Virus record (IMG/VR): IMGVR_UViG_3300042987_000361
Location: 1 to 29,930 of that record
Reading direction: 5' to 3' (one strand)
Origin: a virus
Taxonomy: Duplodnaviria; Caudoviricetes
Length of the DNA: 29,930 nucleotides
Shown one piece after another: positions 1 to 29,930 of this stretch. The position numbers and the translations under genes are program-made. The notes under the pieces were generated by a model. That model was not told where the DNA came from, searched no databases, and saw nothing but the letters and a program-made list of their open reading frames with translations. Each line of letters starts with the position of its first letter. Positions within the stretch are counted from its first letter, which is position 1.

Positions 1-1
1 T

Positions 2-3000
2 GTTGATGAAGAAGAGCTGAAGCGTCTAGAGGCACAGTACGCAGAAGAGGAGAAGCAGTTACAAGCACAAGCTCCTGAGTACACGCCACAGACAGCAGCT
101 CAAACTACTTTTAAGGAACCAACAGCTGCACAAAATCAAGCTGCTGGTAATGTACAACCTGTAAAATCACCTCAACAGCAAGCTGTACAACAACTTACTG
201 GTGGTGGTAAACCTGAAGCTCAACAACCACTTAATCGTGGTAGTGGTTTTATTTATGGTAGTGGTGACCCTAACGCTACACTTGGTGAGGATGTAGGTAA
301 GTATGCCCAACGTACCCTTGAAGGTCTTGGTGCTGCTGGTATGGGTCTTATTGACTTTGGTATGGATGCCATTGGTCGTATCCCTGGTGCTGAGTGGATC
401 GATGATGCTTGGGATAAACACACCAAATACCAGAACCCTGCCTTCGATAAGGCCCGTAAAGCCGCCTCTATTGTCCTTCCTAGTATTGCGGTAGGTGGGG
501 CTGCTGCAACAGCTGGTAAGGCCGTACAGGCTGGTGTGGTACTGCCTAGCTTAGCTGTTGGCGGTGCTGCATCTACCGTTGGTAAGACTGTACAAGCTGG
601 TGGTCTACTGCGTGGATTGACTACTCTTGGTGTTGCAGTTGGTGGTGATGTTGGTGTCAATGTTATTAGTGATCAATCTGAGGAAGAAACCATATCTACT
701 GCTGTTAAAGAAGTAGCACCGTGGCTTCCTGTTCCTGATGCACTTGTTACTAAAGACACTGATTCTCCTGAAGTACGTCGCCAACGTAATATCTATGAAT
801 CTGCTGGTTTGAGTGTTGTAGGTGATTTGATTGGTTATTCGTGGAATGCTGGTCGATCCGTGATGGATTGGTTCAAACCTAATGACAACACCGCTAAAGC
901 TTATAAGGCTTCAGAGGCTATGGTTAATGCAGATGAAGCAACGTCCGTACGCATCTCTGAAATTAACACCCAAACTGAAGCACTTAAAGCTCAAGCAGAT
1001 CAGTATTCCACACTGATTGCTCAAGATCCTGCTAATGCTTTTCAATATAGTGTTGATCTAGATAATATCAATAAGGCAATTAAGTCCCTTGAGGATGAAT
1101 CAGTAACTCTAACTACTGAGTATCTTTCTACAGGTAAATCCAGTCTTACTGAGAATCCCCTGGATTCCTTTATTCAACGTCAACAGATCTCTAGGGATCT
1201 ACAAATTGATGAAGTAGGTAAAGCACGTCTTTTTGATGATCCAGAAGGTGTTGCAGGTGTTGATGCATACATCAGTCCTAACATGTTCCCAGAGGGCTCT
1301 ACAGCAGCCTTGAGCATTCCTCCAGGTAACATGGCTAGGAATATGGCTGATGTGGCTGCAATCAAGCTTGGAGGCGCTTCTGGAAGCCCTGCACCGATTA
1401 TGTCTGAGCGGGCTTATATGGACCTGGCTAGGGGTAATCTTCAGTCACGAGACATTATCCTTGATATTGCAGAGGCTACTCGCTCTGCTGGTGATTTCGA
1501 TGCTACTGTTAACGGATTCCGTTATACTAAAGCTCAAATGTCACAGGCAGCATTTGAGATCTACAAGGATATTATTGCTGCAGATACTGTAGATGATGTT
1601 AAGAAGCTGTTCCTTGACAATAGGGATGTAAAGACTATCCTTGATGGCCGTAAGATCTCATATGTTAATGACATTCAAGCTGAAGGTATCGCCTATGCAA
1701 TGCGTGACCTAACTGATAAATACCTTGGTCGTGTTGCTACTGAGACCTCTGCACGAGCAATGGATACTGTTGGTCGTGAGATCTCTGATATTTCTGAAGG
1801 ATTCAAAGCCCTTCCTGAAGCTGCTGATTATGATCGTTTCACTGAAATGATTGCTGATCGCATTGGCTTCCTGATGTCTGAGTATTCACTCAATAAGTAC
1901 ATTGCTGGTTGGGCACTTAAGAACCAAGACCGTTGGGCACAGATCGTCCAGAAGTCTGGTGATCCAGAGGCTAGCCTTAAGGAGCTTACGCAACAGTTTG
2001 ATCTACGTATGCAAGATGCTACAAAGCGTGGTCAAAGTTATCGAGACATGATTGTGAAGGTTGCTCAGGAACGACCTGATGCAGCACAAGCTCTTATCGA
2101 TGCGTTTGCTGTTACCAAAGGTGATGTAGATACTATTGATAAGTTGATGAAATGGAGCGCTCAACAACTGAGCCCCATGGGTCTACTTAAGGGTAGTAGT
2201 GATGGTCTCAATGCCTTTGCTCAAGGTGTATGGGCAGTCCGTTATAACAACACTTTGTCAGGTCTTTCAGCTATTCGTGCTATTACAGCTAACGAAGTAA
2301 GCCTTCTTTTGCGTCCTATTAACTCAATTCTAGGTACAGGAGTTGGAATGCTTATGGGGCGTAATACTGTAGATGACCTTCAAAAGGCTATTTATACACA
2401 TGGCTCTGTACTGGACGTAAAACGTAAAGCTCTTAAAGATTCCTGGGATACGTTCAAAGGTTTGTGGAATAACGGTAAGTGGGGTAATGATTTTAGTATG
2501 GATGCTAAGTCATTAGCTCGTGCTGATCTAGTTACCGATTACAACCCTTCTGTGTGGGATACCCTTGGTAACATGGAGAAGGTGTGGGAAAAGGAAGGTA
2601 ACTTTGGTCGTCTTTATCAGTACCGCTTTGCTCGTGCATTGTATGACCTTGGTAACTGGCGCTGGTTTAAGTATGGCACCAATGCTTTAATTAGTGCTGA
2701 TGCTTACGTGCAAACCAATATTGCATCTCAGCTTGCTCGTTCACGAGCTTGGGAAGAAGTAGCTAGTATTGGTTATAAAGGTGAAGAGTTAGCAGAAAAC
2801 ATGAAGAAGGCTACCAAGATGGCCTATGATGAAATGTTTGACTCTGCTGGTAACTTGACTGATCAAGCTGCTCGCTATGCTACTGGAGAGATCGCTCTTA
2901 ACTTTGATGATCACACGTCATCTTGGTTGAGTATGGGTGTTAACAAACTGCCACTCATTAAACCATTCTTCATGTTCCCCAAGACTGGTGTTAATGGCGC

Positions 3001-4264
3001 TAAGATGGCTATGTCATATACGCCTCTTGCTACATTGCCTGGCACTTCTCGTTATGCTAAAGTTTTGTGGGCAGGAGATGATATTGATAAGATCAAAACT
3101 GCCTTGCTTGAGCACAACATCGACTATGATCTTGTACCTAATGGTATGGAGATCTTCAAAGGTCTTGAAGCTGAATATCGTGGCCGTGTAGCATTCGGTG
3201 GTCTTCTTGCTTCTAGCATGATGGGATATGCTATGGGTGGTAACATCCGTGGCAATGGTCCCGTTAATGCTGCTGAGCGTAGGAAACTTCGTGATAACTT
3301 TAACTGGCAACCAAAAACAATTAACATTGGTGGTAAGTGGGTCAGCTATGCTGGTTATGAACCACTTGATACTGTGTTGACTTTGGTTGGTGACCTTGCT
3401 TATTACTCTAGAGATATTGGATCAACTCTATTCGAGGAGTATCAAAGCAAACTAGCTTGGACCTTTGCTGCTACCTTTGTCAATAAAACATGGGTTGCTG
3501 GTCTTGAACCTCTTGTAGCTTTTGCTTCTGGTGATCAGACTGCTGTTAGTCGCTTCCTGGCTAATGAAGTACGTTCTATGATTCCTTTGTCCGGTGCCCT
3601 TGGTGTTGCGGCTAACGCGGTATCAAGTTCCCAGAAGGACATCTATAATGACTTTGTTGGTTATGTTAAGAACCGTCTTCCTGGACTTAACAAGGAACTT
3701 CCAGAACAAATTGATATTTATACTGGTAAACCTTTGAATGATATTGATAATCCAATCCTCCGTGGCTTGAACGCTCTTAACCCTGTTAAGATCAGTGATG
3801 GTACAGAGAAGTGGAGACAGTGGATTATCGATAGTGGATGGGATGGTCTGCAGATGATTCGTAAAGATTCAACTGGTAACCACGAGTACACTCCAGCAGA
3901 AAGAGAAATTCTCTATCGTTACATTGGTGAGCAACAAATTTGGAAAGAGTTTGATAAACTTAGCAAGAATAAAAAGTACAATGATCAGCTTGACCGCATT
4001 CGTGCAATGAGGGTTGAAGGTCGTCCTAAGGATGAAATCAACGCTGCTCAATCTGAAGTTTATTCTGTTATGAATCAAATCATGACAAATGCTCAAAAAT
4101 CTGCAGAGCTTCGCCTTCAAAATGAAAACCAACCAATGTGGGAATCTATTCAGGAATCTATCTTGAATAAGAGCTACATGCAACAAGGGCGTATTGATGA
4201 TGCTGCTCGTGCGGCTGATCGCCGTAAGGCACAGATTGAACAACTTACTCAAATGTACAGGTAA
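2..4264 (+). CDS. Large internal virion (ejectosome/core) protein, T7 gp16-like position; 5'-partial
   Basis: Frame of ORF 341..4264 is open back to base 2 (VDEEELKRLEAQY...), giving >1400 aa. Lies directly upstream of the tail fibre, as gp16 does in T7. Confidence 0.8.
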   Translation, partial: VDEEELKRLEAQYAEEEKQLQAQAPEYTPQTAAQTTFKEPTAAQNQAAGNVQPVKSPQQQAVQQLTGGGKPEAQQPLNRGSGFIYGSGDPNATLGEDVGKYAQRTLEGLGAAGMGLIDFGMDAIGRIPGAEWIDDAWDKHTKYQNPAFDKARKAASIVLPSIAVGGAAATAGKAVQAGVVLPSLAVGGAASTVGKTVQAGGLLRGLTTLGVAVGGDVGVNVISDQSEEETISTAVKEVAPWLPVPDALVTKDTDSPEVRRQRNIYESAGLSVVGDLIGYSWNAGRSVMDWFKPNDNTAKAYKASEAMVNADEATSVRISEINTQTEALKAQADQYSTLIAQDPANAFQYSVDLDNINKAIKSLEDESVTLTTEYLSTGKSSLTENPLDSFIQRQQISRDLQIDEVGKARLFDDPEGVAGVDAYISPNMFPEGSTAALSIPPGNMARNMADVAAIKLGGASGSPAPIMSERAYMDLARGNLQSRDIILDIAEATRSAGDFDATVNGFRYTKAQMSQAAFEIYKDIIAADTVDDVKKLFLDNRDVKTILDGRKISYVNDIQAEGIAYAMRDLTDKYLGRVATETSARAMDTVGREISDISEGFKALPEAADYDRFTEMIADRIGFLMSEYSLNKYIAGWALKNQDRWAQIVQKSGDPEASLKELTQQFDLRMQDATKRGQSYRDMIVKVAQERPDAAQALIDAFAVTKGDVDTIDKLMKWSAQQLSPMGLLKGSSDGLNAFAQGVWAVRYNNTLSGLSAIRAITANEVSLLLRPINSILGTGVGMLMGRNTVDDLQKAIYTHGSVLDVKRKALKDSWDTFKGLWNNGKWGNDFSMDAKSLARADLVTDYNPSVWDTLGNMEKVWEKEGNFGRLYQYRFARALYDLGNWRWFKYGTNALISADAYVQTNIASQLARSRAWEEVASIGYKGEELAENMKKATKMAYDEMFDSAGNLTDQAARYATGEIALNFDDHTSSWLSMGVNKLPLIKPFFMFPKTGVNGAKMAMSYTPLATLPGTSRYAKVLWAGDDIDKIKTALLEHNIDYDLVPNGMEIFKGLEAEYRGRVAFGGLLASSMMGYAMGGNIRGNGPVNAAERRKLRDNFNWQPKTINIGGKWVSYAGYEPLDTVLTLVGDLAYYSRDIGSTLFEEYQSKLAWTFAATFVNKTWVAGLEPLVAFASGDQTAVSRFLANEVRSMIPLSGALGVAANAVSSSQKDIYNDFVGYVKNRLPGLNKELPEQIDIYTGKPLNDIDNPILRGLNALNPVKISDGTEKWRQWIIDSGWDGLQMIRKDSTGNHEYTPAEREILYRYIGEQQIWKEFDKLSKNKKYNDQLDRIRAMRVEGRPKDEINAAQSEVYSVMNQIMTNAQKSAELRLQNENQPMWESIQESILNKSYMQQGRIDDAARAADRRKAQIEQLTQMYR
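470..601 (+). repeat. In-frame tandem duplication of 22 codons
   Basis: IVLPSIAVGGAAATAGKAVQAG (470-535) and VVLPSLAVGGAASTVGKTVQAG (536-601); 17/22 aa identical. Confidence 0.9.
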
Positions 4265-4270
4265 CCTTTA

Positions 4271-5827
4271 ATGGCTGTTACTGAGAATACTTATACAGGG
4301 AACGGGTCAACCGTTCTCTATTCTTTCACTTTCCCATATTTAGCCGCTACTGATATTAAAGTCAGTATCAATGGCGTTCTTACAACTGCATATACTTTAG
4401 CCAACGCAACAACGATTCAATTTAATACTGCCCCTTCTAATGGAGCAGCTATTAGAATTTATCGTTCAACATCAGATGCAGCAAAACGGGCTACCTTCTT
4501 CCCTGGATCTTCTATACGTGCTGCTGATCTAAATGAGGACTTTGATCAAGTACTTTATATTGCTCAAGAAACGGCTAACTTAGCTGCTAGTACTGATGCT
4601 TCTGCTATTCAAGCTACAGCAAATACAGCGTTAGCTACTTCTAATACTGCACTGACTACGGCCAATGCAGCTAGTGTAACTGCTAATGGTATTGCTGGAA
4701 CGGCTAATACTGCATTAAGTAATTCCACTACTGCTGTATCTACTGCTAATGCGGCTAACTCTACTGCAACTTCAGCTCTAAGTGTAGCTAATGCAGCATT
4801 GCCGCTAACTGGCGGCACCATGACTGGTTCAATTACTTTTAGTGGTGGTCAACCAACAGGTACAACTAGTACGCCTGGCATTATTCAACTTACTGATTCA
4901 ACCAGCTCAACTAGCGTCACAACTGCTGCCACTCCTAATTCGGTAAAAAGTACATACGACGCAGCGATGCTGAAAACTGGCGGTACTTTTACCGGAGACG
5001 TAACTCTTAACGCCCAAAGCGATCTGCGTTTTGCCGATAGCGACAGCAGCAACTGGGTTGCCTTCCAAGCGCCTGCAACTGTTGCATCAAATGTCACTTG
5101 GACGCTGCCTGCAGCCGATGGCACAGATGGTCAAAAGCTGAGCACCAACGGATCTGGTGTTCTGAGCTGGACGGCTAGTGCTCCAAAGATTACTTATCTG
5201 ACATCCGGCACAAGTGCCACGTATACGCCGACAACCGGCACTAAGGCGATCTACGTCGAAGTCGTTGGTGCAGGTGGTGGAGGCGGTGGTGTTGACGGCC
5301 AAGGCGCTGGGACAGGTGCTGTTGGTGCTTCTGGCGGTGGCGGTGGTTATACGGCCAAACTGATCACCAGTCCGGCAGTTTCTTACACCTATACGATTGG
5401 CGCTGGTGGATCTGCAGGTTCATCTGCCGCTGGCAGCGGAGGTGGTGGCGGCACTTCAACTTTTACTGACGGCACACTGACACTGACCGCGACTGGCGGT
5501 GACGGCGGCACTGGTCTTACGGCAACAGCTGGTAATTCCACAGGCTCGGCTGGCGGTATCGGCGGAGCGGGAAGTGGTGGAGACCTAAACCTTGAAGGTA
5601 GACGCGCTGGCAACAGAGCTGTCGCAAGCGGTCTTGTCGTAAGCCTTTCCACCTCTGGAGCAGCGCCCTTTTTTGGAGGCGGAAAAACCACCGCTATTGG
5701 CAACGCTGGAGAGGCTGGAACAAATTACGGCGAAGGTGGATCTGCTGGAGCTGTCTATAACGTCACAACAAACTACGCTGGCGGCGCTGGTGCTGCTGGC
5801 GTCATCCGCATCACGGAGTTCTTCTGA
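4271..5827 (+). CDS. Tail fibre protein (T7 gp17-like N-terminal adaptor, Gly-rich C-terminus)
   Basis: N-term YTGNGSTVLYSFTFPYL...IRIYRST...GSSIRAADLNEDFDQ is typical of the gp17 adaptor. Ala/Thr-rich coiled coil, fibre repeat GIIQLTDSTSSTSVTTAATPNSVK, Gly-rich tip. Confidence 0.9.
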   Translation: MAVTENTYTGNGSTVLYSFTFPYLAATDIKVSINGVLTTAYTLANATTIQFNTAPSNGAAIRIYRSTSDAAKRATFFPGSSIRAADLNEDFDQVLYIAQETANLAASTDASAIQATANTALATSNTALTTANAASVTANGIAGTANTALSNSTTAVSTANAANSTATSALSVANAALPLTGGTMTGSITFSGGQPTGTTSTPGIIQLTDSTSSTSVTTAATPNSVKSTYDAAMLKTGGTFTGDVTLNAQSDLRFADSDSSNWVAFQAPATVASNVTWTLPAADGTDGQKLSTNGSGVLSWTASAPKITYLTSGTSATYTPTTGTKAIYVEVVGAGGGGGGVDGQGAGTGAVGASGGGGGYTAKLITSPAVSYTYTIGAGGSAGSSAAGSGGGGGTSTFTDGTLTLTATGGDGGTGLTATAGNSTGSAGGIGGAGSGGDLNLEGRRAGNRAVASGLVVSLSTSGAAPFFGGGKTTAIGNAGEAGTNYGEGGSAGAVYNVTTNYAGGAGAAGVIRITEFF

Positions 5828-6009
5828 TGAAAACCGTCATCTACGACCCTGTTGCTGATCTCGTCATCAACGTCGGCATGGGCGAGCCAAGTGGTCCTGC
5901 ACCATCAGGACTGGAATTCATCGTCGTCGAAAACGATGTATATGTCGGACCCGGCTGCAAGCGTGCTGAAGACGGTACGTATTACATGCCGCCCTCTGAT
6001 CCTGAATAA
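5827..6009 (+). CDS. Small tail-fibre-associated protein (possible assembly chaperone)
   Basis: TGATG coupling to tail fibre; shares GC-rich codon style of the fibre C-terminus. Confidence 0.6.
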   Translation: MKTVIYDPVADLVINVGMGEPSGPAPSGLEFIVVENDVYVGPGCKRAEDGTYYMPPSDPE

Positions 6010-6029
6010 CGAATAGTTAATTTACTGCA

Positions 6030-6233
6030 ATGATTACTATCTTTGGAGCCAAGGTCTCTCTTGAGGCTTTGGCTTTTTTTATTCTCTTTTTAGCTTCTGA
6101 GTATCTAGGTTTTAACAAAAAGATTCGCTCTAATACAGTTAGTCAATTTGTTGTACGTGCTGCTCGTCTTGCTCGGCCATTCCGTAAGGAAGACGACAAG
6201 ATCTCTCAAATTAAAAAGATTCTTCGCGGGTAA
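6030..6233 (+). CDS. Putative holin / small membrane protein
   Basis: One hydrophobic segment (LEALAFFILFLASEYLGF), basic C-terminus, immediately upstream of endolysin. Confidence 0.5.
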   Translation: MITIFGAKVSLEALAFFILFLASEYLGFNKKIRSNTVSQFVVRAARLARPFRKEDDKISQIKKILRG

Positions 6234-6238
6234 TCTAC

Positions 6239-7207
6239 ATGGTACTGCTGCCTGTAAAACAGTATTACCCTCAAACAGATAGTGCAACAGGTCACGGAGA
6301 TCGGATGTGCTTTAGCTCAACATGCGCTATGGCTATTAAGTATCTCCGTCCTGATGCTCTAAAGGGTAGTAATGCCGATGATGATTACTTGAGAACAGTT
6401 CTCAAATACGGTGACACTACAAACTCCACCAGTCAAATCAAAGCCTGTCAGCAGTACGGTGTTCTTGCTTCCTTCTACACAAAAGGTACAAGGCAATCGT
6501 TAATTAATGAACTAAAGGCTGGGTATCCAGTAGCTACTGGCATCTTACATAAAGGTCACGTTTCTAATCCTGTTGGTGGTGGCCATTGGATGCTACTCAT
6601 CGGTGATGATGGAGAGCGTGGCATCTTCCACGATCCTTACGGAGAAATGGATAATGTCAATGGCGGCTATGTCTCTATTGGATCTGGTGGTAAGGATGTT
6701 AAATACTCCTGGAAAAATTGGCTTCAACGGTGGGAAGTTGAAGGTAAAGGTACAGGATGGTTTATGACCTTCCGGCCTATGCAGCAAACACAGCCTATCG
6801 CTCCCGCTGTTAACACGTGGAAGGGAATTATCACTGCCGCCTCTAAGGCAGGGGCTAAGTTTCCTGAAGTTGTAGCTGCACAATGGGCACTTGAAAGTGG
6901 TTACGGGAAACACACCTCTGGTAAGAACAATTACTTTGGTCTCAAAGGCGAAGGCTCTGAACGTGAAACAAAAGAGTTCATTAATGGGCAATGGGTAACA
7001 ATCCATGCTGGATTCATTGATTTCCCTGATCTACAAACTTGTGTGTCTTACCTTGTAGACCGTTGGTACCGAGACTACAAACGCTTCAAAGGAGTCAATC
7101 GTGCTAATTCTCCTGAAGAATGCGCTCGTCTTCTTGTAGCTGAAGGATATGCTACCGATCCTCAATACTCTGATAAATTAATTAAACTACTTCGGGAGAA
7201 TGATTGA
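6239..7207 (+). CDS. Endolysin: peptidase C39-like domain plus GH73 glucosaminidase-like domain
   Basis: N-term YYPQTD...MCFSSTCAMA...GGGHWMLLIG...HDPYG (Cys-His-Asp); C-term AAQWALESGYG...NNYFGLKG...GYATDPQY. Confidence 0.85.
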   Translation: MVLLPVKQYYPQTDSATGHGDRMCFSSTCAMAIKYLRPDALKGSNADDDYLRTVLKYGDTTNSTSQIKACQQYGVLASFYTKGTRQSLINELKAGYPVATGILHKGHVSNPVGGGHWMLLIGDDGERGIFHDPYGEMDNVNGGYVSIGSGGKDVKYSWKNWLQRWEVEGKGTGWFMTFRPMQQTQPIAPAVNTWKGIITAASKAGAKFPEVVAAQWALESGYGKHTSGKNNYFGLKGEGSERETKEFINGQWVTIHAGFIDFPDLQTCVSYLVDRWYRDYKRFKGVNRANSPEECARLLVAEGYATDPQYSDKLIKLLREND

Positions 7208-7433
7208 AGCAAGTGTAGCGGCAGGTATTGCCCTGTTTACCGCTATTGTATCGGTGCATAACCGCCTACATTCCAAAATTAGTGAAGTAGACAGTCGCGT
7301 AGACAAAGTAGAACTTCGCGTTGCTGAAAACTATGTTCAAAAACAAGAGCTAGCAGTTGCTCTTCAGAAAATGGAGGATCACATGATCCGTATTGAAAAC
7401 AAACTAGATCAAATAGTATTGAGAAATGGCTAA
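7200..7433 (+). CDS. Small membrane-anchored coiled-coil protein (possible lysis accessory)
   Basis: N-terminal hydrophobic stretch then heptad-like region; GGAG RBS; overlaps both neighbours by 8 nt. Confidence 0.6.
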   Translation: MIEASVAAGIALFTAIVSVHNRLHSKISEVDSRVDKVELRVAENYVQKQELAVALQKMEDHMIRIENKLDQIVLRNG

Positions 7434-7677
7434 GAATAAAGCCACGGAAGACATGTTCAATGAGTTGCATAATATGGTAACTCAAGAACTTCTTAATCGA
7501 ATTAAATCAGGTGAAGCGTCAACTGCTGACCTTAAAGCTGCTTGTGATTGGCTAGCTAAAAATGATATTAGTGGTGTTGCTTACGAGGGCAATCCACTAG
7601 ATAAACTTGCTACTATTATGCCTAAGATTGATCCCGAACTTGTGCAAACGAGGTTGTATGGCAAGTCGCACGTCTAA
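7426..7677 (+). CDS. terS: Terminase small subunit (T7 gp18-like)
   Basis: KATEDMFNELHNMVTQELLNRIKSGEASTADLKAACDWLAKNDI matches T7-like TerS pattern; upstream of TerL. Confidence 0.8.
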   Translation: MAKNKATEDMFNELHNMVTQELLNRIKSGEASTADLKAACDWLAKNDISGVAYEGNPLDKLATIMPKIDPELVQTRLYGKSHV

Positions 7678-7903
7678 ATTCTATAAGGACAACCCTGAAG
7701 CTAGGGATAAACGTCTTAAGTACCAAAAGAAGTACAACAAGCAAAGTATGCAAATACGTAAACGAGTTGAACTTAATAAGATCAACAGACAGAAAGGAAC
7801 CTATGGTAATGGTGATGGAAAGGATGTTTCTCACACCAAGGATGGTTCCACTGTTATGGAAGATCAATCTAAAAATCGAGCCCGGAATCGGGGCAAAAAA
7901 TAA
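7658..7903 (+). CDS. Basic hypothetical protein with reduced HNH-like motif
   Basis: ATG at 7658 after GAGG; GDGKDVSH...SKNRARN resembles the HNH 'GKDVDH...NRARN' signature with the central loop shortened. Confidence 0.65.
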   Translation: MASRTSKFYKDNPEARDKRLKYQKKYNKQSMQIRKRVELNKINRQKGTYGNGDGKDVSHTKDGSTVMEDQSKNRARNRGKK

Positions 7904-7909
7904 GATGGT

Positions 7910-8236
7910 ATGACTCCTTTACTACCGAGTCCTGATCACTATCTCCACAACCTTATAACGATGACAAGTCCTGAAGCTAAGCGTCTTTGGAGACGCGCCA
8001 TTAAGGAGCACTTTAATTGTCAATGTGTCTACTGCGGAGAAACTTATGAATTACACGAACTTACTCTCGATCATGTTAAACCAAAATGCTATGGAGGAGA
8101 AGACCTCACCTCAAACCTTGTACCTAGCTGCTGGCAGTGTAATCAGAACAAAGGTAGTAACAATTGGCTTCAGTGGATGAGGGATACTTTTGGTATCACC
8201 ACAAGGGAGCAACTTATTCTTTCTCACATTAAATAA
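7910..8236 (+). CDS. HNH endonuclease
   Basis: CVYCG...LTLDHVKPKCYGGEDLTSNLVPSCWQCNQNKGS: CxxC-DH-N-CxxCN. Confidence 0.92.
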   Translation: MTPLLPSPDHYLHNLITMTSPEAKRLWRRAIKEHFNCQCVYCGETYELHELTLDHVKPKCYGGEDLTSNLVPSCWQCNQNKGSNNWLQWMRDTFGITTREQLILSHIK

Positions 8237-8238
8237 CA

Positions 8239-8616
8239 ATGGCTCGACGTTCACTTAAAGATGATTTGAATGACATCCGTTCTATGATTAAAAAATCCAA
8301 AGAACGGCAAGGTGTAGATACAAAGGCAGAAATGGGTTCTAGGGCTATGAAGGCTACTGGAACTGAGCAGAATTTTATGCAAGGTGGCTATACTACCAAA
8401 ACTAAAGTAGATGGTTCTAGGTTTCAAGGAGCACCCCTTTCTCAAGCAAACTTGCAGGATTATAGAGAAGCTCAGCAGCAACCTAAACCACAAGCACAAG
8501 TTAAACCGAAACCCCCTCGTGCTCGTCCTATGCCTGGTCGTGAAGGAATGATGGCTAAGGCAGAAGAAGAGCGTAAGCGTCGTATGCGTGGTGAGTCGGC
8601 TGTTATTGGGGGCTAG
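8239..8616 (+). CDS. Hypothetical basic protein
   Basis: 125-aa ORF with 2-nt gaps to both neighbours; phage-like codon usage. Confidence 0.7.
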   Translation: MARRSLKDDLNDIRSMIKKSKERQGVDTKAEMGSRAMKATGTEQNFMQGGYTTKTKVDGSRFQGAPLSQANLQDYREAQQQPKPQAQVKPKPPRARPMPGREGMMAKAEEERKRRMRGESAVIGG

Positions 8617-8618
8617 TC

Positions 8619-9959
8619 ATGGCTCCTAAAAACAAAGCCATGCCCAAAAGTAAACCAAAGGTAGATCCTGTTAATAAATTGTTACAGGAACGAGAGTTGG
8701 AATACCAGGGGGCTATGGGTATTGCTAACAATGATTTGCGGGCAAAAGAAACTGAATTGCTGCAAATTCAACAGGCATACAAGAATAGTGGGATAAAAGT
8801 AGAAGGGTTCGACGAGTTTTTGGCCAACAAACATGCTCAAATTAAACGAGCATATAGAGACGTTGTTAGCGAACAATCTTACCTCTTTGAAAACGATTTG
8901 AGGAATTACGCTATTGGCTCTGGTGAGTTATTGGATGTAACTAAAACTGAGGCCAACCAACGTAAAATTTCACAACCAATTCCTGGGACACAAGCACACC
9001 ATCCAGCTTCTGTGTCTTCCGTAGAAAGTTATTTACGGAATATGCCGATGGCTGAGCAACGTCGTACACTTGATCTTTTAGTTAGTCAAGGTTATGTTGT
9101 TGGTTCAAAGGCAGAAGGCTTTATTCCATTATCTGGCCCAGCACATTTAGGCGGAGGCGAGCGTTGGGGTAAAGCATTTGCTCACGTTGGTAAGGAAGGT
9201 GTTGAGTCTGATCCCGGTAGATTCAAAGGAACTGCTCTTCCTAAAAACACAACAGCTGAGCAAGCTGTAGCGGCAATGAAGCCAATGTTGGACGAACAAA
9301 TTGCCCTTAATACAGCTGCTTACAATCATCCAATTGAGCAGCAAATGCGACAAGTTGCTGAGCAATTGATTGGAAAACCTATCACTTGGATGGGTGGTGG
9401 TGAAGAAGATCTAAAAGCGCAAAGAGTTGCCGCTAAAACTCAAGGAATTAATGCTACTACTATTTCCAAGGGATTTAGCAAATATCCTCAATTAATGGGT
9501 ACTGAACAGGTTCCTGGTGTCAGTATCATGACAGATGTCGGGACAAGGATTCCTCTTGGCACTAAACCGAGTGATGAGGTACGCGCCCAGGCAAGAGAAA
9601 CAGTTCGCAATCCAAACATTGTGCTTGCTAGAAGCCAAACCCTTGGCCAAAAAGCAGCGGCTATTGCTAACAGAGAGCCAGTAGCTTCTGTAACTACTGC
9701 AGTTGTTGTACCGACAAAACCAGCAGCTAAACCAGCAGCTAAACCAGCAGCTAAACCAGCAGCTAAACCAGCAGCTAAACCAGTAGCTAAACCTAAACCA
9801 AAAGTTCGCACTACTCCTGCTGTTGTAACGCAGAAATCGCGTACTAAACCAACTAGCGCTAGTATGCAAATTAGGGCAATGCAGCGATCAGCGCCTGATG
9901 TTATTAACATTCAACCTGGAATGAGTTTGCCCTCTAGTTCACTTATTCAAGGTATCTAA
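8619..9959 (+). CDS. Hypothetical protein with AHH/HNH-like His motif and KPAA repeat tail
   Basis: 446-aa ORF; QAHH...GYVVG...FIPLSGPAH...AH; (KPAA)5-KPVA near C-terminus. Confidence 0.75.
   Translation: MAPKNKAMPKSKPKVDPVNKLLQERELEYQGAMGIANNDLRAKETELLQIQQAYKNSGIKVEGFDEFLANKHAQIKRAYRDVVSEQSYLFENDLRNYAIGSGELLDVTKTEANQRKISQPIPGTQAHHPASVSSVESYLRNMPMAEQRRTLDLLVSQGYVVGSKAEGFIPLSGPAHLGGGERWGKAFAHVGKEGVESDPGRFKGTALPKNTTAEQAVAAMKPMLDEQIALNTAAYNHPIEQQMRQVAEQLIGKPITWMGGGEEDLKAQRVAAKTQGINATTISKGFSKYPQLMGTEQVPGVSIMTDVGTRIPLGTKPSDEVRAQARETVRNPNIVLARSQTLGQKAAAIANREPVASVTTAVVVPTKPAAKPAAKPAAKPAAKPAAKPVAKPKPKVRTTPAVVTQKSRTKPTSASMQIRAMQRSAPDVINIQPGMSLPSSSLIQGI
9717..9788 (+). repeat. 12-bp tandem repeat AAACCAGCAGCT x5 plus one variant (KPAA)
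   Basis: Five perfect units 9717-9776, then AAACCAGTAGCT. Confidence 0.97.
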
Positions 9960-10267
9960 TGGACAAAAAGAAAGCACCAAACAAACCACCCGATAAAAAC
10001 TTTATCAAACAAGTTCTAGATAACTTAAAGATCGGATATACTGATGGTAAGAATCCTATTGGTCGTGCTATGACTGGTCATGGATTTATGCCATCTAAAA
10101 ACGCTGCTTTGAATTTTGGGGCATTGATGAATATGCCGTATGATCCTGAGATGCGTATTCGTCCTAAAGATCCTCAGCAACAACTGCGAGCCAATAATGC
10201 ACGCATCGGTCAAATTGAACGTATTCACAACGTCTACATCAAGCCGAGAGTAAAACTCGCTGATTGA
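9959..10267 (+). CDS. Hypothetical protein
   Basis: TAATG coupling to upstream gene; 102 aa. Confidence 0.7.
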   Translation: MDKKKAPNKPPDKNFIKQVLDNLKIGYTDGKNPIGRAMTGHGFMPSKNAALNFGALMNMPYDPEMRIRPKDPQQQLRANNARIGQIERIHNVYIKPRVKLAD

Positions 10268-10274
10268 CCCCTAC

Positions 10275-10305
10275 AAGCCCCTACAACACCCCTGTGGGGG
10301 CTTTT
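10275..10305 (+). terminator. Intrinsic terminator-like hairpin
   Basis: AAGCCCCTACA-acacccc-TGTGGGGGCTT then TT; 11-bp stem with one G-U, just after the stop at 10267. Confidence 0.6.
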
Positions 10306-10323
10306 CCATACATTCTACCACCA

Positions 10324-10908
10324 ATGGCTCCAATCTTCGTTACAGGTCCTCAGAGAAGCGGTACAACGATTGCTGCTCGTATCCTAGCATCTGACTTCAA
10401 ACGTCCTTATGTAGATGAATCAGAATATACACCACAATCGATCCCACCCAATGCTGTTATTCAAGCACCGTTCATCATCAAAGCTGTAATAGAACTTTCC
10501 TTTATGTTCCCTAAAGCACAGTTTGTTTTTATGGAACGTAATGTTGAGGACATTATCAAAAGCATGGAGCGTATTGAATGGTACAAGGATTATATTGATG
10601 ATCCACTGTTTTATAGGACGTATGTTGAGCACATGTATCAGTACATTGATTTGTTATGTAAAACTTTACCAGAAGATCGTTGGAGTATTCTACAATACGA
10701 CGCACTAACCACTCATCCACTATTTGTAACTGATAGACATGGCTTTACCGTCAGGCAATGGCAAAAGGACAACCCGCAAGGCCCAGCAACCTGGAGAAAC
10801 GACAACGACACTGGATCTTATAAAGTCAGACTTCAAAATATTTCTACAAGCGCTATGGCATCAACTAGACTTGCCATCTCCAACACGGGCTCAATACGCA
10901 ATCGCTGA
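10324..10908 (+). CDS. PAPS-dependent sulfotransferase family protein
   Basis: PIFVTGPQRSGTT (5'-PSB loop), FPKAQFVFMERNVEDIIKS (3'-PB), LQYDAL; ATG 10324 preferred over TTG 10264. Confidence 0.8.
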   Translation: MAPIFVTGPQRSGTTIAARILASDFKRPYVDESEYTPQSIPPNAVIQAPFIIKAVIELSFMFPKAQFVFMERNVEDIIKSMERIEWYKDYIDDPLFYRTYVEHMYQYIDLLCKTLPEDRWSILQYDALTTHPLFVTDRHGFTVRQWQKDNPQGPATWRNDNDTGSYKVRLQNISTSAMASTRLAISNTGSIRNR

Positions 10909-12544
10909 TTATCTACAACACGGACCTAAACGACTACAGATCCAAGCCTTCCGAGGAGTCGGTAAAAGTTGGATTACTGGAGCGTTTGTGTTGTGGACAC
11001 TTTTTAATGATCCAGAAAAAAAGATCATGATTATCTCAGCTTCTAAGGAACGAGCAGATAACATGTCTATCTTTCTACAAAAGTTAATCATTGAAACGCC
11101 GTGGTTAGTACATCTCAGACCTAAAAGTGATGAGGCTAGATGGTCGCGTATTAGCTTTGATGTAAACTGTAGCCCACACCAAGCACCATCAGTTAAATCA
11201 GTTGGTATTACAGGCCAGCTAACTGGTTCTCGTGCAGACTTAATGATTCTTGATGACGTTGAAGTTCCTGGTAACTCAATGACAGAAATGATGCGTGAGA
11301 AGCTTCTACAGTTGTGCACAGAAGCTGAGTCTATCCTTACACCAAAGAAAGACTCTCGTATCATGTACCTTGGTACACCACAGACTACCTTTACTATTTA
11401 CCGTAAGTTAGCTGAACGTAACTACCGTCCATTTGTTTGGCCAGCTCGTTACCCACGCAAAGATAAACTTAATCAATATGAGGGTGTCTTATCTCCACAA
11501 ATTGTGGAAGATATTGAGATGGGTGTTGAAGAATGGACCCCAACAGATCCTGATCGCTTTACCAGTGATGATCTACTGGAACGTGAAGCAGCTATGGGTC
11601 GTAGCAACTTTATGTTGCAGTTCCAATTAGATACTACACTTAGTGATGCAGAGAAATTCCCACTTAAATTCTCCGATCTTATCATTACCTCTGTTAACCC
11701 GACTCAAGCGCCGGATGCTGTTGTGTGGTGCAGTGACCCTCGTAATTGTCTCAAAGATTTGCCTACGGTTGGCTTACCAGGTGATTATTTCTACTCCCCG
11801 ATGCAACTACAAGGTGACTGGGGATCGTACACAGAGACCATCTGCTCAGTAGACCCAAGTGGTAGAGGTACAGACGAAACAGCAGCTACATACATCTCTC
11901 AAAAGAATGGCTTTCTCTACGTTCACGAAGTACGAGCGTACCGCGACGGTTATAGCGACAATACACTTCTTGACATCCTTCGTGGGTGTAAGCGCTATAA
12001 CGTTACCAAGCTTGTTGTCGAAACAAACTTCGGGGATGGTATCGTCGCAGAACTCTTCAAAAAACATTTGCAACAAACTAAACAATTAATAGACGTAGAA
12101 GAAGTACGGGCTAACGTCCGTAAAGAAGATAGAATTATTGATACCTTAGAACCTGTAATGAATCAACACCGACTCATCATTGATAGGTCAGTGGTTGAAT
12201 GGGACTATGCTTCTAATAAAGACGCTCCACCTGAGGATCGACTTCTGTATATGCTCTTCTATCAGATGAGTAGGATGTGTCGTGAAAAAGGTGCAGTTAA
12301 ACATGACGACAGATTGGATAGCCTAGCTCAAGGTGTTAAGTACTTTACAGATGCTATGTCTATTTCTGCTTATGAAGCAGTTAAGCTTCGTAAACAAGAA
12401 GACTGGAAGGACCAACTGGAGACATTCCTAGATGACCCACAAGCTGCTACAAACCACTTAGTGCTTGGGTTTAACATAGACCAAAGGAGACAAGCTAGAG
12501 GTAAATCTAAAGGCAAAGCTGTGCCTACATGGGTAAATATGTGA
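10739..12544 (+). CDS. terL: Terminase large subunit (T7 gp19-like); start uncertain
   Basis: Walker A IQAFRGVGKSWIT, LTGSRADLMILDDVE, nuclease SVDPSGRGTDET, HDDRLD. Confidence 0.97.
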   Translation: MALPSGNGKRTTRKAQQPGETTTTLDLIKSDFKIFLQALWHQLDLPSPTRAQYAIADYLQHGPKRLQIQAFRGVGKSWITGAFVLWTLFNDPEKKIMIISASKERADNMSIFLQKLIIETPWLVHLRPKSDEARWSRISFDVNCSPHQAPSVKSVGITGQLTGSRADLMILDDVEVPGNSMTEMMREKLLQLCTEAESILTPKKDSRIMYLGTPQTTFTIYRKLAERNYRPFVWPARYPRKDKLNQYEGVLSPQIVEDIEMGVEEWTPTDPDRFTSDDLLEREAAMGRSNFMLQFQLDTTLSDAEKFPLKFSDLIITSVNPTQAPDAVVWCSDPRNCLKDLPTVGLPGDYFYSPMQLQGDWGSYTETICSVDPSGRGTDETAATYISQKNGFLYVHEVRAYRDGYSDNTLLDILRGCKRYNVTKLVVETNFGDGIVAELFKKHLQQTKQLIDVEEVRANVRKEDRIIDTLEPVMNQHRLIIDRSVVEWDYASNKDAPPEDRLLYMLFYQMSRMCREKGAVKHDDRLDSLAQGVKYFTDAMSISAYEAVKLRKQEDWKDQLETFLDDPQAATNHLVLGFNIDQRRQARGKSKGKAVPTWVNM

Positions 12545-12834
12545 CAATTTAATATTGTCATATTTTACGAAATATTACATTCCTTGTAATCCCTTCTGCT
12601 GCAATTGATCTGACCAACCACCCATGTTAAGGGGGAGTGGAAGGGTGGATCCACTTCCTCTAACGGGGAGAGACTCTAAGACAAACAAGTTGTCTTAATC
12701 ATCTCTCCCTTTATTAATGTCCCTGGGGAAGGACATTCTGTAAGAACTACTAAACCCAAAAGACACAAACTCCACTAACTTGTTCTATTACTAAGTTAAT
12801 ACTGTGATTACTGTGAGAGGAGCGAAGCTCTCAC
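12539..12834 (+). other. Non-coding array of about six hairpins downstream of terL
   Basis: Inverted repeats at 12542-12560, 12574-12590, 12626-12664, 12666-12709, 12716-12737, 12813-12834. Confidence 0.7.
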
Positions 12835-12880
12835 TACTGTATCTACTGTTATTAACTCTCCTACTAACCTCCGTTAACGT

Positions 12881-13063
12881 ATGAGTAGAACTTATCGTAA
12901 ACAACCTACATATGTATTTAGAGCTGTACAAACTTATAGTGAGTTAAAACAGCAGTCATTTGATGATGATGGCTATACGGTATCTACTCGGCATCGTTAT
13001 ATCCCGTCATTGTATGACGACATTAAAGTATCCGCCTACCAACAGTTAGACCATCATTCATGA
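12881..13063 (+). CDS. Small hypothetical protein (MSRTYRK start)
   Basis: ATGA overlap with thyX. Confidence 0.65.
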   Translation: MSRTYRKQPTYVFRAVQTYSELKQQSFDDDGYTVSTRHRYIPSLYDDIKVSAYQQLDHHS

Positions 13064-13695
13064 CTACCCACCAAGTCAAACTCGTACACATTACTCCTAA
13101 CGCTGAACAACTCATTGCCTATATGGCTAGAGTCAGTAACCCCGCTAATCAAAACAACACTGAGACCAGTGCAAAGTTAATTAAATATCTCATTGACCAT
13201 AAACATTGGTCTCCATTTGAGATGGTTAATATGTGCGTAGAAATAGAAACAACTAGGAGTATAGCAGCACAGATCCTCAGGCATAGGAGCTTCAGCTTTC
13301 AAGAGTTTAGCCAACGGTATGCTGAGGTACAACTTAGACCTGAGTTACCTGAAATGAGAAGGCAGGATCTGAAGAATAGACAGAATAGTGTTGATGACCT
13401 TAGCCTTGAGACACTGAAAGAATGTGATGAGGTGTTGGGTAAGGCATTGGTAACAAGCTACCGAGCATATGAGCGTTTACTTGAGCTTGGTGTCGCTAAA
13501 GAGTGTGCTAGGGAAGTGTTGCCACTGTGTACTCCGACTCGACTGTATATGAACGGTACAATTAGGTCTTGGATTCATTATTGTCAACTTAGGTGTGCTA
13601 ACGGGACACAGCTTGAACATCAGATCATCGCTAGAGAGGCCTGGAAGCTTCTGCAAGAGCACTTACCGAGTGTGTGCATGTCTCTGGAGGTTTAA
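13060..13695 (+). CDS. thyX: Flavin-dependent thymidylate synthase
   Basis: ThyX motif RHRSFSFQEFSQRY; HWSPFE; ECAREVLP; TQLEH. Confidence 0.97.
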   Translation: MTTHQVKLVHITPNAEQLIAYMARVSNPANQNNTETSAKLIKYLIDHKHWSPFEMVNMCVEIETTRSIAAQILRHRSFSFQEFSQRYAEVQLRPELPEMRRQDLKNRQNSVDDLSLETLKECDEVLGKALVTSYRAYERLLELGVAKECAREVLPLCTPTRLYMNGTIRSWIHYCQLRCANGTQLEHQIIAREAWKLLQEHLPSVCMSLEV

Positions 13696-13699
13696 CTGG

Positions 13700-13744
13700 T
13701 TAGAGGGGCTTTACAGGTCATCCTGTGTTGTCCCTTTAATTTTT
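13700..13744 (+). terminator. Terminator-like hairpin after thyX
   Basis: TTAGAGGGGC..ACAGG-tcat-CCTGT..GTCCCTTTAA followed by TTTTT. Confidence 0.55.
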
Positions 13745-14330
13745 GACAGAAATTTCAGAAGCCTTATATCGACATGGGCGGTGGCATTTACCCCCATGGC
13801 CCCTTATAAGAATAGGCAACGCAGTGGTATCCAGGATGCACCCTGATTGATGTATTATAATTACATAGGGACCAGGATATTTACTGTTGATAGATAGTAA
13901 TAGCAGGATTGAACTGTTATTAACTGTGTGCGTGCATTGTGTTATCTATTGCCACGCCTTATTGAGAATGAATCGCAATAAGCAATGTGATAGTTATAGG
14001 TAATGATAAGTTATTGTAATCAGTTAGTACTGTGTGATAAGGTGCTGCTATAGGTAGATACGAAGTGATCTGTCCGCCCTCCCTGTTCCGTCAGTACAGC
14101 GCAGCTATAACGCTCTCAGACACGTCTAGAAGGCGCTATAAGGCCGCTCTAATCATGATTAGGTATACTGTGACCTGATGCAGTATCGAGACGCCTTACA
14201 GGGGATGTACTAACTGTATTCACACTCATGCACTCGTTACACTCGAGCTCACGCAAACTAACACGCAGCTCAGCACGACATACGCCACGATACCAAATCC
14301 CTAATTGGTAGCTAGGAGCCCTAATCAGGG
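13745..14330. other. Non-coding genome-end junction (likely contains the terminal repeat and left end)
   Basis: Longest gene-free stretch, between last late gene and first early promoter. No host genes. Exact repeat limits cannot be read from one copy. Confidence 0.65.
14220..14229 (+). promoter_or_regulatory. TCACACTCAT motif copy 1 (candidate phage RNAP promoter core)
   Basis: Same 10-mer at 16506, 18491, 20719, 24081, 28233; variant TCACACTCAC at 15058; all + strand. Confidence 0.55.
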
Positions 14331-14331
14331 G

Positions 14332-14360
14332 TTGACAGGGCAGCCTGGATGGTCTATGGT
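14332..14360 (+). promoter_or_regulatory. Host sigma70-type early promoter
   Basis: TTGACA (14332-14337), 17-nt spacer, TATGGT (14355-14360), upstream of the first early gene. Confidence 0.8.
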
Positions 14361-14402
14361 AGGCTCATCGGTGGGGGACAGGAGACCCGGTTCTTTCCAC
14401 CA

Positions 14403-14414
14403 GCACCTAGACAA
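14403..14414 (+). promoter_or_regulatory. boxA-like antitermination element
   Basis: GCACCTAGACAA directly after a GC hairpin (GGTGGGGGAC...GTTCTTTCCACC), about 40 nt into the predicted transcript. Confidence 0.45.
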
Positions 14415-14592
14415 TTGCATATTTAGGTCGTCACAATACGGAACTAGCGGAGCGAGCGATCCCGCGAGACAGAGATATGGTTGCAACCCGACCAGCTGTC
14501 ACGACCACGTTGTTACTAATCATTAACACAGAGCCACATGTGTTTAATAAATTAGATCATGGCAACTACTAACTACTATTGGAGGACTGCTT

Positions 14593-14745
14593 ATGTCTCT
14601 TACTCTTGACCGTAAAGTAGCTACTGGTCTTCTCAGTAAGGCTACTACTGGTGATGATCTCTTGTCTGTACTTGAGATGATTACAGCTAGCTTCACCAAA
14701 CCTGTTGCCAACACTGTTCCTACACTTGAGGAGATTGAGTTCTGA
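14593..14745 (+). CDS. Early hypothetical protein, 50 aa (not in ORF track)
   Basis: GGAGGA RBS; MSLTLDRKVATGLLSK...EEIEF; TGATG coupling. Confidence 0.75.
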   Translation: MSLTLDRKVATGLLSKATTGDDLLSVLEMITASFTKPVANTVPTLEEIEF

Positions 14746-14927
14746 TGTCTGTGTTTACTTTTGATCAACTGCGTGATGCTGTGCAAGAATGCACCAGCTA
14801 TGACCTTGTTCAACGGTTTAGTGATGATGAGGATGAGTATGTGTTGATTGATCCGTATGGCGATCAAGATGGTGATGCTTTCAATGATCAAGTCGACCAG
14901 TATTTGTACGAGCTTGTCAATCAATGA
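14745..14927 (+). CDS. Early acidic hypothetical protein
   Basis: GAGGAG RBS; coupled at both ends. Confidence 0.75.
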   Translation: MSVFTFDQLRDAVQECTSYDLVQRFSDDEDEYVLIDPYGDQDGDAFNDQVDQYLYELVNQ

Positions 14928-15076
14928 CATACTACATTGCACGTATGAATGATGAGGGTAATTGGGAGTATTTAGATAATGCTCCTAGTTATTCTGATGC
15001 AGAGATGATGCTTGATGCGTACTGTGATATGTATCCAGCGTCTTACATTGACGTAATTCACACTCACGAGGGCTGA
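14924..15076 (+). CDS. Early hypothetical protein, 50 aa (not in ORF track)
   Basis: ATGA overlap; MTYYIARMNDEGNWEYLD...IHTHEG. Confidence 0.7.
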   Translation: MTYYIARMNDEGNWEYLDNAPSYSDAEMMLDAYCDMYPASYIDVIHTHEG

Positions 15077-15078
15077 TT

Positions 15079-15657
15079 ATGACTGACACTGCTGTTGTTC
15101 CATTTATGCTCAAGGGTGATGCACTTGTTGAGTACGTAAATGAGAAGATGGAGCTTATTAATAGAAATGAGCTGACACGCACTGAAATGATCAAGGACGC
15201 AGGCTATGTGTACGACAACGGTAATGCTATGTACACACAGTTCTACACTGAGCTACTCAATGCCAAGGGTGTTGTACCTGTGACTAACAACGACATTGCT
15301 GATCAAGAGTATGAAGATCTAAGTGTTGATAAGCGTAACCTCTATGATCGCATTGATGAATGGAGTGGTGCTAAGTGGACGCATGAGGAGCTGATTGAGT
15401 TCATTGATGAACTTGAGGACATTGGTATTGATACAGCGTCTGAGTTTGATGATGCCTATGAATGGGAGCATGATGGTTGGGCGTCTATGGCTGAGAAAGA
15501 GTTCGCTGAGTATTGGTGCATTGAGGTTCTTGATGCACAGATTCCAGAGTGTGTACTCGCTGCTGTAGATTGGCAAGATGTGTGGGATCACAACCTACGT
15601 TATGACTTCTGCTATATTGAGACTGCTAACGGTACATTCTTCTTTCGTAACAACTAA
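15079..15657 (+). CDS. Early protein: cyAbrB-like N-terminal domain plus ArdA-like acidic C-terminal domain
   Basis: MLKGDALVEYV...TEMIKDAGY...TQFYTELLNAKGV; EFDDAY...EKEFAE...IPECV...VDWQDVW...YDF...FFFRNN. Confidence 0.7.
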   Translation: MTDTAVVPFMLKGDALVEYVNEKMELINRNELTRTEMIKDAGYVYDNGNAMYTQFYTELLNAKGVVPVTNNDIADQEYEDLSVDKRNLYDRIDEWSGAKWTHEELIEFIDELEDIGIDTASEFDDAYEWEHDGWASMAEKEFAEYWCIEVLDAQIPECVLAAVDWQDVWDHNLRYDFCYIETANGTFFFRNN

Positions 15658-15815
15658 TGATGTTCAGAGTTATTCTTGATTCAGTAGACAATCCTGGTAA
15701 GTTTACATTTATAACGGTTGATGGTGCTAAGGACTTAGATGATTGCCTAAATCACATCCGCACTAAGTTCTCTAGTGAGTTTGTTATTGATCAAATTCAG
15801 GAAATTACGGAATGA
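15657..15815 (+). CDS. Early hypothetical protein, 52 aa (not in ORF track)
   Basis: TAATG coupling; MMFRVILDSVDNPGKF...QEITE. Confidence 0.65.
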   Translation: MMFRVILDSVDNPGKFTFITVDGAKDLDDCLNHIRTKFSSEFVIDQIQEITE

Positions 15816-15973
15816 CTATGACTGAGACCAACATTATCCTTGCTGTGATTGGCATGGTTGGGTTGTTCGCTACGGCTACAATCTATCAACGTGCTAATCG
15901 CATCACAAGTGTGTATTATGCTAACAAGGTTAATCGTGACCTTATCAACCTGAACAAGCGAGAGTTTAACTGA
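15812..15973 (+). CDS. Early small membrane protein, 53 aa (not in ORF track)
   Basis: ATGA overlap; hydrophobic IILAVIGMVGLFATATIY; TGATG coupling downstream. Confidence 0.7.
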   Translation: MTMTETNIILAVIGMVGLFATATIYQRANRITSVYYANKVNRDLINLNKREFN

Positions 15974-16161
15974 TGACAATTATCCACGACACGGCTATTA
16001 AGGTTGATGTTTACCCTGATGAGTTCAAGCCCCTCATGAAGGCAGTAAAGTATGCTTTAGTGTGTGATGATTCACGCAAGGTATTTAATGAGGAAGAGTG
16101 GTCTACGCTTAATGCGTGGCTTGATGACTTTTGTGACATTGCACTTAACGAGGCTGTATGA
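15973..16161 (+). CDS. Early hypothetical protein
   Basis: Coupled at both ends. Confidence 0.7.
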   Translation: MTIIHDTAIKVDVYPDEFKPLMKAVKYALVCDDSRKVFNEEEWSTLNAWLDDFCDIALNEAV

Positions 16162-16334
16162 AAGTCAACACCCGTGCATTGCTTGATCGCTTTATTCGTG
16201 AGGGGATTGAGCATACGTTCCTGAATACAGATGTTGAGTTAACGCCTATGGGTGAGCAGATCTTAGCCAATGACATAGAGCACCGCATCTGGCTTTACCT
16301 TGATGAATACTTCACCTTCGATGAGGACAACTAA
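16158..16334 (+). CDS. Early hypothetical protein, 58 aa (not in ORF track)
   Basis: GAGG RBS, ATGA overlap; MKVNTRALLDRFIREG...YFTFDEDN. Confidence 0.7.
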   Translation: MKVNTRALLDRFIREGIEHTFLNTDVELTPMGEQILANDIEHRIWLYLDEYFTFDEDN

Positions 16335-16504
16335 TGGCTAAAGCACTGACTGATGAGCAACGCAAGCTGCGTCTTGAGTTGGTTGACCTTGCTGCTCAAG
16401 GTGTACGCACTCAAGCAACAGCTGGTTACTATGATGCTGAACAAGTATCGTATTTAACTCAACAACTTGAGCGTATTGCTAAGTTCCTTTGTGTTAAATC
16501 CTGA
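16334..16504 (+). CDS. Early hypothetical protein, 56 aa (not in ORF track)
   Basis: GAGGA RBS, TAATG coupling; MAKALTDEQRKLRLELVD...FLCVKS. Confidence 0.7.
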   Translation: MAKALTDEQRKLRLELVDLAAQGVRTQATAGYYDAEQVSYLTQQLERIAKFLCVKS

Positions 16505-16519
16505 TTCACACTCATCGCC

Positions 16520-16684
16520 ATGTTGACAATGACAAAGCCACTCAAAGAGTACGAAGTCACTACTAGCACTGGTGTTTGGTACTTACTTGCTCGTGATAAC
16601 GAACAAGCTGCCTGGTCTGCTTTAGAGCTATCAGGGCAGCGTAATGAGAAACTACTTAATGTGAGGATTGCTGATGCCTGGTAA
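16520..16684 (+). CDS. Hypothetical protein, 54 aa (alternative start 16529; not in ORF track)
   Basis: MTKPLKEYEVTTSTGVWYLLARDNEQAAWSALELS...DAW; fills the gap after the TCACACTCAT motif. Confidence 0.65.
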   Translation: MLTMTKPLKEYEVTTSTGVWYLLARDNEQAAWSALELSGQRNEKLLNVRIADAW

Positions 16685-16979
16685 GGATTATCTGCCTAAC
16701 AACTGGCAAGAATATAAAGATGCACCTGATGATGCATTCATCCCTCATACCTTTGAGGAGATCATGTCGTGGAAGGTAGCAGGTTGGGAACTTCCTAGCT
16801 CTGTTGCTTGCATTATTCGTGTGTCTGATCGTAAGTCAGGCAAGGTTAAAGAGTTTGTCTACAGCAAGCCTAGCGCTGCTCGTAACAAGGTAGAAAAACT
16901 GTTAGCTACACCTGATGTAGAGTTTGCAGTATGTGACCACAAAGCTATTCACCACCTATCCCCTGAGTACAATGACTGA
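16674..16979 (+). CDS. Cyanopodovirus-type early hypothetical protein
   Basis: GAGGA RBS before ATG 16674; NNWQEYKDAPD...WKVAGWELPSSVACIIR recalled from pre-RNAP genes of related phages. Confidence 0.75.
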   Translation: MPGKDYLPNNWQEYKDAPDDAFIPHTFEEIMSWKVAGWELPSSVACIIRVSDRKSGKVKEFVYSKPSAARNKVEKLLATPDVEFAVCDHKAIHHLSPEYND

Positions 16980-17121
16980 TCTTGTTTTCTCTCGTCGTCT
17001 TCAACAACTAATCGATCAACTTAAGAATCACCCATTCAAAGAGGAGATCATCAAACTGGCACAAGAGCAGTTAATTGATGACTCCGATGTGGTAGAATAC
17101 TGCATGGTCACTAATGACTAA
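16972..17121 (+). CDS. Small hypothetical protein
   Basis: ATG 16972 overlaps the upstream stop region; helical 49 aa. Confidence 0.6.
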   Translation: MTDLVFSRRLQQLIDQLKNHPFKEEIIKLAQEQLIDDSDVVEYCMVTND

Positions 17122-17139
17122 TTACCTGGAGAGGTTTAT

Positions 17140-19479
17140 TTGGCTACACCAGCAGAGATTGATGCACAAGTTCAACTAGAAAGAGACCAAATCAATCAAG
17201 GACTCAAGCGACTGCATGAACAACGCAGACAACTAGAGGAAAAGAGTTATGCGTCTGCCACAATTTATGGCGTGGCTTCTATTGATGCTCTTCTTCCTAA
17301 GCTGGTTGAACGTATCCAGGAGACCAACCATAGGATCTACCAAAGACAAAACGGAGTAGCATTCAAGGAGATTGCTGTCTACCTATCGGACATTGAACCT
17401 ATGGCATCCGCTGCTATTGCACTTAAGATAACCTTTGATAAGGTATTCTCATTTAAGCAGGGCAGTGATCAACTTGTTTCAGTGTGTGATGCTATTGGTT
17501 CGGCTGTTGAGGCTGAATGCCAGATGCGTCACTATGAACGTAATGCTCCGGGTTTACTGGCAACACTCAAGAAGAACTACTACCATAGTTCAATGGGCAC
17601 ACATCAGAAGCTCGTTGTTATACGAACACTGATGAATCGTTGTGAGGTAGATCAGTGGCCTGCATGGGGTAGAACTAATCGTATCAAACTAGGTACGTGG
17701 TTGTTGGATTGTATTATCCAAACAAGCAACTGGTTTACCAAAGAACTCAAACAAGAGGGTAAGAACCGCGTTAATTACGTTGTCCCTACACCTGAGTTCA
17801 TTGAGATCAAGGATCGCATCATGAAGGATGCTGAACTCTTTGCTCCACTTGCATGGCCAATGCTAATCGAACCTAATGATTGGGCTGTTGGTAGGTCTGG
17901 TGGTTACATCTTGAACGAGGTGATGCACGGACATGAAATGGTTCGCCGGGGCAACCACCCATGTATACAGGGGGAGATACCCTATGCCTTTTTGAACAAG
18001 ATTCAGAAGGTTGCTTATCGACTAAACCCCTTTATTGTAGGGGTTGCTGAAGAACTAAGCAGACTGGAACGTTCAGTCGGTAAGTTTCTCCCTATCGTTC
18101 ATCACGAGCTGCCTGCTAAACCTGCTGATATTGAAACTAATTACGATAGTCGTAAGGATTATCGGAGAAGAGCAGCAGCTGTGATGAATACCAATGCTCA
18201 AGAGTTTAAGAAGTCATGTAGAACTCGCATGACAATGGAAGCAGTAAAACGCTTCAAGGATGTACCTAAGTTCTACATACCGTGGTCTTTTGACTATAGA
18301 GGTAGAGCTTACCCTATTCCTAGTTTCTTAACTCCCCAAGATACTGACTTCGGTAAGTCATTGCTTCGTCTTGCTGATGAGGCTTATATGACACCTGAAG
18401 CTGAGGATTGGATAGCATTTCAAGTTGCTACCTGCTATGGTCTAGATAAGGCTGCAATGGTAGAGCGTCTTGAGTGGGTACGAAATAACATCACACTCAT
18501 CACGCAAGTTGCCACAGATCCAATTGGATCGTTACCTGAATGGGAAGCAGCAGAAGAACCATGGCAGTTTCTAGCAGCATGTGAAGAATACTATCATTGC
18601 GTGATCGCAGCTGATAGACAGTTCACTGGACTGATGATAGCAACAGATGCTACCTGTTCAGGTCTACAAATTCTAGCAGGTCTTGCTAGAGATCGTAATA
18701 CCGCTCGCCTTGTTAATGTCTTACCTGGTGATAAACCACAAGATGCTTACAAAGTAGTTGCTGAGGAAGCTACACCTCATTGCCCTGCTTCTATTCAACC
18801 ATATATGGATAGGAAGACGGTCAAGAGGGTAGTGATGACAGTACCGTATAACGCTAAACCTTTCTCTAATCGTGGCTACATCCGAGAAGCTTTAACTGAA
18901 AAGGGCGTAGAGATCTCTAAAGAAGATCTAACCGCAACTGTCAAGGCAGTTAGAGATGCTATGAATCGTGTCGTCCCTGGTCCCATGGCCGTGATGACGT
19001 GGATTGAGAAGGAAGTAGCTAATGCTATTAAATCTGGCAAGACATTCCTTGAGTGGACAACACCATCTGGGTTTGTCGTACACCAAAAGCTGAACAAGAA
19101 ACAGTTTGAGGTCTTAGATCTACAACTGCTTGGTCGCTGTAAGATGAAGGTTGCAGTTGGTGACACAGATGAGGTTGACATCAACCATCACAAGAACGCT
19201 ACTGCTCCTAATCTTATCCATAGTTTAGATGCGTCCTTGCTCCATTTAGCTGTCTTACGATTTGACGCACCAATTGCTCTCATTCACGATTCTGTGCTTT
19301 GTCGTGCAACGGACATGTCCACCTTGTCCACTATTGTACGAGAAACATACATGCACTTATTCGCAGAGCATGATTATCTAAAAGACTTTGCCCTGCAGAT
19401 CGGGGCAGAGACTGAACCACCGATCATTGGTGATCTGGAACCAGAGACCGTGATTGAATCCACCTATTTCTTTTGTTAA
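17140..19479 (+). CDS. Single-subunit T7-like DNA-directed RNA polymerase
   Basis: FDYRGRAYP, motif A DATCSGLQ, motif B RKTVKRVVMTVPYN, APNLIHSLDA, motif C IHDS; TTG start with GGAGAGG RBS. Confidence 0.98.
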   Translation: MATPAEIDAQVQLERDQINQGLKRLHEQRRQLEEKSYASATIYGVASIDALLPKLVERIQETNHRIYQRQNGVAFKEIAVYLSDIEPMASAAIALKITFDKVFSFKQGSDQLVSVCDAIGSAVEAECQMRHYERNAPGLLATLKKNYYHSSMGTHQKLVVIRTLMNRCEVDQWPAWGRTNRIKLGTWLLDCIIQTSNWFTKELKQEGKNRVNYVVPTPEFIEIKDRIMKDAELFAPLAWPMLIEPNDWAVGRSGGYILNEVMHGHEMVRRGNHPCIQGEIPYAFLNKIQKVAYRLNPFIVGVAEELSRLERSVGKFLPIVHHELPAKPADIETNYDSRKDYRRRAAAVMNTNAQEFKKSCRTRMTMEAVKRFKDVPKFYIPWSFDYRGRAYPIPSFLTPQDTDFGKSLLRLADEAYMTPEAEDWIAFQVATCYGLDKAAMVERLEWVRNNITLITQVATDPIGSLPEWEAAEEPWQFLAACEEYYHCVIAADRQFTGLMIATDATCSGLQILAGLARDRNTARLVNVLPGDKPQDAYKVVAEEATPHCPASIQPYMDRKTVKRVVMTVPYNAKPFSNRGYIREALTEKGVEISKEDLTATVKAVRDAMNRVVPGPMAVMTWIEKEVANAIKSGKTFLEWTTPSGFVVHQKLNKKQFEVLDLQLLGRCKMKVAVGDTDEVDINHHKNATAPNLIHSLDASLLHLAVLRFDAPIALIHDSVLCRATDMSTLSTIVRETYMHLFAEHDYLKDFALQIGAETEPPIIGDLEPETVIESTYFFC

Positions 19480-20054
19480 TGGCACAACCCATCCACATTA
19501 CCCAACAGCCTGTTGTCCTTGAAGGCTATCAAGCTGTGCTGAAACCTAGTAAGTTTGGCTACTCACTGTCTGCGATCCTTGATGATAAGATGATCGCTAC
19601 TCTTGAAGAGGATCGAGTTGAAACTCTCAAGTGGGCAGAGAGTAAGCTGAAGAACCCTAAGCGTAGTGTACTTAAACCTGAGCCTTGGGAAGAGGTGTCT
19701 ACTGGTAAGTACAAGGCTAAGTTCTCCTGGAATGAAACCAACCGGCCACCTGTTGTCGATAGTGAAGGGACACCTATCACTAACCTTGATCTGCCTGTCT
19801 ACAGTGGCAGCAAGGTGAAGCTTGCTTTCAAGCAAAAGCCTTACATCCTCAAGGATGGTGTCACCTACGGCACTAGCCTTAAGCTTGTAGGAGTGCAAGT
19901 TGTAGAGCTTAATGGTTCTGCTGGTGTCGATAGGAGCGACCTTGGTGACGCTGAGGTGGCTGCTCTGTTCGGGCAGACCACTGGGTTCAAGGCTGACTCA
20001 GCACCGCCTACTGTGGTCGATGAAGAGCCCGTGGCAGAAGACGACGACTTCTGA
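19479..20054 (+). CDS. ssb: Single-stranded DNA-binding protein (gp2.5-like)
   Basis: Follows RNAP; SLKLVGVQVVEL strand; acidic tail ending EDDDF. Confidence 0.88.
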   Translation: MAQPIHITQQPVVLEGYQAVLKPSKFGYSLSAILDDKMIATLEEDRVETLKWAESKLKNPKRSVLKPEPWEEVSTGKYKAKFSWNETNRPPVVDSEGTPITNLDLPVYSGSKVKLAFKQKPYILKDGVTYGTSLKLVGVQVVELNGSAGVDRSDLGDAEVAALFGQTTGFKADSAPPTVVDEEPVAEDDDF

Positions 20055-20407
20055 TGGCGTATCGCTCAGGTCTGGAGGTGAAGGTCGCTGATCTTCTCTC
20101 CAACTTGGGAGTTAAGTACGAATACGAATCAACTAAAGTACCATATGTCTTGCAGTGCAACTATACGCCAGACTTCCTCTTGCCTAATGGTGTCTTCCTT
20201 GAAACAAAGGGCCACCTGACGGAAGAGGATCGTCGTAAGATGAAAGCTGTCAAGGCTGCTAATCCTGATCTAGATATTCGTTTCGTATTTCAATCCCCTT
20301 ACAACAAGATCTACAAAGGATCAAAGACAACCTATGCCAAGTGGGCTGAGAAACACGGCTTTCCTTGGTGTGCATTTCACTCCATCCCCATTGATTGGTT
20401 AACATGA
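20054..20407 (+). CDS. Endonuclease I / Holliday junction resolvase (gp3-like)
   Basis: YRSGLE, YTPDFLLPNGVFLETKG, DLDIRFVF, TTYAKWAEKHGF. Confidence 0.95.
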   Translation: MAYRSGLEVKVADLLSNLGVKYEYESTKVPYVLQCNYTPDFLLPNGVFLETKGHLTEEDRRKMKAVKAANPDLDIRFVFQSPYNKIYKGSKTTYAKWAEKHGFPWCAFHSIPIDWLT

Positions 20408-20628
20408 TTGCTGCTACCCCCACTCGTTTCGAGTACGGCACTGCTGAGTTCTACGAAGAGTCGTTCTCTGATATTCTTGCTGATGTAGACTCTGATAACC
20501 CGGAGTATGCTGATGCAATTGTTGAGGGATTCCTGAAATCAATCGACTCTTGGTTTAACTATCACGACCATCAAGCCACTGCATATGATGAACTCCGACA
20601 GCGAGTTCGTAAGGCACTTACCGTGTGA
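20404..20628 (+). CDS. Acidic hypothetical protein
   Basis: ATGA overlap with endonuclease stop; overlaps primase start. Confidence 0.7.
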   Translation: MIAATPTRFEYGTAEFYEESFSDILADVDSDNPEYADAIVEGFLKSIDSWFNYHDHQATAYDELRQRVRKALTV

Positions 20629-22159
20629 CAATTGTGGGTCATCTGACGCAAACTCTTTGTACTCAGATGGCCACACTTTTTGTTTCTCGTGTAATGCCTA
20701 CGGTAATACCGAAAACGTTCACACTCATAAAATGTCCACCAATGTCAGACTACAAGGCTCAGCTGAACGGCTGCAGAAACGAAACCTATCCGAAAAGGTC
20801 TGCCAGCAATACAAAATCTACCGAGACGGAGACGTTCTACGGTTCCATTATTTCGACAGCTCTGGCGTACTTAAAGGGTGTAAGGTAAAGACTAAAAACA
20901 AAATATTTACTTATGAAGGAGAGACGCCTGGAACACTCTTTGGACAACATTTGTTTCCCGCCACTGGAAAACGAGTCGTTATCACCGAAGGAGAACTCGA
21001 TGCAGCTAGCTGTCAAGAAGCTATGCCGGGGTGGCCGATGGTTTCTCTACCTAGCGGTGCCGCTTCGGCAAAGAAGTCGATTCAACGGTCTCTCCAATGG
21101 CTCCAGGGTTATGAGGAGATTGTCCTGTTCTTCGACAATGACGAGGCAGGCCGTAAAGCGGCGGAGGAGGCGGCAAGCGTCCTACCACCTGGCAAGACAA
21201 AGATCGCCCGTCTGGAGGCGTACAAGGACGCATCAGACGCTCTCCAAGCCAATGACTCCGAAGCAATTCGCAGAGCTATTTGGGATGCTAAACCGTACAG
21301 ACCAGATGGCATTGTTGATGGCAGATCTCTCCTTGAGTTAGTAACTACACCCTCTCCACCATCTGATCATGACTACCCATTCAATGGGCTACAAAAGAAG
21401 CTTCACGGGATACGGTACGGAGAGCTTGTCACAATTACTGCTGGATCTGGCATCGGAAAATCCTCGTTCTGTCGTGAACTCGCAACTAACCTTCTCAGTA
21501 ACGGCGAACGAGTCGGGTATTTGGCACTTGAAGAGTCAAATCGTAGAACGGCCCTAGGGTTAATGTCCGCTGCTGTAGGCAAATCGCTCCATCTTGGAGA
21601 GTATGATCGAGAGACGTTGACCGAAGCGTACGAGGCAACACTAGCGAAGTGGAACCTATTCCTGTTTGATGGCTTTGGTTCATTCGATCCTGACTTGATC
21701 TACAATCGAATTGAATACCTGGCAGCAGGTCTTGATGCGAAGGTAATCTTCCTTGACCACCTATCTATTCTGCTTTCTGGCCTCGATGGAGACGAGAGGC
21801 GGATGATAGATACAACAATGACTAAGCTACGTTCTCTTGTAGAGCGTACGGGTGTTGCCATGTTCCTTGTTTCACATCTACGACGAACATCTGGAGACAC
21901 TAACCATGAAGAAGGGGCACGGGTTACACTTGGACAGCTGCGCGGAAGTGCGGCAATTGCACAACTCTCTGACGGAGTTATTGCACTCGAACGCGATCAA
22001 CAGGCCGCAGCTGGAGGAAGTAATACAACAGTGCGAGTCCTTAAAAATCGCTATTCGGGCGAAGTTGGCATCGCTTGCAATCTAAGTTATGATTTATCCA
22101 CCTGTAAATTCCATGAAACAGAAGCAGCAGAAGAGTTCGACGCAAGTACAGACTTTTGA
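20585..22159 (+). CDS. Primase-helicase (gp4-like)
   Basis: Zn finger CDNCGSSDA...CFSC, TOPRIM ITEGELD and FFDNDEAG, Walker A AGSGIGKS, FLDHLS, LRGSAAIAQLSD, KNRYSG. Confidence 0.97.
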   Translation: MMNSDSEFVRHLPCDNCGSSDANSLYSDGHTFCFSCNAYGNTENVHTHKMSTNVRLQGSAERLQKRNLSEKVCQQYKIYRDGDVLRFHYFDSSGVLKGCKVKTKNKIFTYEGETPGTLFGQHLFPATGKRVVITEGELDAASCQEAMPGWPMVSLPSGAASAKKSIQRSLQWLQGYEEIVLFFDNDEAGRKAAEEAASVLPPGKTKIARLEAYKDASDALQANDSEAIRRAIWDAKPYRPDGIVDGRSLLELVTTPSPPSDHDYPFNGLQKKLHGIRYGELVTITAGSGIGKSSFCRELATNLLSNGERVGYLALEESNRRTALGLMSAAVGKSLHLGEYDRETLTEAYEATLAKWNLFLFDGFGSFDPDLIYNRIEYLAAGLDAKVIFLDHLSILLSGLDGDERRMIDTTMTKLRSLVERTGVAMFLVSHLRRTSGDTNHEEGARVTLGQLRGSAAIAQLSDGVIALERDQQAAAGGSNTTVRVLKNRYSGEVGIACNLSYDLSTCKFHETEAAEEFDASTDF

Positions 22160-22265
22160 ATCTCCGCATCAGCAAGCAATGCTGACTAAACCTAACCCTC
22201 CCACTCCTGAGGCAGTCAAGCGAGCACAGTTCGTCGATAAGACCTATCGCTGGACTGGTAAATGA
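22113..22265 (+). CDS. Small hypothetical protein (start could be 22179; not in ORF track)
   Basis: ...MLTKPNPPTPEAVKRAQFVDKTYRWTGK; fills the gap and has ATGA overlap with next gene. Confidence 0.55.
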   Translation: MKQKQQKSSTQVQTFESPHQQAMLTKPNPPTPEAVKRAQFVDKTYRWTGK

Positions 22266-22501
22266 CTCAAGAACACCCAATTACTCCGCCAGAAGAACTA
22301 GTAGATCAATGGAACGAAGCTTGGATTGATGCCAAGGTTAAACACGAAGGACTTGTAACTTTCATTGCCACTCAAGCCGCCCGCTGGGGCGCCGACCAGG
22401 AACTGGAGGCGTGTTGTGAGTGGCTTCACTGGCAAAACCTGGCCACACATCCCGAACTGATCCCTTCGCTCCGCGCCGCACGCCGCCGAGCTGGAGGGTA
22501 A
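22262..22501 (+). CDS. Hypothetical protein
   Basis: HPITPPEELVDQW...AARWGADQELEACCEWL...LRAARR; abuts DNA polymerase start. Confidence 0.7.
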   Translation: MTQEHPITPPEELVDQWNEAWIDAKVKHEGLVTFIATQAARWGADQELEACCEWLHWQNLATHPELIPSLRAARRRAGG

Positions 22502-23020
22502 ATGAACCTAATCTTCGACTTAGAAACTGACGGTCTCTACGATGATGCTACCAAGATCCACTGTATCGGCATCTATGATCTCGACACTAATCAGACGCTT
22601 GTCTTCAATGATGAAGGCAGTGAGCAACCAATTACAAAAGGTGTTCAGCTACTAGAAGATGCCTGTTGCCTTATTGGCCACAATATCATTGGCTACGATA
22701 TTCCTGTGCTCCGCAAGCTCTATCCTTGGTTTACCCCCGGTCCTAGGATTATTGATACTCTGGTTCTCAGTCGTATTTATCACGCTGATATGCTGAAGAC
22801 AGACCAGAAGCGTAAGTGGAAGAATATGCCACCACGGCTTCAAGGTCGCCACTCACTTGAATCCTATGGATACAGGCTCGGCGTTTACAAAGGAGAGTTT
22901 GGTAAGGATACTGACTGGAAGAACTGGTCACAAGAGATGCAGGATTACTGCATACAAGACGTAAAGGTAACACAGAAGTTATGGCAACATTTCCACCCAT
23001 ACCTGACTTCATCCAACTAG
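22502..23020 (+). CDS. DNA polymerase A, 3'-5' exonuclease part
   Basis: ExoI IFDLETDG, ExoII GHNIIGYD, ExoIII YCIQDV; GGAGG RBS. Confidence 0.93.
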   Translation: MNLIFDLETDGLYDDATKIHCIGIYDLDTNQTLVFNDEGSEQPITKGVQLLEDACCLIGHNIIGYDIPVLRKLYPWFTPGPRIIDTLVLSRIYHADMLKTDQKRKWKNMPPRLQGRHSLESYGYRLGVYKGEFGKDTDWKNWSQEMQDYCIQDVKVTQKLWQHFHPYLTSSN

Positions 23021-24261
23021 AACATGACGTTGCAACCATCCTCACAGAACAAGAGATACATGGGTGGTACTTTGATGAAAGAGCTGCATGGGAACTTGAA
23101 TCGACTCTCCGAAGAGAGCTTGAAACACTTACTCAGCTACTACGCAACAGGTACCCTCTCATTAAAGATCGAGAGTTTACTCCTAAAAGAGTTAACCGAA
23201 CAACGGGATACGTCGCAGGCGCTCCTCTCACTAAACTGAAGGAGTTCAACCCTGGTAGTCGTGATCACATTGCATGGGTCATGAAGAACCACCATGGTTG
23301 GGTGCCAGATAAAGAGACAGCTAGTGGCAAGACTGCCATTGACGAGACTGTACTCAAGGATATAGGAACCGAAGAAGCTCTTCAATTCTTGCGTTGCCTT
23401 GAGTTAACCAAAAGCCTCGGTATGTTGTCTGAAGGCAACAACGCCTGGTTGAAGTTAGTCAAAAACAATCGAATACACCATCACTGTTCAGTCAGTACGA
23501 ACACGCACCGATGTGCTCACCGTAATCCAAACCTTGCGCAGGTCCCGAGTGACTTATCATTCAGAAAACTCTTTACCGCGTCGCCTTCCATGGTTATGGT
23601 CGGTGCTGACTTAGCTGGTATTGAGTTGCGGATGTTGGCTCACTATTTAGCTAGGTACGATGGCGGCAGGTATGGAGACGTACTTCTTAATGGAGACATT
23701 CACCAAGAAAACGCCGACAAGATAGGTATATCACGCCGATTAGTTAAGACTGTAACTTATGCCTTCCTCTACGGAGCAGGCGACCAAAAGATAGGACTTA
23801 GTTATGACCAAAGCCTTTCCCCGAACAAGGCAAAAGAAAAAGGGGCTGAAATCCGAAGTGCTTATGTTGCTGCCATTGACGGCTTGGGTGATCTTCTTGC
23901 CGCTGTTCGTGCAGCGGGTGACAGAGGCTTTGTCAAGTCGATAGATGGACGTAAGATCGCAGTAGATAGCCCCCACAAGGCACTCAACTACCTTTTGCAG
24001 TCAGGGGCAGGTGTGGTTGCAAAGCGGTGGATGGTCATCGCTAATCAGAACTTCCCTACCATTGACAACGACTATCTCAGTCACACTCATCAACTTGCAT
24101 TCATCCACGACGAACTACAGTGGGAATGCCTGCCAGCTTATGCAGAAGATCTCAAGAACCATCTTGAGTTATGCGCTGCGCTAGCTGGCGAATACTACAA
24201 CCTCCGAATCCCCATTGCTGCTGAGGGGAAAATCGGCTCCACCTGGGCAGATGTACACTAA
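22981..24261 (+). CDS. DNA polymerase A, polymerase part (-1 frame relative to exonuclease part)
   Basis: PNLAQVP, motif A GADLAGIELR, motif B RRLVKTVTYAFLYG, motif C FIHDE. Confidence 0.95.
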   Translation: MATFPPIPDFIQLEHDVATILTEQEIHGWYFDERAAWELESTLRRELETLTQLLRNRYPLIKDREFTPKRVNRTTGYVAGAPLTKLKEFNPGSRDHIAWVMKNHHGWVPDKETASGKTAIDETVLKDIGTEEALQFLRCLELTKSLGMLSEGNNAWLKLVKNNRIHHHCSVSTNTHRCAHRNPNLAQVPSDLSFRKLFTASPSMVMVGADLAGIELRMLAHYLARYDGGRYGDVLLNGDIHQENADKIGISRRLVKTVTYAFLYGAGDQKIGLSYDQSLSPNKAKEKGAEIRSAYVAAIDGLGDLLAAVRAAGDRGFVKSIDGRKIAVDSPHKALNYLLQSGAGVVAKRWMVIANQNFPTIDNDYLSHTHQLAFIHDELQWECLPAYAEDLKNHLELCAALAGEYYNLRIPIAAEGKIGSTWADVH

Positions 24262-24398
24262 TGGCTACTAAATCAAAGACAAACCTTGGCCGTAAAGAGT
24301 TTCAATCACGAGCTAAGTTCAAACATACACATCAAGGCAATGGGACTCGATCTCTACCTTCCCATGGGCGTAAGCTTCGGAGAGGTCAGGGTAAATGA
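24261..24398 (+). CDS. Small very basic protein ending RGQGK, 45 aa (not in ORF track)
   Basis: TAATG and ATGA coupling; MATKSKTNLGRKEFQSRAKFKHTHQGNG...RRGQGK. Confidence 0.7.
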   Translation: MATKSKTNLGRKEFQSRAKFKHTHQGNGTRSLPSHGRKLRRGQGK

Positions 24399-24598
24399 CA
24401 TACCACGGAGATAAACAGGAGCAAGCTTTCTCTAAATGGTTTAACGGTGACTACAATCACCGCTCATGGAGATCAGAAATTTTCTATTCAGATTGCACTA
24501 TAGGAGACGAGAAAACAAGACAAGATGTTCTGTACAATTGGCTAGTTAAAGCTTACATGTCTGGATACGAGGAGGCTAGCAATGAGCCTTCTCATTGA
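24395..24598 (+). CDS. Hypothetical protein
   Basis: Coupled upstream; overlaps exonuclease start. Confidence 0.65.
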   Translation: MTYHGDKQEQAFSKWFNGDYNHRSWRSEIFYSDCTIGDEKTRQDVLYNWLVKAYMSGYEEASNEPSH

Positions 24599-25310
24599 TG
24601 CTGATTATATCGTCTACAAATGTTGTGCTGCTTCCGAATCAGAGATTGATTGGGGTGATGATGTAATCACTGTTACCAGTCGCTTCTCTGAAGCATACGA
24701 GTATGTAGAACGGGAGCTTTATAACATTGCTAACGATCTGGGACATTTTGACGATTCTATTCTGTTTTTTTCTGATTCTATCAATTTCCGTAAATCTCTG
24801 TATCCAGACTATAAAGGACATCGAAACAGAAAGAAACCGTGCGGCTATAAAAGAGTCATCAATAAACTCAAGGAGGAATACACGGTCGTAATTCTCCCTA
24901 CACTAGAAGCTGATGACGCTATAGGAATCTACGCAACCAAAGAGAAGGGGCACATCATCTGCTCGCCTGATAAGGACATGAGGCAGATCCCTGGTGACCT
25001 GTACGACCTCTCTGATGGCGTGGTGACCATTACCCCTGAAGATGGGCGTAGATGGCACCTCATACAGACTATGGCAGGCGATCAGACCGATGGTTATGCT
25101 GGTATTCCTGGTATTGGCGTTAAGAAAGCCGCAGACCTTCTTGATAAATATGGAGACACCTGGAAGACCGTTGTAGATGCTTTTGCTGATAAGGATCTCG
25201 ATGAGTCAGTTGCACTACTCAATGCACGATTAGCAAAGATCCTTCAAGTAGAAGATTATGATTTCACCAATCAAACAGTCAGACCTTGGACCCCCTCCAG
25301 TAGTGACTGA
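24582..25310 (+). CDS. 5'-3' exonuclease (gp6-like)
   Basis: LLIDADY, YKGHR, LEADD, SPDKDMRQIPG, GDQTDGYAGIPGIG. Confidence 0.95.
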   Translation: MSLLIDADYIVYKCCAASESEIDWGDDVITVTSRFSEAYEYVERELYNIANDLGHFDDSILFFSDSINFRKSLYPDYKGHRNRKKPCGYKRVINKLKEEYTVVILPTLEADDAIGIYATKEKGHIICSPDKDMRQIPGDLYDLSDGVVTITPEDGRRWHLIQTMAGDQTDGYAGIPGIGVKKAADLLDKYGDTWKTVVDAFADKDLDESVALLNARLAKILQVEDYDFTNQTVRPWTPSSSD

Positions 25311-25545
25311 ATTAAAGATGGAGCAGAAATTTAAGCTCCGTCAGATTGAAGACGCACTGCGCCACCCGGAGTCACAGAAAGAGGACATCATTACTGTCTT
25401 CATGGCTCTACAACACCAATGTTTTGTTCTAAGTAACAACGTAGTCAATCTTGTATCTAAATGGCCAACAGCAACTCCTGTGGACCCGAGTATTACCGAC
25501 GAGGCAATATTCAAGTTTGGGACTTCATCCGAGATCAAGGATTAA
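25258..25545 (+). CDS. nblA: NblA-like phycobilisome degradation adaptor
   Basis: TELKMEQKFKLRQIEDAL...IITVFMALQHQ...NLVSKW fits the NblA LxxEQxF-x-LR helix-loop-helix pattern; post-exonuclease position. Confidence 0.7.
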   Translation: MISPIKQSDLGPPPVVTELKMEQKFKLRQIEDALRHPESQKEDIITVFMALQHQCFVLSNNVVNLVSKWPTATPVDPSITDEAIFKFGTSSEIKD

Positions 25546-25784
25546 ACTTTCATCTTGGCAACGCAATTAAATACATTTGCCGTGCCGGTTACAAAGGCAT
25601 CGACGGCAAAAGCATGACAGACGCTTACATCAAAGATCTAACTAAAGCAATCCACTATCTTCAAAATGAGCTTGAGCAAGAAATCCTTCATCAGCGAACA
25701 GGCAAAGGAGTTCAGGGCTGGTTTCCAAGTGATGAACAGTACGACGCCAGCTTCACGGACTATGCAGCGGACTTTGATCGTTGA
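25461..25784 (+). CDS. DUF3310 / T7 gp1.7-like putative nucleotide kinase
   Basis: PEYY...WDFI...FHLGNAIKYICRAGYK...DLTKAIHYL. Confidence 0.8.
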   Translation: MANSNSCGPEYYRRGNIQVWDFIRDQGLNFHLGNAIKYICRAGYKGIDGKSMTDAYIKDLTKAIHYLQNELEQEILHQRTGKGVQGWFPSDEQYDASFTDYAADFDR

Positions 25785-26055
25785 GGAGTTCAAAGAGTTC
25801 CTAGATGCTGAGAATCAACTAATCATGGGACTGACTATCAACGCTGCTGACTGCCTTAAAGAGTTAGCTGATCTAGTTTATGTCTGCTATCAATACGCAG
25901 AGAACCTTAAGTGGGATCTAGATGAAGCATTGAATCGTGTTCATCAAAGCAACATGAGTAAACTTGATGAAAACGGTCAACCTATTCGACGTGGGGATGG
26001 TAAGATCCTCAAGGGACCTAACTACCAAGAACCTAAACTCACTGATCTTGTCTAA
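25666..26055 (+). CDS. mazG: MazG-like NTP pyrophosphohydrolase
   Basis: LIVEEFKEF...LKELADLVYV...VHQSNMSK...DGKILKGPNY. Confidence 0.85.
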   Translation: MSLSKKSFISEQAKEFRAGFQVMNSTTPASRTMQRTLIVEEFKEFLDAENQLIMGLTINAADCLKELADLVYVCYQYAENLKWDLDEALNRVHQSNMSKLDENGQPIRRGDGKILKGPNYQEPKLTDLV

Positions 26056-26057
26056 TA

Positions 26058-27446
26058 ATGTCTAATACCACCAAAGAACTTATCGCACGTACTGGCCGTG
26101 TACAGAGTTGGATTGATGATCCAACATCCCGTCTTCCCGTCAGTTGTACTGTCTTCGTTGTCGAAGACTCCATCGAGGGACCTAATGGCATCGAAGCATC
26201 ATGGCGTTTTGTTTCACACGCTCTACGCTACGGAGCTGGCGTGGCTGTCCATCTATCCAAACTCCGACCCAAAGGCTCTGAAAACAGCAAAGGACTTGTG
26301 GCTAGCGGCCCAGTATCCTTTGGAAAGATCTACTCAACCCTTAACGAAATCCTGAGGCGTGGTGGTGTTTATAAAAATGGGGCTGTGGTTCTACATCTGG
26401 ATCTCAACCATCCTGATGTGCTTGAGTTTATTACTGCTGACCGTGCTGACCTACCTTGGGTTAAGCGTTGCGTCAACATCAATAAACATTGGTGGAATGT
26501 CACTACTCAAGAAATACGAGAAGCACTCCTCCAAGGTATCCGTAAGGGAGACATCTGGCTGAACAAAACTAAGGTTGACAAAAATGGAAATCGAATCCGG
26601 GGTAACGTATGCCTGGAAGTCTATCTCCCAAGCCGGGGCACCTGTCTACTTCAACATGTCAACCTCGGCGGATGTGAACTCCATGACATTCAAAGTGCAT
26701 TTGTCCACGGAATGTCCCAATTGTGCTCACTTCACGGCAAAACAAATGTTGGAGAAAGCGGAGAATACCTCCCTTCAGAGACAGATCGCCAAGTCGGTCT
26801 CGGAATGCTGGGACTTGCCAACCTTCTAGCACGTTGTGGTGTCACTTACAAACAATTCGGTGAGGCACTGGATGATATTCTGAACTATCGGATGGCTCAG
26901 ACTCCTGCCCACATTCTTGCAGCTGAGATCAACGCAGGTATCCAAGCAGCAGCGCATACAGCACGTCTCAACAACATGGATCGTGCCTTTGCTATTGCCC
27001 CTACAGCAAGCTGCAGCTACCGCTATAAGGATCTGAATGGGTATACTACTTGCCCTGAGATCGCTCCTCCTATTGCCCGCCAAGTTGACCGTGACAGTGG
27101 TACATTTGGTGTCCAGAGCTTTGATTACGGTCCTGTTGAGATCGCATCTGAAGTTGGCTGGGAAGACTACAAGCGTGTAGCAGATGGCATTGTATCTCTG
27201 CTCGATAAGACGGGACTTCTTCATGGATACTCTTTTAACTCGTGGAGTGATGTGATCACTTACGATGAAGCATTCATTGAAGAGTGGCTGGATAGCCCCC
27301 AAACTTCTCTTTATTACTCCCTTCAGGTAATGGGTGATGTTCAGGACAAATCCAGCGCATATGCAGCATTGGATGAAACTGAAGTCGATGATTACCTGGA
27401 GTCTATTCTAAACGACCCTGCTCCTGATTGTAATTGCGGCGAATGA
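26058..27446 (+). CDS. nrdA: Ribonucleotide reductase alpha subunit (minimal class I, cyanopodovirus type)
   Basis: PVSC, GNVCLE (NxCxE), AIAPTAS, TSLYY radical-transfer Tyr pair, C-terminal CNC. Confidence 0.88.
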   Translation: MSNTTKELIARTGRVQSWIDDPTSRLPVSCTVFVVEDSIEGPNGIEASWRFVSHALRYGAGVAVHLSKLRPKGSENSKGLVASGPVSFGKIYSTLNEILRRGGVYKNGAVVLHLDLNHPDVLEFITADRADLPWVKRCVNINKHWWNVTTQEIREALLQGIRKGDIWLNKTKVDKNGNRIRGNVCLEVYLPSRGTCLLQHVNLGGCELHDIQSAFVHGMSQLCSLHGKTNVGESGEYLPSETDRQVGLGMLGLANLLARCGVTYKQFGEALDDILNYRMAQTPAHILAAEINAGIQAAAHTARLNNMDRAFAIAPTASCSYRYKDLNGYTTCPEIAPPIARQVDRDSGTFGVQSFDYGPVEIASEVGWEDYKRVADGIVSLLDKTGLLHGYSFNSWSDVITYDEAFIEEWLDSPQTSLYYSLQVMGDVQDKSSAYAALDETEVDDYLESILNDPAPDCNCGE

Positions 27447-28153
27447 ACCCCTACGAAAAACTACAAAGTCGAAAAAGGAAGTGGTCTCCTGTACAGACCA
27501 CAGCTGGCAAGCTTGCTGAGGGTGCGGAAGAAACTATCTTTCGTGCTCTTGCTATGCGTCATATGGAACTACCTGTAGGTGACTTTATTGAAGCATCGCT
27601 TTCTGAAATTCCAGTACTATCGCAAGACCTACTCCGATCTAATATCAAAGACGAAGAAAACCACGACTTGGCTCTCGGTTACATCGCCAATGCTCTCGGT
27701 GTTGATCCTAAAGCTGAAGCGGAAGCCAAGCGAATCAGAGAAGCGTGGATTGCGCATCCTGATCACACGGTCCTCAAAGCACTGGTTGCCGAACGTGCGC
27801 TTTTCTTCGTTCTACTCCCGTTCTTTCGATTTAATGGTGATGCTGGTCTCAGGACCGTATCCGCTGACATCAGCCGAGATGAGCAAGTCCATGTGGCTGC
27901 CAACTCTCTTGTCTGCAGGGAACTTGGATATGAACCATCTCCATCTCTCGACAAGCTCAGGAAAGCGACGATCAATTGGGTTATGACGCCTTTGAAATCG
28001 TCCACTAACAAATATTTGGACAAAAAATTTTGGCTGGATGCAAGTGATCGCCTGATGTACGAAGGTAAGGCTCCTGAACTTTCTGACACGAAACGAGCAC
28101 GTATGCCTGCCTTCTTTGAACATGCAAACCCCAATCTCCCTCAATACGCTTGA
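27443..28153 (+). CDS. nrdB: Ribonucleotide reductase beta subunit (ferritin-like)
   Basis: ATGA overlap; dimetal ligands in MELP, DEENH, AER, DEQVH. Confidence 0.8.
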   Translation: MNPYEKLQSRKRKWSPVQTTAGKLAEGAEETIFRALAMRHMELPVGDFIEASLSEIPVLSQDLLRSNIKDEENHDLALGYIANALGVDPKAEAEAKRIREAWIAHPDHTVLKALVAERALFFVLLPFFRFNGDAGLRTVSADISRDEQVHVAANSLVCRELGYEPSPSLDKLRKATINWVMTPLKSSTNKYLDKKFWLDASDRLMYEGKAPELSDTKRARMPAFFEHANPNLPQYA

Positions 28154-28319
28154 AACATCTGGCCTTCAACTGAGGGCCATCCTTAATGAACTTGAGGAGA
28201 ACTTTCCGCCAACTAATCCCCACCCGGATGACTCACACTCATTAATTATGTATCGCTCTGGCCAGCGATCCGTAGTAGAGTGGATTAACTATCGTTTATC
28301 CGACGACTATAATGGCTAA
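28122..28319 (+). CDS. Conserved hypothetical protein (T7 gp6.5-like position)
   Basis: LEENFPP...IMYRSGQRSVVEWI pattern typical of pre-portal genes of T7-like phages. Confidence 0.7.
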   Translation: MQTPISLNTLETSGLQLRAILNELEENFPPTNPHPDDSHSLIMYRSGQRSVVEWINYRLSDDYNG

Positions 28320-28764
28320 ATCTAAATCACCGTTTTCTATTGAAAACCTAACAAAGCGGCCTCTTGCTCCCTCTTTAATTTCCACCCCAAGAAAGAAAAA
28401 TACTTTTGGTGACTCGCTTCTGTCAGCACTGCAAGCACTGAAGGTACAACCACAAGCGGCTAGTCTCCCAACGTTTAAGCTTGACAAGCCAACCAAACCC
28501 CTCACCACTGCTACTGCTAAACCAGTAGCGCCAACGTATCTAGACACAGGTGACACATCTGCAATAGACTCTACAGGCTCATCCATCACTGACCCTACTG
28601 TTACTGCTCAGCTTCCTACTGTTGTTGAAGATGTAGGGGCCACTGCTACTGGGTTTAGGACTAAAAAATCAAGCCGTAAAATGGCTAAAAGTGGTGCTCA
28701 GGGATATGGGTCAATGAAAATCAGTACAAATACTCCATTCGCTAGTACTATTAATCTTGGATAA
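28312..28764 (+). CDS. Putative virion assembly protein (gp6.7/gp7.3-like position)
   Basis: Low-complexity Thr/Pro/Lys protein immediately before the portal. Confidence 0.6.
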   Translation: MAKSKSPFSIENLTKRPLAPSLISTPRKKNTFGDSLLSALQALKVQPQAASLPTFKLDKPTKPLTTATAKPVAPTYLDTGDTSAIDSTGSSITDPTVTAQLPTVVEDVGATATGFRTKKSSRKMAKSGAQGYGSMKISTNTPFASTINLG

Positions 28765-28768
28765 TTAA

Positions 28769-29929
28769 ATGACCGCAAAAACAAGATACGATTATCTAAC
28801 TAAATATCGTACTTCGTTTCTAGACACAGCCGTTCAGTGCTCTAAGCTTACGCTCCCTACACTTCTTCATGATGATGATGACATTGGGCGTAGCGTACGG
28901 GCAAGGTTGATTACACCATGGCAGTCAGTCGGTGCCAAAGGAGTTGTTACACTTGCATCAAAATTGATGCTTGCTCTTCTACCTCCACAAACCAGCTTCT
29001 TTAAGCTACAAATCGACGACTCAAAAGTAGGTGTAGATCTTCCGCCTGAAGCACGTTCTGATCTTGACCTTTCATTTGCAAAGCTTGAAAGATCAGTAAT
29101 GGAAATTATTGCAGCATCCAGTGATCGCGTTACCGTACACCAAGCTCTTAAGCATCTGGTAGTAGGTGGTAATGCTTTGATCTACATGGGACCTAAGGGT
29201 TTGAAGCTGTATCCATTGAATAGGTATGTCGTAGATCGAGATGGTAACGGTGAGGTGCTAGAAATCGTAACCAAAGAACGGATTAGTCGAAAACTTCTAT
29301 CTCCAGTAATTAACAACATCCAACCTGTTAATTCTCCAGGAGAAGATGGATCTGATAGTGAAGAAGATGTAGATGTGTACACACATGTGCGTCGTGACAA
29401 CAATAGATTCATTTGGCACCAAGAAGTATTCGATAAAATCATTCCAGGTTCTCAAGGTAAGGCACCACTGGATGCAAACCCTTGGTTAACCTTGAGGTTT
29501 AATGTTGTAGATGGTGAGCCTTATGGCCGTGGTAGAGTAGAAGAGTTCCTAGGAGATCTGCGTTCTCTGGAAGCTCTAATGCAAGCGCTCGTAGAGGGCT
29601 CTGCAGTCGCTGCTAAGGTCATCTTCACTGTCTCTCCTAGCTCTACTACCAAGCCCCAATCCCTCGCTGCTGCGGGGAACGGAGCCATCATTCAGGGCCG
29701 TCCTGATGACATCGCTGCTATCACTGTTGGTAAAACAGCAGACTTCCGTACTGCTATGGAAATGGCTAGCGTACTAGAACGGCGTTTGAGTGAAGCATTC
29801 CTTATTCTTAATGTTCGAGATAGTGAGCGTACTACTGCTGAAGAAGTACGTATGACTCAAATGGAACTAGAACAACAATTAGGTGGATTGTTTTCCCTAT
29901 TGACTGTTGAGTTCCTTGTACCTTATCTA
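28769..29929 (+). CDS. Portal / head-tail connector (gp8-like); 3'-partial, not in ORF track
   Basis: MTAKTRYDYL...TPWQSVGAKGVVTLASKLMLALLPPQTSFFKL...YGRGRVEEFLGDL...RDSERTTAEEVR; open to window end. Confidence 0.97.
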   Translation, partial: MTAKTRYDYLTKYRTSFLDTAVQCSKLTLPTLLHDDDDIGRSVRARLITPWQSVGAKGVVTLASKLMLALLPPQTSFFKLQIDDSKVGVDLPPEARSDLDLSFAKLERSVMEIIAASSDRVTVHQALKHLVVGGNALIYMGPKGLKLYPLNRYVVDRDGNGEVLEIVTKERISRKLLSPVINNIQPVNSPGEDGSDSEEDVDVYTHVRRDNNRFIWHQEVFDKIIPGSQGKAPLDANPWLTLRFNVVDGEPYGRGRVEEFLGDLRSLEALMQALVEGSAVAAKVIFTVSPSSTTKPQSLAAAGNGAIIQGRPDDIAAITVGKTADFRTAMEMASVLERRLSEAFLILNVRDSERTTAEEVRMTQMELEQQLGGLFSLLTVEFLVPYL

Positions 29930-29930
29930 A

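Follow-up and report, generated by a model that had tools for sequence, protein, structure and literature searches.

What can a small acidic protein, joining part of a cyanobacterial regulator of the AbrB type (cyAbrB) to an ArdA-like domain, do for the phage that encodes it? The question is raised by a gene of a 29.9-kb linear virus record, 65% complete, analysed over its whole length of 29,930 nucleotides (the window, to which coordinates refer where no other record is named). The window encodes a T7-like RNA polymerase, an ssDNA-binding protein, an endonuclease, a primase-helicase, a DNA polymerase, a terminase and ThyX: its source is a T7-like phage related to Synechococcus podoviruses. 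GAGG is found at 15068-15071, upstream of the ATG of the gene, the stop codon of which overlaps the ATG of the following ORF (Table 1). The protein itself gave nothing in Pfam or PHROGs and one weak row in NCBIfam; 514 homologues with E <= 0.001 were obtained among 532 candidates. The seven matches among 50,697 phage records all belong to Synechococcus phages (DSL-LC07, S-CBP1, S-B28, WH11-B and 7B11-B), and three cultured full-length homologues already bear the label 'antirestriction protein'. A different JGI label, 'NTF2 superfamily', attached to 8 of 120 homologues, is backed by neither the family scans nor the structure model.

Table 1. Position and character of the gene, its parts and the surrounding landmarks in the window.
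Feature	Coordinates	Strand	Description
Whole gene	15079..15657	+	192 aa, 44 D/E vs 13 K/R
cyAbrB N-terminal module	15103..15276	+	Residues 9-66; predicted three helices and short hairpin after the GY motif, helix-turn-helix-like
Acidic linker and helix	15277..15324	+	Residues 67-82; least conserved, lowest model confidence within the chain
Acidic helical part	15325..15441	+	Residues 83-121; superposed in the model on ArdA domain 2, starting at about residue 87
ArdA domain 3-like part	15442..15657	+	Residues 122-192; IP..DW, terminal FFF strand
Small same-strand ORF cluster around the gene	14593..17121	+	Context, likely early region, outside the protein
T7-like RNA polymerase	17140..19479	+	Landmark for the early location of the gene
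Best sigma-70-like site upstream of the cluster	14332..14360	+	10/12 match

An earlier reading of the sequence alone (the sequence-only reading) had taken the gene for an early one, and its location in 50 related viral loci agrees with this. The RNA polymerase lies downstream of the gene in 32 of the 32 informative loci, order being scored where at least 3.5 kb of downstream DNA was present, and the terminase and ThyX lie upstream in all 27 loci with enough upstream DNA. The homologue of S-CBP1, gene 5, lies at nt 1127 of a record that begins 1.1 kb before it. Since the gene precedes the RNA polymerase, it is likely expressed early and, to judge from the same position, transcribed by the host polymerase. 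Sigma-70-like sites were no more frequent than expected by chance (6 found, 8.0 expected), as was the case for terminators, and no Rfam family was found in 12500-17200. The region 14305-14560, which contains the best sigma-70-like site, is conserved in 17 of the 50 loci; inspection by eye showed a short inverted pair close to 14426 and 14506, and the region may represent a conserved element of non-coding DNA or RNA. Between ThyX and the small-ORF cluster, 13700-14300 holds no genes and likely corresponds to joined genome ends.

Both halves of the protein are under constraint. Of 49 loci, three were dropped as short or broken, and in the other 46 pN is lower than pS in each half, with a median pN/pS of 0.33 (module) and 0.34 (ArdA part): purifying selection acts on the two alike.

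The identity of the first half rests on profile comparisons. The sequence-only reading had assigned residues of about 10-66 to the cyAbrB N-terminal domain, and a profile of 47 distinct cyAbrB N-termini taken from host genomes only matched residues 10-65 with 26.5 bits, against 9.5 bits for the best of 2000 shuffles, -1.8 for the reversed sequence and 5.9 for the next best among 311 six-frame window segments; the window sequence was itself part of the profile by which the host genomes had been picked, which biases this reverse test slightly by selection. The same profile attained at least 15 bits in 120 of 120 close homologues, and HH comparisons of the module with cyAbrB gave 94.9% (E 4.8e-8, close family) and, in a second comparison, 99.2%. 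At the level of sequence, the homology of the module to the cyAbrB N-terminus is real. The same reading was also right in holding that the C-terminal AbrB fold is absent: a profile of the host C-terminal (AbrB) DNA-binding domain scored 1.8 bits, under the 6.7 of its best shuffle, and attained 15 bits in none of the 120 homologues, and PF14250 was not found in the window.

The relation to cyAbrB surfaced only when the module was searched for separately. A first profile, built from 69 close homologues, gave 143 matches among 1.84 billion proteins, many of them sharing the pattern L.G..L...GY....G.....FY..L..A, and no cyAbrB was found among the 142 scanned. A profile of 28 modules, none carrying an AbrB domain, then matched 2320 proteins; PF14250 (E about 1e-14) was present in 10 of the 120 matches listed and was confirmed on rescan in five of five. 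In three picocyanobacterial genomes this module profile matched 3, 8 and 9 places, and in a sample of the phylum (81 unlabelled genomes) it matched 28, of which 25 had two each, and gave no match in 53, which may be non-photosynthetic lineages or misses. All 48 of the places extracted, out of 76, looked on inspection like full cyAbrB genes. The picocyanobacterial genomes G002 and G003 stand out by their 8 and 9 cyAbrB-type genes, compared with two in most of the matching genomes of the phylum sample.

The AlphaFold models of the phage protein (pLDDT 90.6, pTM 0.61) and of a host cyAbrB (pLDDT 77.6) have the three helices and the hairpin in common, the module of the host model being a separate domain on a disordered linker (58-67). 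In both models, structural comparison places the module chiefly among helix-turn-helix DNA-binding domains, with weak scores (Z 2.5-4.2), and no solved structure is outstanding (best Z 4.2 and 3.6), a result that establishes neither a new fold nor a known one. As modelled, the module is helix-turn-helix-like, a feature missed by the sequence-only reading. An Atlas feature search with residues 5-72 returned nothing usable. In a tree of 92 modules over 54 columns, poorly resolved and with unsettled bootstrap, the fusion modules are mostly separate from those of cyAbrB, which leaves room for a changed function; the tree gives no donor, direction, number of fusions or order of events.

The second half, residues 67-192, contains 34 D/E against 7 K/R. 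The sequence-only reading had recognised an ArdA-like acidic region and had let it begin at about 15442: the homology stands, but the boundary does not, since acidity begins at residue 67 (15277) and the structural match to ArdA near residue 87 (15337). The acidic residues are split evenly, 17 in residues 67-121 and 17 in 122-192, and in the latter part 14 columns are acidic in at least 90% of 121 homologues. HH comparison with five annotated full-length ArdA proteins gave 97.6% (E 3e-12, residues 115-192) for the wide family and 97.9% for the module-bearing family, but 12% only for the close family. Model residues 87-191 overlay residues 72-165 of ArdA 2w82 with Z 6.0 and rmsd 2.7 over 87 aligned positions; in this VIA comparison 2w82 tied first with a DnaD-like bundle; the scores are modest, Z values under 8 being common according to the tool. 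Foldseek placed 2w82 in its top row at E 0.043, with no row at 0.001. As modelled, residues of about 87-192 correspond to most of ArdA domain 2 plus domain 3.

Family and structure databases recover ArdA mainly through relatives. Pfam ArdA (PF07275) does not match the protein itself and matches one of 69 close members, at E 0.1; among the distant relatives, 31 of 142 match it at E <= 0.01, nine of them above the cut-off (one 986-aa repeat protein of the 143 was omitted from the scan). In PDB sequence searches, no ArdA was found for the protein or its profiles, and it was found at E 0.0016 with P0225, a relative in which the module is fused to full-length ArdA. F187 and F189, in the VF motif of the middle strand of domain 3, are invariant (69 of 69) and align with the terminal strand of ArdA. 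The IP..DW frame aligns as well, with Ala162-Val163 in place of Tyr137-Ile138 of Tn916 ArdA; this tyrosine is located in the ArdA dimer interface (PMC2731889, accessible portion, which also gives the domain limits), and the alanine at its position is nearly invariant in the phage family. ArdA domain 1 is absent: the HH alignment covers template columns 103-178 only, and residues 9-66 belong to another family. The lack of domain 1 and the alanine at the dimer position mean that the protein is not a canonical ArdA, just as the lack of an AbrB domain means that it is not a cyAbrB. A likeness of residues 70-124 (15286-15450) to sigma-70 region 1.1, with E about 0.5 for the protein and 0.003-0.007 in 3 of 142 relatives, was rejected as probably due to acidic-helix composition.

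ArdA tolerates the deletion of domain 1 and binds the methyltransferase core through domains 2-3 (same portion of PMC2731889); monomeric ArdA keeps antirestriction and loses antimodification (PMC3906837, in the part available), and a C-terminal small ArdA is active (PMC12548430, likewise in part). In a picocyanobacterial family of candidate hosts, which may not include the host of this phage, 34 of 61 genomes contain HsdS, and it was not found in the remaining 27. Taken on its own, the ArdA-like part probably blocks host type I restriction.

More can be learned about the module from its occurrence outside this fusion. The viral fold search turned up antirestriction proteins, a phage AbrB-family protein and a 52-aa protein of P-TIM68, a cultured Prochlorococcus myovirus. 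This last protein, gp074 (L230:4201-4359), is a stand-alone module with 60 bits against the host profile and a net charge of 0, and in the same small-gene cluster, 3.3 kb away, gp061 (L230:528-941) is ArdA-like and module-free. The existence of the two halves as separate genes of one phage indicates that the module has a function apart from the fusion. A cyAbrB query against phage records matched four records from three phages, in every case within the module only; phage B23 was also matched by this query. In phage B3, gp253 (L231:1414-1842) consists of the module and a basic 76-aa tail, with a net charge of +11, the tail matching none of the families tested. ArdA-like proteins without the module occur in S-PM2, S-TIM5 and P-TIM68.

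At least three kinds of ArdA occur as partners of the module: the family of about 190 aa described here; a further fusion family, about 157 aa long, found on other viral contigs, among them one of 178 kb; and full-length proteins, P0225 and P0260, which include domain 1. LRV/HEAT-repeat proteins, AAA+ proteins and DUF4357 proteins contain the module as well, and it can be repeated two or three times in tandem, which shows that it is not specific to anti-silencing. Proteins carrying it in other contexts are P0409, P0413, P0421, P0423-P0425, P0427, P0377, P0417 and P0240, and it was also seen before a weak Kyanoviridae Gp96 match. Full-length cyAbrB genes are present on 17 viral contigs (L213-L229), and these could possibly be the source of the module. 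The neighbours of cyAbrB in L215 and L218 are a replication initiator and exonuclease VIII, with RecT or RusA; in L227 and L226 it stands beside terminase genes, with two copies in L226. This suggests that some temperate phages carry a whole cyAbrB; lytic podo- and myoviruses of picocyanobacteria maintain the module under selection, either in fusions or by itself, and in every case the DNA-binding domain is missing.

The explanation that we prefer, tentatively, as possible rather than probable, combines two activities: anti-restriction by the ArdA-like part, through predicted DNA mimicry, and counter-silencing of host cyAbrB by the module, in the manner of H-NST. The acidic domains 2-3 would mimic DNA and so block host type I restriction enzymes, and the module would join the host cyAbrB silencers as a subunit devoid of a DNA-binding domain; cyAbrB poisoned in this way would be unable to coat the comparatively AT-rich incoming genome (GC of 0.45 in the window vs 0.66 in 80 picocyanobacterial loci). 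In the part available of PMC11368403, cyAbrB2 is described as a nucleoid protein which binds AT-rich DNA, represses, and is compared to H-NS; it interacts with cyAbrB1 and may defend against foreign DNA, its oligomerisation being said there to lack biochemical data and its N-terminal module being assigned no function in that part. H-NST is an N-terminal-only homologue of H-NS which antagonises it, most likely through heterodimers (PMC7074111, likewise in part), and the phage protein has the same make-up, with the N-terminal domain of a repressor kept and the DNA-binding domain missing. A predicted complex of host cyAbrB module 1-57 with phage module 6-70 scored 0.26 and 0.21, the mark being 0.32, with unfolded controls.

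Counter-silencing by the module, considered by itself and by analogy with H-NST, comes close to an even proposition. It is favoured by the stand-alone gene, the H-NS-like character of cyAbrB2, the AT-rich phage, the precedent of H-NST and the reported links between ArdA and H-NS discussed below. Interference with host cyAbrB had been put forward by the sequence-only reading, and it has gained indirect support from the stand-alone P-TIM68 gene with its separate ArdA-like gene and from the comparison of cyAbrB2 with H-NS. Extended to cyanophages at large, the proposal is that counter-silencing of cyAbrB may be widespread, the module acting as a poison subunit alone (gp074) or fused to ArdA and possibly plugging the AbrB surface; we entertain this with the same reserve as the combined explanation.

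The helix-turn-helix-like nature of the module makes a DNA-anchoring role a serious, if rather unlikely, rival: the module would hold the mimic on the entering phage DNA or autorepress an early promoter, leaving cyAbrB untouched. Helix-turn-helix autorepression occurs in anti-CRISPR fusions. Most fold neighbours of both module models are of the AraC, TetR, LuxR, Fis and sigma types, in B3 gp253 the module comes with a basic tail, and a fused DNA-binding domain, ArdC-N, has been proposed to recruit ArdA to injected DNA (PMC5512222, in the section available). The scores of those fold neighbours are nevertheless weak, and the phage module is less basic than that of the hosts, with a median net charge of -2 in the family vs +4 in the 47 host modules and a hairpin of 8 residues with one K/R vs 12 residues with three in the host (measured in 18 of the 47). 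Charge separates the two cases weakly, since cyAbrB modules of picocyanobacterial type are also near neutral (median 0 to 0.5).

A second alternative, distinctly unlikely, would turn the whole protein into a two-point inhibitor of cyAbrB, the module docking on the host module and the acidic part filling the AbrB surface, with restriction no longer the main target. According to PMC13300388 (in part), ArdA and a small C-terminal ArdA are able to open a promoter by binding its repressor, and titles in the reference list of that paper credit ArdA, Arn and Ocr with activation of H-NS-dependent transcription and the ArdA N-domain with inhibition of H-NS, the slot of this N-domain being the one that the module occupies. 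The loss of the dimer tyrosine and the joining of the module to several kinds of ArdA would fit as well. Against such retargeting, module-free ArdA-like proteins of similar C-terminal type are maintained in S-PM2, S-TIM5 and P-TIM68, P0225 has domain 1 in addition to the module, and type I systems are found in over half of the candidate-host genomes.

A role of the module as a mere scaffold, which would take over from the altered ArdA dimer interface in oligomerising or stabilising the mimic and would have no host target, is very doubtful. The nearly invariant alanine in place of Tyr137 would agree with it, and so would the separate position of the host-model module on its linker, as expected of an oligomerisation domain; however, the stand-alone gene of P-TIM68 leaves nothing to scaffold, related ArdA-like proteins persist without the module in several cyanophages, and ArdA monomers keep antirestriction, as noted above from PMC3906837. 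The pure multimerisation role that the sequence-only reading had offered as its other option fits this stand-alone gene poorly. Other targets such as BREX or RNA polymerase, on which Ocr acts (for one of them, according to a reference title in PMC10746416), are improbable and the least likely of the readings considered.

The protein can be set beside several known systems. With ArdA (PF07275; Tn916 Orf18, PDB 2w82) and the C-terminal small ArdA (sArdC) it shares the domain 2-3 sequence pattern and predicted fold, a strong acidity, a terminal aromatic strand and a location on a mobile element among early-entering genes; it differs from ArdA in falling below the Pfam cut-off, in having domain 1 replaced by an unrelated module and in the change of Tyr137 to Ala. 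With cyAbrB (PF14250; cyAbrB1/cyAbrB2) it shares an N-terminal module of 55 residues, for which the models show identical helices and hairpin, but it has no AbrB domain, its hairpin is shorter and less basic, and the module is fused to an acidic predicted mimic. H-NST is likewise a mobile-element protein reduced to the N-terminal part of a host nucleoid repressor; the likeness is an analogy of design with no homology, and the H-NS N-terminal domain is a proven oligomerisation domain. T7 Ocr (gp0.3), reported to be a DNA mimic directed against type I enzymes, is also acidic and encoded early at the left end of a T7-like phage, whereas no Ocr sequence match was found in the PDB searches and the modelled phage fold matches ArdA.

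The ArdA-like C-terminal part is shared with the cyanophage 'anti-restriction' proteins (PHROG 36653; S-PM2 p068, S-TIM5, P-TIM68 gp061; DSL-LC07, WH11-B and 7B11-B), of which the S-PM2, S-TIM5 and P-TIM68 versions are without the module, and the cyAbrB part is named in no record label of this set. As cyanophage ArdA-like genes are already labelled, the anti-restriction half is ordinary, and it is the module which makes the protein interesting. In searches of the literature on cyAbrB, AbrB or ArdA in cyanophages, on phage-encoded AbrB N-terminal domains and on the early genes of S-CBP1, supplements aside, no paper on the fusion or the module was found. If the module targets cyAbrB, it would be a cyanobacterial counterpart of the phage anti-H-NS proteins, and a global regulator of carbon and nitrogen would be tied to phage defence; were counter-silencing true, cyAbrB would be an anti-phage silencer and its conserved N-terminal module would gain a function. 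The 52-residue natural fragment encoded by a cultured phage makes two questions directly testable: the role of the cyAbrB module and a possible silencing of foreign DNA by cyAbrB.

Elsewhere in the window, two ORFs, 8619-9959 (446 aa) and 28312-28764 (150 aa), have no PHROG family or significant Pfam match. The DNA polymerase is split over overlapping ORFs, 22502-23020 encoding the 3'-5' exonuclease and 22981-24261 the polymerase A domain.
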